Below are positions 1 through 64,000 of a stretch of 64,000 nucleotides of DNA, in pieces. The stretch is from NCBI GenBank assembly GCA_036267295.1, contig DATAWI010000008.1, forward strand, positions 21,373 to 85,372. Direction: 5' to 3'. This DNA is from Acidobacteriaceae bacterium (lineage in GTDB: Bacteria > Acidobacteriota > Terriglobia > Terriglobales > Acidobacteriaceae). Position 1 is the stretch's first letter; each line of letters opens with the position of its first letter. The notes beneath the pieces were generated by a model. It did not search any database. It was not told where the DNA came from and saw only the letters and a list, made by a program, of their open reading frames with translations. A program made the position numbers and the translations under genes.

Positions 1-797
1 GCGTCCACCAGCGCCGGGCTCGAGCTTTGATACCACCCGTGGTGCGACACCACCAGCAAATCCACGCGCCCCACCTTGTTCACCGGGCACATCAACTGCA
101 TTTCCTTGTCCCACGTCAGATCGCCGAGGTCCAGGATGCGCGCCTTGCCGAACGTGATCTCCACCCCCACCGACCGCGCATTCTCCGTCTGATCCGCCGG
201 CCGCGTTTCCGACTCTTTGCAATAGGGGTTCTCGGCGCCGCCCGTTTTCAGCGGCTTGTCGATCATCTCCCCATCCGCCGTGATCACCTGCACCCGCATC
301 CCCAGCACCGGCAGAATTTCGCCCACCTGCGCCGTGATGTGCCCATACTTGCCCGTCGCCAGAACCTTCTGGTAGCCCTCATACGCCGCGGCCGTCGCTC
401 CGTCCTTCGGCTCGTGGTTCACGCCGTGATCGATAAACGTCCCCACCGGCATCTTCTCCACCAGTTGCGGCACGCCCCCGGTGTGGTCCACGTGGTAATG
501 CGTCAGCAGCACGTAGTCGATCTTCTGGACCCTCGCCTGCTTCGCCGCCTGCGCAATCCGATCCGCGTCGCGCCCCCCGTTCCCCGGCCATCCCGTGTCG
601 ATCAGCAGCGAGTGGTGATCCGGCGTCACAAACAGCGTCGACTGCCCGCCCTCCACATCGATGAAGTAGATTTGCAGCTGGCCCGCGACCGCCGGCGTCT
701 GCGCCGTCGCCGACACCGCAACCATCCCAGCGGCGCAAGCTGCCGCCATCCAGCGGCGCGCGCCGCGCCCTCGCAAGGCCCCTCCAGCTCTGCTCAT
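1..797 (-). CDS. MBL-fold metallo-hydrolase, N-terminal part (C-terminus lies left of the window)
   Basis: Edge-truncated, so absent from the ORF track. Reverse-strand reading from the ATG at 795-797 gives MSRAGGALRGRGARRWMAAACAAGMVAVSATAQTP..QIYFIDVEGGQSTLFVTPDHHSLLIDTGW..IDYVLLTHYHVDHTGGVPQL..VVSHHGW. It has the HxHxDH zinc motif, a signal-like N-terminus and C/G-rich third positions. ORFs 27..965(+) and 379..822(-) are shadow frames of it. Confidence 0.8.
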   Translation of the reverse strand, partial: MSRAGGALRGRGARRWMAAACAAGMVAVSATAQTPAVAGQLQIYFIDVEGGQSTLFVTPDHHSLLIDTGWPGNGGRDADRIAQAAKQARVQKIDYVLLTHYHVDHTGGVPQLVEKMPVGTFIDHGVNHEPKDGATAAAYEGYQKVLATGKYGHITAQVGEILPVLGMRVQVITADGEMIDKPLKTGGAENPYCKESETRPADQTENARSVGVEITFGKARILDLGDLTWDKEMQLMCPVNKVGRVDLLVVSHHGWYQSSSPALVD

Positions 798-1082
798 CCT
801 GAACACACTCCTCGCCATCCAACCGTGGTCTCTGCCTGTCACAGCGCGACTCTCCTGCAAAGGTTTCCTTTGTTAACGGGTGTTCTGAACGCGCTCAAAG
901 CCGAGAGGTACTCATCGCTCCACGCCGGCCGCGGCGCTCCGGGTTTCCCCCGTCCGCCATCATAGCCCCGCAACCCGCCACGCCGCCGAGCGGCAGCCGA
1001 CGGATTTTTTGCTGGCCGGACCTCGCCTGGCCGTTACTTACCTGACCGCTTCTCACCTGACCGGTCTTTAGCTACCCGCCTC

Positions 1083-1628
1083 TCACCCGACCAAAAATCC
1101 CAGCCCCGCCGCGATCAACCCGCCCACGCCAAACGCCATGCCCAGAAACCAGTAATTCCGCTGCCGCGTCAGCAGCGTGATCGACGTGATCACCAGCCCA
1201 ATCTCCAGCAGCGCCTCGCCCAGATCGAAGCGATCCGCGCGACGCTCGGCATTCTCCACCCGCTCCTCGAAGGTGCGCGCCGTCTTCTCGCTGTCCGCCA
1301 GATCCTGATCCCACTTCGCCAGATGGCTTTTGTAACCGTCGACGATCTTATCCGCCGCCTTCTGGTCGCGCACGGTCAGCGCGGATAGCAAATCGGCCGT
1401 CAGACCCGTGTCGTTCTGCCGAATCTTCTTCGCCTGATACAGATTCCACTGGTCGCTGGCTTTCGCCTGGAACAGCACCGCCTCGGTGTGCGTGCGATGC
1501 CCCAGCACCGTCACAATCGCCACCAGCACCGCCAGCACGCTGATCGTAAAACTCACCGGCCGCAGGCTGGGATTGCCCGCCGCGCGCTCGTGCTGCTCTT
1601 CCAGTTCCTGGGCTTCCTGAGGTTCCAT
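1083..1628 (-). CDS. DUF4337-like membrane protein
   Basis: ORF 1083..1682 trimmed to the internal ATG (MEPQEAQELEEQHERAAGN..). It has an N-proximal and a C-terminal TM segment. The ASDQWNLYQAKKIRQ motif matches DUF4337 proteins as I recall them. Confidence 0.7.
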   Translation of the reverse strand: MEPQEAQELEEQHERAAGNPSLRPVSFTISVLAVLVAIVTVLGHRTHTEAVLFQAKASDQWNLYQAKKIRQNDTGLTADLLSALTVRDQKAADKIVDGYKSHLAKWDQDLADSEKTARTFEERVENAERRADRFDLGEALLEIGLVITSITLLTRQRNYWFLGMAFGVGGLIAAGLGFLVG

Positions 1629-1697
1629 GGGTTTCTCTTCAGAACCATACATCAGGCGACTGAGGAAACGCCCGCACCGCAAACAATTCCGCCGTCC

Positions 1698-2228
1698 TCA
1701 GGCCAGCGGCTTCTCCGCCGTCGCGTCCCCCGGCCGCAGCTTTTCAATCTCCTGCTGCACCGCATTGCGAAACTCCAGCGGGTGCGCCATCCGGTGGAAC
1801 GGCTCATTGGTCCCGCCCGTCCCCACCAGTTGAATCGATCCGTAGCCCAGTATCCGTCCCATCGCCGGCTCGGCAATCTCGATCGTCTCCACCTTGTTCA
1901 GCAGCATCTCGATGGTGCGCCGGCTCGCGAGGCCCGTCTTGATCACCACCCGCCGGTTGGTCACCGCCATCTCCGTCGCGTTGCGTCGCACGGTGCCCAT
2001 CACAAACACGACCAGCGCGATCGCCACGCACGCCACCCCCGCCCCTTCCCAAAGATGCAACTGGTTCGGCGGCATCGCCTGGTGCTGATACGCGTAGTAG
2101 AAGAGATAGACGCCCCCCGCCAAAAACAAAATCGCCAGCACCAGGCGCCCCAGCATCACGATCCAGTGCAGGCGCGTTTTGTACACCACCCGCTCTCCCG
2201 GGACCAGGTTCCTCTCGATATAGCCCAT
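1698..2228 (-). CDS. bacterial PH-domain (bPH_2 / YdbT-like) membrane protein
   Basis: ORF 1698..2252 trimmed to MGYIERNLVPGERVVYKTRLHW... It has two TM helices followed by ..VTNRRVVIKTGLASRRTIEMLLNKVETIEIAEPAMGRILGYGSIQLVGTGGT.., the typical bPH_2 signature. Confidence 0.75.
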   Translation of the reverse strand: MGYIERNLVPGERVVYKTRLHWIVMLGRLVLAILFLAGGVYLFYYAYQHQAMPPNQLHLWEGAGVACVAIALVVFVMGTVRRNATEMAVTNRRVVIKTGLASRRTIEMLLNKVETIEIAEPAMGRILGYGSIQLVGTGGTNEPFHRMAHPLEFRNAVQQEIEKLRPGDATAEKPLA

Positions 2229-2325
2229 CTGCGCCTCTCCTCTCGCCCGCATTGGCTGCGCGCTTGTTCAGATGCGCATCCCGCCTCGGCGCGTCTCCAT
2301 CGTAGACCCGGCGCCTCTCACCCGC

Positions 2326-2964
2326 TCACAGCCGCGCCGGCGCCTCGCCATCCAGTTCCTTGTATACGGAAACCACCAGCGTCAGCCCCATCACCGCCAG
2401 CATCAGCAGGCTCCACGTCATTCCCCGCACATGCTGCCCACCCACTGTCGCCGGCAAGCCGCCATAAATCGCCAGTTGGATATCGTCGTACCCCCGCATC
2501 TCGATCAGCGCCGCCAGCACCCCCAGCGCTCCCGCACAGCCCACCACCATCCGCGACGCGTTCCCCAGCACCGAAATCAGCACCGACGCCAGCACGCCAT
2601 ATTCGAACAGCGCGCCGAACAGCAGCGTGTCCATCACCACCAGCCACCGGACGTCGCGCAGCCCCTGCGCCGTCAGCAGCACCGCCGTCGGCAGCGTCTT
2701 CCCCGTCAGCCCCATGAACAGCTGAAACGGCGACCACTGCGCCTGCCCCATCACCGCCGGCGCCGCCTGAAACAGCGGCACCATGAACGTCGCCAGCCCC
2801 ACCACCGTCAGCAGCAGCACCATCTGCCGGCTGCGCGGACCCAGCCGGTCCGGCACCGGCTCCTTGCCCACCTTTACCGGCTTCTGCTGCTCCAGTTCCA
2901 GCGCCGTCGGCAGCCGCCGCCGGTAATCCGGCTCTCGTGGATCCCGCTTCAGGGAATACGCCAT
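2326..2964 (-). CDS. hypothetical multi-pass membrane protein
   Basis: C-terminal 212 aa of ORF 2326..3174, starting at MAYSLKRDPREPDYRRRL.. (alternative ATG at 3009). It has about 4 hydrophobic helices and GC3-rich codons. The longer N-terminus would run through REP hairpins and is unlikely to be coding. Confidence 0.5.
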   Translation of the reverse strand: MAYSLKRDPREPDYRRRLPTALELEQQKPVKVGKEPVPDRLGPRSRQMVLLLTVVGLATFMVPLFQAAPAVMGQAQWSPFQLFMGLTGKTLPTAVLLTAQGLRDVRWLVVMDTLLFGALFEYGVLASVLISVLGNASRMVVGCAGALGVLAALIEMRGYDDIQLAIYGGLPATVGGQHVRGMTWSLLMLAVMGLTLVVSVYKELDGEAPARL

Positions 2965-3031
2965 CGTGGAAAACTCCAGGGAAAATGTCTTTTGGGGGGA
3001 TGCAGCCATCTTACCGCGAGCCGCGCATGAT

Positions 3032-3105
3032 TCCGGCTGCCCATCCACCCCGCGGTTGGCAGGGTGGTCCGGCTGCCCATCCAACCCGCAGTTGGCAGGG
3101 TGGGC
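3032..3105 (+). repeat. REP-like hairpin family A, two tandem ~36-nt copies
   Basis: TCCGGCTGCCCATCCACCCCGCGGTTGGCAGGGTGG followed directly by TCCGGCTGCCCATCCAACCCGCAGTTGGCAGGGTGGGCGG. The CCCATCC arm pairs with GGGTGGG. The copies sit in the divergent region between the membrane-protein gene and moaDE. Confidence 0.85.
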
Positions 3106-3146
3106 GGTAGCCGAGGGGTCCCCCCGCTCCCTTCGTCCCACCCCAA

Positions 3147-3182
3147 ACGTCCAACCCTCGAGTAGTACGTCCAACCCTCGAG
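3147..3182 (+). promoter_or_regulatory. two perfect 16-nt direct repeats (ACGTCCAACCCTCGAG) with 20-nt period upstream of moaDE
   Basis: Copies at 3147-3162 and 3167-3182. A GATAAT -10-like hexamer at 3192-3197 sits only about 10 nt before the ATG, and no SD is visible. Confidence 0.4.
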
Positions 3183-3206
3183 AAGTTCGCAGATAATAAA
3201 TCCTTC

Positions 3207-3947
3207 ATGCGCATCACCCTCCTCGCCTTCGGCATCCTCCACGATCACTTCCCCTCTGCCGGACCCGTCGGCCTCCCCCTCGATCTCCCCGACGGCGCCA
3301 CCGTCGCCTCCCTCCTCGACCATTGCCGCGCCCTCGCTCCCAACGGCGGACTCCTCTGGTCCTCCCTCGCCGTCGCCGTCAATCGCGAATACGCGCATGC
3401 CGCCCAGCCCCTCGCCGATGGCGATGAAGTTGCGCTCCTCCCGCCCGTCAGCGGCGGCGCCGGCGACGAAGATAGTACCCCCGCCCCGGACGTCCGCCTC
3501 GTCCACGAACGCATCCTCGCCCGCGACATCGTGCCTCCGCTCGAACTCCCCGCGGACGGCGCGGTGGTGATCTTCGACGGCATCGTCCGCAACCACTCCC
3601 GCGGCCGCACCACCCGCTATCTCGAATACGAAGCCTACGAGCCCATGGCCCTCGCCCAGATGCAGGACCTCGCCCGCCAGGCCCTCACGCGCTTCCCCAT
3701 CCGCAACGTCGCGCTCGTGCACCGCCTCGGCCGCCTCGCAATCGGCGAATCCAGCGTCCTCATCGCCGTCTTCTCCGCGCACCGCGCCGCCGCCTTCGAC
3801 GCCTGCCGCTTCCTCATCGATACCCTCAAGCAAATCGTCCCCATCTGGAAAAAAGAAATCTTCACCGACGGCGCCATCTGGGCCCAGGGCGAACCTTTCC
3901 CCGCCGAGCTGACGCCCACCGCCCTCACGCCGGAGCTCGAAAAATGA
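3207..3947 (+). CDS. fused molybdopterin synthase MoaD-MoaE
   Basis: The N-terminal ~84 aa are ThiS/MoaD-like and end in ..ADGDEVALLPPVSGG. A linker AGDEDSTPAPD follows. The rest is MoaE (..VIFDGIVRNHSRGR..LEYEAYEPMA..VHRLGRLAIGESSVLIAVFSAHRAAAFDACRFLIDTLKQIVPIWKKE..). Confidence 0.85.
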   Translation: MRITLLAFGILHDHFPSAGPVGLPLDLPDGATVASLLDHCRALAPNGGLLWSSLAVAVNREYAHAAQPLADGDEVALLPPVSGGAGDEDSTPAPDVRLVHERILARDIVPPLELPADGAVVIFDGIVRNHSRGRTTRYLEYEAYEPMALAQMQDLARQALTRFPIRNVALVHRLGRLAIGESSVLIAVFSAHRAAAFDACRFLIDTLKQIVPIWKKEIFTDGAIWAQGEPFPAELTPTALTPELEK

Positions 3948-4972
3948 AGCTCCGTGCTGCCAGCTACCCGCGAACCACTGCCCACTTCCGCCTGCGCTCC
4001 GCGCTCTGCGCTCTGCGCTCTGTGCTCGGCGCTCGGTGCTCTGCGCCCTGCGCTCTGATCCTCGTCCTCTGTGCTCTGGGCTCAGCCTTTGCATCCGCCC
4101 AGCAACCCGCCGCGCCCAACACCTACCACGTCAACGTCCGCCTGGTGAACGTCTTCGTCAACGTCACCGACGCGACCGGCGCGCCCGTCGGCGGACTCAC
4201 CCAGAGCAATTTCTCCCTCGCCGAAGACGGCGTTCCGCAAAAAATCTCCTACTTCGAACGCCAGACCGACATGCCGCTCTCGCTCGTCCTCGCCATTGAC
4301 ACCAGCGGCTCCGTGCGCAAAGACCTCGACGTCGAGAAGCGCGCCGCCCACGACTTCATGCGCGCGCTGCTCCGCCCCGTCGATCGCCTCGACCTCATCG
4401 ACTTCAATTCCGACGTGCGCGAGGTCGTCCCCTTCACCGCCGATATCCACCGCCTCGACGAGGGCCTCAGCGATCTCGACATGGGCCCCGCCACAGCCCT
4501 CTACGACGCCGTCTACCTCGCCTCGCAGCTCCTCGCCCCGCGCCGCGGCCGAAAAGTTCTGGTCGTCATCTCCGACGGCGGCAACACCGTCAAAGGCACC
4601 GAGTACACCGAGGCATTGGAGCAGGCCATCCGCAGCGAGGTCATGGTCTACTCCCTCATCGACCTGCCCATCCTCAACGATGCGGGACGCGACACCGGCG
4701 GCGAGCACGCGCTCATCACGCTCTCCCAGGGAACCGGCGGCAAGTCCTATTACGCGCAGTACGGCGATCTCCAGCGCGCCTTCGAACAGGTCTCCGACGA
4801 TCTGCGCACCCAATACCTCATCGGCTACTACCCGGTGCAGCGCCGCTCCCAGTCGGACTTCCGCCGCATCCAGCTTTCGCTCACGCCCTCCGCCGGCCCC
4901 CACGCCGCCACCGACACCCTCCGCTACCGCCCCGGCTACTACGCTCCCCCCTCCCCCCCGCTCGACCAGTAA
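3944..4972 (+). CDS. secreted VWA-domain protein (acidobacterial VWFA-type)
   Basis: The ATG overlaps the moaDE stop (ATGA). Signal peptide ..CALILVLCALGSAFASA, MIDAS-like AIDTSGS, ..VLVVISDGGNT.. and a C-terminal ..TQYLIGYYP.. are present. An alternative GTG start lies at 4022. Confidence 0.85.
   Translation: MKLRAASYPRTTAHFRLRSALCALRSVLGARCSAPCALILVLCALGSAFASAQQPAAPNTYHVNVRLVNVFVNVTDATGAPVGGLTQSNFSLAEDGVPQKISYFERQTDMPLSLVLAIDTSGSVRKDLDVEKRAAHDFMRALLRPVDRLDLIDFNSDVREVVPFTADIHRLDEGLSDLDMGPATALYDAVYLASQLLAPRRGRKVLVVISDGGNTVKGTEYTEALEQAIRSEVMVYSLIDLPILNDAGRDTGGEHALITLSQGTGGKSYYAQYGDLQRAFEQVSDDLRTQYLIGYYPVQRRSQSDFRRIQLSLTPSAGPHAATDTLRYRPGYYAPPSPPLDQ
3992..4082 (+). repeat. imperfect heptanucleotide tandem array (CTGCGCT)x13 inside the 5' end of the VWA gene
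   Basis: Units: ctgcgct ccgcgct ctgcgct ctgcgct ctgtgct cggcgct cggtgct ctgcgcc ctgcgct ctgatcc tcgtcct ctgtgct ctgggct. The array encodes the RSALCALRSVLGARCSAPCAL.. part of the signal-peptide region. Confidence 0.9.
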
Positions 4973-4984
4973 AACCAGCGCATA

Positions 4985-5020
4985 GGGACAGGGTGTAGGG
5001 GATAGGGGATAGGGGATAGG
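4985..5020 (+). repeat. G-rich heptamer array (GGGNNNN-type; G-quadruplex-capable), G-rich on + strand
   Basis: GGGACAGGGTGTAGGGGATAGGGGATAGGGGATAGG begins 13 nt after the stop of the + strand VWA gene. There are 5 G3-4 tracts with 3-4 nt loops. Confidence 0.85.
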
Positions 5021-5027
5021 AGATCCC

Positions 5028-5051
5028 GTGGCCCATCCAACCCGCAGTTGG
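5028..5051 (+). repeat. REP-like hairpin family A, truncated copy
   Basis: GTGGCCCATCCAACCCGCAGTTGG matches the left arm and loop of the family. The right arm is replaced. Confidence 0.7.
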
Positions 5052-5115
5052 TTGAATGCACCGCGCGGAAGGCACGCGTCTCGGGCCGCCGCACTCGGCA
5101 AAAAAGAGATGAAGC

Positions 5116-5193
5116 GTCATCCTGAGCGAAGCGCCGCGCAACCCTCGCGGACCCAGCAGAAATCAGGCGCGCAGTCGACGGACCTGCATTTCC
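5116..5193 (+). repeat. intergenic repeat family D (GTCATCCTGAGCGRA ... CCTGCATTTCC)
   Basis: GTCATCCTGAGCGAAG at 5116-5131 and CCTGCATTTCC at 5183-5193. The same two end motifs recur at 18914-18927 and 18967-18977. Confidence 0.7.
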
Positions 5194-5264
5194 GCGGGCA
5201 CGCCCGGTCATCGCGAATGCTGAGCCCCCGCCCACCAGGTCGCCGCACCCGATAACCTATCCTC

Positions 5265-5807
5265 ATGCTCGACCCCACCCTCGCCCTCCCCACCCTCGCC
5301 CTCCTCACCCGCACTCCCGCCACCCTCGACGCCCTCCTCCGCACTCTCCCCGATGCCAGGACGCGCGCCAACGAAGGCCCCAACACCTGGAATGCCTGCG
5401 ACGTCCTCGGCCACCTCATCTTCGGCGAGCGCACCGACTGGATGCCCCGCATCCACATCATCCTCGACCACGGCGAATCCCGCCCCTTCGACCCCTTCGA
5501 CCGCTGGGGCCACGTCCGCGAGATCGAAGGCAAATCCCTCCCCCACCTCCTCGATGAATTCGCCGCCATCCGCGCTCAGAAGCTCGACGAACTGCGCGCC
5601 CTCCACCTCACTCCCGCCGATCTCGAGAAGCGCGGCCGCCACCCCTCGCTCGGCGTCGTGACGCTCTCGCAATTGCTCGCCGCGTGGACCGTCCACGACC
5701 TCACGCATCTCCACCAGATCGCCCGCATCCTCGCCCACCAGGACCGCGCCGCCGTCGGCCCGTGGGCGCAATACCTCGGCGTCCTGCAGTGCAACGGGCA
5801 CGGCTAG
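5265..5807 (+). CDS. DinB-family (DinB_2-like) metal-dependent protein
   Basis: 180-aa helical protein with conserved His positions (..WNACDVLGHLIFGE.., ..LLAAWTVHDLTHLHQIARIL..) typical of the DinB superfamily. Confidence 0.75.
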   Translation: MLDPTLALPTLALLTRTPATLDALLRTLPDARTRANEGPNTWNACDVLGHLIFGERTDWMPRIHIILDHGESRPFDPFDRWGHVREIEGKSLPHLLDEFAAIRAQKLDELRALHLTPADLEKRGRHPSLGVVTLSQLLAAWTVHDLTHLHQIARILAHQDRAAVGPWAQYLGVLQCNGHG

Positions 5808-5809
5808 GC

Positions 5810-6988
5810 GTGGACTACGACGTCATCATCCTCGGCGCAGGCGCTGCCGGACTCATGGCCGCCATCGAAGCCGGCCGTCGCGGCCGCCGCGTGCTGCTGC
5901 TCGAACGCGCCGAGCGCCCCGGCAAAAAAATCCTCATCTCCGGCGGAGGCCGCTGCAACTTCACCAACCTCCACGCCCGCCCCGAAAATTTCCTCTCCGC
6001 CAATCCCCACTTCGCCAAATCCGCGCTCGCCCGCTACACCCCCGCCGACATCATCGCCCTCGTCGAAAAACATCGCATTGCCTGGCACGAGAAGACCCTC
6101 GGCCAGCTTTTCTGCGACGGCTCCGCGGACCAGATCGTCGCCATGCTCCTCGCCGAATGCGCCGAAGCCAACGTCCGCCTCATCCTCGGCGCCGATGTGC
6201 GCAGCGTTTCCCGCGAATCCGGCGATACCACCGCCGGCAATTTCCTCGCCACCACGCAAAGCGCCGTCCACCGCGCCCCCGCCCTCATCATCGCCACCGG
6301 CGGCTTATCCATTCCAAAAATGGGCGCCACCGGACTCGGCTACGCGCTCGCCCGCCAGTTCGGCATCCCCATCCGCCCCACGCGCCCCGCGCTCGTCCCG
6401 CTCGTCCTCGGCGGCGCAGAGCGCACGCGTTTCGCCGCCCTCACCGGCGTCTCCGCGCCCGTCCGCGTCACCGCCGGCAAACGCAGCTTCACCGAAAAGC
6501 TTCTCTTCACCCATCGCGGCCTCAGCGGCCCCGCCATCCTGCAAATCTCTTCCTATTGGACTCCGCCCGAGCCGCTCCTCGTGGACTGGGCTCCCGGCCG
6601 ATCTCTGCTCGCTCCGCTCCTCGCCCCCAACGCGCGCCGCGATCTCGCCGCCGCCCACGCCGCCCTGCGCGCCGCACTCCCCGCGCGCCTCGCCGACTGC
6701 CTCCTCGACGCGGCCTCGCCACTCCGCTTCACCAATCAGGCCCTCGACGACCTCGAGCGTCGCCTCCACGCCTGGCCCTTCACCCCCATCGGCGACGAGG
6801 GCTACGACAAAGCGGAAGTCACCGCCGGCGGCATCGACACTGACGCCCTCTCCGCGCAAACCATGGAGTGTCGCAGCGTCCCCGGTCTCTATTTCATTGG
6901 CGAAGCCGTCGACGTCACCGGCCATCTCGGCGGATTCAACTTCCAGTGGGCCTGGGCCTCCGCCGCCGCCGCCGGCCGCGCCGTCTGA
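5810..6988 (+). CDS. HI0933/YhiN (BaiN-like) NAD(P)/FAD-dependent oxidoreductase
   Basis: In-frame GTG at 5810, 3 nt after the dinB-like stop. It has the Rossmann motif DVIILGAGAAGLMAAIEAG, ..ILISGGGRCNFTN.. and a C-terminal ..GLYFIGEAVDVTGHLGGFNFQWAW... The track ORF 5684.. is over-extended into the upstream gene. Confidence 0.85.
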   Translation: MDYDVIILGAGAAGLMAAIEAGRRGRRVLLLERAERPGKKILISGGGRCNFTNLHARPENFLSANPHFAKSALARYTPADIIALVEKHRIAWHEKTLGQLFCDGSADQIVAMLLAECAEANVRLILGADVRSVSRESGDTTAGNFLATTQSAVHRAPALIIATGGLSIPKMGATGLGYALARQFGIPIRPTRPALVPLVLGGAERTRFAALTGVSAPVRVTAGKRSFTEKLLFTHRGLSGPAILQISSYWTPPEPLLVDWAPGRSLLAPLLAPNARRDLAAAHAALRAALPARLADCLLDAASPLRFTNQALDDLERRLHAWPFTPIGDEGYDKAEVTAGGIDTDALSAQTMECRSVPGLYFIGEAVDVTGHLGGFNFQWAWASAAAAGRAV

Positions 6989-6996
6989 GCACCGAG

Positions 6997-7056
6997 CCCT
7001 GTCCCCTACACCCTATCCCCTATCCCCTGTCCCCTATCCCCTATCCCCTGCACCCC
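6997..7056 (-). repeat. (CCCTNNN)n heptamer array, G-rich on - strand (G-quadruplex-capable)
   Basis: ccctgtc ccctaca ccctatc ccctatc ccctgtc ccctatc ccctatc ccctgca cccc. It fills almost the whole 71-nt gap between convergent genes and ends 4 nt from the stop of the - strand GH78-like gene. Confidence 0.9.
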
Positions 7057-7059
7057 GCT

Positions 7060-9477
7060 CTACCGCATCGCCACCACCTGCGTCCCCGCATGCAGCGCCG
7101 TCGCCCGCCCTTGCCAAACCAGCGTCCCCGCCAATCTCTCCGGCAGCGTCACCGTCGCCGTCCACCCCGCGCCCTTCCGCTCATACACGGTATGGATCGC
7201 TCCCCCCGCGTGCGGCATCGACGCATCCAGATGATGCAGCCCCGCCAGGTGCGGCGCAATTCGCACCCGCGCAAACCCCGGCGCATCCGGAGCGATCCCC
7301 GCCACTAGCGTCAGCAAATCGTAATTCGGACTCGCGCTCCACGCATGGCAATCCGACCGCGTCGGTTCCGGCTGCTCCGCCCACGTGCTCAGCCCCAGCC
7401 GCAGCATGGCATACCAGGGTTGTAACTGCGACAGATACAAATCCCCCACGCCCGCATGCTCCAGCGCCCGCGCCAGATAAAATCGGAAATAATACGTCGG
7501 CGTCGACATCGCCGGAACCGTCTTGCCCTCCACCGTCGCCTCTCCATCCGGCTGCGACCCCAGCACCCGCCGCAAAATCCCCGCCTGCTCCCCCCGCGGA
7601 GCCACGTCCAGCCACACCGCCAGAATGTTCGCCTCCTGGCTGAACGTCTTCTTCGCAGGAGTATCCGCGTACAGCCCCGCCCGCGCATCCCACGTCTCCG
7701 CATTCAGCGCCGCCGCGGCCTTCCGCGCCATCGCCTCATACTGCGCCGCCCGTTCCGCGCTGCCCATCTGCGTTTCCATCGCCGCCGCATCGTGCAGCGC
7801 TTCGATAAACTGCAGAGTCAAAAACGCCGACCCGCCATCCGCTTCCTGCGGAGGCACCCCGCCCCCGTAATCCGCGGTCCAGTCCCCAAATTCCCACCAC
7901 TCCATCTTCCCCAGCAGCCCATCCGCCCGTTGCCGCGCCGCAAACCAGTCCAGCACCGTGCGCGTATGCGGCAGCGTCGCGCGCACCAGCGCCGCATCGT
8001 CCACATACATCCAGTAATCGTGCAGCATCCCTACCCACAGCAGCGAAAACGGCGGGATCATCTGCGGCAGCCCCGACGGATACCGACTCTGCGTGATCCC
8101 CTCCGTCACCCGCGAATCGTCAATATTCTCGATGGCCTGCTTCGCCAACCGGCTGTCGCCCGTCACCGCATACGAGATCAGCGCCTGGATGCGCGTGTCC
8201 CCCACATACTGCAACTGCTCCCAATACGGAGCATCCATGTACGTCTCGTGCGCGCACAGTCGCGCCGTCCGCCAACCCGTCGACCACAGCGCGTCCAGTT
8301 CCGGAATATCCCCATCGATCTTCGCCTTCGCATCGAATGGATACGCCGTAAACCACGCGCGCAGCCCCTCCAGTTCCAGCGGCTGATCCTCGGTCGTCAC
8401 ATCGATTTGCAGATACCGCCAGGTCCGCCACCACAGCGGCGTAAACACCTCATGCTCCCCTCCGCCGGCAACAAACTGATCCGTAATCCCCGCGATGTGC
8501 CGCCCCGCAATCTCGTTCCGGTTCCCCTTTTGCCCATGCGCATCGTAGAGCGCTTCAGAATAAGTAACCGCCAGGGTGGCATTCGCGCCGCCGCTCACCG
8601 TCAGCTCCGGATACGCCGTCTCCAGCACCCGATGATCCAGCAGCAGCGTCGCGTGGCTGTGTGCCGGAACCGTCACCGGCCCCGCCGGAAAATCCGGCAT
8701 CCCCGCCAACCCCTCAGCTCGCACCACCGTCCCCGCATCCGTCAGCCGATGCTCCATCGCCGGCAGTGCATCCTGCTGCAACTCCCAGCGATTGTCCGCA
8801 TCCGACGCCCCCCGCGTCGCCGCCCGCCCCACCACCCGCGGCGCAGTCCATCCAGCGCTTTCGCCAGCAGGCTCGTCCGGCTTGTCCCAACCCCAGTCCA
8901 CCACCCGCCCGTCGATCTTTTCCCCCGGCCCCGCCGCATAGTAGTCGTGCAGCCCGTCATGCCCCACCGCCGACCGTCCCGGCTCCGCGCGTACCTGCCA
9001 CGTCGCGCCCGTATTCACACCCGCTTCGGCCGCCGTATCGCCCTGCATCAGGAAGCCCGTGCGGTTGCTCATCTGCGCCACCGGCGCCTCCTCGCCAAAG
9101 TTCCACACCGTCGCCGCAATCACGTTCGCGCCCGCACGCAGCAGCGGCGCCAGGTCCACCGTCTCGAACCGCCAGTGAAACAAATCCCCGCGCGCTGGCC
9201 CCTCCGCCGCATACGCCCCGTTTACGTGCAGCAGAAAGCGATTGTCCGCGCTCGCGTGGACCCAGAAGTGCGCCGGCACAGCATCCAGGGTCAGCTCTTT
9301 GCGAAAATAGAAAACGCCGGCATCCGCACCCGGGCTCGCAATCCACCGCGCCGGCCACTGCACCGCCACCAGCTGCGGATTCAAGGGCTTCGTCTCCTGC
9401 GCCCCGCCCGTCCCCATCCCGCCCAGCGCAACCACCGCCGCGCCCCACACCGCCGTCATCCACATGCGTCTCTGCAT
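7060..9477 (-). CDS. alpha-L-rhamnosidase-like (GH78-type) six-hairpin glycoside hydrolase
   Basis: 805 aa with a signal peptide (MTAVWGAAVVALGG..AQ). It has an N-terminal beta-sandwich region and then ..HETYMDAPYWEQLQYVGDTRIQ.. and ..RSDCHAWSASPNYDL.., which resemble the bacterial rhamnosidase catalytic domain. The family call is made from memory only. Confidence 0.65.
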   Translation of the reverse strand: MQRRMWMTAVWGAAVVALGGMGTGGAQETKPLNPQLVAVQWPARWIASPGADAGVFYFRKELTLDAVPAHFWVHASADNRFLLHVNGAYAAEGPARGDLFHWRFETVDLAPLLRAGANVIAATVWNFGEEAPVAQMSNRTGFLMQGDTAAEAGVNTGATWQVRAEPGRSAVGHDGLHDYYAAGPGEKIDGRVVDWGWDKPDEPAGESAGWTAPRVVGRAATRGASDADNRWELQQDALPAMEHRLTDAGTVVRAEGLAGMPDFPAGPVTVPAHSHATLLLDHRVLETAYPELTVSGGANATLAVTYSEALYDAHGQKGNRNEIAGRHIAGITDQFVAGGGEHEVFTPLWWRTWRYLQIDVTTEDQPLELEGLRAWFTAYPFDAKAKIDGDIPELDALWSTGWRTARLCAHETYMDAPYWEQLQYVGDTRIQALISYAVTGDSRLAKQAIENIDDSRVTEGITQSRYPSGLPQMIPPFSLLWVGMLHDYWMYVDDAALVRATLPHTRTVLDWFAARQRADGLLGKMEWWEFGDWTADYGGGVPPQEADGGSAFLTLQFIEALHDAAAMETQMGSAERAAQYEAMARKAAAALNAETWDARAGLYADTPAKKTFSQEANILAVWLDVAPRGEQAGILRRVLGSQPDGEATVEGKTVPAMSTPTYYFRFYLARALEHAGVGDLYLSQLQPWYAMLRLGLSTWAEQPEPTRSDCHAWSASPNYDLLTLVAGIAPDAPGFARVRIAPHLAGLHHLDASMPHAGGAIHTVYERKGAGWTATVTLPERLAGTLVWQGRATALHAGTQVVAMR

Positions 9478-9536
9478 CGCCGCCAGCCTACCAGAATCAA
9501 ACCGGATACACTGTCCTCATTCCGCGAGGTGCGCTC

Positions 9537-11744
9537 ATGCCCCCATCCATCATCGGAACCCCCACCATCCGCGTGGACGGCCCCCTCAAAGTCACCGGCG
9601 CCGCCGAGTATTCCGCCGACTTCGCCTTCCCCCGCCTCGCGCACATGGTCCTCGTCTCCAGCCCCATCGCCAAAGGCAAAATCCTCCGCGTGGATGCTGC
9701 CCGCGCCGCCGCCCTGCCCGGCGTGCTCCGCGTCTATTCCCACGGTCACGCCCCCGCTCTCTTTCGCCCCATTCCCGACGACGACAATGCCGTCGTCGAC
9801 GAAAGCCGTCCGCCCCTCGACGACGACACCGTCTACTACGCCGGACAATATGTAGCCGCCGTGGTGGCAGAAACCTTCGAGCAGGCCACCGCCGCCGCGT
9901 CCGCCGTCCACGTCGAGTACGCCGCCGAAACCCCCAACGTCGCCACCGACCTCAGCGACAGCTGGAAAGACCTCGACAAAGAAAACAGCCGCGGCGACCT
10001 CGAGAAGGCCTTCGCCGCCGCCCCCGTCCAGATTGACGAAACCTACGTCACCCCCACCGAAACCCACAATCCCATCGAGCTCCACGCCTCCGTCGCCGTG
10101 TGGGACGGCCAGAGCTTCACCCTCTACGAAACCACGCAGTCGCTCCTCAACCACCAGGCCGTCATGGCCCAGTTCCTCGGCGTCCCCAAAGAGAACGTCC
10201 GCATCGTCATGAAGTATCTCGGCTCCGGATTCGGCGGCAAGCTCTGGCCCTGGTCCCACGCGCCCCTCGCCGCCGCCGCCGCCCGCGACCTCAACCGCCC
10301 CGTCAAAGCGGTCGTCACTCGCCAGGCCATGTTCACCAGCGTGGGCCATCGTCCCCGCACCCAGCAGCGCATCCGCCTCGGCGCCACCGCCGATGGACAC
10401 CTCACCGCCCTCGGCCACGACTACACCAACCACACCTCGCAGATCACTGACTACTCCGAGGGCTGCGGGGAGGCCACGCCCTACCTCTACTCCACGCCCA
10501 ATCTCCTGTTGCGCGCTGCCAAAGCGAAGCGCAACGTCGGCCCGCCCACCGCCATGCGCGGACCCGGCGCGGTCCCCGGCCTCTTTGCCCTCGAATCCGG
10601 CATGGACGAACTCGCCATCAAGCTCAACCTCGATCCCGTCGCCCTCCGCCTCGCCAACGAGCCGGAGAAAGACGAGAGCAACGGCAAGCCCTTCTCCTCC
10701 CGCCATCTCCGCGAGTGCATCACCACCGGCGCCGAACGTTTTGGATGGTCAAAGCGCACTCCGGCTCCCGGCTCCATGCGCCGCGGCGACAAAATTCTCG
10801 GATGGGGCATGGGTTGCGCCTCCTGGGGCGCCTTCCGCATGTCCTGCAACGCCTCCGTCTCCCTCAATCGCGATGCCTCCGCCCGCGTCAGTTGCGCCAC
10901 CCAGGACATCGGCGGCGGCACCTACACCGTCTTCGCCCAGGTCGTCTCCGACCACACCGGCATCCCCGTCGACAAAATCGAAGTCGTCCTCGGCGACACC
11001 ACGCTGCCTGTCGGCCCGCTCTCCGGAGGCTCCTGGGTCACCGCCTCCGTCATCCCCGCCATCGCCGACGCCTGCCAGTCTGCCATCCACTCGCTCATCG
11101 GCATCGCCGTCAACGCGCCCGCCTCCGCCTTCTCCGGCGAAAAAGCCGCTGACCTCGAGTTCGCCAACGGCCTCCTCACCTCAAAGAAGAGTCCCGCCAA
11201 ACCCGCAGTCCCCTTCGACCAGATCCTCACCAGCGCCAATATCCACAGCGCCATCGGCAACGGCAAGTCCATCAGTTCCTTCGAAGATCCCGCCTCGCAG
11301 AAATTCTCGCAGCACTCCTTCGGCGCGCATTTTGTCGAAGTCGAGTGGGATCCCGGCATCGCCCATCTGCGCGTCAGCCGCGTCGTTTCTGTCATGGATG
11401 TGGGCCGCGTCATCAACCCGCGCCCCGCGCGCAATCAGGTCGCCGGAGCCGTCGTCATGGGCATCGGCATGGCGCTCTTCGAGCACACGCTCTACGATCC
11501 GCGCACCGGCTCGCCCGTCAACGCCAATCTCGCCGACTACATCGTCGCCACCAACGCCGACGTCCCCGACCTTGACGTGGTTTTCCTCGACTATCCGGAT
11601 CTCACGCTGAACGCCTACGGAGCCCGCGGCGCAGGCGAAATCGGATTAGCCGGCACCGCTCCCGCCATCACCGCGGCGGTCTACCACGCCACCGGCATCC
11701 GCGTCCGCGAACTACCCGTGCGCATAGAAGACCTGCTCACCTAA
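9537..11744 (+). CDS. xanthine dehydrogenase/aldehyde oxidase-family molybdopterin-binding (large) subunit
   Basis: The true start is MPPSIIGTPTIRVDGPLKVTGAAEYSADF.. (ATG 9537, GAGG 9-12 nt upstream). The a/b-hammerhead and Mo-binding domains run through to ..GARGAGEIGLAGTAPAITAAVYHATGIRVRELPV... The 5' 876 nt of track ORF 8661.. is antisense to the GH78-like gene. Confidence 0.9.
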   Translation: MPPSIIGTPTIRVDGPLKVTGAAEYSADFAFPRLAHMVLVSSPIAKGKILRVDAARAAALPGVLRVYSHGHAPALFRPIPDDDNAVVDESRPPLDDDTVYYAGQYVAAVVAETFEQATAAASAVHVEYAAETPNVATDLSDSWKDLDKENSRGDLEKAFAAAPVQIDETYVTPTETHNPIELHASVAVWDGQSFTLYETTQSLLNHQAVMAQFLGVPKENVRIVMKYLGSGFGGKLWPWSHAPLAAAAARDLNRPVKAVVTRQAMFTSVGHRPRTQQRIRLGATADGHLTALGHDYTNHTSQITDYSEGCGEATPYLYSTPNLLLRAAKAKRNVGPPTAMRGPGAVPGLFALESGMDELAIKLNLDPVALRLANEPEKDESNGKPFSSRHLRECITTGAERFGWSKRTPAPGSMRRGDKILGWGMGCASWGAFRMSCNASVSLNRDASARVSCATQDIGGGTYTVFAQVVSDHTGIPVDKIEVVLGDTTLPVGPLSGGSWVTASVIPAIADACQSAIHSLIGIAVNAPASAFSGEKAADLEFANGLLTSKKSPAKPAVPFDQILTSANIHSAIGNGKSISSFEDPASQKFSQHSFGAHFVEVEWDPGIAHLRVSRVVSVMDVGRVINPRPARNQVAGAVVMGIGMALFEHTLYDPRTGSPVNANLADYIVATNADVPDLDVVFLDYPDLTLNAYGARGAGEIGLAGTAPAITAAVYHATGIRVRELPVRIEDLLT

Positions 11745-11828
11745 CCGGTAAGTGGCCATGCGAACCATAGTTATCTGAGTGGATAAGTGGCCTATTAAGC
11801 CCGTAGTTAGTTGAGTGGGTAAGAATCC

Positions 11829-11863
11829 GGGTGCCCCATCCGAGCCGCTGTTGCTCAAGTGGG
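11829..11863 (+). repeat. REP-like hairpin family A, degenerate copy
   Basis: GGGTGCCCCATCCGAGCCGCTGTTGCTCAAGTGGG has the same architecture, with two stem mismatches. Confidence 0.6.
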
Positions 11864-11889
11864 TTGAGCGCGCCAAAGGCGGCCCAGTT

Positions 11890-11990
11890 CCCTAAACCCT
11901 GATCCCTGTTCCCTAAACCCTACACCCTACACCCTATCCCCTGTTCCCTATCCCCTGTTCCCTACACCCTGTTCCCTACACCCTGTCCCC
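11890..11990 (-). repeat. (CCCTNNN)14 heptamer array, G-rich on - strand; includes CCCTAAA (complement of TTTAGGG) units
   Basis: The 101-nt array reads ccctaaa ccctgat ccctgtt ccctaaa ccctaca ccctaca ccctat cccctgtt ccctat cccctgtt ccctaca ccctgtt ccctaca ccctgt cccc. It abuts the stop codon (11991-11993) of the - strand response-regulator gene. Confidence 0.9.
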
Positions 11991-12440
11991 TCACAACCCC
12001 CGCAGCTTCGCCACCAACTCATCCGGATGAATCGGCTTCGCGATCAGCTCAAACTGATGTCCATCCCCCTGCGCCTTGCGCATCATCTCGGCCGTCGCCG
12101 CCTGCCCGGAGAACAAAACGATCCGCGCCAGCGGATACTCCCGCCGCAACTGCATGCCCAGCTCCACCCCTGACATCCGCGGCATCAGCACGTCGCTCAG
12201 CACAATGTCCGGCGGTGTTCGGCGCGCGGCGGCCAGCGCGTCTTCTCCGCTGTACACGGCCTCCGCTTCGAACCCGTTGTGGTTCAGGATGGTGGCCACC
12301 GTGCTCGCAATCAGCGCCTCGTCGTCCACCACCAGCACGCGCAGCCGGTTGTGACCGTTTCCCTCCTCGGCTCCGTTGGCCGGTTCAGGAAAAGCGTAAG
12401 GCGGTACATCCGCCGGCGACAACCTAACCTGCTCAAACAC
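11991..12440 (-). CDS. single-domain response regulator (REC only)
   Basis: ..RVLVVDDEALIASTVATILNHNGFEAEAVYSGEDALAAARRTPPDIVLSDVLMPRMSG..AKPIHPDELV.. shows the canonical DD..D..K receiver. It lies 26 nt downstream of the kinase gene. The exact start is uncertain (GTG at 12440). Confidence 0.85.
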   Translation of the reverse strand: MFEQVRLSPADVPPYAFPEPANGAEEGNGHNRLRVLVVDDEALIASTVATILNHNGFEAEAVYSGEDALAAARRTPPDIVLSDVLMPRMSGVELGMQLRREYPLARIVLFSGQAATAEMMRKAQGDGHQFELIAKPIHPDELVAKLRGL

Positions 12441-12466
12441 AGTCTGCTGGCCCTCCCCATCGGGGT

Positions 12467-15400
12467 CTACATAATGCGCGGTGGCGTCGTGTCTCTCCTA
12501 TCTTGTGCTCCAGGAGCGGTCACCCGCGGTAGAAATATCGTAAATGTCGTTCCATGGCGCGTCGATCCCGTTTCGCTCCTCACCTCCACCGTCCCGCCCC
12601 ACGACAAGACAAACTGCTGCACCACCCACAGCCCCAGTCCCGTGCCTGCGCCCGTCTTGGTCGTGAAGAACGGCTCGAACATCCGCCCCAAATTCTCCTG
12701 CGGAATCCCCATCCCCGTATCTGCCACCGTCACGGTCACCCCGTCCGCGTCCTCCGCCTTCCGCATCGCAAGGCGCAGCGTTCCCCCATCGCGCGTCGCG
12801 TCAATCGCATTCGATATCAGGTTCGAAAAAACCTGGTGCAGTTCGCCCCGCAGCGCCCGCACCGGCGCCAGAATCGTAAAGTCCCGCGCCACCGCGATGC
12901 CCGACGCCCGCAACCGGCTTTCGTACACCGTCAGCACCTCTTCCAGCAACGCCGCCAGGTCGACATCCGACGGAACCGACGTCTCCCGGTAGAAGCCCAG
13001 CGTGTGCCGCGCAATGTGCGCCACCCGCGTCAGCTCCTTCTCCGCGGTGATCAGATACTCCTGGATCGCCTCCGCCTCCTGCCGCGACGTCCGCGCCAGA
13101 TAAATCAGGTTCAGCACCGACTCCAGCGGATTGTTGATCTCGTGCGCAATCGTCGCCGCCAGCCGTCCCGTCGCTGCCAGCTTCTCGCTCAGCAGCAGCT
13201 TCTCCTGCTGCATCCGCCGCTCCGTCACGTCCGTCCCAAAAATCGATAAGCCATGCTCCGACGGATACACATTCGCCCGCACCCACCGCCCCACCGGAGC
13301 GTAGAATTCTTCCACCCGCGTCACCTCGCCCGTCTCCATGGTCGTGTGGAACGCCTCCCCGAACTTCGACGCCTCCATCTCCGGAAAGACCGTCCACAGG
13401 CTCTTGCCCATCATGTCCGCCAACGGTACCAGTCCCAGCGCTGCCGACTGCTCGTTCGCGTACTGGATCCTCCACCCGCGGTCCACATACAAAAACGCCT
13501 CGGAAATGCTCCCCAGAATCCCGCGGTATTGCTCTTCCGCCGTCTCCGCCTTTTTCCGCAGCTCATGTTCCTGCGCGCTCAGCTCCTGGCGCAATCGGTG
13601 CATCGCCACATGCGATGTCACCCGCGCCATCAGCTCCCGCGCCGTGAACGGCTTCACCAGATAATCGTCCGCGCCCGCTTCCAGTCCCCCTGCCTCGGCT
13701 TCCTCGCCGGCCCGCGCCGACAGCATGATCACCGGAATCGTCGCCAGCGCCGCGTCCTCCCGCAGCGCCCGCAGCAGCCCGAATCCGTCCATCCGCGGCA
13801 TCATCACGTCGGTCAGCACCAGGTCCGGCGGATTCTCCCGCGCCGCCGCCATCGCCTCTTCCCCGTCCCCCACCGCCGTCACGCTGAACCGCCGCCCCAA
13901 CAGCCGCTGCACGTACTCCCGCATATCGCGGTTGTCATCCGCCAGCAGCACCCGCCCCCGGACACCCGCTCCCGCCTCGTCTCCCAGCGGCCCCAGATCC
14001 AGATCCTTCGCCACCTGCTCTTCCCCCGGATCCTCGTCCGGCAGCCACCGCAGCGCTTCCTGCACATATGGCGCGGCTCCCATCGTCCTCTCGCTCGCGG
14101 ACTCGTTCAGCTCCGCCGCCGGCAAATGCTCGCTCCCGAACCGCAGCCGCACCCGAAACGTCGTCCCCTCGCCCAGCCGGCTCTCCACCGCCACCGTCCC
14201 GCCATGCAGCCGCACCAGCTCGTCCACCAGCGCCAGCCCAATGCCCGTCCCCTCGTGTGTCCGCCCCGCCGCTCCTTCGATCCGGTGGAACCGTTCGAAG
14301 ATCCGTGGCAGCTCGCTCTCCGGAATCCCCGTCCCCGTATCGCGCACCGCCAGCTCCGCCATCCCATCCACCGCCCGCAGCGTCACCTCCACGCCGCCCT
14401 GCAGCGTGAATTTGAAGGCGTTCGACAGCAGGTTCAGCACGATCTTCTCCCACATCTCCGGATCCACCACCACCGCCGCCGCCAGCGGCTCGCACCGCAC
14501 CGTGTAACGCAGCCCCGCCCGCTCCATCGCGGACTCGAACACGCTCGCCAGCTCCGCCGTCCGCGCGCTCAGGTCCACCGCCCGGTACGCCGCCTGGATG
14601 CGTCCCGCCTCGATCCGCGAGAAATCCAGCAGCGTGTTCACCAGCTTCAGCAGCCGCAGCCCGTTGCGGTGCACCGTCTCCACCTCGCGGTACTCCTCCG
14701 CCGGCATCGCATCCCGATGATGGTTCAGAATGTCTTCCAGCGGCCCCAGCATCAGCGTCAGCGGCGTTCGGAACTCGTGGCTCACGTTGCTGAAGAAGAT
14801 GGTCTTCGCTCGATCCAGTTCCGCCAGCGACTCGGCCCGCTGCCGCTCCTGCTCATACGCCCGCGCATTCGCCACCGCCGCCGCAATCTGCCCCGCCACC
14901 AGCTCCAGAAATCCCGCATACTCCGCGTCCAGCTGCCGGTACGGGTTCAGCCCCGCCACGAAAAACCCCGCCGCCTCATCCTGCCCCTGCCGCTGCAGCG
15001 GAACCAGCACCGCTCGTACCGGCGGAGCATCCCACGCCCCGCTCGGCAGCTTCCCAAAACACTGCTCCAGGTCCTCCACCACCACCAGCCCCTTGCCCGC
15101 TCTCAGCTCGGCCGCCGGCCAAACGGCTTTCCCGCCATCGAGAACGATCTCCTCCGGCGCTGCCGCATGTCCCCGCTCCATGCCGGTCGCGCACGCCAGC
15201 CGCGCACGCCCATTCTCGAAGAAATACGTCAGCGTAAACGGCAAATCCTTCGGATTCTCGCTTAAGCAGCTCTCCAGGGCCCGCAACGCTTCCGCTTCGG
15301 CAATCGCTCCCCCCAGTGCCGCCGCCAGCGACCGCAGAAACCGCAGCCGCCGCTCGCCAATCACCCGGTCGGTCTCTTCGGTCACCACGCACAGCATCCC

Positions 15401-15979
15401 CGTGATCGGAGCTTGCCCGTTCGCCCCCACATCGCCGCTCAGCGGACTGTAGGAAAAGGTGTGGTAGGTCTCTTCGCGGTAGCCGCTCCGCTCCAGAAAC
15501 AGCAGCAGCGCCTCATCCCAGGTCGCCTCGCCGCCTTCCAGCACGCGCTCCACCCGCGGCCCAATATCTGTCCAGATTTCCCGCCACACCTCGCTCGCCG
15601 GCTGGCCCAGCGCCCACGGATGCTTCTTCCCCAGCGTCATCCGCGCGTAGGTGTCGTTGTAAAGAAAGGTCAGCTCCGGGCCCCAGCCCATCCACATCGC
15701 AAACCGCGACGTCAGCAGGATCCGCACCACCGTCCGCAGGCTCTGCGGCCATTGCTCCGCTGGACCCAGCGGCGTTTGCGCCCAGTCCATCTGCGCCATC
15801 AACGCGCCAACGTCGCCGCCGCCCGCAAACAAGTCCGCCGTCGACCCCGTCCCACTCGGCGGAATCGCTTTCGCCTTCGACCCTGCTCCTCCATCCAGCC
15901 GCGCAGAACCGTTCGTACCCGGTGCGTCCACAGACCCGACCTCAAATGACTCTATGAGCCCAGTCGGCACACGCCGCAC
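12467..15979 (-). CDS. hybrid sensor histidine kinase with two complete transmitter modules (PAS/GAF - HisKA-HATPase - REC - PAS - HisKA-HATPase)
   Basis: First H-box FFSNVSHEFRTPLT with its ATPase ..VRDTGTGIPESELPRIFERFHR..GTGIGLALV... Receiver RVLLADDNRDMREY..DLVLTDVMMPRMDG..LVKPF. PAS ..YRGILGSISEAFLYVDRGWRIQYAN... Second H-box TIAHEINNPLESV with its ATPase ..VADTGMGIPQENLGRMFEPFFTTK..GTGLGLWVV... The start is uncertain (GTG at 15979, or later near MAQMDWAQTPLG). Confidence 0.85.
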   Translation of the reverse strand: MRRVPTGLIESFEVGSVDAPGTNGSARLDGGAGSKAKAIPPSGTGSTADLFAGGGDVGALMAQMDWAQTPLGPAEQWPQSLRTVVRILLTSRFAMWMGWGPELTFLYNDTYARMTLGKKHPWALGQPASEVWREIWTDIGPRVERVLEGGEATWDEALLLFLERSGYREETYHTFSYSPLSGDVGANGQAPITGMLCVVTEETDRVIGERRLRFLRSLAAALGGAIAEAEALRALESCLSENPKDLPFTLTYFFENGRARLACATGMERGHAAAPEEIVLDGGKAVWPAAELRAGKGLVVVEDLEQCFGKLPSGAWDAPPVRAVLVPLQRQGQDEAAGFFVAGLNPYRQLDAEYAGFLELVAGQIAAAVANARAYEQERQRAESLAELDRAKTIFFSNVSHEFRTPLTLMLGPLEDILNHHRDAMPAEEYREVETVHRNGLRLLKLVNTLLDFSRIEAGRIQAAYRAVDLSARTAELASVFESAMERAGLRYTVRCEPLAAAVVVDPEMWEKIVLNLLSNAFKFTLQGGVEVTLRAVDGMAELAVRDTGTGIPESELPRIFERFHRIEGAAGRTHEGTGIGLALVDELVRLHGGTVAVESRLGEGTTFRVRLRFGSEHLPAAELNESASERTMGAAPYVQEALRWLPDEDPGEEQVAKDLDLGPLGDEAGAGVRGRVLLADDNRDMREYVQRLLGRRFSVTAVGDGEEAMAAARENPPDLVLTDVMMPRMDGFGLLRALREDAALATIPVIMLSARAGEEAEAGGLEAGADDYLVKPFTARELMARVTSHVAMHRLRQELSAQEHELRKKAETAEEQYRGILGSISEAFLYVDRGWRIQYANEQSAALGLVPLADMMGKSLWTVFPEMEASKFGEAFHTTMETGEVTRVEEFYAPVGRWVRANVYPSEHGLSIFGTDVTERRMQQEKLLLSEKLAATGRLAATIAHEINNPLESVLNLIYLARTSRQEAEAIQEYLITAEKELTRVAHIARHTLGFYRETSVPSDVDLAALLEEVLTVYESRLRASGIAVARDFTILAPVRALRGELHQVFSNLISNAIDATRDGGTLRLAMRKAEDADGVTVTVADTGMGIPQENLGRMFEPFFTTKTGAGTGLGLWVVQQFVLSWGGTVEVRSETGSTRHGTTFTIFLPRVTAPGAQDRRDTTPPRIM

Positions 15980-16112
15980 CCGATTCTGATACGCGGAATG
16001 GCGAGCCTTCCCAGGACTTTTGCAGAGTGATTCTATCCAGAGCTGAAAATGGATCGACCATTGGATGGCCGCCCTTTTCGCCGGGTTGCCCCTCTATGTC
16101 GCATACCGGACA

Positions 16113-17213
16113 TTAGGGGATTTTCGTAATCGCATCGAACGCCGCCTTCGGCTGGCCCTTCCGGTCGAACAGCAGCGGATAATCCGTCCGTCCCCGCACC
16201 GGCCAGTCGTTCTTCCACGAGTCCCCGTCCGTCACGCCCCACAGCGTCACCCGGCTGATGTCGCTCCGGTCCTTCACGTACACCCGGAACAGCTCCGCAT
16301 ACCGCGCCGCCAGTTGCTGCTCCACCGCATCCGGCAACCCGTTCGGCCACGGATTCAGCTTCGCATCCCCCTCCGCATGCGCCGAAACATCCGCCGTCTG
16401 GTGGCCCAGCGCCGGCGGCAGCACATCGATATCCAGCTCCGAAATCGCCACCTTCACGCCCAGCGCCGCAAACGCCTGGATCGCCGCGTCTTCCTGTTCC
16501 CCCGTCGGCCACGTCAGCGAGTCGTGATCCTGAATCCCCACGCAGTTAATCGGCACCCCCGCCGCCTGCAGCTTTTTCACCAGCGCCACCGCGCCGTCCC
16601 TCTTTGCCGGATTCTCCAGGTTGTAGTCGTTGTACGTCAGTTGCGCTGCCGGATCGGCCGCGTGCGCGTACTCGAACGCCTTCGCGATGTAGTCATCGCC
16701 GATAATCTTCTCCCACACCGACGCCCGCAGCGTCCCATCCTCGTTCAGCGCCTCGTTCACCACGTCCCAGCTCTGAATCTTCCCCTTGTACCGCCCCACC
16801 ACCGTATCGATGTGATCCTTCATCCGCGCCAGCAGCGCCTCGCGCGTCAGCAGCCGGCCGTCCTTGTCGTGAAACACCCACGCCGGGACCTGGCTATGCC
16901 ACACCAGGTTGTGCCCCACAATCCACATGTGATGGCTCACGCCGAAGGCGACGTACTGATCCGCCAGCGCAAAGTCATACTTCCCCGGCTGCGGATGCAC
17001 CACTTCCCACTTCAGCACGTTCTCCGGCGAAATCGAATCGAACTCCCGCGTCACGATCCCATCCCCCAGCGTGTCCTCTCCGGTAATCTGCGCCGAATTA
17101 ATCGCCGCCCCCACATAAAAGTCCCCCCGATAAGCATCCTTCAGCGTCACCGGAGCCGCCGCCGAAGCCGCAAATCCAATCAGAAGAGTCATCACCATAA
17201 TCGCGGATCGCAT
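16113..17213 (-). CDS. endo-1,4-beta-xylanase, GH10
   Basis: Signal peptide MRSAIMVMTLLIGFAASAAA. GH10 hallmarks are present: ..GHNLVWHSQVP.., the acid/base ..WDVVNEAL.. and the nucleophile ..VAISELDIDV... Confidence 0.9.
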   Translation of the reverse strand: MRSAIMVMTLLIGFAASAAAPVTLKDAYRGDFYVGAAINSAQITGEDTLGDGIVTREFDSISPENVLKWEVVHPQPGKYDFALADQYVAFGVSHHMWIVGHNLVWHSQVPAWVFHDKDGRLLTREALLARMKDHIDTVVGRYKGKIQSWDVVNEALNEDGTLRASVWEKIIGDDYIAKAFEYAHAADPAAQLTYNDYNLENPAKRDGAVALVKKLQAAGVPINCVGIQDHDSLTWPTGEQEDAAIQAFAALGVKVAISELDIDVLPPALGHQTADVSAHAEGDAKLNPWPNGLPDAVEQQLAARYAELFRVYVKDRSDISRVTLWGVTDGDSWKNDWPVRGRTDYPLLFDRKGQPKAAFDAITKIP

Positions 17214-17265
17214 CTGAAATTTTCCCCCTCGAATTCAAACCCCCGGCCGCCCCACCAAGCTCGTC

Positions 17266-17355
17266 CGCCCCATCCAACCCGCCGTCAGCAGGGTGGGCTC
17301 CCACAAAACCCCGGCCGCCCCATCCTACCCGCCGTTGGCAGGGTGGGCTCCCACA
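17266..17355 (+). repeat. REP-like hairpin family A, two copies about 50 nt apart
   Basis: CCGCCCCATCCAACCCGCCGTCAGCAGGGTGGGCTCCCACA and CCGCCCCATCCTACCCGCCGTTGGCAGGGTGGGCTCCCACA lie in the GH10/GPH intergenic gap. Confidence 0.85.
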
Positions 17356-17386
17356 GTTGCCCGACGGGCGAAACGCGCGCGAGCGG

Positions 17387-17471
17387 TCCTGCGCAGCAGG
17401 ACGACGGTAGAAGCCACGGGCTTCAGCCCGTGGACCGTGGCCCTCAAAAAAGAAGGGCCTTCAGGCCCGGC
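17387..17471 (+). repeat. composite hairpin repeat families B and C
   Basis: TCCTGCGCAGCAGGACGACGGTAGAAGCCACGGGCTTCAGCCCGTGGAC..AAAAAAGAAGGGCCTTCAGGCCCGGC carries two GC-rich stems with TTCA loops. Related units occur at 19014-19101 and 24504-24834. Confidence 0.85.
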
Positions 17472-17508
17472 TCACTCTTGAAAGCCCTTCAACACGTCAC
17501 CACCACAG

Positions 17509-18876
17509 TTACGATTCCGCCCCAACTTCCCGCACATACAACTTCCGCTGCTCCCCCAACTCGTCTGAGATCGCCTTATTCACGTTCCGCGAGATTGGAT
17601 AGAAGAACAAACAAGCCGCCGTCGCAAAAAACGCCAGCCCCGACCAAAGCCCCGCCGTCATGCGAATGCCATCCAACGCCCGCGCCGTCTGCGCCGCATT
17701 CGACACATACCCGTAATACGAGAACAGCCATCCGGCCAGCGCGCCGCCCAGCGCCAGCCCCACCCACAGCGCGAACACCACCGCCGCCGTCACTGTCCCC
17801 GTCGCCCGCCGCCCCGTCTTCCACTCGCCGTAATCGGCGACATCGCCCATCATCGCCCAGATCAGCGGCCCCGACGTGCCGTACGCAAACTGCCGCAGCA
17901 CTTCCGACCCGATAATCGCCGCCGTCGCATGCGCCGGCAGCACCAGCACCGCCAGGTTGAACACCCCCGCCAGCGTCATGCTCAGAATGAACAGCGGCCG
18001 CTTGCCCAGCCGCACCGAAATCCACGTCGAGCACATCACGCCCAGAATCAGCGCCGCCAGCCCAAACCCGTTAAACCAGCTGAACAAATGCTCGTCCCCC
18101 GCCACGTATTTGAAATAGGGCAGCATCACGCTGCCGCGCATCGCGATCGCCGCAAAATAAAACGTCGTCACCAGAAACAGCACAATCCACGGCCCGTTGT
18201 GGAACAAATCCCCCAGGTCCAGCGCCAGCGAAGACTTCTGCGCCGGATTCGGCTGGATCCGCTCCTTCGTCGTCAAAAACGCCACCACGAAGAAGACGAT
18301 GCTCAGCACTGACAGCAACCCCATCGTCATCTGATAGCCGCGCGCGTCGTTGCCCCGACCGAAATACGCCACCATCGGGATCGCCAGCGCCTGCACAATG
18401 AAGCCGGCGATATTCGCCGCCACCTGCCGGTACGACGCGATGCTCGTCCGCTCGTCCGGATCGCCAGTCAGCACCGCGGTCAGCGACGCATACGGCACAT
18501 TGTTCACCGCGTAGATCAGCCGCAGCAGCAGGTAGGTCGTCCACGCGTACACCAGCTTGCTCGACGGGCTCATGCTCGGCGTCGTGAACGTGAGGAACCC
18601 GATCACCCCAAACGGCAGCGCCGTCCACAGCAGCCACGGCCGGAACTTCCCCCACTTCGTGTTCGTCCGGTCCGCGATCACGCCCATCACCGGATTGAAT
18701 GCCGCGGCAATCAGCCCCACCACCAGGAACAGCGTCCCCGCCTGCGCCGCCGTCAGCCCAAACGTGTCGGTGTAATAACTGAGTTGCAGCGCCAGCATGG
18801 CCTGGAAAATAAAATTCGCCGCCATGTCGCCCAGCGAATAACCAACCTTCTCCCCAACCGCAAGCTTCTGGATCAT
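17509..18876 (-). CDS. GPH-family (glycoside-pentoside-hexuronide):cation symporter, MFS
   Basis: 455 aa with about 12 TM helices. The N-terminal EKVGYSLGDMAANFIFQAM..YYTD and ..GVIADRTNTKWGKFRPWLLW.. are classic MelB/XynT/YicJ-type motifs. Confidence 0.9.
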   Translation of the reverse strand: MIQKLAVGEKVGYSLGDMAANFIFQAMLALQLSYYTDTFGLTAAQAGTLFLVVGLIAAAFNPVMGVIADRTNTKWGKFRPWLLWTALPFGVIGFLTFTTPSMSPSSKLVYAWTTYLLLRLIYAVNNVPYASLTAVLTGDPDERTSIASYRQVAANIAGFIVQALAIPMVAYFGRGNDARGYQMTMGLLSVLSIVFFVVAFLTTKERIQPNPAQKSSLALDLGDLFHNGPWIVLFLVTTFYFAAIAMRGSVMLPYFKYVAGDEHLFSWFNGFGLAALILGVMCSTWISVRLGKRPLFILSMTLAGVFNLAVLVLPAHATAAIIGSEVLRQFAYGTSGPLIWAMMGDVADYGEWKTGRRATGTVTAAVVFALWVGLALGGALAGWLFSYYGYVSNAAQTARALDGIRMTAGLWSGLAFFATAACLFFYPISRNVNKAISDELGEQRKLYVREVGAES

Positions 18877-18913
18877 TGTGCGTTCACCAAAAAATCAAAC
18901 AAAGAAAAGTTGT

Positions 18914-19101
18914 GTCATCCTGAGCGGAATTTGTCACACCTGGTGTGACAAACGTAATCGAAGCGCCTGCATTTCCCGGGTGCCCCATCCAAGCCGGTGT
19001 TGCTTGGGTGGGCGTCCTGCGCAGCAGGACCACGGTAGAAGCCCCGGCCTTCAGGCCGGGGACAATGCCCACAGCATCGGAAGGGGCTTCAGCCCCGGCC
19101 C
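18914..19101 (+). repeat. mosaic of repeat families D, A, B and C (~190 nt) filling the GPH/GH3 intergenic gap
   Basis: The mosaic runs as follows. GTCATCCTGAGCGG; internal 9-bp inverted repeat TTTGTCACA..TGTGACAAA; CCTGCATTTCC; family A hairpin GGGTGCCCCATCCAAGCCGGTGTTGCTTGGGTGGGC (18978-19013); CCTGCGCAGCAGGACCACGGTAGAAGCCCCGGCCTTCAGGCCGGGG; GGGGCTTCAGCCCC. Confidence 0.85.
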
Positions 19102-19115
19102 TGTTCCCCACCGTC

Positions 19116-21518
19116 CTACTCCACCACCGTCAGCGTCATCTTCATCAAATCCTCATCCCGCGACGACGTCCCCACCATCACCGTGAATTCCCCCGGCTCC
19201 ACGACATACTTCATATTGACGTCCCAGAACTTCAGCGCCTCCGGAGTCACCGGCAGCGTCACGGTCGCCGTCTCCCCCGGCTCCAGCCGCACCTTCTTAA
19301 ACCCCTTCAGCTCCTTCACCGGCCGCGTCACCGAACTCACCACGTCCCGGATATACACCTGCACCGTCTCCGTCCCCGCCCGCGTCCCCGTATTCGTCAC
19401 ATCCACGGATACAGTTGTCGACCCATCCTTTTTGATCCGCTTCTTTCCCAGTTGCGCGTTCTTCACCTCAAACGTCGTGTAGCTCAGTCCATACCCAAAG
19501 GCAAACAGCGGCGACACATCGTCGAACAGATACCCGCGCCGCCCCGACGGTTTGTAGTTGTAGAAAACTGGCAGATGCCCCGCGCTCCGCGGGAACGAGA
19601 TCGGCAGCTTCCCGCCCGGATTGAAGTCGCCGAACAGCACATCGGCCACCGCCCGTCCCGTCTCCTGCCCCAGATACCAGCACTCATAAATCACCGGCAC
19701 ATGCGCCAGCAGATGATTAATGCTCAGCGGCCGCCCGTTAAACAGGAACGCGATCACCGGCTTGCCCAGCTGCGCCATCGCCTCCACCAGCTCGTCCTGC
19801 CGCCCCATCAGGTCGAGCGACGTCCGGTCGCCCATGTGTTGCAGGTTCCACGCCTCGCGCGACGTCTGCTCGTTGCCCCCAATCGCCAGCACAATCACAT
19901 CCGCCTTCTTCGCCACTTCCACTGCTTCCGCAATCTGCCGGCGATCCTCTTCAGGATCGCTCGCCGTCACCGCATCCTGATTCCAGCTCCCGCCCACCGT
20001 GATCTTGCAGCCCTCGCTGTACAACACCTTCGCGTGTCCTGCGGCTTTCTTCCTGATCCCCTCCAGCACCGTCACGTTATGCAGCGGCACGCCCGAATAC
20101 CCGCCCAGCAGCCCGCGATGCGCGTTCGGCCCAATCACCGCAATCGTCTTCACCTTGCTCAGGTCCAGCGGAGCCACCCCGCCCTCGTTCTTCACCAGCG
20201 TGATCGACTCCCGCGCGGCCTCCAGCGCCAGCTCCCGATGCTTCGTCTTCCGCACCACCTTCTCCGCGAACATCGGATCGACGTATGGATCGTCGAACAG
20301 CCCCATCGCGAATTTCCAATACAGCATCGGCGCCACCATCTCATCCAGCTGCGATTCCCGCAGCGCGCCTTTGCGAACCAGCGCCACCAGGCTCTTGTAG
20401 CAATCCGGATCGGGCAGCTCGATATTCACCCCCGCCTCCACCGACAACTGCGCCGACTCCTTGCGATCCTTCGCCACAAAGTGTCCATGCGTATCCGGCC
20501 GATACCCCAGTTCCCAGATCGCGTAGTAATCCGACACCACAAATCCCTTGAACCCCCACTGCTTCCGCAGCACATCGCGCAGCAGCCACTTGTTCGCGTG
20601 CGACGGAACCCCATCGATCTCGTTGTAACTGGCCATCAGCGTCACCGCGCCCGCCTCCCGCAGCGCCTCGCGGAAGGTGTACAGAAATGTCTCCTGCAGC
20701 ACCCGCAGTGACACGTTGGCCGGCGCGCAATTCATCCCGCTCTCCGGCTGCCCATGCCCCACAAAATGCTTCAGCGTCGCCAGCACGCGCGTCTTGTCCC
20801 GGAACCTGGCCTCTCCCGCCGCGGCATCGCCCTGGAACCCCTTCACCGCCGCAATCCCCAGCCGCGAAACCAAATAAGGATCCTCGCCGTACGTCTCTTC
20901 CACCCGCCCCCAGCGCGGCTCCCGCGCCACATCCACCACCGGCGTCAGCGCATGATGCGCCCCACGCGACCGCGCCTCCAGCGCCGTCATCGTAAACAGC
21001 CGCTCCACCAGTTCGGGATTAAACGTCGCCCCCAGCGCAATCGGCTGCGGAAAGCTCGTCCCCTCCGGCGCCGCATGCCCATGCAGGCACTCCTCGTGGA
21101 AGATCACCGGAATCCCCAGCCGTGTCTGCTCCAGGAAAAACTTCTGAATGGCGTTCGTCAGCTCCGCCATCTGCCGCGCCGTCCGCCCGCCGCCCGCATC
21201 GCTCGGACGACCCACCTGCCCCAGCCCCCGCGCCAGCGCATACGGACCGCGCAACGACTGCTTCGCCTTCTCCGGATCGAATTCCCCCTTCTCATTCACC
21301 AGCGTCAAGGCCTTTTCCTGCCAGAGGCACAGCATCTGCGCCGCCTTCTCCTCGAGCGTCATCCGCCTCAGCAGATCCGCCGTCCGCCGCGCCGGCGTCA
21401 GCGCCGCATTCTTGTATGCGGGAAGCGCATTCGCCTGCGCAACAGCCCTCGCGCTCGATTTGCCCGCCGCCTTCACCGCCTTCTTTGCCGACTTCTTCGT
21501 TGCCACAGCCGTCGCCAT
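19116..21518 (-). CDS. GH3 glycoside hydrolase (beta-glucosidase/beta-xylosidase type)
   Basis: ..RRMTLEEKAAQM.., ..GIPVIFHEECLHG.., ..REPRWGRVEETYGEDPYL.., ..GFVVSDY.. (nucleophile region) and a C-terminal Fn3-like domain. It is the first gene of the xylan operon. The N-terminus is unusual and K/A-rich, not a hydrophobic signal peptide. Confidence 0.9.
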   Translation of the reverse strand: MATAVATKKSAKKAVKAAGKSSARAVAQANALPAYKNAALTPARRTADLLRRMTLEEKAAQMLCLWQEKALTLVNEKGEFDPEKAKQSLRGPYALARGLGQVGRPSDAGGGRTARQMAELTNAIQKFFLEQTRLGIPVIFHEECLHGHAAPEGTSFPQPIALGATFNPELVERLFTMTALEARSRGAHHALTPVVDVAREPRWGRVEETYGEDPYLVSRLGIAAVKGFQGDAAAGEARFRDKTRVLATLKHFVGHGQPESGMNCAPANVSLRVLQETFLYTFREALREAGAVTLMASYNEIDGVPSHANKWLLRDVLRKQWGFKGFVVSDYYAIWELGYRPDTHGHFVAKDRKESAQLSVEAGVNIELPDPDCYKSLVALVRKGALRESQLDEMVAPMLYWKFAMGLFDDPYVDPMFAEKVVRKTKHRELALEAARESITLVKNEGGVAPLDLSKVKTIAVIGPNAHRGLLGGYSGVPLHNVTVLEGIRKKAAGHAKVLYSEGCKITVGGSWNQDAVTASDPEEDRRQIAEAVEVAKKADVIVLAIGGNEQTSREAWNLQHMGDRTSLDLMGRQDELVEAMAQLGKPVIAFLFNGRPLSINHLLAHVPVIYECWYLGQETGRAVADVLFGDFNPGGKLPISFPRSAGHLPVFYNYKPSGRRGYLFDDVSPLFAFGYGLSYTTFEVKNAQLGKKRIKKDGSTTVSVDVTNTGTRAGTETVQVYIRDVVSSVTRPVKELKGFKKVRLEPGETATVTLPVTPEALKFWDVNMKYVVEPGEFTVMVGTSSRDEDLMKMTLTVVE

Positions 21519-21680
21519 GCATCCATCCCATGTGCGGCAGGCTCAAAACACCCTCCGCACCGCGGGTCCAATCTATTCGCCCGTGCCATGGAAGTGCAAT
21601 AGCAAATCGATTTAATCAGCCCCGCCCGTTCCTCCAGCGAAACCGTCGCCAGCTTCCGTCTACCGGCCACCCGCCACACG

Positions 21681-21719
21681 CCCAAAAACAAGAAGGCCCG
21701 CGGAATCCCCCCGCGAGCC
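21681..21719 (-). terminator. Rho-independent terminator downstream of clpB
   Basis: The minus-strand RNA reads GGCUCGCGG-GGGGAUU-CCGCGGGCC followed by UUCUUGUUUUUGGG. It lies about 100 nt after the clpB stop and before the GH3 operon start region. Confidence 0.6.
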
Positions 21720-21818
21720 CTATGCACTCAACGCTTCTCTCTAACCGTATCGTGCTACCAGCTTTTCGCTGGTAGCTTCTCTCTGACACCGTTTAGCGAA
21801 CCGCTCCTCAGCCGCTCT

Positions 21819-24467
21819 TCACGCCTTCCCCACCGCATGCCCCTCCAGCGGAATCCCCGCACGGCTCACCACCTCGAACTGCAGCGTCCCTTTGCCCGCC
21901 TCAATCCGCACATGGTCTCCGTGCAGTACCTCGCCATCCAGGATCTTCATCGCCAGCGGATCCTGAATCAGCCGCTGGATCGCCCGCTTCAGCGGCCGCG
22001 CTCCATACGCCCGGTCGTACCCCGCCGTGAAGATCTGTTGCCGCGCCGCTTTCGTCAGCTCGATCGTGATGTGCCGGTCCGCCAGCAGCTTCTCCAGCTC
22101 CTTCAGCCGCAGCTCCACGATGTGCTGCAACTGCTCCTCGCCCAGCGGACGGAAAATCACCACATCGTCCACCCGGTTCAGAAACTCCGGCCGGAAATGC
22201 TCCCGCAGCACCTTCAGCACGCTCTCCGTCGCATGCCCGAACGCCGTCTCATCCTTCAGCGAGTCGCCCTGTAAAAATGCCGCACCCAGATTCGACGTCA
22301 TGATCAGCACCGTGTTCTTGAAGTCCACCGTGCGTCCCTTCGCATCCGTCAGCCGCCCGTCGTCCAGAACTTGTAACAGTACGTTGAACACATCCGGGTG
22401 CGCCTTCTCGATCTCGTCCAGCAGAATCACCGCATACGGACGCCGCCGCACCGCTTCCGTCAACTGCCCGCCCTCGTCGTAGCCCACATACCCCGGAGGC
22501 GCGCCGATCAGCCGCGCCACCGCATGCTTCTCCATGTACTCGCTCATGTCCAGCCGTACCATCGCTTGCTCGTCGTCGAACAGAAACTCCGCCAGCGCCC
22601 GCGCCGTCTCCGTCTTCCCCACGCCCGTCGGCCCCAGAAAGATAAACGACCCAATCGGCCTCTTCGGATCGCTCAGACCCGCGCGCGATCGCCGAATCGC
22701 ATTCGCCACCGTGGTCAGCGCCACGTCCTGCCCCACCACGCGATCCCGCAGCCGCTCTTCCATCCGGACGAGCTTCTTCACCTCGCCCTCCAGCATCCGC
22801 GTCACCGGGATCCCCGTCCACTTGCTCACGATCTTCGCGATGTCTTCTTCGTCCACTTCCTCCTTCAGCATCCTCTGGGCGCTCGCCGCCACGCCGTCCT
22901 GCGCCTCTTCCAGCCTCTTCATCTCGGCTTCCAGCCGCGGCAGTTCGCCGTACTGGATCTGCGCCGCCCTCTCCAGATTCCCGCGCCGCGTCTGCTCATC
23001 GGCCTCAAACCGCAGCCCCTCGATCTGTTTCTTCAGGTCGCTCAGCCGCGTAATCGCCTCCCGCTCCTTCTGCCAGCGCGCCCGCAGCGCCGTCGCCTTC
23101 TCGCGCAGCTCCGCCACCTCGCGCTCCACCACCGTCAGCCGCTCTTTGGAGTTCGCATCGCTCTCCCGCTTCAGCGCCGTCCGCTCAATTTCCAGCGACG
23201 TCGCCGCCCGCTCCAGCTCGTCAATCTCCTGCGGCACGCTCCCAATTTGAATCGCCAGCGAAGCCGCCGCCTCATCCACCAGATCGATCGCCTTGTCCGG
23301 CAAAAACCGGTCCGATATATAACGATGCGACAAAGTCGCCGCTGCCACGATCGCCGAGTCCCGAATCCGCACCTTGTGGTGAGCCTCGTACCGCTCCTTC
23401 AGCCCCCGCAGAATCGCAATCGTGTCCTCCACGTTCGGCTCGCCCACATACACAATCTGGAACCGCCGCTCCAGCGCCGCGTCCTTCTCGATGTACTTCT
23501 TGTACTCATTCAGCGTGGTCGCGCCAATCGCCCGCAGCTCGCCCCGCGCCAGCGGCGGCTTCAGCATGTTGCTCGCGTCAATCGCTCCCTCCGCCGCCCC
23601 CGCGCCCACCAGCGTATGCAGCTCGTCGATGAACAGCACAATCTGCCCATTCGACTCCTCAATCTCCTTCAGCACCGCCTTCAGCCGGTCCTCGAACTCG
23701 CCGCGGTACTTCGCCCCCGCCAGCATCGACCCCAGGTCCAGCGAGATCACCCGCTTGTCCCGCAGCACATCCGGCACATCGCCATGCACAATCCGCCGCG
23801 CCAGCCCTTCCACAATCGCCGTCTTGCCCACGCCCGGCTCGCCAATCAGCACTGGATTATTCTTCGTCCGCCGCGACAGCACCTGGATCACCCGCCGAAT
23901 CTCCTCGTCCCGCCCAATCACCGGATCCAGCTTCCCCCGCCGCGCCAGCTCCGTCAGGTCCTTCGCATACTTCTCCAGCGCCTGGTACTTCGCTTCAGGA
24001 TTCTGATCCGTCACCCGCTGATTCCCGCGCACGCTCGCCAGCGACTTCAGCACCGCATCGTGCGTCGCGCCCAGCGACGCCAGCAGCAGCTGCGCCCCAT
24101 CATTCTTCTGGCTGGCCAGCGCCAGCAGCAGATGCTCCGTCGAGACGTACTCGTCCTTAAAGTTTTCCGCCTCTTTGAACGCCGCTTCGAAGACGCGATT
24201 CAGCGCCTGGCTCGCTCCCGGCTGCGCGCTCGCCCCGCTCACCTTCGGCAGTTGCTGCACCGCCTCCTGCGCCTTCGCCGCAAGTTGCGTCACCGGCACG
24301 CCAATCTTTTCGAGGACGGCCGGAATCACGCCCTCCGGGTCCGCCAGCAACACCGCCAGCAAATGCAGCGGCAAGATCTCCGGATTGCCATTCTCCGCCG
24401 CCAGTTGGCCCGCCGCCTGCACGGCCTCCTGCGACTTCACCGTGAATTTCTCCCAACGAATCGCCAT
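21819..24467 (-). CDS. clpB: ATP-dependent chaperone/disaggregase ClpB
   Basis: 882 aa. It has a Clp N-domain and two AAA+ modules ([15 protein letters not shown] and [15 protein letters not shown]). A long coiled-coil M-domain sits between them. The C-terminal region includes ..ARPLKRAIQ... Confidence 0.95.
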
Positions 24468-24503
24468 AGCTCTTCACCTCAAATTCAGCTCGCCCACCGC
24501 CAC

Positions 24504-24834
24504 GCCCCGCATCAGACGCCGCGCCAGCGGCACTGCGGTAGAATCCCCGGCCTTCAGGCCCGCCACCCCGCATCAGGCGCCCCGCATCAGGGGCCGCGCC
24601 AGCGGCCCTGCGGTAGAAGCCCCGGCCTTCAGGCCGGGGAAACAGGGTCCCAAAAAGGGAGGGCCTTCAGGCCCGGCACCCCGCATCAGGCGCCCCGCAT
24701 CGCCACCCCGCATCAGGCACCCCGCATCAGGCACCCCGCATCAGGGGCCGCGCCAGCGGCCCTGCGGTAGAAGCCCCGGCCTTCAGGCCGGGGAAACAAG
24801 GTCCCAAAAAGGGAGGGCCTTCAGGCCCGGCACC
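24504..24834 (+). repeat. repeat cluster upstream of clpB: about 100-nt B/C unit duplicated with 154-nt period, plus 8 copies of CCCCGCATCAGG
   Basis: Segments 24580-24680 and 24734-24834 are near-identical (I saw one G/A difference): CCCCGCATCAGGGGCCGCGCCAGCGGCCCTGCGGTAGAAGCCCCGGCCTTCAGGCCGGGGAAACA(G/A)GGTCCCAAAAAGGGAGGGCCTTCAGGCCCGGCACC. A partial third unit lies at 24504-24564. Short CCCCGCATCAGG(C/G) repeats are interspersed. Confidence 0.9.
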
Positions 24835-25317
24835 CCCCCACTCGCGAATTGCACCACGTCCCGAGGAGAATCCCAACAACGAACCGCCATCACCATAATC
24901 CCTCAGGTTGCCAATCAGAACTTGCGTGTTGAACCCGGCCGCGGACTCGCCTCCCGATGCAACCGGCACAACATTAGATGGCGACCATAGCAGCCTTGAT
25001 GCATAAAATATGAGTGAGTTAACATCATATTTTGCCCCACGGGAGTTGCAAACACTGACTTAAGCGCCGCCTCCGGTACGGGTGACCAAGGACCACAGCA
25101 CCTTTAGGTGGGAGCTACCGATCGATGGATAGCCGCCGCGCCGGTGGCGATTCATGGCGACAATAACGCATTACCGATCTCTCGCGCCGCCATCCACCCG
25201 CGAGGCTATAATCCGCCCATATCACCATCAATCTAATCGACCAATCTCCGCGGATATCGCGAGACCCAAGCGCCGATCCCGAAAGCGACGACGGATTAGC
25301 GGATTTAGGGGGACGCC

Positions 25318-27624
25318 TTGAAAGTTACTAGCATCCCGAAGATTTCCGGGTACCGGATATTCCGCAGCTTCACGTGGAATCTCCCGCTGGAAGATTTCCG
25401 CCGCTACAACCTCATTTTCGGCCCGAACGCATCAGGGAAGACGACCCTCTCTTGCCTGTTTCGCCTGATGGAGCAAAAGGGAGCCCTGTCGCCATCAGAT
25501 GGAGTCGCAACGTTCGCCTTCGACGGGACAAACATCAATGCAAGCGAGTTTGACCAGCGACCATTACCCAATGTCCGTGTATTCAATCGGGATACCGCTA
25601 AACGCTCCGTATTCGAAGACATGTCGGGTGAACTCCCTCCCGTCTTCTACTTCGGCGAGGACACTGCCGAAAAGCAAAAAGAGATTGCGGAGAAGAGAAA
25701 ACAGGCCGCAACCATTTCCGAACAGATAACTGCCTGCCGCCTCGCAATCGAAACGGCGGACACGGGATTCGAGGCTTTCTGTGTCGACTCTGCGCGAGCG
25801 GTGAAGAATCTGCTGACGGCAAGCGGCAGCGCCTATAACAACTACGACAAGTCGTCCTTCAAGTCGACCGCCGAAAAGATCCTTAAAGCTGACAAAGTAA
25901 TAGAGCCTCTGAAGAAACTGCGCCGCGAATCGCTGATATCGCTCAAAGGGAGCGCGGAAAAGCCACAGCTCCCCTCGATTTCAACCTCTCTCCCGGATTT
26001 CAATGCCCTCCGCACCCGGGTCAGAACGCTTCTTGAAACGACTGTGGCATCGGAACTCATCGCAACCCTCGTCAACCAGCCGAAGGTCGCCTCGTGGGTG
26101 AGCGAAGGATTGAGGCTGCACAAAGATGGAGACCGATGCAAGTTTTGTGACGAACCGATCCCGCCCGATCGCCTCAAACGACTCGAAGCACATTTCAACG
26201 ACCGATTTCGCATATTTCAGGCCGACTTGGATGCGGCATTGGACGAAATCGAGAGATCGAGGGGCCTTCTTGAGAAGGCGACGCCGAGCCAAGCCGAGTT
26301 CTACGACGATATGGCGAGCGAATACGCCGAATGCAAGTCGCAAGTTGACACCGCGATCCAAGAGGCCAGTCATGCCCTTAACGTCCTGCAGGGAGCGATC
26401 CGGTCGAAAAAGGGCAGCCCGTTCAACCCCATGGAAATTGACTGGGCGCCTCACGAGCGCACCCTGACAGATTCGAAAGCGAAGGCATTGTTTGATTTTT
26501 TCACTTCTGCCGAGGACAGGCTCGTCGAACGCTTCGGGGGAGCCGCAATAGCTGCATGCAACACGTTGATTGCGGCGCACAACAAGCGCGCAGGCAATCA
26601 TGCGAGGGAGGTCGCCGATGCGCGGAGAGAGCTAGAAGAAGACGAAGTCGCGACTCGCATCAAGAGCTATGCCTCCAGGAGGGAGCGAACCCGCGAGCAA
26701 CAGAACAAGTTCATTGAACTCCAGACTGCCGCCAGGCAAATGCAGGATGAGATTGCGGCCCTTGAAGCCTCCGTCCGAACCCACCAAAGGCCCGGGCAGG
26801 AACTGACGAAGGAGGTCGCAGCATACTTGGGCAACAGCGAACTGACCTTCGAAGTGAAGGATACTGGCTACGCAATCAAAAGAAGCGGCCGTCCGGCGAT
26901 GAACCTGAGCGAGGGCGAAAGAACCGCAATCGCTTTTCTTTATTTTCTGAAATCGCTCAGCGACACCAATTTCAGCCTTAAAGACGGGATCGTTTTGATC
27001 GATGACCCCGTGTCGAGCCTGGACGCTAACTCACTCTATTGCGCGTTCGGGTGCCTGAAGGCGAAGTGCGCCAACGCTGGACAACTTTTTATCCTCACTC
27101 ACAACTTCACCCTGTTCCGATTGACCAGAGAGTGGTTCCACCACATCTCGCCTAAGGACCAGACACGCTTCTACATGCTTGGAACGGACTACCTCACCAC
27201 CGGTCGAGGAGCGAAGATTGCCCCGCTCGACCCGCTCCTCCGAGAGTACGAATCCGAGTACCAATACCTATTCAAGTGCGTGGTTGAAGGAAGTTCGGCC
27301 TCGACGATTGGAGGCGACCTTGCCTCCTACTACGGCGCGGTCAATGTCGCACGCCGAGTAATGGAGGCATTTCTTGCGTTCAAGCTGCCCCACTTGGGGC
27401 CCAACCTGCACAGGAAGCTGGAAGAAATACCCTTTGATCCGGCGAAGAAGGCTCGCATACTTCGCTTCCTGAATGTCGGATCACACGCCGGAGAGATCGG
27501 CGAGCCGGAGCACGACATCTCGATTTTGTCCGAGACGCCTGCGGTGCTCGCCGACCTGCTGGAAATGATCAAATCGGTAGACGCGGCACACCACGATGGG
27601 ATGCGACAAAAGCTCGGTATCTAG
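25318..27624 (+). CDS. RloC/PrrC-type anticodon-nuclease ATPase (AAA_13 family; Rad50-like ABC ATPase with CXXC hook and C-terminal ACNase-like domain)
   Basis: TTG start with GGGGGA 7 nt upstream and an in-frame TAG 9 nt upstream. Walker A GPNASGKTT at aa 35-43. A roughly 490-aa helical insert carries CKFC (aa 274-277) close to its midpoint. ABC signature LSEGERTAIAF, Walker B IVLIDDPVSSLD and H-loop LTHN follow. The C-terminus has NVARRVMEAFLAFK (R-x3-E) and RFLNVGSHAGE (His), matching the PrrC/RloC nuclease motifs as I recall them. Codon usage is visibly less GC3-biased than in the neighbours. Confidence 0.8.
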   Translation: MKVTSIPKISGYRIFRSFTWNLPLEDFRRYNLIFGPNASGKTTLSCLFRLMEQKGALSPSDGVATFAFDGTNINASEFDQRPLPNVRVFNRDTAKRSVFEDMSGELPPVFYFGEDTAEKQKEIAEKRKQAATISEQITACRLAIETADTGFEAFCVDSARAVKNLLTASGSAYNNYDKSSFKSTAEKILKADKVIEPLKKLRRESLISLKGSAEKPQLPSISTSLPDFNALRTRVRTLLETTVASELIATLVNQPKVASWVSEGLRLHKDGDRCKFCDEPIPPDRLKRLEAHFNDRFRIFQADLDAALDEIERSRGLLEKATPSQAEFYDDMASEYAECKSQVDTAIQEASHALNVLQGAIRSKKGSPFNPMEIDWAPHERTLTDSKAKALFDFFTSAEDRLVERFGGAAIAACNTLIAAHNKRAGNHAREVADARRELEEDEVATRIKSYASRRERTREQQNKFIELQTAARQMQDEIAALEASVRTHQRPGQELTKEVAAYLGNSELTFEVKDTGYAIKRSGRPAMNLSEGERTAIAFLYFLKSLSDTNFSLKDGIVLIDDPVSSLDANSLYCAFGCLKAKCANAGQLFILTHNFTLFRLTREWFHHISPKDQTRFYMLGTDYLTTGRGAKIAPLDPLLREYESEYQYLFKCVVEGSSASTIGGDLASYYGAVNVARRVMEAFLAFKLPHLGPNLHRKLEEIPFDPAKKARILRFLNVGSHAGEIGEPEHDISILSETPAVLADLLEMIKSVDAAHHDGMRQKLGI

Positions 27625-27871
27625 AAGGCAGATCCCGGCCCCGATCCGTTCCCCAATTAGCTCGCCTCTTGCGATTCCGAACAAGTTGCTGCCAAGACAC
27701 GGCGTCGGCCCCTCGCACGACCCCCCGGTGGAAACTTGTCAATCCCTTACGAAAGTCATGCCCTCCCTAACCCCTGCATTTGCCGCGCCCAATGCCCCGC
27801 CAACCCCCAAAATATTTGGCAGTCTAATGATCCAAACTTGGTATTCTGGATATAGAGAGTAAGAAACAAAG

Positions 27872-27900
27872 AAAGGCCGCCAAAGAGCGGCCTTTTCCCT
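27872..27900 (+). terminator. Rho-independent terminator closing the rloC-like insertion
   Basis: AAAGGCCGC-CAAAGA-GCGGCCUUU followed by UCCCUU. It marks the point where composition returns to GC-rich. The hairpin is symmetric enough to work on either strand. Confidence 0.6.
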
Positions 27901-27958
27901 TGCTGGCCGCTCCCCTCACGGGCCGGCCCGGCACCACGATTCCATCCGAGGCGATCCC

Positions 27959-28468
27959 ATGTTCCGCGAATGCTCCTCCATTCTGCCCAACGGCCGCAAA
28001 TGCCGCTGCGCCGCCACCCGCAACCGCGCCGTCTGCCGCCATCACGGACCCCCGCCCGTTCCCGGCCCGCCGCCCACCCCCCACCGCGACCGCTACTCCG
28101 ACCTCATCCGCTGGCGAACCCTCAGCCGCAACCTCCCCTGGATGCCCCTCGACGAAATTCCGCACGCCATCCATCAAATCCTCCAGTGTCTGGTCGATCG
28201 CGGCCCCGACTCCCCCGGCAAAATCTCCGACCTCACCGCCGGCCGCTACCTGCGCGTCCTCCTCACCCGTCTCGGCGGCGTTCCCTTTGCCGATCCCGAC
28301 CTGGCGCTCGAGCCGCCCCCGCCGCGCGGCGCTCCCGCTCCCGTGCCAGCCCCAGCCGATCCCTCCGACCTGAACGAGCTCAACGCCCTGCTCGCCGCCC
28401 TCGCCCAGCACGCCCAGCCCGGCCCGCAACCGCCTCTGCCTCAATCGCACCGGCGAGTGCATCAATGA
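27959..28468 (+). CDS. hypothetical protein with N-terminal Cys/His cluster and Pro-rich regions
   Basis: MFRECSSILPNGRKCRCAATRNRAVCRHHGPP.. gives C-x9-C-x-C-x9-C-x-HH. The third positions are strongly C-rich in this frame. The competing ORF 27824..28465(-) is G/A/V-rich shadow. No family was recognised. Confidence 0.45.
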   Translation: MFRECSSILPNGRKCRCAATRNRAVCRHHGPPPVPGPPPTPHRDRYSDLIRWRTLSRNLPWMPLDEIPHAIHQILQCLVDRGPDSPGKISDLTAGRYLRVLLTRLGGVPFADPDLALEPPPPRGAPAPVPAPADPSDLNELNALLAALAQHAQPGPQPPLPQSHRRVHQ

Positions 28469-28606
28469 CGAGCATCACCCCATCAATCGCGAGCGCCATT
28501 GACACAATGGCGAGCGCCTCGCAAGTGATGGGTTATCAATCATCTGCCCGGATCATGCGCGCCAATGAATCAAAGGCACGCGCCTCTGACGCAATCGCGA
28601 GCGTCT
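28441..28606 (+). repeat. iteron-like array of CAAT(C/G)GCGAGCG(C/T)C direct repeats
   Basis: CAAT starts at 28442, 28463, 28484 and 28505, an exact 21-nt phase. Further copies start at 28537, 28563 and 28592. The best units are TCAATCGCGAGCGCC (28483), ACAATGGCGAGCGCC (28504) and GCAATCGCGAGCGTC (28591). Confidence 0.75.
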
Positions 28607-28734
28607 CCCAACTGACTTGCTGTCGATCACTTGCCGCAGCCCAGACAAGGCCACCGCGCTAAACCCAGCAGAATCAATCAACCGTTTTTCTCGCCCCACA
28701 GAGAGGCGGGACAGCCGCGGTCGCTTGGGCGCGC

Positions 28735-29643
28735 CTAGTTCTCCTTCGCCGCCGTAAACCCGGCGACAATCTGGCTCATCAGGTCGTTCACCGCGCCTGG
28801 ATGATTCGGCAGCAGGATCGTATTCGACTTGCCCGCTGTCCCAATATCCCGCAGCGTGTCGAAATACTGCGTCAGCAGCACCATCGACATCACATCCCGC
28901 GCCGTCGAGCCTTCCACCGCCGTCTTGAACTGCTCCACCGACGCCTGCAGTCCCTGGATGATCGCCTGCCGTTGCCGCGCCACGCCTTCGCCTTGCAGCG
29001 CCTTCGACTCCGCTTCCGCTTCGGCCTGCTTCACTTTCAGGATCTTGTCCGCCTCGCCGCGCGCCTGCGCCGCCGTCTGCTCCCGCTGCGCCGCGTTGAT
29101 GTCGTTCATCGCCGACTTCACCTTCGCGTCCGGCACAATATCCGTCACCAGCGCCTTCAGAATGTTGAAGCCGAACTCGCGCATCACGTCGTCCAGCTCT
29201 TTCTTCACCGCCGCCGAAATCTGCGCCTGCTGCTCGAACGCCTCGTCGAGCGTGAGCGTGGGCACGTGTCCCAGAATCGAGTTGAAAACATAGCTCTCGA
29301 TCTGCTTCTGCGGCAGGCTCAGCTTGTAGTAAGCCTCATATACCTTGTCCGGCAGCACCTGATACTGCACCGAAACCGGAATGGTGACGAACACGTTGTC
29401 CTTGGTCTTCGTCTCGACGCTCACGTCCGCCTGGTTGATCTGCAAATCGATGAAGCGCACCGATTCTGCCCACGGCAGCAGCACATGCAATCCCGGCTGC
29501 GCCACACGGTTGAACTTTCCCCACCGCTCCACGATGCCCGCGGTGTATGTGCGCACCGTGTACATGGTCTTGAAAACCGTGACCAAAAAGAAGATGGCGA
29601 GGATGCCCAGAACGATGAGCAATGCGACGGTGGTTGGTTCCAT
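28735..29643 (-). CDS. SPFH/Band-7 (stomatin/prohibitin-like) membrane protein
   Basis: Trimmed to MEPTTVALLIVLGILAIFFLVTVF.. (N-terminal TM anchor). It continues ..YTAGIVERWGKFNRVAQPGLHVLLPWAESV.. and then a coiled-coil ..AQREQTAAQARGEADKILKVKQAEAEAESKALQGEG... Confidence 0.9.
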   Translation of the reverse strand: MEPTTVALLIVLGILAIFFLVTVFKTMYTVRTYTAGIVERWGKFNRVAQPGLHVLLPWAESVRFIDLQINQADVSVETKTKDNVFVTIPVSVQYQVLPDKVYEAYYKLSLPQKQIESYVFNSILGHVPTLTLDEAFEQQAQISAAVKKELDDVMREFGFNILKALVTDIVPDAKVKSAMNDINAAQREQTAAQARGEADKILKVKQAEAEAESKALQGEGVARQRQAIIQGLQASVEQFKTAVEGSTARDVMSMVLLTQYFDTLRDIGTAGKSNTILLPNHPGAVNDLMSQIVAGFTAAKEN

Positions 29644-29759
29644 GCGATTGGCCTTTCCTGCGACACCGAAATTCGCGTACGCGGTTCCGGCGAAGAGTTT
29701 GGGGGGATTGCGACCACTATACCTCGCCACGGCGACGGGGAGAGGCGGAAGGCTGCCGC

Positions 29760-29798
29760 CAACAAAAACCCGCCGCGTCCACAAGGGAACGCGGCGGG
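29760..29798 (-). terminator. Rho-independent terminator downstream of the secreted K/D-rich protein gene
   Basis: The minus-strand RNA has a 10-bp perfect stem CCCGCCGCGU..ACGCGGCGGG followed by UUUUUGUUGG, about 62 nt after the stop. Confidence 0.7.
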
Positions 29799-29859
29799 AG
29801 GGTTACGCTGCGCTGCTGCGCGAGCGATAGCCGCAGCGGCTCAGAAGGAGGAGGAGCGC

Positions 29860-30453
29860 TTACCCAACAATCGACAGCGTGATCTGCATGCCAGGGTGGG
29901 TCACATCGACCAGGACGTACTCGCCATTAATGAAGTCGATGTAGCACTCATCGGTCTGCACCCAGCCGGCCGGCCACGGTTCCAGGAAGACAAATGAGTA
30001 GCCGCCGTAGGCGAAGCGGGTCTGGTTGGGGACGATGCGCGTCGTGGTCACCACCGTCCGGACTGAAAACCTGTGCTCGTGCCCGAAGTGCGTCTGGTAG
30101 TCGTTATCCGAGATCCGGCCGTGATTGCCTGCGGAACGGCCTCGGGCGTCGGCCTGCGCGCGAGCGTCCTTCGGCTCGTTCTTGTCGTCCTGCTGTCGGG
30201 CGTTCGGCTGGTGCGCCGGCCTCGGTGCGTTCGCCTTGTCCTTATCTTTGACTCTGTCTTTATCTTTATCTTTGTCGGACTGCGGCTTGGCCGCGTCCTG
30301 CTTCGGCGTTGTGTCGTCCTGCTGCTGTGTGGTGGGTGAAACTGCGTAGCCCGTCATCGGGTAAGCCGCGGCGCTCGGCCTTGCCGAGCCCCAGGCGACG
30401 CAACTCAAGCCTGCAAGTAAACATGCGCTGGTCAGGTGGTTGATTGTTTTCAT
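29860..30453 (-). CDS. secreted hypothetical protein (K/D-rich low-complexity linker plus conserved-looking C-terminal domain)
   Basis: Signal peptide MKTINHLTSACLLAGLSCVAWG. Linker ..KPQSDKDKDKDRVKDKDKANAP... The C-terminal ~90 aa (..FAYGGYSFVFLEPWPAGWVQTDECYIDFINGEYVLVDV..) look globular. The gene has its own strong terminator downstream. Confidence 0.6.
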   Translation of the reverse strand: MKTINHLTSACLLAGLSCVAWGSARPSAAAYPMTGYAVSPTTQQQDDTTPKQDAAKPQSDKDKDKDRVKDKDKANAPRPAHQPNARQQDDKNEPKDARAQADARGRSAGNHGRISDNDYQTHFGHEHRFSVRTVVTTTRIVPNQTRFAYGGYSFVFLEPWPAGWVQTDECYIDFINGEYVLVDVTHPGMQITLSIVG

Positions 30454-30605
30454 AGTTTTTGTTCTCCGTTTGAGATAGCTCCCGGCACGATTCGGGAACT
30501 CTCTGACTCAGGTAGATGCGGCCAGCCTGCGATGTGCTGTGAGCCTGATCAATTCAGCAAAATCAGGGATTTGAAAATCGCAGGGGCGAGGCAACCCGCG
30601 AGCCG

Positions 30606-30645
30606 CAAACGAAAACCCGCCGCGATCCTCACGGGTCGCGGCGGG
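30606..30645 (-). terminator. Rho-independent terminator downstream of ppdK
   Basis: The minus-strand RNA has a 10-bp perfect stem CCCGCCGCGA..UCGCGGCGGG followed by UUUUCGUUUG, about 95 nt after the ppdK stop. The stem is almost identical to the one at 29769-29798. Confidence 0.7.
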
Positions 30646-30738
30646 AAGGAGATACAGCAAGTAGTGCAGAAAAAACCAAATCTTCTTAATGTCGCGCTGC
30701 GCAACGCGGCGCACAGGTTTCTGCGCGCCGCCTGACGC

Positions 30739-33483
30739 TTACTTCGAGTTACCCGAACGCAGATCGGGGTTAAAGATTTTCTGCTCCTCAATCGCCGCCT
30801 GGGCCGCCGCCAAACGCGCGGTCAGCAGACGGAACGGAGAGCAGGAGACATAGTCGAGCCCGGCGCGGTGGCAGAACTTCACCGACTCCGGCTCGCCGCC
30901 GTGCTCGCCGCAGATGCCCACTTCCAGATTGCGCCGCGTGCTGCGCCCTTTGTTGGTGGCCATCTTCACCAGCGTGCCCACGCCTTCCTGGTCCAGTACC
31001 GCGAACGGATCCTGCTTGAAGATCCCCTGCTTCAAATACGCCGGCAGGAACTTGTTGCAGTCGTCGCGCGAGATGCCGAACGTGGTCTGCGTCAGATCGT
31101 TGGTTCCGAAGCTGAAGAACTCCGCTTCGGCGGCGATCTTATCCGCCACCAGGCAGGCGCGCGGCAGCTCGATCATCGTGCCCACTTTGTACTCGACCAC
31201 CAGGCCCTTCTTGATGAAGACATCGTGCGCCACCGCGTGAATGATCGCGGCCTGCGCCTTGAATTCCTCAGGACCCGCAGTCAGCGGAATCATGATTTCG
31301 AGGTGCGGATCGCTGCCCGCCTTCTTCACCGCCGCGGCGGCTTCGAAGATGGCGTGCGCCTGCATCTCCGTGATTTCCGGATAGGTGATGCCCAGACGGC
31401 AGCCGCGCAGCGCGAGCATGGGATTCAGCTCGTGCAGCTCTTCCACCCGCTCCAGCATGGCGCGCAGCGACTTCAGTTTCGGCGAGCGCGGCTTCGCGAT
31501 TTCCAGCTGCGCAATCTCCACCAGCAGCGCTTCCCGCTTGGGCAGGAACTCGTGCAGCGGAGGATCGAGCAGGCGGATCACCACCGGCAGCGAGCCCATC
31601 GCTTTCAGCAGGCCGGTGAAGTCGGCGCGCTGCATCGGCAGCAACTGGTGCAGGGCCGCGCGGCGCTGTTCTTCCGTCTTCGCCAGAATCATGGCCTGCA
31701 TATGCGGCAGGCGATCTTCGGCAAAGAACATGTGCTCGGTGCGGCAAAGCCCGATGCCTTCGGCGCCAAACAACTGTGCCTGCTTCGCGTCGCGCGGAAT
31801 GTCCGCGTTGGCCAGCACCCGCAGTTTCCGCCGCTGATCGACCCAGCCCATGAACTGCACGAGGTCCGGGTTGTCGGGATTCACAGGAATGGTGTTGAGC
31901 TTGCCCGTGATCACGCGGCCGGTGGTCCCGTCGAGCGAGATCCAGTCGCCTTCCTCAAAGGTTTTGCCCTGCACCCGCATCTGCTTCTTTTTCTCGTCGA
32001 TGGTGACGTCGCCCGCGCCGGCCACGCAGCACTTGCCCATGCCGCGCGTCACCAGTGCTGCGTGCGAGGTCATGCCGCCGCGCGAGGTCAGAATGCCCGA
32101 CGCCACGTTCATGCCGGCGATGTCTTCCGGCGAGGTCTCGCTGCGCACCAGGATGATGGATTTGTAGGTGCCCTTCTCGTGGAACTTCACCGCATCGGCA
32201 GCCGTGAAGACGATCTGTCCAACCGCCGCGCCGGGCGAAGCCGGCAGGCCGGTGGCCAGCACTTCCAGCGCGCCCTTTTCGTCGAGCCGCGGAACCAGGA
32301 AGTCGAATATCTGGTTCGGCTCCACGCGCAAAACCGCCTCGTCGACGGTGATGAGCTGCTCGCGCACCATGTCGATGGCGATGCGGACAGCGGCGAGGCC
32401 GGTGCGCTTCGCGTTGCGGGTCTGCAGCATGTACAGGCGCCCGTCCTGAATGGTGAATTCGAAGTCCTGCATGTCCCGATAATGCTTTTCCAGCCGCGAG
32501 GTCAGGTCGCGGAGCTGGTCGTAAACATGCGGCATCAGCTTTTGCAATCCGCTGATCGGAACCGGGGTGCGGATGCCCGCGACCACGTCTTCGCCCTGCG
32601 CGTTCATCAGGAATTCGCCGTAGAACTCCTTGTCGCCGTTAGCCGGGTTGCGCGTAAAGCCGACGCCCGTGCCGCTGGACTCGTTCAGATTGCCGTAGAC
32701 CATGGCCTGCACATTGACCGCCGTGCCCAGCCAGTCGTCGATGTTGTTCAGGCGGCGATAGGTGCAGGCGCGCTCGTTCTTCCACGACCTGAACACGGCG
32801 TCCCGCGCCATCGTCAGTTGCCGGTCCGGATCCTGCGGGAACTCCGCACCGGTGTGCCGGAGCACCAGCTTTTTGTAACCGGCGATCACTTCTTTCAGGG
32901 CGGCGGGTGTCAGCTCGGTGTCCAGGGTTACGCCGTACTTCTTTTTCGTCTCGTCGAAGATGTGCTCGAAGCTCGATTTCGGAATGTCGAGAACGACGTC
33001 ACCGAACATTTGTATCAGCCGCCGATACGAATCATAGGCAAAACGCGGATTGCTGGTTTTCTTCGCGAGAACTTCGACCGAAGCGTCGTTCAGGCCGAGG
33101 TTCAGAATCGTGTCCATCATGCCCGGCATAGAGAACTTGGCGCCGGAGCGGACGCTGACCAGCAGCGGGTTCTCGCCGGCGCCGAGGCGCTGACCCTGCA
33201 GCTTTTCCAGCCGCTCGAGGGCGAGATCCATCTGTTCGGTCACCTGGGTCGAGAGCGAACCGCGCATGTACTCGCGACAGGCCTCGGTCTGGATCGTGAA
33301 GCCGGGAGGCACCGGCAGGCCGGCGTTGGTCATCTCAGCGAGGCCAGCGCCTTTGCCGCCGAGGATGTCGCGCATCTTGCCGTTGCCCTCGGCGACTCCC
33401 GCGCCGAAGAAGAAGACGTATTGGCCGGTTGCCTCTTTTGAGGTTGCGGCCTGTTCCTGAAGATTCAGGGTGGTCGGGTTCAT
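30739..33483 (-). CDS. ppdK: pyruvate, phosphate dikinase
   Basis: 914 aa. N-terminal ..FFFGAGVAEGNGKMRDILGGKGAGLAEMTNAGLPVPPGFTI... Phospho-His loop ..SRGGMTSHAALVTRGMGKCCV... C-terminal PEP/pyruvate domain ..FFSFGTNDLTQT..GICGEHGGEPESV... Confidence 0.95.
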   Translation of the reverse strand: MNPTTLNLQEQAATSKEATGQYVFFFGAGVAEGNGKMRDILGGKGAGLAEMTNAGLPVPPGFTIQTEACREYMRGSLSTQVTEQMDLALERLEKLQGQRLGAGENPLLVSVRSGAKFSMPGMMDTILNLGLNDASVEVLAKKTSNPRFAYDSYRRLIQMFGDVVLDIPKSSFEHIFDETKKKYGVTLDTELTPAALKEVIAGYKKLVLRHTGAEFPQDPDRQLTMARDAVFRSWKNERACTYRRLNNIDDWLGTAVNVQAMVYGNLNESSGTGVGFTRNPANGDKEFYGEFLMNAQGEDVVAGIRTPVPISGLQKLMPHVYDQLRDLTSRLEKHYRDMQDFEFTIQDGRLYMLQTRNAKRTGLAAVRIAIDMVREQLITVDEAVLRVEPNQIFDFLVPRLDEKGALEVLATGLPASPGAAVGQIVFTAADAVKFHEKGTYKSIILVRSETSPEDIAGMNVASGILTSRGGMTSHAALVTRGMGKCCVAGAGDVTIDEKKKQMRVQGKTFEEGDWISLDGTTGRVITGKLNTIPVNPDNPDLVQFMGWVDQRRKLRVLANADIPRDAKQAQLFGAEGIGLCRTEHMFFAEDRLPHMQAMILAKTEEQRRAALHQLLPMQRADFTGLLKAMGSLPVVIRLLDPPLHEFLPKREALLVEIAQLEIAKPRSPKLKSLRAMLERVEELHELNPMLALRGCRLGITYPEITEMQAHAIFEAAAAVKKAGSDPHLEIMIPLTAGPEEFKAQAAIIHAVAHDVFIKKGLVVEYKVGTMIELPRACLVADKIAAEAEFFSFGTNDLTQTTFGISRDDCNKFLPAYLKQGIFKQDPFAVLDQEGVGTLVKMATNKGRSTRRNLEVGICGEHGGEPESVKFCHRAGLDYVSCSPFRLLTARLAAAQAAIEEQKIFNPDLRSGNSK

Positions 33484-33673
33484 TGCAATTGCTCCGTTCT
33501 GCCGCCGCCTGGGCGCTGAGGTTCACGTACTGGATAAGTGCGTTGCGGCTGGCGGCTGTGCTTCAGCGGAGTTCGTAGAATCAGGCGCCGTCCGCAATCT
33601 GAAGAACGAAGGATTGTCGGCCCACGAAGAAATAGCTGTATGTATCCGGCGTCACAGGAATTTTTGAGTTGGT

Positions 33674-33689
33674 TGTGACGCAGATCACA
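33674..33689. promoter_or_regulatory. CRP/FNR-type palindrome TGTGA-N6-TCACA
   Basis: tTGTGAcgcagaTCACAc is a perfect match to the core CRP-family half-sites. It lies in the ppdK/padR divergent intergenic region, about 190 nt from the ppdK ATG and about 150 nt from the padR ATG. Confidence 0.4.
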
Positions 33690-33798
33690 CAAGCAAATAG
33701 CGTCCTAAGGGATTGAAAACAAACCCCCTGAAGCACTACTGCCGCCGCGAGTGCCGTCGCAGAGCGGGTGGCGCGAAACCAGCCGCCAGGGCTTCCCC

Positions 33799-33838
33799 TT
33801 GACATTCGACCCGAAGGCGCGTTACCTTCAGGTCGAAT
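33799..33838 (+). promoter_or_regulatory. TTGACA hexamer plus 35-nt imperfect palindrome overlapping the padR start codon (candidate PadR operator)
   Basis: TTGACA at 33799-33804. ATTCGACCcGAAGG-cgcgtta-CCTTCaGGTCGAAT spans 33804-33838, and its last two nt are the AT of the padR ATG. Confidence 0.4.
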
Positions 33839-34202
33839 GACGACCAGAGAGACGGAAAGCCAGCTCGAACTCCTGCAGGGCACCCTCGACCTCCTGATCC
33901 TGCAAACCCTCGCCTTCGGAGCCGCCCACGGCCACGCCATCGCCCGCATCATCCAGCATCGGTCGGAAGAAGTGCTGCAGGTGGGGCACGGTTCGCTCTA
34001 TCCGGCGCTGCAGCGGCTTCTGAAGCAGGGGCTCATCGCCGCTGAAGATGGATTGTCGGAGAACAATCGCAAGGCCCGGTTTTATCGCCTCACGGCAAAG
34101 GGCAGAAAAAAGCTGACCGCCGAGACGTCGAAGTGGGAGCGCTTCTCGACCGCAATTGCGCGGCTGCTCGCTCCGCTGCCCGGCCAGAATCCCCAGGGCT
34201 GA
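33837..34202 (+). CDS. PadR-family transcriptional regulator
   Basis: Trimmed to [68 protein letters not shown].., a typical PadR winged helix. Confidence 0.9.
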
Positions 34203-34248
34203 AGTTCCAGAACGACGGGCCGCAAATTCCTGTGAGAAGGATCGCACC

Positions 34249-36885
34249 ATGAACCAGGATGAATCGCGCAGGCAGCGCTTAGAGGCCGAGATGCAGGAGC
34301 ATATCGATCTCGAAACGCAGGAAAATATCGACGCGGGCATGTCCCCGCTCAAGGCGCGGCAGACGGCGATGCGCAGGTTCGGCAGCGTTCCGCAGGCTGC
34401 GGACCAGTCGCGCGAGGCGTGGGGAACGTTGTGGCCGGAGCGGCTGTGGCAGGATGTGCGTTTCGCGCTGCGCAGTTTCCGCAGAAACGCCGGCTTTACG
34501 GCGGTAGCGCTGCTGTCGCTGATGCTCGGCATCGGAGCGAGTATTGCGTTGTTCAGCGTTGTGTATGGCGTGCTGATCGCACCCTATCCCTATGCGCGGC
34601 CCAATCAGATCTGGGCGCCGGCGGTGGTTGGCCCCAACGACGCCGTCCGCGGATGGCACTGGTATACGCAGCGCGAATTGCAGGAGATCGAGAACCTGCC
34701 GGCGTTCAGCAACGTCATGGCGACCAGCGTCAAACCAGTCCTGATGACCGGCGGCATCAACCCGGAAAACTTCTACGGCGTCTTCCTCACCGGCGGAGCG
34801 TTCGACTTCCTCGAAGTGAAGCCGCTCATCGGGCGCACCATCCAGCCCTTCGATATTGGACCCGGCGGCGAACCCGCGCCCGTGGTGGTGCTGAGTTACG
34901 GATACTGGCAGCGCTTCTTCTCGGGCGATCGCCACGCTCTCGGCCGCACCATCCTGCTGGACGACGTGCCGCACACCATCATCGGCGTCATGCCTCCGCG
35001 CTTCGGCTGGTGGACCAATGAATCCTTCTGGCTGCCCCTGCGCGCGGATCTGAAAGATCCGCAGGGACTCGCGGTGATCATGCGGCTCGCGCCCGGCGTC
35101 ACGCCCCATGCCGCGGAACAACAGATGAATCAGCTCAACCTGCGCTTCGCCGCCGAGCGTCCGGACGACTACCCGAAAGGCAAGCTGCGCACGGTGCTGC
35201 TGAACTATATGGACATTACGACGGCCAGCGGCGCGATGAGCGACAGCCTGCATCTGCTGTTCGCGGCGGTCGGACTGCTGCTGCTGATTGCCTGCGTCAA
35301 CGTCGCTAATCTGCAACTGGCGCGGACCACCGGGCGCGCCCGCGAGATTGCCATGCGCCTGGCGATGGGCGCGGGACGCGGCCGCCTGGTGCGACAACTG
35401 CTGACGGAGAGCGTGCTGCTCTCGGCGGTCGGCGGGGTGCTGGGCGTCTTGTTCGCCGTGGGCGCCACGCAGTTGATTGTCACGCTGATTCCGCCGGACT
35501 ACGTGCCCAACGAATCGCGCATCACCATCAACGGCTGGGTCCTGCTGTTTTCGCTGGGCGTCTCCATGCTGACCGGAATCCTGTTCGGACTGGCGCCGGC
35601 GCTGCGTTCCTCGCGGCCCGATCTGGTGGGCACGCTGAAAGACGGCGGAGGCGGCGCCACCGGCAGCATCCGCGGAGGCGCGATGCGCGGCTGGCTGGTG
35701 GTCACCGAAATTTCCCTCTCGGTGATCCTGCTGGCCGGAGCCAGCCTCGCGATCCGCGGCTTTCTCCAGGTGCTGCGCGTCGATCCGGGGTTCCAGCCGC
35801 AGCGGGTGCTCCGCATCAATGTGACTCTCGCGCCGAAGCGCTATCCGACGTGGACCGAGCGCAATGTGCTGGACCGCTCGCTGCTTGAAAGCGTCACGAA
35901 CCTGCCGGGAGTCCAGGCCGCCGAGCTGGGCAACGGCGGCCTGCCCTACAGCGAAGATCGCTCAGCTTTCTCGATCGACGGACAGCCGCGCATGGAGGGC
36001 CGCACCGTCGCGCTGGCGCTCATCAGCAGCCGCTATCCGCAGACGCTGGGGATTCCGCTGAAGCGGGGACGCGAATTCACCGAGACGGAGATTGAGAGCG
36101 CGACGCGCGTGGCGCTCATTAACGAGAGCGCGGCGCGCCTCTGGCCGCAGGGTCAGGACGCGGTGGGCCATACGATGCACATCGACGACCTGGGCAAGCC
36201 GGTGAACAGCCGCCTGGTGCTGCCGGCTCCGGGTCTCGCCTCCGACGTCACCGTCGTCGGAATCATTGGCGACACGAAAAATGATGGCCTCGCCGAGACG
36301 ACTGCGCCCGCCGTCTTCCTGCCCTACACGCTGTACGCGACACCGGAGCGCCAGCTGGTGGTGCGCACCGCCGCCGATCCGCTGGCAATGGTCAACACCG
36401 TGCGGACAAAAGTGCGTGATCTCGACAAAGACCTCGCGCTGGGAAGACCGAACACGCTCGACGAAGTGATGGGCGAAGAGACGCAGCAGCCGCGCTTCAA
36501 CATGGCGCTGTTCAGCAGCTTCGCGTTTCTGGGGCTGGCGCTGGCGGCCATCGGCATCTACAGCGTCATTTCGTATAACGTGACGCAGCGGGTGCAGGAA
36601 ATCGGCGTGCGCATGGCGCTGGGCGCCAAACGCGGCGACATCCTGAAGCTCATCTTCCGGATGGTGGCGCGCGTCGCGGGGCTCGGCCTCGGCATCGGAC
36701 TGGCGGGGTGCATTCTCATCGAACGCCTCGTGCAGTTCCAGTTGTTCGCAAAGTCCACCTTTGGCGTACTGCCGCTGGCCACCATCGTCGCAGTGGTGGC
36801 CGCGGTCTCCGCGTTGGCTGCCTGGGTGCCCGCCGCGCGGGCAGGCAATTTGAACCCGGTGACGGCGCTGCGGCACGAAACGTAA
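34249..36885 (+). CDS. duplicated FtsX/MacB-type ABC permease (ADOP-like orphan permease)
   Basis: ATG 34249 with GAGAAGGA upstream. The N-terminal MNQDESRRQRLEAEMQEHIDLETQENIDAGMSPLKARQTAMRRFG.. leader is typical of this family. Two repeats of a periplasmic domain plus a 4-TM FtsX module follow. No ATPase gene is adjacent. Confidence 0.9.
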   Translation: MNQDESRRQRLEAEMQEHIDLETQENIDAGMSPLKARQTAMRRFGSVPQAADQSREAWGTLWPERLWQDVRFALRSFRRNAGFTAVALLSLMLGIGASIALFSVVYGVLIAPYPYARPNQIWAPAVVGPNDAVRGWHWYTQRELQEIENLPAFSNVMATSVKPVLMTGGINPENFYGVFLTGGAFDFLEVKPLIGRTIQPFDIGPGGEPAPVVVLSYGYWQRFFSGDRHALGRTILLDDVPHTIIGVMPPRFGWWTNESFWLPLRADLKDPQGLAVIMRLAPGVTPHAAEQQMNQLNLRFAAERPDDYPKGKLRTVLLNYMDITTASGAMSDSLHLLFAAVGLLLLIACVNVANLQLARTTGRAREIAMRLAMGAGRGRLVRQLLTESVLLSAVGGVLGVLFAVGATQLIVTLIPPDYVPNESRITINGWVLLFSLGVSMLTGILFGLAPALRSSRPDLVGTLKDGGGGATGSIRGGAMRGWLVVTEISLSVILLAGASLAIRGFLQVLRVDPGFQPQRVLRINVTLAPKRYPTWTERNVLDRSLLESVTNLPGVQAAELGNGGLPYSEDRSAFSIDGQPRMEGRTVALALISSRYPQTLGIPLKRGREFTETEIESATRVALINESAARLWPQGQDAVGHTMHIDDLGKPVNSRLVLPAPGLASDVTVVGIIGDTKNDGLAETTAPAVFLPYTLYATPERQLVVRTAADPLAMVNTVRTKVRDLDKDLALGRPNTLDEVMGEETQQPRFNMALFSSFAFLGLALAAIGIYSVISYNVTQRVQEIGVRMALGAKRGDILKLIFRMVARVAGLGLGIGLAGCILIERLVQFQLFAKSTFGVLPLATIVAVVAAVSALAAWVPAARAGNLNPVTALRHET

Positions 36886-36888
36886 CGA

Positions 36889-37623
36889 TCAGTGAGCCGA
36901 ATCAGCGGGCAGAGGATGCGCGCTGAAGAAACTCCACGCGGCGCGGTTGATCGCCCACGCGCTCTCTTCGTCGTAGACGTGTCCGTGGTTCGGAATCACG
37001 ATCAGCTGCACGGGAAATCCGTGAGCCTTGAAGATGTCGCGGGTGTTCTCGACGCCGGCGACGGAAACGCCGGGATCGCTGTCGCCCACCCAGAGCGCGA
37101 CCGGCGTGGGCCGCGGCGCATGCGGAAAGAAATCGTTGGCGACGGGCGGCAGCGTGGCGGCGTGCGCGCCGACGGCAGCGAAATATCCGCCATCGAGGAT
37201 GGCGAGAGCCAGCGCGTAGACCGCGCCGCCGGATTGCCCAAATAAGTAGATGCGGTGCGGATCGACAGGATGGAGCGCGGCTGCCTCGGCGACGGCTGCG
37301 TGCAGAAAGGCTGGCGGATCGTTGTCGTAATCCCACACAGCGGGTTTGAGCGAGTTGGGCGCAACCAGAACGATGTGTTCACGCGCGGCAAAGTCCCGCC
37401 ACGGACCCGTCATCTCCGAGCCATTTTGATTGGACCCGTGCAGAAGGACGACGACGGGCAGCGGTGCGGATGGATCGGCCGCGGGAATGAAGCCGTACCA
37501 GGTGCGGGCCTGTCCCGCATATTGAAAGGTGTGGAGCTCGATCTTCTCCTTATCTTTCGCCGCGAGAGGAAGGGCCAGCGCGGTGCACGCGAAGAGGATG
37601 AGGAGACAGCGGGAGTTTCTCAT
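36889..37623 (-). CDS. secreted alpha/beta-hydrolase (PHB-depolymerase/CE1-like esterase)
   Basis: Signal peptide MRNSRCLLILFACTALALPLAA. ..PLPVVVLLHGSNQNG.., the nucleophile elbow LFGQSGGAVYA (GxSxG) and a late ..IPNHGHVY.. His are present. Confidence 0.75.
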   Translation of the reverse strand: MRNSRCLLILFACTALALPLAAKDKEKIELHTFQYAGQARTWYGFIPAADPSAPLPVVVLLHGSNQNGSEMTGPWRDFAAREHIVLVAPNSLKPAVWDYDNDPPAFLHAAVAEAAALHPVDPHRIYLFGQSGGAVYALALAILDGGYFAAVGAHAATLPPVANDFFPHAPRPTPVALWVGDSDPGVSVAGVENTRDIFKAHGFPVQLIVIPNHGHVYDEESAWAINRAAWSFFSAHPLPADSAH

Positions 37624-37698
37624 GCGGGGAGGTCGCCGGCGAGTTGCGCGGCCGGCGCTCCATGTCTTCAGGGCGAAGACATGGAGGCGGCCGACAGG

Positions 37699-38481
37699 TT
37701 ATTTCGAGGCAGCAGCAGCCGGGGCCGCGGCGGCCGCCGGAAGATACGTAACGCCGGGAGCCGGCAACGGATGCGCCTGAAAGAAGTGGAAGCATCCTTC
37801 GTTGATCTGGTCGTAGTGGTTGCCGTAGTCGCCGGGGCTGTTGGGAATGATCTTGAGGTCGAAAGGAAACCCAGCCTGGGTGAAGGCATCGTGCTCCAGG
37901 GCCAGCACGCGCAGCGGATGATCGTCGTCGTTGTCGCCGACCCAAACCTCAAACGGCTCTTTGTACTGCGCGTGCTTAAAGAGATCGTAGTCCACCGTGG
38001 GGACGATGGAGTGCGTCGTGCAGACCGCGCCCCAGTTCTGCGAATCGTAGAGACCCACAGCCATGGCGTAGATACCGCCGGAATCGTCGCCAAACATAAA
38101 TACTTTCGTGGGATCGATGGGGTGCTTTTTGGCGACATCGGCGATCACCGCGTGCAGGAAGTCCGGCCCATCCACCTTCGATTCCCACATGGTGTTATTG
38201 GTGGATTCCGGTGCAACCGCGATAAAGCCCTGACGGGATGCGTAGTTATGCCAGAGGCCCATCACGTCGGAGGCCCATCCTCCCTGGGCGTGGAGCAGCA
38301 GGATGACCGGAAGAGGCTGCGCGGCTGGAATGGCACTGGGGACGAGGAGCGAATAGGTGCGCTGTTTGCCGTTGAACTGAAAATTGACCCGTTCGACCTT
38401 GTCCTTGTCTTTCGCGCAGGCGGGCAGAACACTCATCACGGCGAGAAGCACAGCGGAGAAAACTGATGCAGCACGTTTCAT
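37699..38481 (-). CDS. secreted alpha/beta-hydrolase paralogue with altered nucleophile motif
   Basis: ATG 38481 (MKRAASVFSAVLLAVMSVLPACA) with GGAG 8 nt upstream. It is colinear with the preceding esterase (..KDKDKVERVNFQFNGKQRTY.. against ..KDKEKIELHTFQYAGQARTW..), but the elbow reads FGDDSGGIYA. Confidence 0.7.
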   Translation of the reverse strand: MKRAASVFSAVLLAVMSVLPACAKDKDKVERVNFQFNGKQRTYSLLVPSAIPAAQPLPVILLLHAQGGWASDVMGLWHNYASRQGFIAVAPESTNNTMWESKVDGPDFLHAVIADVAKKHPIDPTKVFMFGDDSGGIYAMAVGLYDSQNWGAVCTTHSIVPTVDYDLFKHAQYKEPFEVWVGDNDDDHPLRVLALEHDAFTQAGFPFDLKIIPNSPGDYGNHYDQINEGCFHFFQAHPLPAPGVTYLPAAAAAPAAAASK

Positions 38482-38503
38482 GGGCAAACTCCGGAAAATT
38501 TGT

Positions 38504-38526
38504 AATCGCGAACATTATCCGCGATT
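38504..38526. promoter_or_regulatory. inverted repeat AATCGCG-N9-CGCGATT in the esterase/methyltransferase divergent region
   Basis: 7-bp perfect arms, 23-45 nt upstream of the esterase paralogue ATG (38481). Confidence 0.3.
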
Positions 38527-38666
38527 CTCAGGAACTGGTCCATATTACGCGCAGGGGCGGCGGCAAATCTCGCCCCGGACGCCGAAGCCGTGCCAGGAGC
38601 CCGCCCAAACCGTTGAAGCCTGCCGACAGCGGCCTGGCGCACGTACAATCCTGGTAAGGCGGCAGC

Positions 38667-39323
38667 GTGATCGGAAGCTTGTTTCGCAAAAAACACGACG
38701 GCGAGGGGCGGGATCGGCCGACGATGCTCACCGGACCCCGGATTCCGCGCCACTCCAGCGGGTGGGAGGCGCTGCTGAAACACCTGCGCGCCGAGAACGG
38801 CCTGCGGGTGCTGGACATTGGACCGACGTCGCCGCAGAACATCAACTTCCTCACCGGCATGGGCCACAGCGTCTACATGGCCGATGTAGTGCATGAGGCG
38901 CTGAAGGGCGACTGGGTGGTCCCGCCCAAAGAGAAGGGCGAAGCCCCGGGGTTCGACCTGGCCGGCTTCTTCGAGCAGAACCTGAATTTCCAGGGGCGCC
39001 AGTTCGATGTGGTGCTGCTGTGGGCCACGCTCGATTACATCCCCGACGGCCTGACGAAGGCGCTGGTCGAGCATTTGGAGGCGGCGACTTTGCCGGGCGG
39101 CAAGGTGCTGGCGATCTTCCACTCGAAGAAGGAAGGCCCGTACACGGCCTACTGCCGGTACCATCTAACCGAGGCCGCGGAGGTCGAGATGCAGGAGTCG
39201 GCGCCCTACGCGGTGCAGCGGGTGTACACCAACCGCAGCATCGAGCGCCTGTTTGAAGGCTTCGCCGCCAATCGATTCTTCCTCGCGAAAGACAATCTGT
39301 ACGAAGTGATCGTGACGCGCTAG
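38667..39323 (+). CDS. class I SAM-dependent methyltransferase
   Basis: Motif I ..GLRVLDIGPTSPQN.., ..FDVVLLWATLDYIP.. and ..LPGGKVLAIF... The start is GTG at 38667, with an alternative ATG at 38724. Confidence 0.7.
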   Translation: MIGSLFRKKHDGEGRDRPTMLTGPRIPRHSSGWEALLKHLRAENGLRVLDIGPTSPQNINFLTGMGHSVYMADVVHEALKGDWVVPPKEKGEAPGFDLAGFFEQNLNFQGRQFDVVLLWATLDYIPDGLTKALVEHLEAATLPGGKVLAIFHSKKEGPYTAYCRYHLTEAAEVEMQESAPYAVQRVYTNRSIERLFEGFAANRFFLAKDNLYEVIVTR

Positions 39324-39425
39324 AGGCGCAGGCCGTGCGCGGTCCACGATTCCTGACTCAAACCGATTGGTTAACTCACAACTAACTATGCAGGCGCGGG
39401 ATTCCTGGATAGAGTAAGGCAAATT

Positions 39426-40067
39426 ATGCCTCAGGATCAGGACCCGTCCGACTTTTCGAGCAAGCTGCGTCTCGAGTATGCCGCACCGCGAAGCGTGCCG
39501 GTGCCGCGCGGAGGATTGCCGCCCCGGACTCCGGCCGTGGCCGTCCCGGCGACGCCTGCGACGGGAGCCACGAACGCGCCGAGCGCGAAGACCGCGGCGG
39601 TGGCGCAGGAGGGTCGCCCAGCCATCGTCACCGCGATTGCGCTCTACGAGTTCTGGCGAGTGCTGGTGTTGGGAACGGTCTATCTGATGACGCTGAAGGA
39701 TCCGGGCGCGCAGATCGAGTCGCGGACGTTCTGGGAAGTTTTCTTCGTGCTCTCGAACGGCGCGCTCGCCGTGAATTACCTGTTGCCCATCACGATCCTC
39801 TACGCATTGGCCATCGGCACCACGCTGTGGATCCGCAATAACTGGGGACGCAAGGCGCTGATCGCCACGTCGGCGTGGGCGGTATTTCGGCTGGTGCGGT
39901 ATCTGGCAGTCTTCTCGTCGTTTGCATCGATGGCGAACGGCATGGAGCTGGAAGCCCTCTCGTTCATCCGGCAGTGCGCCTATATGCTGGTAGCGGTCAA
40001 CATCACCATCGGGCTGTACCTGGCCTTTGCGCCCGGCGTAGCGGAAGCCTTCGGCCAGGAAAAGTAG
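39426..40067 (+). CDS. hypothetical membrane protein (Pro/Ala-rich N-terminus, ~4 TM)
   Basis: 213-aa ORF with hydrophobic helices (..AIVTAIALYEFWRVLVLGTVYLM.., ..LLPITILYALAIGTTLWI.. and others) and GC3-rich codons. No family was recognised. Confidence 0.5.
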   Translation: MPQDQDPSDFSSKLRLEYAAPRSVPVPRGGLPPRTPAVAVPATPATGATNAPSAKTAAVAQEGRPAIVTAIALYEFWRVLVLGTVYLMTLKDPGAQIESRTFWEVFFVLSNGALAVNYLLPITILYALAIGTTLWIRNNWGRKALIATSAWAVFRLVRYLAVFSSFASMANGMELEALSFIRQCAYMLVAVNITIGLYLAFAPGVAEAFGQEK

Positions 40068-40100
40068 CGCATGGCAGGGCCGCAATCGTTTGCCGCCGCC

Positions 40101-42257
40101 TCATTTTTCCGACAGAAAGATCAGCTCCGAGGTCAGCGGCAGAGGCAGATCGACAAACAGGCCTTCGCCCATCAGCAGCTGGCCCGATGAGGTTGTATCG
40201 GGCAGGCTGCCATCCTCAAAATGCAGCCGGTATTTCCCGCGGAGATCGAGTCCGGCAAGGACGAAGCGGTGGTGCGCTTCGCCGGCGTCCGACCCATGAA
40301 AAGCGAAGACCACACCCTCCCGGCGCGCGGGATCCCAGTACTCCATGCCGTCCCAGTGCACGCCGTCGGGACGCGGGGCGATGTGGAAGAGGCGTGCGTC
40401 GCGGATGAGCGGGCGCAGGCGCGCCTTGTAAAGAGAGAGGGCGTCGCGCGCCGCTGCGTGCTGCTCCGGGGTCCAGGCAGTGGTGTCCTGCATGACGCTG
40501 ACCCAGCCCATCATGCCGCTGCGTAATTCGTAGAGAAAGTTGCCGAGGGTCGGCGTGGGCCGTCGATCGACGTAATCCTCCAGCATGGCGGGCGGCAGAA
40601 CGTAGCTGGCGTCGTAGAACGCGCGGCGGTTGGAGAGCGGATCGTAGCTGTCGGTGATGGAGAAGTAGTCGCCGTGGGCAGCGCTGCCGAAATCGACCAT
40701 GCGGCCGCCATCGTTGCAGATTTCAAGCAGCAAGCCAGGATGAGCACGGCGCAGTTTCTCGTAGATATTGTAGTAGGCGTTGACAGCGTGGTAGCTCACG
40801 TCGGTTGAGTTGGAGCCGAGGACGATGTCTTCCCCGTCGTAGTGTTGGACCGTAAGGGTGCGGGGATCGGGCGCGGCGTGGGGATGGTCGTCGCGGGTGC
40901 AGCCCTGGGCGACCAGATAGCCGTCGTGCTCCAGCATGTCGAGGTGGTTGTCGGTGACGATGCGGTCGACTTCGCGGGCGGCGTAATCGCGAGCGGCCGG
41001 CACGCCGAGGTCGATCGTCTGTCCTTTGAAGTCCTGCGGCTTCCAGTCCGGGGGCACGTCGGCGACGAGCCAGTCGCGCACTTGCGGATCGCGGAGATTG
41101 AGCGCGCCGGGTTGGGTATCGAGGCCGGCCTGCGACCAGTCGACCCAGAGCCCAAAGCGCAGCCCGTGGCGATGTGCGTCGTCGGCCACCGGCCCCAGAC
41201 CGTGAGGAAACTTGTGCGGGTTGGGGTACCAGTCGCCCACACCGCGGAACCATCCCGCGTCGAGGTGGAACATCTCGAAGCCCAGCGAAGCGGCATCGGC
41301 GATCATGCGGCGGGCGACGGATTCGTCTACGTCCATGCCGGCGCCCCAGCTGTTGTTGACCGCAAGCGGGTAGTGAGGATCGGCCCAGGTGCGCGGCGAG
41401 CCAAGCACAGCGCGCACCCACGGTCGCAGCTGATTACCGGCTCCATCGGGACCGCCGGTGAACGCGCCGAGAAAGACGGTCGGCGGGGTGAAGGTCGCGT
41501 TCGGCGGCAGGCGCGTGAGAAACGGGCCGGGATCAGGATCGAGGCCGAAGACCGCGGCGAGGCTGGTGGACGTGCGATCGAGGGTGAGGCGTGTCCGTCC
41601 GCTGAATTCGATACCCGCGAACCAGCCGGAGCCCCTGGGCGTCAACACGGCCTGGTACGGGATGATCTCCGGCACGCTGCCATCCAGAGGGTGCGCAAAG
41701 GTGGTGGACCAGCCAGTCCAGGCGTAACGCGGGGCGACGGTGACGAGGTGGGTGCCGATGGGGCCAGGCGCGCCCGCACCCTTATCTATATATAGATGGC
41801 GTAGCGGTGCGGCAGCGCCAAGTTGCCAGTCGAGGCGGAGGCTGTCCACGAGCGGCAGCCATAACTCCGCGCCGCTGAGATTGCGGACGGCCACGCGATG
41901 CTCGATGGGCCCAAACGCGGCGGGGGCAGTCCACTCCCAGAGGAGTTGCAAATGCGGCTGCTGCGACTCGTAGGCATAGACGATTTGCCCGGCCGACGCG
42001 TGACTGAGCGCGGGGAGAAATCTCCAGGTCAGGGGCAGCCGCTTCCCTTCCCGCTCAACGTATGCTGGCAGCGGCTCCACGGCGCGGTTGCGCCACGCTG
42101 GCTGGCCCGAGCCTCGGAGCAGGACCAGACGCGGCGCAGGGCTGGGAGCCAGCTCGATAGTGGCGTCGGAGGTGGCGAGAGTTGAAGGATTCTGTGCCCC
42201 GGCAGCGGCACTGGCTGCGCCCAGCAGGGCAAGCGCGGCGATGGTCGCGAGTCTCAT
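40101..42257 (-). CDS. GH36-like alpha-galactosidase
   Basis: Signal peptide MRLATIAALALLGAASAAAGA. The central TIM-barrel region ..NSWGAGMDVDESVARRMIADAASLGFEMFHLDAGWF..KFPHGLGPVADDAHRHGLRFGLWVDW.. resembles GH36. The ATG overlaps the upstream stop (ATGA). Confidence 0.75.
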   Translation of the reverse strand: MRLATIAALALLGAASAAAGAQNPSTLATSDATIELAPSPAPRLVLLRGSGQPAWRNRAVEPLPAYVEREGKRLPLTWRFLPALSHASAGQIVYAYESQQPHLQLLWEWTAPAAFGPIEHRVAVRNLSGAELWLPLVDSLRLDWQLGAAAPLRHLYIDKGAGAPGPIGTHLVTVAPRYAWTGWSTTFAHPLDGSVPEIIPYQAVLTPRGSGWFAGIEFSGRTRLTLDRTSTSLAAVFGLDPDPGPFLTRLPPNATFTPPTVFLGAFTGGPDGAGNQLRPWVRAVLGSPRTWADPHYPLAVNNSWGAGMDVDESVARRMIADAASLGFEMFHLDAGWFRGVGDWYPNPHKFPHGLGPVADDAHRHGLRFGLWVDWSQAGLDTQPGALNLRDPQVRDWLVADVPPDWKPQDFKGQTIDLGVPAARDYAAREVDRIVTDNHLDMLEHDGYLVAQGCTRDDHPHAAPDPRTLTVQHYDGEDIVLGSNSTDVSYHAVNAYYNIYEKLRRAHPGLLLEICNDGGRMVDFGSAAHGDYFSITDSYDPLSNRRAFYDASYVLPPAMLEDYVDRRPTPTLGNFLYELRSGMMGWVSVMQDTTAWTPEQHAAARDALSLYKARLRPLIRDARLFHIAPRPDGVHWDGMEYWDPARREGVVFAFHGSDAGEAHHRFVLAGLDLRGKYRLHFEDGSLPDTTSSGQLLMGEGLFVDLPLPLTSELIFLSEK

Positions 42258-44815
42258 CGCGATGCACGCCGATCGAAATCGAGCGTTATCCGGCGGCGGA
42301 CGTATTGCAAGCCATCAGGAATTCCGGTGAACGTGAGGCGATACGAGCTGTTGCCGAGAGGCGTGTTGGTTCCACCCTCGATGGACGCGATCTTCCACGG
42401 AGTGTCGATCTCGAGCGAAGCTTCGGTGGCGACGTCGGCTTCGAGGGTAAGGCGATTGCCGTTGAGCGTCGCGGAAATGAGCTTGATCTGGCGGCTGGGT
42501 TCTCCGATGGCGGGGTGCGCGGCGGGCGCGACGACGCGCACGCCCCCGGAATAGAGGATGCGGAGGTGGACGGGCTGCTGCGCGAGGTCAAGCGTGGCCC
42601 TCGCCTGCTCATCCTCCGCCTGCGAGACCGGCGCAATGCGGCCATCGACTTGTGCGCGGAGGGCCGTCGCGCCCAGGGGAATCTCCGGCGCGAAGACGAT
42701 CTGCGGCGCGCCGCCCGATGCAGTGAACGTGGCGTCGATCTCTCCCGGATGCTGGTCGATCACCGCAGTCACGCTCGCCGCGCCGACGGGAATGTTGGCC
42801 AGCGTGACTTCCGGCCAGCGGGGATCGAGATGCGGAGAGAGAATAAGGCGATTGCCGGGAGCATCGACCTCGATGCCGAAGAGGCCGCGCAGGGTGGCGT
42901 GCAGGAAGCCGGCCGAGGACCAGGTTTGCTCCGGCACCGATTCGACCTGAGGATGGCAGAAATCGCCGGAGAAGAGTTCGTGCATGTGGCCGAGCGAATC
43001 GAATTGTAACCATGGCAGTAACGATTGCCAGATGGGCAGGGCGACCGCAGGGCGGCCATCGCGCCAGAAGGCTTCTGCCATGTCGGCCGTGAGCAGCGCG
43101 GAGACGCTGCCCGCGCCGTAGGAGTTGGGATCGTAGCCGGACGACTGGGCAGACATGCCGCGCGCTCCCCAGTCGGTCTCAAAGTCGGCGGAGGCGAGAC
43201 GATCGAGCGCGGCGTCTTCCTGCGCGGGCGTGAGCAGGCCGCGTCCCAGCAGATCCGGATGGCTGCGCTGGTCCGTCATCACAGCCCCATTCTCGGAGTA
43301 GCCCGCGATCCAGAAGGCGGATTTGGGATCCCAGTAGCGCGCGGTGAGCGTGCCGCGCGCTTTGATGGCGGCATCGGCTGCTGCACCGGCTTCGGCGGTG
43401 TGCGCGGTGGCCAGTGCGAGTTGCTGATAGGCCGTTGACGCATCGGCCCACGCAGCGGAGAGGCCGACGTCCTCGCGCATGCGGTCCTGCTCGTTGCCGC
43501 CTTCTTTGCCCGCGGGAATTTCGGGCAGGCCGGTTTGCGGGCTCACGATCGAGCGGCAGAAGCCATAGGCCGCGGCGATCTGCTCCCAGTGCGCGCGCAG
43601 GAAATCAAGATCGCCGGTGGCCGTGTAGTAGTTCGCGAGGGTGGTGAGGAAGTCGAAGGTGATGTCGACGTGAACGTAGAGATACGGGTATTTGCCCGCC
43701 CAGTCGATATGGCCCGCGCTCTGCGAGATTTCATGCCAGATCATGCCGTTGGATCGGTTCTGATACTGGAGGATGAAGGCCAGCTCGTCGCGCGCGCGCG
43801 CGAAGTCGCCCGTTGCCAGCAGCGCTTCCGTGGCGACGAGGCCGTCTCCGGCGAAGAACCAGGCATATTGCGGGCGGCGCATGCCGCGCGAGGGACCGTA
43901 ACCGGCAACGAAGCCGCAGCCAATCTTGTCGTTGCAGACCCATGCCTGATCGAGAGCGAGGCGCGACCAGGCAAGGGCGCGATTCAGCTCCGCATCGGGT
44001 GTCACGATGCGGATGCCGCGATGGACGACGGCCTGAATGTGGTCGTGCGCGGCGGCGCGCAGTTGCGGTTCCTGCTGCTCGAGCAGCCGCACGACGGAGC
44101 CTTCCGCGGCAGAGCCATCTTCGAGGGCCGCAAAGAACGCGGCATGGCCGTTCTCGGGATGAAGCACCATCGATTGCGCGAGGCTGGTGCGGAGCGTGGC
44201 GTTGACCAGCTCACTGTGCGCGGCAAGCTGCGGCGAGGCCATCACCGCGCGCGTCGCGGTGGTGCGCTCGGAAGTGACGAGGCCGTGGAGATCGTCGTTC
44301 CAGTGCAGCTCCTGTCCGCCGAGACCAGCCGGCCACATGAGCTCAAGCGCAGGGAGGAACGTAACGCGCAGATCGAGTGCGCGGCGTCCTTCCACGTCGT
44401 AGCTGAGGATGACGCCCGGCTGATCAAGCGGGACGAAGAGATGCTCACGCACGACGAAGTCGGGGCCGACGTAGGTACGCACGATTCCGTCAGGAGAATA
44501 ATCGATGCGGCGCAGGAGAGTATCCGCGTCGATGGCGGCGTCTTCGCCCTGCGGCAGGAACTGCACGCGGTAATCGGAGAAAAGCTGGAAGGGATAGGCC
44601 CACGCTTCGAGTCCCATGCCGGAGTAGCCCATGAGCAGCGCCCGCTGGCCATGCGCGGCGACGAAACGCGACGGCGCCACGGCTTCGGTGGAGAGCGTGA
44701 GCGAAGGCCCAGCAGGCGGATTTCGCGCCGCGGGGGTTTGCGCCGCGGCGCTGGCGCAGAACAGCAACGCAGTTGCGGGGAGAAGCAGCGCGACCCTGAG
44801 AAGCACAAAGTTCAC
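42254..44815 (-). CDS. (alpha/alpha)6 six-hairpin glycosidase, GDE_C/amylo-alpha-1,6-glucosidase-like
   Basis: In-frame GTG at 44815 overlaps the upstream stop (GTGA). Signal peptide VNFVLLRVALLLPATALLFCASAAAQ. It is a paralogue of the upstream gene (..AWFFAGDGLVA.., ..DWGARGMS..YDPNSYGAGSVSALLT..). The upstream 882 nt of track ORF 42254..45697 overlaps the neighbour out of frame and is spurious. Confidence 0.8.
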   Translation of the reverse strand: MNFVLLRVALLLPATALLFCASAAAQTPAARNPPAGPSLTLSTEAVAPSRFVAAHGQRALLMGYSGMGLEAWAYPFQLFSDYRVQFLPQGEDAAIDADTLLRRIDYSPDGIVRTYVGPDFVVREHLFVPLDQPGVILSYDVEGRRALDLRVTFLPALELMWPAGLGGQELHWNDDLHGLVTSERTTATRAVMASPQLAAHSELVNATLRTSLAQSMVLHPENGHAAFFAALEDGSAAEGSVVRLLEQQEPQLRAAAHDHIQAVVHRGIRIVTPDAELNRALAWSRLALDQAWVCNDKIGCGFVAGYGPSRGMRRPQYAWFFAGDGLVATEALLATGDFARARDELAFILQYQNRSNGMIWHEISQSAGHIDWAGKYPYLYVHVDITFDFLTTLANYYTATGDLDFLRAHWEQIAAAYGFCRSIVSPQTGLPEIPAGKEGGNEQDRMREDVGLSAAWADASTAYQQLALATAHTAEAGAAADAAIKARGTLTARYWDPKSAFWIAGYSENGAVMTDQRSHPDLLGRGLLTPAQEDAALDRLASADFETDWGARGMSAQSSGYDPNSYGAGSVSALLTADMAEAFWRDGRPAVALPIWQSLLPWLQFDSLGHMHELFSGDFCHPQVESVPEQTWSSAGFLHATLRGLFGIEVDAPGNRLILSPHLDPRWPEVTLANIPVGAASVTAVIDQHPGEIDATFTASGGAPQIVFAPEIPLGATALRAQVDGRIAPVSQAEDEQARATLDLAQQPVHLRILYSGGVRVVAPAAHPAIGEPSRQIKLISATLNGNRLTLEADVATEASLEIDTPWKIASIEGGTNTPLGNSSYRLTFTGIPDGLQYVRRRITLDFDRRASR

Positions 44816-47328
44816 CAGGTCAACGTTACCGTTTTTTCCGTGTAGCCCGCACCTTCCGGAAACTGCACCGTAAGCGTGCGCACGCCATCGGTGGCCGCGC
44901 CGAGATCGGCGTCGTGAGTGGCGAGCGCCGGCTGAGGAACGTTTTCGCGCACCGAGAGAGTCTGCGCGGTGCCGCCGGGTGCGGAAAGCCGGAACACAAG
45001 AGAGCGGCCCTGGTACTCGTCGGCGAGCACCTTGAGTTGATCGGTTTCGGCGCCCGCATCGGGAAGAGCTTCGGTGATGGCCGCCTCGACCGCAGGCAGC
45101 GGGATGGAAAGCTCGCCGTTCTTCAGCGCAGTCCCGGGAACGGCGGAGGCGAGGCGGACGGTGGGATCGCTCGAGCGCACGAGCAAACGCTGGCCGTTGC
45201 GCCGGATACTGACGTCGATGAATTTTTCGCCGAAAGGCAGGCGGCGAATGGTCGCCTGGTTCCACACGGCAGGCAGACTGGGCGTGACGGTGAGAGTGTG
45301 GTTGGGCACGTCCCACGCGAGTCCGAACAGGCCGCGCAGCGTGGGCGAAATGACCATGGCCGAGGACCAGAGCTGATGCGCCGTGCTGCGTCCGAGCACC
45401 TGATAAAAGCGGCCGGAGAGCAGTTCCGTCACGTCGCCGGGATCCTGAGCCCAGGTGAGGTTCGCGTTCTGCATCAGGTGCACGTAGGCGGAGAGCGGAT
45501 GTCCGGCGCGATATTCGGCCAGCGAGACCCATCCGGTGAAGAGCGGCCACACCGAGCCCTGGTGGTAGCTGATGGGATCGTAAAACGATGTGCGATCGCT
45601 GAGGTCGCGCGTCCCCCAGTCGGTGGAAATGTCGCTCGAGGCCCAGTTCTGCAGCATCGGCTCGGGGTGCGCCAGGGTTGTGTTTCCGTCCCACCACGCG
45701 ACACTGGGAAAGATCGTCGAAGTCGCGTCGCGCTGGCCGTTGCCATTCCAGCTGAACGCGTAGTCCTGGCTGTCGGGCAAATAGTACTCGGTCTCGATGG
45801 TCTTCGCGATGCGGTCGGCGCGCTGCTGGGCGGCGGTGGCCAGATCATCGTGGCCGGTCGCGCGGGCGAGATTGGCGAAGGCGAGGCTGGCCTGCTCGTC
45901 GAGCGCGGCCAGATAGATTTCCTGATGCGGCATCTCGGGGATCCACGACTCAACCCAGCCCGAGCCCTGGGAATTATCGTAGATGCCATCGCCGTCGGTG
46001 TCGTGGGAGGTTTCAAAGCTCCAGGCACGCTCCAGATTCGGCCACAGGGAGGTGACGAAGGCGCGATCGCCGCTGATGCGCAGGTAGTCATTGGCGGCCA
46101 TGGCGAAGAGCGGCGTGGAATCCGCGGCTGCCCACTCGTAGGGCAGCGCAGACCAGTCGACAAGCCCGGCGGTCTGCGAACGCTCGTGCATGATTTTGCC
46201 GTCGGCCCGCTGATGGAGGGCGAGGAACTGAAGTTCCTGGCGGGCGGCGTCGAAGCCGCCGTAGCTGTCGATGGCATAGAGAGACCACAGCGAGTCGCGA
46301 CCGAAGAACCAGCCGAAGCCAGGACGAGCCGCGTCACCGGAGCCCACGAATCCGGCGGTCAGGGCCTGCTGATCCGGGGCGGTCTGCACGCGCAGTTGGT
46401 CGATGGCAGTCTCCGCCCACGAGAACGCCGCGTTCAGATCGGGGTCGGGCGTCTCGATGGCGGTGTGGTGCCCGAGGAACGCGCGATAGTAGTCACGATT
46501 GGCGCGAAAGACAGCAGCGATCTGGGAGTCAAGCTGCGCGAGGGACTGTTCGAAGGCGGTTTTGGTGGTGTCCTGCGCGGAGTTGGCGACGGTCATGAGC
46601 AGCGGGTAGAGGCGGCCCGCGTCGCGCTTGGGATCGAAGTGCACGACAAACTGCAGCGGCCAGGAGCTGGCGCGTTCCTGATAGGGCGGCAGGATGCCGG
46701 AGTCCGCGTGCGGCATCGCGAGAGCAGCGGCATGATCGGGGAAATTGAGGTGCAGGATGTAGTAGCCCGACGTGCCCGTGGCGACCCATTCCGGCGAAGG
46801 GCGGTCGTCGGACTGCGCCGGCCACATGAGCTGCATCACCGGCGTGAAGCTGAAGGTGATGGTCATGGGACGAATGGCTTCGAACTGGTAGAGGACGAGC
46901 GCGCCGGAGTTGCCCTGCGGAGATTTGGGGGCAAGCATGATCTGGCGAATCGTGAAGTTGGCGTGCGAGTAAGTGAGGATGGTCTCGCTGGGCCGGACCT
47001 CGATGGCGGCGGCCAGCTGATTCACGTCGATGGGGACGGCATAGTCCTGCATATCGACGGAGAGATGCATGCCGCTCAGGATTTTCCAGGGAAAGAGCCA
47101 CGCTTCAAAGGAGCCGTTTTGTTGGCCGAGGATCGCGCCGCGCGGTCCGATCACGGAGAAGGGCGATTGCGGATCGGCGGTGCGGCTCAGGTTCATGGCA
47201 CTGGCGGGATCGAGAGGAAACGCAGAGGGAACGGGCAGGGCGGACTGCGCGCGGGCCATCGCCGCCATAGCGAATGTGGCGATGAGGAGGATGCCGCGCA
47301 TGCGGCTGCTTCCGGCGAGAGTGGCCAT
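44812..47328 (-). CDS. (alpha/alpha)6 six-hairpin glycosidase, GDE_C/amylo-alpha-1,6-glucosidase-like
   Basis: Start at MATLAGSSRMRGILLIATFAMAAMARAQS (ATG 47328, alternative 47301). ..GFGWFFGRDSLWS.., ..DWGTRDLS..YDPISYHQGSVWPLFTGW.. are typical for this fold. Confidence 0.8.
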   Translation of the reverse strand: MATLAGSSRMRGILLIATFAMAAMARAQSALPVPSAFPLDPASAMNLSRTADPQSPFSVIGPRGAILGQQNGSFEAWLFPWKILSGMHLSVDMQDYAVPIDVNQLAAAIEVRPSETILTYSHANFTIRQIMLAPKSPQGNSGALVLYQFEAIRPMTITFSFTPVMQLMWPAQSDDRPSPEWVATGTSGYYILHLNFPDHAAALAMPHADSGILPPYQERASSWPLQFVVHFDPKRDAGRLYPLLMTVANSAQDTTKTAFEQSLAQLDSQIAAVFRANRDYYRAFLGHHTAIETPDPDLNAAFSWAETAIDQLRVQTAPDQQALTAGFVGSGDAARPGFGWFFGRDSLWSLYAIDSYGGFDAARQELQFLALHQRADGKIMHERSQTAGLVDWSALPYEWAAADSTPLFAMAANDYLRISGDRAFVTSLWPNLERAWSFETSHDTDGDGIYDNSQGSGWVESWIPEMPHQEIYLAALDEQASLAFANLARATGHDDLATAAQQRADRIAKTIETEYYLPDSQDYAFSWNGNGQRDATSTIFPSVAWWDGNTTLAHPEPMLQNWASSDISTDWGTRDLSDRTSFYDPISYHQGSVWPLFTGWVSLAEYRAGHPLSAYVHLMQNANLTWAQDPGDVTELLSGRFYQVLGRSTAHQLWSSAMVISPTLRGLFGLAWDVPNHTLTVTPSLPAVWNQATIRRLPFGEKFIDVSIRRNGQRLLVRSSDPTVRLASAVPGTALKNGELSIPLPAVEAAITEALPDAGAETDQLKVLADEYQGRSLVFRLSAPGGTAQTLSVRENVPQPALATHDADLGAATDGVRTLTVQFPEGAGYTEKTVTLTW

Positions 47329-47486
47329 CGTGCGATGCGAACTGACCTGCGAACTGCGATACGGGCTGCGGCGAGAAGCCGTCACCAGCCCACCGCAGTT
47401 CCTGAACGGTACAACGCGGGTCTGCCACGAACCGGCGGTCACTGAATCTTATCCTCATTTTGAAATCGGTCTGCCGGAAAGTCGGG

Positions 47487-47518
47487 AGAGATGGCAAGCG
47501 CGACCGCTCGCCATCTCT
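47487..47518 (-). terminator. hairpin (terminator/attenuator candidate) between the TonB-receptor gene and the glycosidase genes
   Basis: 14-bp stem AGAGATGGC(A/G)AGCG with one mismatch and a 4-nt loop, 17 nt after the receptor stop. The downstream U-tract is weak (CCCGACUUUCC). Confidence 0.4.
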
Positions 47519-47534
47519 TCCGCGGAGGGAGGGC

Positions 47535-50500
47535 TCAGAACTGGAAGCGCCCGGCGAACTGCAGCCTTCGCATCGAGGTCCCGTCCTGTTCGGAGTACGT
47601 ACCCTGAATGTACCCCGCGTTGTTGCTGTCGCCGCAGTCGATGCAGCTGTTCGGGTTCCCGTAATTGGTGTGGTTGAAGATGTTGAACGCTTCCACCACC
47701 AATTGCATCTTCAGGTTCTCGAAAATCGAGAAGTTCTTGGCGAGCGTGGAGTCGACATTGAAGTACCCCGGTCCCCACAGGGCATCGCGTCCGATATTCC
47801 CAAAGCTATCGGCTGCCGGGCGGGCGTAGGCATTGAATGTGTTATCCGCCTGTCCCGGAGGCTGCAGGACGTAGGGCGAGCCCTTCAGATAAGGGACTCG
47901 ATGAAGGACAGGATCGAGACTGCCCTTGCTGATCCCGAAGCTCTTGCCAGGAACCTTGTTCAGGAAGCAGGCATTGTCATCCGCGGCAATGTCGTTGTCC
48001 TGGTTGCAGTCCTGATAGTTGGTGTTGAAGGGAACGCCGCCATCGACGGTCAGATTCGCGTTGAGCTGGAATCCGCCGATGACCTGGTTCATCCATCCGG
48101 GTACGTTGGAGCCGATCAGCTTTTGGCGGCCGAAGGGAAGGTCATAGTTCCCCGCAAAGACCCACGCCTGGCGCCGGTTGTAATAACCGTTGCCTCGCCC
48201 AATTCTCGGATCGACCAGGAACTGATACGACTCGTGTGTGATGTCGTGCGACCAGGTGTAGTGAGTCAGAAACTGCAGCCCGTTGTTGAAGCGCTTATTG
48301 AGGATGACTTGCAATGCATTGTAGCTACCCGTGGCCTGGTTGGCCATGTAGTCAATGCGTTGCGACCAGCCGTGGGGCACCCCATACTTAGCGCCCAACT
48401 GCATCTGCGCCGTGCCGTCATAGTAGGGAGCCCTCTGTGCCTCGGTATAGGCGCACTCCGGATTCGTGGCCAGCGTCAGGCCGGAGCACGATCCCCCCAT
48501 CGTCGTCATGTTGTTCGGGTTGACCTGGTTGAATCCTCGATAGGTGTCTTCGTTGGCGTTGTACGAAGGCGACGAATCGAACATGTTGTGATACGCCTCG
48601 CTGCCGACATACGCCACCTGGAGCGAAAGGGTCTTCGTCAACTCATGCTGCGCGGTGAGATTCCAACCCTCTACGGTGGGCAGCCGGACCCGGGTGGGCC
48701 GCGCAATCTGATAAATGCCGTCGGGAAGAACATAAGCGCCATTCGAAGGAATGGCGGGGAAAGTGTAGCCCGGGGGCCCGGGGGCAACACCATTCTCCGT
48801 TGAAGTCAGGTTGAAAACCGCGGCCGAGTTTGAGACCGGGTTGACTTCCTGTTCGACCTGGGTGGGGAACGAGGCCGTGAGCACATCGCCGAAGCTGTCA
48901 CCGGCCCAGCCTTGCCCGTAGACAATGCCGTAGCCGGCCCGCACCACGGTGTTCGGCCGAACTTGCCAGGCCACGCCGAGGCGGGGAGCAAACATTTTGT
49001 CGTTGTTTTTGACGTTGGCGGCGGAGTTGAATTCGCCCACGCCGGCGATGCCGAGAATGCCGGTGTTCAGGTTGAGCAACCCGCCTGCGCCCGATGCCGT
49101 GAGCGACTCCGGAGTGTAGAGTTCCCAACGCAAACCGTAGTCAAGGGTAATGTCGCGCGTGGCACGCCATTGATCCTGGACATAGAGGGCGGCGAGGTTT
49201 TCCTGCGATTTCGCGCTGGTGTTGGCCGTCTGGGTCCGCCAGAAGGTTGTCGTATCGCCAAGCAAAAATGTGGCGAAGCCCACGCCCGGGGACTGCGTGG
49301 TGCCGGTCACTCCCGAGGTGCGGGAGGACGCGAAGAAATAAGTACCCGAACGCAGGGCATTGCTGGCGATGCTGAGGCTGTGATCCTGGAGAAAGCGGTA
49401 GGCGCCTCCGAACTTGATGTTGTGGTTGCCCAGGGTGTGCGACCAGTTATTCACGATCTGATATTGAGATGTCTGCTGCAACGTAGGGTTCGCGGATGTT
49501 CCGTATTCGATATTCTGGCCGCCATTCGCCCCGTTAGCGGGAATGTCGATATTGAACTGCGGCAGGCCGCCGTCCAGAGCGAGGTTGCCGGTGTTGGCGT
49601 TGGGGATGCCGAGCGCGTTGCCCAGGGCCTGGTTGCCATTCGGGCCGGTGGTGTTGTTGTAGATGGTGTAGAAGCCGAAGCGGAAGTCTGTAAGCCACTT
49701 CGCGGAAAGGACGTAATCGCCACCGGAGGCAAGGCTGTTGTAGTGGAACGCATCCGTGCCGGCAAAGTCGCCCGAACCGAAGCCGAGGCCGCCGGCTGCG
49801 CCAAAGAACGGCGCCCCGCTAAGGTTGCCCTGGAAGTAGGTGTACCGGCTGAAGAGATGCAGCTTCTCCGTCGCCCGCCAGTCGACGCGCACGTCAGGCT
49901 GGTTGGTGTTGAACGCGCCGGAACCCGAGGCAGAATAGTTGTTTTCAACCCCGGTGCCGGCGTTGGGCGCGGGCAGAAGCTTGAAGAAGGCAACTGCGGC
50001 GGCGGACAGGTCCCCGGCAGGAATGACGTTCCCGGTAAAGGGCGTGCGGCCGGTATTGCTGGCGTCGTTGAGGGAATTCGGTTTGTAAATTTGGCCGACG
50101 GAAAGGTAGTCGCTCAGGTCGCACGGGCCGCCCGAAGTGCAGGTGGTTTCAGCCGTGAGCGTCGGAACGGTGGTCAACGTCGAGACGCCGGTCTTTTCGC
50201 GTAATCCCTGGTAGTCGACAAAGAAGAACAGCCGGTCCTTCATGACAGGACCGCCCACGGATCCGCCGAACTGGTTGTGCAGGGTGGGCGCCAGCGTGTT
50301 GTTCGGCGGCGCATTCGCGAAGGGATCGCGGGCCTGCTGGGCATCGGAGCGGCGATACTCGAACGCTGTGCCATGGAAATTGTTGCTGCCGGAACGGGTT
50401 TGCGCCGTGACGAGGCCGGCGACGGCTTTGCCGAACTCGGCGTCGTAGTTCTGCGCGGTCACTTTCATTTCGGAGACAGCGTCGAGGTTGGGGTTGATGA

Positions 50501-51185
50501 CGGCGACGCCATTGAGGGGATCCTGATTGTCAGTGCCGTCCAGTTCATAGCCGGTGGCGAAGGGGAGTTGGCCGTCGACCTCGATGGATTCGCTGCGCTG
50601 AGGATTGCCCCCGCCCTCGCCCGGTCCCCACCCGATGTAGGTGGTGCCGGGGGTGAGCAGCTCGAACGCGGTAAAGTTGCGGTTGAGGTTGGGCAGGTTT
50701 TCGACGGCGCGCTCGTTGAGGATGGTTGTGACATCGGCGCGATCCGTTTGCAGCAGCGGAGCGCCACCGGTCACCGTCACCGTGGTCCCCACCGAGCCAA
50801 CCGCAAGTTGCAGGTTCACTTCCGGAGCCGTGTCGGCGTAAACAACCACATTGTCGACCGCCTCTTTCGAGAATCCCCCGGCTTCCGCCTGCACGCGATA
50901 GGTATCTGGGATCAGGTGCTGGACGCGGTACTCGCCCGCGGCGTCCGCCTGGACCGTGACGGAAGTGCCCTTGGAGACGTCGGTCACTGTGATCGTCGAG
51001 TTGGGGATCACGGCATTCGATTTATCGGTCACCGTTCCGTAAATCGACCCGTAGACGGCCTGGGCGTGCGCGGCGAAAGAGCCGATCCAGACCCAGGCGG
51101 TGATCGCTGCGAATGCCAGCAGGATTCTGAAAGTCCACGACCGGCTGTCGGTCAATGAAATGTTTTCCTGATGATGCTTCTTCAT
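47535..51185 (-). CDS. TonB-dependent receptor-like outer-membrane barrel with CarboxypepD_reg N-domain
   Basis: ATG 51185 (MKKHHQENISL..; signal ..ITAWVWIGSFAAHAQA). The CarboxypepD_reg-like region is YGTVTDKSNAVIPNSTITVTDVSKGTSVTVQADAAGEYRVQHLIPDTYRV. The long beta-barrel ends in an aromatic ..RRLQFAGRFQF. Confidence 0.9.
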   Translation of the reverse strand: MKKHHQENISLTDSRSWTFRILLAFAAITAWVWIGSFAAHAQAVYGSIYGTVTDKSNAVIPNSTITVTDVSKGTSVTVQADAAGEYRVQHLIPDTYRVQAEAGGFSKEAVDNVVVYADTAPEVNLQLAVGSVGTTVTVTGGAPLLQTDRADVTTILNERAVENLPNLNRNFTAFELLTPGTTYIGWGPGEGGGNPQRSESIEVDGQLPFATGYELDGTDNQDPLNGVAVINPNLDAVSEMKVTAQNYDAEFGKAVAGLVTAQTRSGSNNFHGTAFEYRRSDAQQARDPFANAPPNNTLAPTLHNQFGGSVGGPVMKDRLFFFVDYQGLREKTGVSTLTTVPTLTAETTCTSGGPCDLSDYLSVGQIYKPNSLNDASNTGRTPFTGNVIPAGDLSAAAVAFFKLLPAPNAGTGVENNYSASGSGAFNTNQPDVRVDWRATEKLHLFSRYTYFQGNLSGAPFFGAAGGLGFGSGDFAGTDAFHYNSLASGGDYVLSAKWLTDFRFGFYTIYNNTTGPNGNQALGNALGIPNANTGNLALDGGLPQFNIDIPANGANGGQNIEYGTSANPTLQQTSQYQIVNNWSHTLGNHNIKFGGAYRFLQDHSLSIASNALRSGTYFFASSRTSGVTGTTQSPGVGFATFLLGDTTTFWRTQTANTSAKSQENLAALYVQDQWRATRDITLDYGLRWELYTPESLTASGAGGLLNLNTGILGIAGVGEFNSAANVKNNDKMFAPRLGVAWQVRPNTVVRAGYGIVYGQGWAGDSFGDVLTASFPTQVEQEVNPVSNSAAVFNLTSTENGVAPGPPGYTFPAIPSNGAYVLPDGIYQIARPTRVRLPTVEGWNLTAQHELTKTLSLQVAYVGSEAYHNMFDSSPSYNANEDTYRGFNQVNPNNMTTMGGSCSGLTLATNPECAYTEAQRAPYYDGTAQMQLGAKYGVPHGWSQRIDYMANQATGSYNALQVILNKRFNNGLQFLTHYTWSHDITHESYQFLVDPRIGRGNGYYNRRQAWVFAGNYDLPFGRQKLIGSNVPGWMNQVIGGFQLNANLTVDGGVPFNTNYQDCNQDNDIAADDNACFLNKVPGKSFGISKGSLDPVLHRVPYLKGSPYVLQPPGQADNTFNAYARPAADSFGNIGRDALWGPGYFNVDSTLAKNFSIFENLKMQLVVEAFNIFNHTNYGNPNSCIDCGDSNNAGYIQGTYSEQDGTSMRRLQFAGRFQF

Positions 51186-51425
51186 ACAGCACGCCTCCCG
51201 GCAAACTCTGAACCTTACGTTGGGGAAGCCGGCTGCCCTGGGACAGAGGCCGGACTTCCTGGTCGCACTGGCGAGCTCATCCTGTTCAGGCTCGCCCAAT
51301 TCGCTTCTACGGAAGAATCTCGCCCCCGAAAACCTGCTGGTGCTGGATGGGAAGGAGGCGGAACTCCAGCTATAGCCGTGGAGTATTCGCGCCCGCATAC
51401 AATGCTTACAAGGTGTTTTACGGTG

Positions 51426-51441
51426 ATTTGACGGGTCAAAT
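51426..51441. promoter_or_regulatory. inverted repeat ATTTGAC-GG-GTCAAAT containing a TTGAC -35-like element
   Basis: 7-bp perfect arms, 29 nt upstream of the ATG of the membrane-anchored regulator-like gene. CATACT lies 18 nt downstream of TTGACG. The site sits in the divergent region shared with the TonB-receptor operon. Confidence 0.3.
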
Positions 51442-51469
51442 CCCGTGGTGACATACTTCAGGCGGTTCA

Positions 51470-52720
51470 ATGTCGGCTAGTCACGCAGTTTCCGATGCAG
51501 GTGCCCCCGCCCTTACGGATGAGCGTTGGGCTTTGGTGAACCGGATCGCCGTCAGTCACCACCTGAAGTCTTCCCCCCGCCTGAGAGAATTCCTGTTTTA
51601 CATCGCCCGATGCGCGATTCGGGATGCCCCGGAAGAGGCGACCGAGCAGCAAATCGGGATTCGCGTCTTCGGCCGGCACCCGGGGTATAACTCCAGCGAG
51701 GACAGCATCGTGCGCACCCATGCGCGTCTGCTGCGGCAAAAGCTGGCGGCCTATTTCGCGGAAAACGGCCTGACGGAAGAGCTGGTGATGGAGGTGCCCA
51801 AGGGGCACTATCTCCCGGTCTTTCGTCCGCGGACGGCCATAACGCCGGCGGCGAGCGACCAGGCGGCGGCAGAATTGCATCCCGTCCCGCTGGTCGGGGT
51901 CGCGGCGACCGTGACACCGCAGAGCAGGCGGCGGCCCTGGTGGTGGCTGGTCGCTGCTTTGCTCCCGGTGCTGGCGGCGGTGGCGATCCTGGTTTCGCAT
52001 CCGTGGCGGGCGGTGGTGAAAGCGGATTCCCCGGTCGACGTTTTCTGGCGGCCGTTTCTAGCGGCCGATCCCCCGCTGGTGATTTACAGCAACGCTCTGT
52101 TCCAGGGAAGCTCGGCCCAGGGCCTCCGGTACGCGTCGCAGGATGCGGCGAAGAATCCGGAAGCCGACGGCTACGTGGACACCTATACCGGCATCGGCGA
52201 ACTGGCCTCGGTCTACACCCTCACGCGCCTGTTTGACGCGCACCACGCCAACTTCATCCTGAAGCGGAGTTTGCTGGTCACCTGGGACGAGGCACAACTG
52301 CGGAACCTGATCTTCATCGGCGCCCGGGTGGAGAATCCGTCGCTGCGCGTGCTGCAGCCGACAACAGACTTCACCATGGTGGCGGGGGCGGACTCCGCAG
52401 GCGTGGTGAACGTGCATCCGCTGCCTGGCGAACCGGCCGTCTATTCACGGCCCGAGCATCCGCTGACCACGGACTATGCAATCCTGGCCCTCCAGCCGGG
52501 CGTACAGCCAGGGCGGCACATGCTGGTCTTCAGCGGACTCACGACCTTCGGAACCCAGGCCGCCGTGGACTTCGTTTGCCAGCCGGACAACGTGGCGCAG
52601 TTGCTGAAGAAAGTCACCGGGCCCAAAGGAGAGATTCGGCCCTTCGAGGCGGTCCTGCAGACGACCATTGGCGGAGGAGTTCCGCTGCAGACTCGGCTGG
52701 TGACGGTGCGGGTGCACTGA
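51470..52720 (+). CDS. membrane-anchored putative regulator (N-terminal winged-helix-like domain, one TM, periplasmic domain)
   Basis: The N-terminus ..SPRLREFLFYIARCAIRDAPEEATEQQIGIRVFGRHPGYNSSEDSIVRTHARLLRQKLAAYF.. resembles a recurrent DNA-binding-like module. The TM is RRRPWWWLVAALLPVLAAVAILV. It is divergent from the TonB-receptor operon. Confidence 0.6.
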   Translation: MSASHAVSDAGAPALTDERWALVNRIAVSHHLKSSPRLREFLFYIARCAIRDAPEEATEQQIGIRVFGRHPGYNSSEDSIVRTHARLLRQKLAAYFAENGLTEELVMEVPKGHYLPVFRPRTAITPAASDQAAAELHPVPLVGVAATVTPQSRRRPWWWLVAALLPVLAAVAILVSHPWRAVVKADSPVDVFWRPFLAADPPLVIYSNALFQGSSAQGLRYASQDAAKNPEADGYVDTYTGIGELASVYTLTRLFDAHHANFILKRSLLVTWDEAQLRNLIFIGARVENPSLRVLQPTTDFTMVAGADSAGVVNVHPLPGEPAVYSRPEHPLTTDYAILALQPGVQPGRHMLVFSGLTTFGTQAAVDFVCQPDNVAQLLKKVTGPKGEIRPFEAVLQTTIGGGVPLQTRLVTVRVH

Positions 52721-52751
52721 CTCGGCGCAGCGCATCGATCCCCCGCTTGCC

Positions 52752-53783
52752 TTATTGCACCGGTGCCAGCTTTAACTGATTGTCCAGGTGATTCTGGGCG
52801 GCCAGTTCGCTTTCTCGTCTGGCTGCGTTTTCCTGCCCGGCGAGCCGGTAGGCCTGCGCCAGCGAGGCGTGGGTGATGTAGTTGCCCGGGTCCATCTTCT
52901 CCGCGTGCTGCAGGTACATAATCGCGGTGCGAGCATCCTGGCGGCGGAGCAGGACGCGACCCATGAGAATGAACGGGCCGGTGCTGCTCATATCCAGCGC
53001 GAGGGCTTTGGTGAGCGCCTGCTGTGCGAGGTCCAGCTTGTTGACACGCAGGTAGACGTCGCCGAGACGTTCGTAGACTGGCGCGTACGAGGGGTTGAGG
53101 TGCTGCTCGGCTTCGAACTGGCGGATGGCTTCGTCGACGTTGGAGTCGAGGAGCGCGACTTCTCCAAGAAGAAAATGCGCCAGCGGAAGAGTGGGCGAAA
53201 GGTCGAGCGCCTTCTGCGCTTCGAGGGCCGCCTGCCGCGGCAAATTTGCACGATTGAGCATGGTGGCCAACAGGAGCCATGCAGGGGCCGAGTCCGGCGC
53301 TTCGCCGTACTGCGCGGCGAACGAAGCGCGCGCGTCGTCGTAGCGCTGCGCGTTCAGATAGCAGAGGCCAAGCACGTAGTTGGCGTCGGTGCCGGCGTCG
53401 GGGGTCCACTGGCGCACGCGCTCAAGAAACGGAATGGCGGCGGCGGGCTGGCCGAGGCGATAGAGGGTGAGGCCTTCCATCTGCACAGACTCGATGTCCT
53501 GCGGGTCCTGCTGCATGGCGGCCGTGAAAGCTTGGCGGGCTTCGACGAGTTTGCCCGTGCGATAGTACGCCAGGCCGAGCTCGCGTTCGACGCCCGCCGC
53601 CGCGGGCTGCCTCTGCGCCAGCTTTTGCAGAATGGCGATGGCGTCGTCCGGATGATCCTGCTCGAGGGCGGCGCGCGCTTTCGTCAAATCGTCGGAGGAG
53701 GAAGGCGCGGCAGCAGCGTGAGTTTGAGCGGCAAGCGGCACAACCATAGCAAGAAGAAAAAGGAACACTGCGCGGAATGACAT
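52752..53783 (-). CDS. secreted TPR-repeat protein
   Basis: 343 aa starting at MSFRAVFLFLLAMVVPLAAQ. It has multiple 34-aa TPR units (..LGLAYYRTGKLVEARQAF.., ..VLGLCYLNAQRYDDARASF.., ..LGDVYLRVNKLDLAQQAL..). The rest of track ORF 52752..55295 is antisense to the CRTAC1 gene. Confidence 0.85.
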   Translation of the reverse strand: MSFRAVFLFLLAMVVPLAAQTHAAAAPSSSDDLTKARAALEQDHPDDAIAILQKLAQRQPAAAGVERELGLAYYRTGKLVEARQAFTAAMQQDPQDIESVQMEGLTLYRLGQPAAAIPFLERVRQWTPDAGTDANYVLGLCYLNAQRYDDARASFAAQYGEAPDSAPAWLLLATMLNRANLPRQAALEAQKALDLSPTLPLAHFLLGEVALLDSNVDEAIRQFEAEQHLNPSYAPVYERLGDVYLRVNKLDLAQQALTKALALDMSSTGPFILMGRVLLRRQDARTAIMYLQHAEKMDPGNYITHASLAQAYRLAGQENAARRESELAAQNHLDNQLKLAPVQ

Positions 53784-53831
53784 AACGCACCAGCATACTG
53801 CGTAATGAAGGGTGGTAGTATTTGCGGGGTT

Positions 53832-55580
53832 ATGAGATTCGCGGGGATGTTCTGCGCGCTGATACTCTGCGCTTTGCTGATGGGAAGCGCAGCGGGCGCC
53901 CCACAGCACCCCGCGACGCACGATGCTCCGTACCCGGCGGGTGGGCAACACTCCGGTCCGGCATGGTTTGTGGATGTGGCCGCACAGGCCGGCCTGACGA
54001 TGCGCAACGTCAACGGCGAAGCGGACGCCAAGAACTACATCATCGAGACGACCGGCGGCGGTGTGGCGATTCTCGACTACGACCGCGATGGATGGCCGGA
54101 CATTTTCCTCACCAGCGGCCAGACGCTGGACGGCAAGCCCGATCACGGAACAATGCCGACGGGACACCTGTACCACAACAATCACGATGGAACCTTTACC
54201 GACGTCACGGCGCAGGCGGGGCTGACGGCGACCGGTTGGGCGCAGGGCGCGTGCGTCGGCGACTACGACAACGATGGCTACGACGATCTGTACGTGACGT
54301 ATTACGGGAAGAACCGGCTTTATCACAACGAGGGCAATGGGCGCTTCAAAGAAGTGGCCGAGCAGGCCGGCGTGGCCGGTGATGGGACGAAGTGGGGCAC
54401 CGGCTGCGCATTCGTCGATTACGACCGCGACGGCAAGCTGGATCTGGTGGTCGCGAACTACGTGCAGATGGATTTGAAGTCGCTGCCTAAACCAGGCGAA
54501 GGGATGATGTGCCTGTGGAAGAGCGTCGCGGTGGAATGCGGCCCGCGCGGGCTGCCGTACACGACCAATCTGCTGTATCGCAATCTGGGAGGCGGCAAAT
54601 TCGCCGATGTGACAAAGCCGAGCGGCATCGCGGCCACCAACGGGCACTATTGCCTGGGCGTCACCACGCTCGATTACAACCACGATGGCTGGCCGGATAT
54701 TTATGTGGCCTGCGACAGCACGCCGAGCATCCTGTATCGCAATAACCGGAACGGGACCTTCACAGACGTGGCCGTGGACGCGGGCGTGGCCTTCAGCGAC
54801 GACGGCGAAGAGCAGGCGGGGATGGGCGCGACGTCGGCAGACTACGACGGCGACGGGTGGCCGGATATCTTCAAGACTAACTTCTCCGACGACACATCGT
54901 CGCTCTATCACAACAATGGGAATGGCACTTACACCTCGACTATCTACGATGCCGGGCTGGGGCTCAATACCCACTATCTGGGGTGGGGCGCAATGTTTGT
55001 CGATGTGGATAACGATGGATGGCCGGATATCCTGGTGGCGAACGGCCACGTGTATCCGCAGGTGACGCCGGGGCTGGGGGCGACTTATCGCGAACCGCGG
55101 CTGCTCTACTGGAACCAGGGCAACGGGAAATTCAAAGACATGAGCGCGCAGGCGGGCCCGGGCTGCACAGAGCCGATGCCGAGCCGAGGTCTGGCGGTTG
55201 CGGATTTCTGGAATGACGGGCGCGAGTCGGCCGCGATCAGCGACATGGACGAAAAACCGCTGCTGCTGGTGAACGTGGCGGCCAACAGCCATCATTGGCT
55301 GGGAATTGCGCTCACCGGCACGCGGTCGAATCGCGATGGGATTGGAGCGCGCGTGACAGTAACAGCCGGCGGAAAAAAATGGACGCAGGAAGTGAGGAGC
55401 GGCTCGAGCTACCTCTCGTCAAGCGACCTGCGTTTGCATTTCGGACTGGGGGCGGCCACCGCCGTCGATCCCATCGATGTGAACTGGCCGAGCGGGCTGG
55501 AGGAAGAATTTCGCGGCGTGGCGGCCGATCGATTTGTGACGCTGGTCGAGGGGAGCGGCCTGGATGCGGCGAAACGGTAG
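53832..55580 (+). CDS. CRTAC1-family protein (FG-GAP/VCBS repeats plus ASPIC/UnbV C-terminal domain)
   Basis: Signal peptide MRFAGMFCALILCALLMGSAAG (alternative ATG at 53805). Repeated ..DYDRDGWPDIF.., ..DYDNDGYDDLY.., ..DYNHDGWPDIY.., ..DVDNDGWPDIL... The C-terminus reads ..NRDGIGARVTVTAGGKKWTQEVRSGSSYLSSSDLRLHFGLG... Confidence 0.9.
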   Translation: MRFAGMFCALILCALLMGSAAGAPQHPATHDAPYPAGGQHSGPAWFVDVAAQAGLTMRNVNGEADAKNYIIETTGGGVAILDYDRDGWPDIFLTSGQTLDGKPDHGTMPTGHLYHNNHDGTFTDVTAQAGLTATGWAQGACVGDYDNDGYDDLYVTYYGKNRLYHNEGNGRFKEVAEQAGVAGDGTKWGTGCAFVDYDRDGKLDLVVANYVQMDLKSLPKPGEGMMCLWKSVAVECGPRGLPYTTNLLYRNLGGGKFADVTKPSGIAATNGHYCLGVTTLDYNHDGWPDIYVACDSTPSILYRNNRNGTFTDVAVDAGVAFSDDGEEQAGMGATSADYDGDGWPDIFKTNFSDDTSSLYHNNGNGTYTSTIYDAGLGLNTHYLGWGAMFVDVDNDGWPDILVANGHVYPQVTPGLGATYREPRLLYWNQGNGKFKDMSAQAGPGCTEPMPSRGLAVADFWNDGRESAAISDMDEKPLLLVNVAANSHHWLGIALTGTRSNRDGIGARVTVTAGGKKWTQEVRSGSSYLSSSDLRLHFGLGAATAVDPIDVNWPSGLEEEFRGVAADRFVTLVEGSGLDAAKR

Positions 55581-55680
55581 GATCCGCGTCCGCGGCTTCC
55601 TCCAATATTCCTGACCCCGAGGTCCATCCGTCGCAACCCGTCGGCGCCTGCCTCCACGCAGGATGACAGCGGTCGATCGG

Positions 55681-57012
55681 CTATGGCTGCGGCTTGGCTG
55701 CAGGCGCGGATGCGGGCGCGGCAGCCTGCGGAGCTTTTTGCCCAGCGGCCGCCGCAGGCGTATCGGCGGGCGGAGGAGCGGCAGCCTTCTGGCGGCGCTC
55801 GGCGGCTTTCTTCAGTTCTTCTTCGTGTTTCGTCTTTTCGGCGGCTGCTTCCTCATCGGTCACGTAGCGGAATTCCTGCAGCCGGCCGGGATATTGTTCG
55901 GCGGTGAACACGCGATTCTGTTTGTCGATGGCGACGCCGACCAGCGCCCGGAACTGGCCGGGCAGATCGCCATGGCCGGTGCCGATATACGTCAACAGCT
56001 CGCCCTGCTGGTTAAAGACCTGCAGACGATCCTGCATTTCGTCAGCCACCCACACGTGGCCATCGCTGTCGACGGCGATGCCTTTGGGACGCGCGAAGTA
56101 GCCGGGACCGTCGCCGGGTTTGCCGAAAGTGCTGATAAAGGCGCCGTCAGCATCGAAAATTTCGACGCGGTCGTTGAGGGTGTCCGTCACCAGGACGTTG
56201 CCGTCCTTGTCGACGGCCACGCCCTGGGGCGCGGCGAAATCGCCCGGCGCAGTGAGGTAGTGGTTCTTGCCGCCGGTCCCCATGCGCCGCAGCAGCTTGA
56301 GCGTGTCGGCGTCGTAGACGAGCACCTGGTCCTGCTGGGTATCGACCACGTAGAGGAAGCGGTTGTTGCTGTCGATGGCGAGGCCCACGGGATCGGCCAG
56401 GCCCTCGGTGATCTGCCCCACCAGCGCGTGTTGCGGGCTGAAGATCAGCACCCGATGCATTTTGCCGTCGGAAACGAAGAGTCGGTCGTCGTCGTCGATG
56501 GCGAGGCCGTTGATCCAGCCGAAGTGCGCTTCAAAGCCGTTGCGGATAAGCTGCGTGTCATGGTTCGCGGGATTGAAGATGAAGACGGCGCCGACCTTTT
56601 GATCGGCAACGTAGACAAGGCCCTTGGAGTCGATGGCGATGCCCCAGGGACCGATCAGCTGGAAGGGGAAGGTCTTGGGGTTGAACTTTTCCTGGTCGGT
56701 CTGGCCGCCGGCGAGGCGATCCATCCAGGTCGGCTTCGGCTTGGCTTGATCGGCCGGAGTGTAATCGATCTTCTGCCCGGCAAAAAAATCGACCCAGTGG
56801 ACGCGCGCGATGTTGGGCGGACTCGGCCACACCAGCTTGGTGGGGTCGAAGGGAAACTTCTTCGGACCGGCGTCGGACGTTGTCGAGTCAGCAGCCGCCT
56901 TCTTTTTCTTGTCGGCGTGGGCGGCGAGCGGGAACGTCATACCCAGCGCGCACAGAAGTAGCGCAGCCAGGGCCCTGCGGTTGCGGTTGGAATGGTTGCG
57001 GACTCGGGACAT
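55681..57012 (-). CDS. NHL-repeat beta-propeller protein (secreted or lipid-anchored) with Ala/Pro/Lys-rich tail
   Basis: ATG 57012 with GGAG 9 nt upstream, 13 nt after the cytochrome stop. Signal peptide ..RALAALLLCALGMTFPLAAHA. Six NHL-like blades (..PWGIAIDSKGLVYVADQ.., ..GLAIDDDDRLFVSD.., ..PVGLAIDSNNRFLYVVD.., ..PQGVAVDKDGNVLVTD.., ..PKGIAVDSDGHVWVAD.., ..LVGVAIDKQNRVFTAE..). Confidence 0.85.
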   Translation of the reverse strand: MSRVRNHSNRNRRALAALLLCALGMTFPLAAHADKKKKAAADSTTSDAGPKKFPFDPTKLVWPSPPNIARVHWVDFFAGQKIDYTPADQAKPKPTWMDRLAGGQTDQEKFNPKTFPFQLIGPWGIAIDSKGLVYVADQKVGAVFIFNPANHDTQLIRNGFEAHFGWINGLAIDDDDRLFVSDGKMHRVLIFSPQHALVGQITEGLADPVGLAIDSNNRFLYVVDTQQDQVLVYDADTLKLLRRMGTGGKNHYLTAPGDFAAPQGVAVDKDGNVLVTDTLNDRVEIFDADGAFISTFGKPGDGPGYFARPKGIAVDSDGHVWVADEMQDRLQVFNQQGELLTYIGTGHGDLPGQFRALVGVAIDKQNRVFTAEQYPGRLQEFRYVTDEEAAAEKTKHEEELKKAAERRQKAAAPPPADTPAAAAGQKAPQAAAPASAPAAKPQP

Positions 57013-57025
57013 CGTCAATCTCCAG

Positions 57026-58546
57026 TTACTTCGGGGGAGCCGGGGAAATCGTTTCGTTCATATTGAGCCGGTTCTTGTGGCACATATCGCAGAAGGCCAT
57101 GTTGTTGGCCTGATCGTTCACCAGCAGGTCGGGCTGCATGGAAGCGTGCGGCTGGTGGCAGGAAAGACAGCTCAGCTTCGTCTTCACCTTCGTCTGATTG
57201 GTGGGGTCCATGACGTCGGAGACGGGATGGTATTCCACCGGGTGTCCGAGGCCGAAGCGCAGCGGGAGGACGGGCACCTTGTTCTTCTGGTAGTAGTCGC
57301 CGGGCAGCGTCACGGCGCCGTTGAAGATGGTGAGGTTGCCGTCAGCGGTCTTCTGCGGAACGGCGTCGGGGCCGTGACACTCCAGGCAGAGTCCGTTTCC
57401 CACCACGCGGAGGAGCTTCTCGTTATCGCCGCCGTGGGGCGTATGGCAGGTGCCGCAGCCCTCAGCGAACGCAGGCTGGTGGTGGAACGGCTTCTTGCGC
57501 AGGTCGTCAATGTCGGTGTGGCAGCCCGTGCAGATGCTGACGCCGTCGGTCTTCGGCAGGCCGGGCTCGTTGCTGGCGTGGGGGCTATGGCAGTCCGTGC
57601 AGTCGCCCATCGCGCCGGGGTGGGGCACTTTGGCAGAGGAGATGAGCTTGACCTGATCGTCGTGGCAGGTACCGCAGAGCGTTTTGATGTCCGTCTGGTT
57701 CAGGACCACTTTGCCGTCTTTAGCCGGCGCATGGCAGGTGTCGCAGCCGCCCGGCGCGAACGGCGGATGGACGAACTTCGCCATCAGCTTCGGCTGCGCG
57801 GACTGGTGAGGATCGTGGCACTCGAGGCAGTTGGCGGTGGCGAAGGGCTGATTATTGTGAGCTTTCTGCAGGTCGGCGTCTTTGGGGTCGTGGCAGTCGA
57901 GGCAGAGCGCGGGCGCCGATTTCGTGAGGTGGAAGCGATTCTCCGGCGTGGGGTCGGCGCCGGTTTTATGGGTGGTGTGGCAGGTGTCGCAGCCCATGTC
58001 CAGCGCGGGATGGCGGCTGCCTCCCGTCGGCACATTCAGCCCGGTCGAATGGCAGCCGAGGCAGAGATTTTCCTTTTCCCCGCCGGTTTCCGGCTTGAGC
58101 AGCTGGTTCTTGTTGTCGCTGACGTGGGGATCGTGGCAGGCCAGGCAGTCGCGCACCGCGGGGGGATGCACCGTGCCCTTGATGGTGGTTGCGTCCTTGT
58201 CGGCGTGACAGGTCAGACACAGCGAGTGCGGCGTCGCCGTGATCAGCTTGACGCGCGTGACGTCCTTGTTGACGCGGATCTCGTGGCAGCTCAGGCAGCC
58301 CATGGCCATAGCCGAGTGCACCGACTTTCCCTTGGTCTTGTCCTCGTGACATTCGAGGCATTTGGCTGGGTCGGTTTTGGGGTCGAGCGGCACCGGGTGG
58401 ATCTGCGCGGACACGCGACCGGCGCAGAGCGCGAGCAGGACGAGACACAGGAGGCGCGGCCAAACCACGGGGCGGACCCGGCGCCCAAGGTCAGCGCAGG
58501 CGCGGAGAACTGGCGGATTGATTCGGGTAGCCGTTTGCGAGGTCAT
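57026..58546 (-). CDS. 16-haem c-type cytochrome (cytochrome c3/c7-polymer-like)
   Basis: Signal/anchor ..VWPRLLCLVLLALCAGRVSAQ. I counted sixteen CXXCH motifs in the 506-aa translation: CLECH, CLSCH, CLTCH, CLACH, CLGCH, CDTCH, CLDCH, CLECH, CDTCH, CGTCH, CTDCH, CTGCH, CGTCH, CLECH, CLSCH, CDMCH. Confidence 0.9.
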   Translation of the reverse strand: MTSQTATRINPPVLRACADLGRRVRPVVWPRLLCLVLLALCAGRVSAQIHPVPLDPKTDPAKCLECHEDKTKGKSVHSAMAMGCLSCHEIRVNKDVTRVKLITATPHSLCLTCHADKDATTIKGTVHPPAVRDCLACHDPHVSDNKNQLLKPETGGEKENLCLGCHSTGLNVPTGGSRHPALDMGCDTCHTTHKTGADPTPENRFHLTKSAPALCLDCHDPKDADLQKAHNNQPFATANCLECHDPHQSAQPKLMAKFVHPPFAPGGCDTCHAPAKDGKVVLNQTDIKTLCGTCHDDQVKLISSAKVPHPGAMGDCTDCHSPHASNEPGLPKTDGVSICTGCHTDIDDLRKKPFHHQPAFAEGCGTCHTPHGGDNEKLLRVVGNGLCLECHGPDAVPQKTADGNLTIFNGAVTLPGDYYQKNKVPVLPLRFGLGHPVEYHPVSDVMDPTNQTKVKTKLSCLSCHQPHASMQPDLLVNDQANNMAFCDMCHKNRLNMNETISPAPPK

Positions 58547-58815
58547 CGAATGTCCAGACAGGTCCTGAGGAAGGCGCTATGGCCCCACTGTGCTCATTAA
58601 ATTCGCGGAGTTCCTCTCTGGCTGTGCGTTATATCACTTCGCGAGGTGGGGAGGCTGTATTTTCGCGGACGACGACGGCCGTCTGAAAAAGAACTTGAGG
58701 GGTGACCGGAATTGGGAATCGGAGGACTGTTCCGGGAACGATCACTGCCGGCGCCCTTTCACGGGCGAGGAATCGGAAGCCGATGAGCTGAGTACGCACA
58801 GGGAGGCTCGATTCG

Positions 58816-59682
58816 GTGAATCGCATCGTTTGGCTGGCAGGGATATGGGTGAGCGCCGCAGGGATCGCGGCTGCGCAGATGGTTGCGCCGTCGACGGACG
58901 TGCTGGGGGCTCATCTGAACTATGGACGAGGTTGCGTAGCGTGCCACTCGCCGCACAGCGGAGCGTCCGGGAATGGCGGGGCGAAGTCCGCGGGCTCCGG
59001 TCCGGGATCGGTAGCGCTCTGGGGCGAGGATGCTTCCAGCCTCTATGGCAAAACCATTTCCACCGACGGCGGCAAGTTTGTGGAGGTACTGCCCACCAGC
59101 ATGACGGCGGGCACACCCGATGTGGGCGGGATGCTGACCTGCCTGAGCTGCCACGACGGCAACTACGCCCAGGCGGCGATGATGAAGAACCGGATCTACG
59201 AGGCCTTGCCGCCCACCTACGGCGCTGCGAATGCGGTGCCGACGCTGATCGGCGGCAGCGGCACGGGAGCAACGAGCTATCTGAGCGAGCATCCCTCCGG
59301 CCTGAGCGCGACCATCGACTGCGGAGGCCCTGCGAACTGGGACTGCACCGAGAACAACGGCATCGTCAGCATGACCGGGCAAAACTCAAGCCGGTTTGTG
59401 GCCAGCTATGGCTTCTTTGTGAAGCCGGGGAGCTATAACAACAAAGCCGTCGTAGTGTGCACCACCTGTCACGAACCGCATGTGATGAACGTGGTCACGG
59501 TGCGCAGCGGTTCGGGGTCGGGACTGCCGGCGGGAAACTACGCAACGATGTTTTTCCTGCGCGCGCCTTATAACCCCAATGATCCGAATCCTCTGTCGAA
59601 CCAGACCGCGCAGTTTTGCCGCCAGTGCCACGCAGACAAGTCGAACGAGATGAACGGAAGCTCCGCGCGCACGGTGTTTTAA
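58816..59682 (+). CDS. tetrahaem c-type cytochrome, secreted
   Basis: GTG start with GGGAGG about 10 nt upstream. Signal peptide MNRIVWLAGIWVSAAGIAAAQ. Four CXXCH motifs (CVACH, CLSCH, CTTCH, CRQCH). Confidence 0.85.
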   Translation: MNRIVWLAGIWVSAAGIAAAQMVAPSTDVLGAHLNYGRGCVACHSPHSGASGNGGAKSAGSGPGSVALWGEDASSLYGKTISTDGGKFVEVLPTSMTAGTPDVGGMLTCLSCHDGNYAQAAMMKNRIYEALPPTYGAANAVPTLIGGSGTGATSYLSEHPSGLSATIDCGGPANWDCTENNGIVSMTGQNSSRFVASYGFFVKPGSYNNKAVVVCTTCHEPHVMNVVTVRSGSGSGLPAGNYATMFFLRAPYNPNDPNPLSNQTAQFCRQCHADKSNEMNGSSARTVF

Positions 59683-59723
59683 CAGACGGCAAAGCGGGAA
59701 ACGGCGACCGCCTGGCCGCGGCG

Positions 59724-59786
59724 GGCTTTCCCCTTCTGCGGCATAGCTTTACCCTTCTGCAACACGGCTTTGCCCTTCTGCGACAT
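59724..59786. repeat. three tandem 21-nt direct repeats
   Basis: ggctttccccttctgcggcat / agctttacccttctgcaacac / ggctttgcccttctgcgacat. They lie 42 nt downstream of the tetrahaem cytochrome stop. Confidence 0.9.
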
Positions 59787-60396
59787 GGATCGCGAATTCC
59801 GGCCCGCCAGCCACCGGGCCGGATTCGCTCCGGTGCGGAGCGGAGCGGCGCGGCCGGATCAGCCCACATCTCGTCGCGCGGTCAAACCCAGGAAGCAAAC
59901 GTGTCTCACGAATTGTCCCCGCAATCACTCGATGCGCGATGCCTGCGCCGGATCGATGGAGGCGGCGCGGCGTGCCGGGATCATTCCCGCGAGTGCTGCC
60001 GCAGCGCCGAGCGTTGCGATGGCAGACGAAAATAAGAGCAAGTTCGCGTCCAAACGAATGCAGCGTCAAGGTGCTGAAAAAATTGGGGTAGCGGGGATAA
60101 CGGAGCGTGCGGATTGTTCACTTATGAAGAACGGCTGTCCGAAAAGGGACACACGTGTCGAAAATGGACTCCGCATGAAGAAGTCGTTAAGAAACCGCGA
60201 GAATCCATGCGATCATTTCCCAGAGATTCCGAGCGCGCCAGGAGGCGTCGTCGAAGCTTCCGCGATGTTGGCCGCTCCGAACTTCGAGCGGCGCTCATTT
60301 TGGCGAGATAAGCTGGAACCATCCAGAATCAGTCGTTGATTTGTCGCGCATCTCCGTCCGTTCGCGTTCCCGGCGGACCACTTTTGAGAGGTACCC

Positions 60397-63300
60397 ATGC
60401 GCCCGGTCCACCCTGTCTCGCTGCGTTTCCCGATAGCCTTGGCCTGTCTGCTTTTCGTTGGCCCGCGGGTGCCTGGCTTTGCGCAGGTCGACCGCAGCGG
60501 ATTGAGCGGCACAGTTTCCGATGCTACTGGCCGAGTGCTGCCGGGGGCGGATATCACGGCGGTGCTGAACTCGACCCAACTCCGGCGTGAGACCGAATCG
60601 TCGTCGGACGGCAGTTACGTGATTCCCGAACTGCCGGCGGGAGTCTATTCCGTCTCTGTCGTTCATGCCGGCTTCGCGACTCTTACCTTTGTCGACGTGC
60701 AGCAGGTGATTGGGAGAACGCGCACCCTCAACATGACCATGCAGGTGGCGGGCAGCGAAGAACGCATTGCGGTGTCATCCAGTTCGGCGCTGATGGATCG
60801 CAGCTCCAGCGCGGTGACCGGACTAATCGAGAAAGAGCAGGCGGATGAATTGCCGCTCAACGGCCGCAACTGGGCGGAGCTGACGGCCTTTGTGCCGGGC
60901 GCCATCGACACCGGCGGCGACAATCAGCGAACGATTCGCTTCGCCGGGCGGGGACTCGACGACAGCAATTTTACCTACGACGGCGTGGATGCCACCAATA
61001 TCGTGAATCAGACGCAGCGCGCATGGGTGCGGCTCGCCATTCCGCTGGACGCAATCGAGGAATTTCGCGTCGATTCGCTCACCGCAACCGCCGAGGATGG
61101 CGGGACGGGCGGAGCTCAGTTGGCCGTGTCCTCGCCTTCGGGCACAAACGACTGGCATGGACGCGCCTTCGAGTTTCTGCGCAACGATGCCCTGGACGCG
61201 CCCCTGCCGGACTGGGCCTCCAACGGCGAAACGCAGCAACCGCTCCGCCTCAATCAGTTTGGCGGATCGCTGGGCGGTCCCATCCGGCGCGACAAGACGT
61301 TTTTTTTCCTCGCTTCCGAGGCCTACCGGCAGAATTGGGGCTACCCGGTGAGCGGCGACGTGCCGAGCCAGGCGCTCATTGCAACGGTGCCGAGCACCTC
61401 GCCGGTGTATGCGATCCTGCACGCTTACCCGGGAGCCGGTCCGCGAACATTTCTCACTCCCTGGACGCCCGCCACCGACCCAGGCGACCCACATTACGCA
61501 GACTATGATCTGCTGACCTGCTCGTGCGAACAGGTGGTCAACGAGAACTCGGCGATGCTGCGGCTCGACCAGCATTTCACCTCGAAGACCACCGCCTTTA
61601 TGCGATTCAACTACGACCGGTCGGTGGATACCCAACCGCTTTCGGCTTCCGCGACGGATCTGCAGCAGAGGGTTTCCGCGCCGGTCAATGGCGCGGTGGA
61701 AATGCTGCATTTCTTCAATACTCATCTCGCGAACGAGGTTTTGGCAGCCTTCAATCGCGCCAGCTCCAACACGTATAACTACAGCGACTCCGGAACCATT
61801 TATCAGATTGCGATTGCGACCGGTCCGGGGCCGGGATTCGTCACCGAGAACTACAACTACAACAGCATCTACGTGGGCAACTCGTTTTCGGGGATCGACA
61901 ACCTGACCTGGGTTCATGGCCGCCAGACCATCAAGGCCGGCGCGGAGTTCCGCCGCATTCAATTGAACCAGGAGTATGGGGGACACGGGAAAATTACGTT
62001 TTCCACGGCGGAGGCACTGGCTGCGGACAACGCCAAGAAAGCAAGTCTGACCGGCGCGCTGCCGGTCAATCACCTGCGCAAGAGCGATATCGTCGGCTAC
62101 ATCCAGGACGAGTTGAAGGTTCTGCCCAGTCTCAATCTGAACCTCGGAGCGCGCTACACCGTGTTCCAGGTCTTCCACGAAGTAAACGGGCTGGCCAATC
62201 CCTTTGACTTCGCGACCTGCGGGCCTCAGGGCTTCTGCGGCGATGGCGCCAGTTTCGGCCAGCAGAACTACGGCGACATCGACCCGCGCGTGGGCGTGGC
62301 CTGGACCGCTGACAAAAGCGGAAAGACCGTGGTTCACGCCGGATTCGGAATCTACCACGAAGACGGACAGCTGGACGATCAGAACCTGCCCGCTAAAAAC
62401 GAAGTCCCCTCCTTTGCGGCGACCGGCAATTCGGGTTCGCCGCTTGCCTATCCGGTCACGTTCGGCGCCGGCACCCTCTCGCCGAATGCCGAACAACGGG
62501 ACCGCAGGGACACCTATGTTGAACAGTGGTCCTTCTCAGCGCAGCGGGAGTTGCCTGCGAACTTTGTCGGCACCATTTCTTACCTGGGCAGCCACGGCGT
62601 GCATCTGCTGGAGACCAACGTGGTGAACCTGATCGATCCAGTTTCAGGCGACGTGCAATATCCGTCCTTCGCGCCCGCCATTCCCTGGCGTGGCTCTATC
62701 GGCATGAGCTCGTACAACGGGCTTTCCGTTGCCTTGCGGCGGTCGTTCTCGAACGGCTTCCTGGCAACGGCCAATTATATGTACTCGCATGAAATCGACA
62801 ACGGGTCGAACGGCAGCGGCGACGGCGATGAGATCTCGCCGCAGAATCCGCTGTGCCTGGCATGCGATCGCGCCAGCGGCGCCTGGGATGCCCGCCATGT
62901 GATCAACGGCAATGCCGTCTATCGGCTTCCCTTCGGCCTGGGCGAGCCGATGCTCCACCAGCGCGGCATGGCCAACACCCTCGCCGGCGGCTGGGAGATA
63001 ACCTCGACCGCTCTCGCCCGTACCGGATTCCCCGTCAACGTGCTGATGCCCAGCACCTACACCGCGCCCGATGGCGCCACCGGCACAGAGCGTCCCGATC
63101 TGATTCCGGGCGTTTCCCTCCGCCCTCCGGCTGGCAGAAGCGTTGCGGAGTGGATCAATCCCGCCGCCTTCGCTGCTCCGGCTGGAGAGTTCGGTACCGC
63201 GCCGCGTGACCTGCTCCCCGGCCCCGGGACCTGGCAGATCGATCTCGGCACCGACAAAACATTCAACCTGACGGAGCGCGCGCAACTACAGTTTCGCTCG

Positions 63301-63480
63301 GAGTTTTACAACATCTTCAATCACCCGCAATTGGGTCAGCCGCAGGCCATCTTCAATCCGGCGAACACCACCGGATTCGGCAGCATTATCAATACGGTGA
63401 ACACCAGCGTCTCTCCCGTGACGCCGGTCGGGTCAGGAACTCCGCGCGAGATGCAGTTCGCGCTCCGCCTGCAGTTCTAA
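60397..63480 (+). CDS. TonB-dependent receptor-like outer-membrane barrel with CarboxypepD_reg N-domain
   Basis: Signal peptide ..IALACLLFVGPRVPGFAQ. N-domain GTVSDATGRVLPGADITAVLNSTQLRRETESSSDGSYVIPELPAGVYSV. Plug-like ..LPLNGRNWAELT... The C-terminus ends in an aromatic ..REMQFALRLQF. Confidence 0.9.
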   Translation: MRPVHPVSLRFPIALACLLFVGPRVPGFAQVDRSGLSGTVSDATGRVLPGADITAVLNSTQLRRETESSSDGSYVIPELPAGVYSVSVVHAGFATLTFVDVQQVIGRTRTLNMTMQVAGSEERIAVSSSSALMDRSSSAVTGLIEKEQADELPLNGRNWAELTAFVPGAIDTGGDNQRTIRFAGRGLDDSNFTYDGVDATNIVNQTQRAWVRLAIPLDAIEEFRVDSLTATAEDGGTGGAQLAVSSPSGTNDWHGRAFEFLRNDALDAPLPDWASNGETQQPLRLNQFGGSLGGPIRRDKTFFFLASEAYRQNWGYPVSGDVPSQALIATVPSTSPVYAILHAYPGAGPRTFLTPWTPATDPGDPHYADYDLLTCSCEQVVNENSAMLRLDQHFTSKTTAFMRFNYDRSVDTQPLSASATDLQQRVSAPVNGAVEMLHFFNTHLANEVLAAFNRASSNTYNYSDSGTIYQIAIATGPGPGFVTENYNYNSIYVGNSFSGIDNLTWVHGRQTIKAGAEFRRIQLNQEYGGHGKITFSTAEALAADNAKKASLTGALPVNHLRKSDIVGYIQDELKVLPSLNLNLGARYTVFQVFHEVNGLANPFDFATCGPQGFCGDGASFGQQNYGDIDPRVGVAWTADKSGKTVVHAGFGIYHEDGQLDDQNLPAKNEVPSFAATGNSGSPLAYPVTFGAGTLSPNAEQRDRRDTYVEQWSFSAQRELPANFVGTISYLGSHGVHLLETNVVNLIDPVSGDVQYPSFAPAIPWRGSIGMSSYNGLSVALRRSFSNGFLATANYMYSHEIDNGSNGSGDGDEISPQNPLCLACDRASGAWDARHVINGNAVYRLPFGLGEPMLHQRGMANTLAGGWEITSTALARTGFPVNVLMPSTYTAPDGATGTERPDLIPGVSLRPPAGRSVAEWINPAAFAAPAGEFGTAPRDLLPGPGTWQIDLGTDKTFNLTERAQLQFRSEFYNIFNHPQLGQPQAIFNPANTTGFGSIINTVNTSVSPVTPVGSGTPREMQFALRLQF

Positions 63481-63562
63481 GAGGCTTCGCCCGACGCATG
63501 CGGAGCGGGAACGATCATTCGTTCGTGCGCCGCCTCTGTCTCCTGCAACCGGATAGAGCTGA

Positions 63563-64000
63563 TTACCTTCTGACGTTGATGCCCTGGCGCTGCACGCCGG
63601 TCGTGACGGTGCCGTTCGGGTTGTGCGCGGCTCCGTGACAGGTGAGAGTGCAACTGTTGGCGGCGCGGTTGTAGGCGATGGGCAGGCCCCCATTGGGGGC
63701 CACGACGTTGACGTCGAAGTTGACCAGGCGCTCGCCGCTGATCGTGCCGCTGGTGGCGCCCATGCCGTGCGCAGTATGGCAGGTCGAGCAGCTGAAGCCG
63801 GCATTGATGTGGCTGCTGTGCTGATTCCAGCTGGTGTTCTGCACGATCTGGTTCGACAGGTCGTGGCACTTGCCGCAAAGGGCGTACGGACCGTTGACGC
63901 TGAGGTCGGGGTTAGGAAAGAGATTGGTAATGAAGCCGCCAGGCGCAACGGTCTGGCTGAACTCGTAGCGGCGTTCGAGGATGTGCGTCCATCTGGAACC
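63563..64000 (-). CDS. multihaem c-type cytochrome, C-terminal part (N-terminus lies right of the window)
   Basis: The reading frame stays open from nt 64000: GSRWTHILERRYEFSQTVAPGGFITNLFPNPDLSVNGPYALCGKCHDLSNQIVQNTSWNQHSSHINAGFSCSTCHTAHG..NSCTLTCHGAAHN... That gives two CXXCH motifs plus one CX3CH. The track ORF 63563..63844 starts at an internal GTG only because of the window edge. Confidence 0.8.
   Translation of the reverse strand, partial: GSRWTHILERRYEFSQTVAPGGFITNLFPNPDLSVNGPYALCGKCHDLSNQIVQNTSWNQHSSHINAGFSCSTCHTAHGMGATSGTISGERLVNFDVNVVAPNGGLPIAYNRAANSCTLTCHGAAHNPNGTVTTGVQRQGINVRR

Follow-up and report, generated by a model that had tools for sequence, protein, structure and literature searches.

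The window analysed here, a 64-kb stretch of an Acidobacteriaceae bacterium chromosome, contains an open reading frame of 768 aa with a TTG start, which lies between clpB and an orphan gene for a 169-aa protein of host-like composition; SPFH, PPDK, GH3 and MFS genes are further neighbours. The product is named 'AAA family ATPase' in the GenBank record. A previous reading made from the letters alone (the sequence-only reading) had given the gene the limits listed in Table 1, and the same frame was recovered in our analysis. The TTG start is correct, since alignments to the PADLOC profile and to the homologues begin at residue 1, and a protein initiated at the next in-frame start would lack the P-loop; a Shine-Dalgarno-like site, GGGGGA, is present 5 nt upstream of the TTG.

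Table 1. Features of the rloC-type locus and its flanks (positions in the window; aa, residues of the 768-aa protein).
Feature	Position	Strand	Remarks
Low-GC non-coding leader	24847-25317	+	GC change point at about 24847
rloC-type gene	25318-27624	+	768 aa, TTG start; matches to AAA_13, PDC-S06 and the CH34 RloC orthologue
Walker A / P-loop GPNASGKTT	25420-25446	+	aa 35-43; K41 invariant
Helical (coiled-coil type) insert splitting the ABC head	25657-26829	+	aa 114-504; secondary structure of AlphaFold model
CKFC zinc-hook motif	26137-26148	+	aa 274-277; C274 and C277 invariant
ABC C-lobe motifs	26905-27105	+	LSEGE aa 530-534, IVLIDDPVSSLD aa 558-569, LTHN aa 593-596
C-terminal all-helical anticodon-nuclease (HEPN-type) domain, predicted	27232-27621	+	aa 639-768
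3' tail, apparently non-coding	27625-27871	+	247 nt
GC-rich hairpin AAAGGCCGC-CAAAGA-GCGGCCTTT	27872-27895		10 pairs

All motifs which had been read from the letters, i.e., those of an ABC-ATPase, CKFC and an R-x3-E ... H arrangement, were located in the protein. Besides the positions given in Table 1, LSEGERTAIAF was found at residues 530–540, NVARRVMEAF at 676–685 and NVGSHAG at 719–725; IVLIDDPVSSLD represents Walker B plus the D-loop, and LTHN contains the switch histidine. The distance from the P-loop to the signature motif is about 490 aa, as had been described for the helical insert; the helices of the AlphaFold model account for about 390 aa of it. The CKFC motif had been placed close to the midpoint of the insert, which is only approximately so, since the CxxC is situated at about 43% of the helical span. 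The predicted catalytic triad is encoded by codons at 27352–27354 (R679), 27364–27366 (E683) and 27484–27486 (H723). In addition, R716-x6-H723 corresponds to the HEPN-type Rx4-6H motif; an RNase fold of HEPN type with this motif is expected for the C-terminal domain of RloC (PMC3710099). Across 33 homologues the following residues were invariant: K41, C274, C277, S531, E534, D562, D563, S566, S567, L568, D569, H595, R679, E683, R716, S722 and H723. The CxxC was found in all of 120 homologues, and the arrangement R-x3-E-x39-SH in 119 of the 120.

The sequence-only reading had suggested searches with the AAA_13 profile and with PADLOC, and both gave matches over the full length. Residues 12–748 were aligned to positions 2–712 of the 713 positions of Pfam AAA_13 (E 3.3e-144), and residues 1–764 were matched by PADLOC PDC-S06 (best model PDLC04894, E 1.6e-245). 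PDC-S06, a PADLOC candidate which is likewise a single-gene system, is a computational label and in effect a renaming of AAA_13/RloC-like genes; the titles and abstracts of papers mentioning it do not describe a separate mechanism. By tblastn, the protein from Cupriavidus metallidurans CH34 (YP_587691/Q3RRA9, Q3RRA9_RALME) showed 39.5% identity across 99% of the length (E 9e-159). This protein is RloC orthologue no. 37 in Table S1 of the original description of the family and is aligned in its Fig. S1 (PMC2610378); transitively, via the CH34 row, CKFC aligns with the CxxC block of that figure. An approximate query for residues 121–480 of GkaRloC, rebuilt from the Fig. S1 OCR, gave no protein database match at E<=1e-10, probably due to OCR errors. 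In JGI, homologues are annotated as 'wobble nucleotide-excising tRNase', and the RloC-like family is large, since 1352 cluster representatives matched at E<=1e-30.

The published C-proximal triad of RloC is Arg-x3-Glu-x36-52-His, often with a Ser preceding the His, and the published size is 658–897 aa (PMC2610378). With R679-x3-E683-x39-S722-H723 and 768 aa, the protein is within both ranges and has the Ser ahead of the His. The ABC motifs and a coiled-coil insert with a central CxxC are shared with GkaRloC and AbaRloC (COG4694 / AAA_13); the hook is at C274 of 768 residues here and at C291 of 804 in GkaRloC, whose triad is R692/E696/H737. A stand-alone gene and a rare start codon are further likenesses. 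Differences were noted in the host phylum, as Acidobacteriota were not found by a word search of the supplementary table of PMC2610378, in the absence of visible mobile-element remnants beside the gene and in the P-loop, which in this protein and a few relatives is GPNASGKT or AANGSGKT (GPNASGKT here), compared to the family consensus GWNGxGKT.

The designation had originally been "RloC/PrrC-type". Its first half is retained, because of the full-length family match, the hook and the triad; the second half is not, since no PrrC profile match extends into the nuclease domain. The PADLOC PrrC model covered only residues 461–613, i.e., the C-lobe of the ATPase (model positions 90–226 of 372, E 4.3e-7), and the C-terminal domain alone as query matched only PDC-S06 models. 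PrrC, the tRNA-Lys anticodon nuclease of the E. coli prr locus, also combines an N-terminal ABC-ATPase domain with a C-terminal R/E/H (HEPN) RNase and acts by abortive infection via tRNA cleavage, for which the counterpart here would be a predicted one. However, PrrC has about 340–416 aa without coiled coil or zinc hook, is always located within a type Ic hsd operon which silences it, is stabilised by dTTP, and nicks the anticodon loop, whereas RloC excises the wobble base. Thus, an identity as PrrC was rejected on the basis of the size of 768 aa, the helical insert with its CxxC, the lack of a linked hsd operon and the restriction of the PrrC profile to the ATPase. Rad50/SbcC, which act with Mre11/SbcD, resemble the protein in the split ABC head, the long antiparallel coiled coil and the CxxC zinc hook; they differ from it, since the 768-aa protein possesses an additional helical C-terminal domain of about 130 aa with the R/E/H triad, a predicted RNase, and no Mre11/SbcD partner gene is present beside the rloC-type gene. 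Judged from its sequence, the core identification as a stand-alone RloC-type ABC-ATPase/zinc-hook/anticodon-nuclease gene near clpB is correct, and the predicted product is an ordinary, intact-looking member of the RloC family, a known kind of anti-phage suicide enzyme that cuts tRNA.

The segment had been described as A/T-richer and less GC3-biased than its surroundings, and computations of sliding GC, GC3 and tetranucleotide usage, which had been proposed along with this description, agree. The lowest-GC stretch of 2911 nt in the entire window starts at 24964 and has a GC content of 0.554, compared to a mean of 0.638 (sd 0.024); GC3 of the gene is 0.674, that of nine neighbouring genes 0.78–0.85. 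The 2.5-kb windows at 25501–28000 and 25001–27500 were the most deviant in tetranucleotides (0.034 versus a mean of 0.020, sd 0.004). GC change points were found at about 24847, directly after a GC-rich repeat array, and at about 27902, just past the hairpin. The segment itself is real, but its left edge had been set too far to the right; with the change point at about 24847, it lies about 140 nt to the left of 24990. Contigs from Logan have left ends at 24807 and 24812, which were rejected as island borders; a 119-nt repeat probably explains them, as both positions fall into the final 30 nt of its second copy. A common right end of the Logan contigs is at 27757. When both edges were compared in search of att sites or of repeats flanking the segment, the 11-mer GGCCCGGCACC scored highest among direct matches; its score was reached by 68 of 300 shuffles, and it was not accepted as a target duplication.

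The leader contains a perfect 9-bp palindrome, AAAATATGA-N11-TCATATTTT (25005–25033), and an isolated TATAAT (25207–25212). A promoter scan of the plus strand gave weak candidates only, none of them convincing. Neither leader nor tail showed folding beyond that of shuffled sequences (z -0.17 and 0.46, respectively), and there was no Rfam match and no tRNA in the window. DNA similarity to the loci of homologues stops at 27615. The terminator expected downstream of the gene is present as a hairpin, but it passed the terminator scan on the minus strand only, the U-tract on the plus strand being weak; it is a probable transcription stop of the rloC-type gene. An untranslated tail with a 34-codon ORF (27758–27862) had also been pointed out. 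Both exist; the significance of the ORF is without support, and it is best regarded as a chance occurrence, since its GC3 is 0.46, it matches no family and nothing similar adjoins any of the homologues. A 55-aa ORF (25154–25321) overlaps the start of the gene (TTGA); at the other end, two ORFs of 88 and 34 aa overlap the stop or lie beyond it. As partners or antitoxins, all three were rejected on account of missing Pfam matches, non-coding-like GC3 and missing counterparts at the loci of homologues.

In the 10 kb to each side of the gene and among the other large genes of the window, no R-M (Hsd), integrase or defence genes were detected, which bears out the earlier statement on the adjacent region, and a partner gene neither adjoins the gene here nor is conserved beside its homologues. 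When the exact proteins (the gene product, ClpB and the 169-aa neighbour) were looked up, every contig retrieved had the identical arrangement; relatives of the 169-aa protein were not found in GTDB genomes or in a JGI metagenome scan. The four closest ClpB loci (76–84% identity) do not carry the rloC-type gene, and those of the closest genomes showed no synteny beyond clpB. The nearest relatives of the rloC-type protein are 61% and 53% identical, the following ones about 40%. Most matches are metagenome sequences, and those with an organism name are mostly from Betaproteobacteria. Plasmid records with homologues number 224, and 151 of these are conjugative; some homologues are located beside integrase and Hachiman genes, others inside hsd operons, and the homologous genes are likewise AT-richer than their surroundings.

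The segment had been called an insertion. As a compositional outlier this stands; for the insertion event itself, neither an empty-site allele nor a mobility gene nor a significant flanking repeat was found, although it is plausible. From composition and phylogeny only, we infer that the rloC-type gene was probably acquired horizontally. It could perhaps be an old resident instead, with a low GC content caused by the Lys/Glu-rich amino acid composition of the coiled coil and by low expression; the edges without integrase, tRNA, transposase or significant direct repeat would be consistent with this, as would the identical arrangement in every contig of the species that was found. The drop in GC3 and the tetranucleotide deviation are, however, largely independent of amino acid content, and the deviation reaches into the non-coding leader and tail. 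Together with the absence of the gene from the four closest ClpB loci and the scatter of its relatives over phyla, plasmids and defence islands, this makes long residence unlikely. It is very unlikely that the gene is what remains of an old transfer, silent or in decay, with poor expression and no functional relevance for the host, and heading for loss. The TTG start, the lack of a clear promoter and the lack of mobility or partner genes would fit such a state, and decay does occur in this clade, as seen in the close relative P0004 (60% identity), where an internal deletion has removed the nuclease domain; yet here 768 codons are intact with all invariant residues kept, independent samples yielded the same sequence, and rare start codons and a predicted low expression are usual for RloC genes (PMC2610378).

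Structure prediction raised the question of a different function. The best Foldseek matches of the AlphaFold model were Rad50, SMC, cohesin, Lamassu LmuB and JetC. For the whole protein no PDB relatives were found by sequence; a profile search gave only a marginal match to the Rad50 head (E 8e-4), and with the C-terminal domain no PDB sequence was matched. That domain was modelled with a pLDDT of 86.7, and its best TM-scores (0.47–0.56) were to HepT, AF_0298 and AbiV HEPN proteins, every match having E>0.1. The predicted fold thus appears to be Rad50/SMC-like with a helical C-terminal domain which weakly resembles HEPN proteins. The protein might then be an ABC-ATPase of Rad50/SMC type whose role is limited to DNA sensing or processing, either in repair or as the sensor subunit in a defence system of several genes, like LmuB, AriA or PtuA, with the effector encoded elsewhere and the C-terminal domain serving as a non-catalytic adaptor. 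Foldseek and profile matches to Rad50, SMC, LmuB, PtuA (Septu), AriA (PARIS) and JetC, weaker PADLOC matches to LmuB (Lamassu) and AriA, and a C-terminal domain devoid of a significant structural match would speak for such a sensor. But matches of the sensor type span only ATPase and coiled coil, whereas AAA_13 and PDC-S06 cover the whole length including the C-terminal domain; the R-x3-E...SH triad and the Rx6H motif do not vary within the family, and a partner gene is lacking here as at the loci of homologues. We consider this the least probable of the explanations. Hardly more probable is a divergent RloC lineage, as might be read from relatives at 45–61% identity, some beside integrase or Hachiman genes, and from the variant P-loop; it could differ in nucleotide requirement, trigger or tRNA target and would have become fixed in a core region of the chromosome, beside the gene for the stress chaperone ClpB, through an insertion leaving no integrase, repeat or tRNA scar.

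It is probable, in our view, that the segment at about 24847–27901 represents a single gene of the RloC family, horizontally acquired as single-gene defence cargo, with a mechanism similar to that of GkaRloC and AbaRloC. Its activity, trigger and tRNA target we infer by homology from the RloC proteins of Geobacillus kaustophilus and Acinetobacter baylyi (PMC2610378, PMC3458546, PMC3874168). The protein would dimerise via the Rad50-like ABC-ATPase head, from which the coiled coil would project with the CxxC zinc hook at its tip. In the resting state, hook and ATPase would hold the C-terminal HEPN-type RNase silent, and so a separate antitoxin or R-M partner would be unnecessary. DNA ends, which phage attack, restriction or genotoxic stress could generate, would bind to the head and, with hydrolysis of ATP, bring about release of the RNase. 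This enzyme would then cut tRNA 3' and subsequently 5' of the wobble base, which would be excised; translation would halt, and the infection would be aborted or the cell paused. Expression in this family is typically low, and the TTG start and the weakness of the promoter signals agree with this.

How the nuclease is kept latent without an R-M system had been called open in the sequence-only reading. This is answered by published work: the internal switch, consisting of zinc hook and DNA-end-dependent ATPase, was put forward to account for lateral transfer 'without an external silencer' (PMC3458546), and inducers of double-strand breaks activate RloC in its natural host, even if that is R-M-deficient (PMC3874168). 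Linkage to R-M systems is rare, as it was reported for 8 of 72 RloC genes (PMC2610378), and it is usual in the family for the gene to lack an accompanying restriction system. Hence the locus raises no new question, since the latency of stand-alone RloC is already explained by the switch. It adds an example from the Acidobacteriota to a known family of single-gene anti-phage and stress tRNases, and indicates that such a gene can occupy a core chromosomal region without mobile-element scars. The practical value is one of annotation, since 'AAA family ATPase' could be replaced by RloC-type anticodon nuclease, and the gene would be a candidate for studying how RloC functions in a phylum of soil bacteria from which few defence systems have been characterised.

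Judged from its predicted product, the rloC-type gene is an intact-looking RloC-type anticodon nuclease gene of an Acidobacteriaceae chromosome. The protein matched Pfam family AAA_13 with residues 12-748 (model positions 2-712 of 713, E 3.3e-144) and the PADLOC single-gene candidate system PDC-S06 with residues 1-764 (E 1.6e-245); in JGI/COG naming, many homologues are called "wobble nucleotide-excising tRNase". At E<=1e-3 the family comprised 4521 cluster representatives, of which 1352 also passed E<=1e-30. The defining features of RloC are ABC motifs, a coiled-coil insert that carries CxxC, and Arg-x3-Glu-x36-52-His, in which Ser often precedes His (PMC2610378). Across 33 aligned homologues (38-61% identity), invariant positions included K41 of the P-loop, S531 and E534 of the signature, D562 and D563 of Walker B, S566, S567, L568 and D569 of the D-loop, H595 of the switch, the hook residues C274 and C277, and R679, E683, R716, S722 and H723; the arrangement R-x3-E-x39-SH was present in 119 of 120 homologues. 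Motifs quoted in the sequence-only reading, which had named the gene RloC/PrrC-type, were all found where they had been placed in the ORF. Its RloC identification was upheld and the PrrC framing was dropped, since the PADLOC PrrC model matched the ATPase C-lobe only (E 4e-7). A tblastn search of plasmid records yielded a chromid protein of Cupriavidus (formerly Ralstonia) metallidurans CH34 (39.5% identity, 99% of query, E 9e-159), whose translation agrees with the Q3RRA9_RALME rows of Fig. S1 (PMC2610378); "Ralstonia metallidurans CH34 YP_587691" is RloC orthologue no. 37 in Table S1 of the same work.

The proposed TTG start is credible, because the best PADLOC profile alignment begins at residue 1, the alignment with homologues, the Cupriavidus protein among them, starts at their first residues, the P-loop would be lost with the next in-frame start, and the TTG is preceded by a GGGGGA site at a distance of 5 nt. 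Such a start fits the rare start codons and predicted low expression of RloC genes (PMC2610378). The P-loop (25420-25446, aa 35-43) reads GPNASGKT, AANGSGKT or AGNGTGKT in the protein and the three full-length relatives closest to it, as against GWNGxGKT in every other homologue shown in the alignment; by alignment, this variant beside the nucleotide-binding lysine is a clade-specific change.

An alignment-based AlphaFold model (mean pLDDT 79.8) consisted of N-lobe strands, helices (114-504), a C-lobe and an all-helical C-domain (639-767), with low confidence at the apex around CxxC. The best Foldseek PDB matches were Rad50 (7zr1_C, E 4.6e-6), SMC heads with coiled coil and cohesin, and further retron/Septu PtuA, Lamassu LmuB and JetC. 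The C-domain modelled alone (pLDDT 86.7, pTM 0.82) had no significant structural match in the PDB; its highest TM-scores (0.47-0.56, none significant) were to the HEPN proteins HepT (6m6u, 6m6w, 5yep, 7bxo) and AF_0298 (2hsb), and AbiV was also among these non-significant matches. As weak evidence, these scores agree with the published assignment of the RloC and PrrC nuclease domain to HEPN (PMC3710099). A sequence search found no solved RloC or PrrC structure.

Features in and around the low-GC segment (window coordinates)
Feature	Coordinates	Strand	Remarks
clpB	21819-24467	-	left of segment; GH3 and MFS genes further out
Repeat array	24470-24840		GC 0.72; between clpB start and segment
Array hairpins scoring as terminators	24828-24815; 24674-24661	-	
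Palindrome	25005-25033		perfect, 9 bp, AAAATATGA-N11-TCATATTTT; in most AT-rich patch of leader (GC 0.48)
rloC-type gene	25318-27624	+	768 codons, TTG start; sole long ORF of region
Hairpin	27872-27895		3' of rloC-type gene tail
169-aa orphan gene	27959-28468	+	right of segment; GC3 0.82 (host composition)

The compositional deviation claimed earlier was borne out on computation. The 2911-nt stretch with the lowest GC in the window starts at 24964 (0.554 vs a mean of 0.638, sd 0.024), GC3 of the gene is 0.674 vs 0.78-0.85 in nine surrounding genes, and tetranucleotide deviation peaks in two 2.5-kb windows, 25501-28000 and 25001-27500. By two-segment change points, the segment extends from about 24847 to about 27902, its left edge being about 140 nt left of the earlier coordinate and directly after the GC-rich repeat array. 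This array contains two 119-nt copies (98% identity, spacing 154 nt) with 14-nt CCCCGCATCAGGC[AG] sub-repeats and GGCCTTCAGGCC(GGGG) hairpins; the two sub-motifs looked for had no further copy in the window. Weak promoter-like hexamers on either strand coincide in part with the palindrome, which may serve the rloC gene as operator or promoter. The 247-nt tail described previously exists, as does its 34-codon ORF; this ORF forms the last part of a longer one of 88 codons in the same reading frame, has non-coding-like GC3, and had no family match and no counterpart at any homologue locus. For two independent runs (SRR11832711, SRR11836411), the Logan contigs stop at the shared position 27757, and the next contig begins at 27734 within the tail, the sequence 27734-27757 being unique in the window; this hints at an assembly-graph branch near the right edge, from strain variation or a repeat elsewhere.

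The orphan gene had no Pfam or PHROG family, and its protein had no relative in the GTDB genome or JGI metagenome scans. Its N-terminus is Cys-/His-rich (C-x8-C-x-C-x9-C-x-HH), with Pro-rich linkers, and longer overlapping ORFs (27970-28662, +; 27824-28465, -) look like shadow frames. Further right come an SPFH gene, PPDK, PadR and a MacB-type transporter. Elsewhere in the window, the large genes encode housekeeping or carbohydrate-related products, including TonB-type outer-membrane proteins, glycosidases and a molybdopterin oxidoreductase. The window had no tRNA and no Rfam match, and the annotated 10-kb flanks and the large genes scanned yielded no R-M, integrase or transposase domains. The same gene arrangement is present on a 468-kb JGI contig.

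Foreign origin is indicated by composition, whose deviation continues into the non-coding sequence on both sides of the gene, and by homologue distribution. The nearest relatives are 61% and 53% identical and the remainder about 40%; the majority of matches are metagenome sequences, and Betaproteobacteria account for most of those at about 40% that bear an organism name. Homologues were located on 224 plasmid records (151 conjugative), beside phage-type integrase and Hachiman genes, in a defence island and in hsdM-hsdS-rloC-hsdR operons, and are also AT-richer than their hosts. The "insertion" of the sequence-only reading is thus a well-supported inference rather than a demonstrated event, because no empty-site allele was found (the gene is present on every contig of this species), flanking repeats at the segment edges were not significant, and the flanks had no DNA similarity to any homologue locus. 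The closest ClpB loci shared no synteny with the window locus.

The closest relative with genomic context available, P0004 (60% aa identity; loci L087, 10001-11773, and L088, 8405-10177), has an internal deletion corresponding to window 27053-27516, with the switch His and nuclease triad gone; its gene adjoins a phage-type integrase and, in L088, also a Hachiman system (HamA and DEAD helicase). At the CH34 locus (L092, NC_007974.2, 2315758-2318064), the PLSDB gene table for this record annotates no feature at the listed orthologue; gene and local region have a GC of 0.55-0.56, presumably below that of the whole CH34 genome, which suggests that this gene also lies in a genomic island. Since the homologues P0013 and P0008 (41-42% identity; L095/L096, 3098-12653; L097, 3070-11511) lie inside type I R-M operons of the order hsdM-hsdS-rloC-hsdR, the same subfamily is both R-M-linked and solitary. 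In L097 the homologue has a 4-nt overlap with each of its neighbours, the hsdS and hsdR-type genes; in L095/L096 about 50 nt separate its start from the preceding hsdS, and hsdR lies about 1 kb downstream past three small genes.

GkaRloC cuts tRNA 3' and then 5' of the wobble base; its triad mutants are inactive and its hook mutants hyperactive (PMC2610378). The RloC RNase is turned on by a DNA-dependent ATPase sensitive to DNA ends, an internal switch proposed as the reason why rloC transfers "without an external silencer" (PMC3458546). By analogy with these experiments, the protein described here would cleave tRNA at the wobble base under an internal DNA-dependent ATPase/zinc-hook switch. 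Stand-alone genes are the norm for RloC; as of 2008, R-M linkage had been seen in only 8 of 72 (PMC2610378). How a solitary gene is kept latent, which had been posed as an open question, was therefore already answered by published family data, and the claimed mystery falls away. Three points only are new here: the host phylum, the clade-specific P-loop (GPNASGKT/AANGSGKT vs GWNGxGKT) and the scar-free location in a core region.
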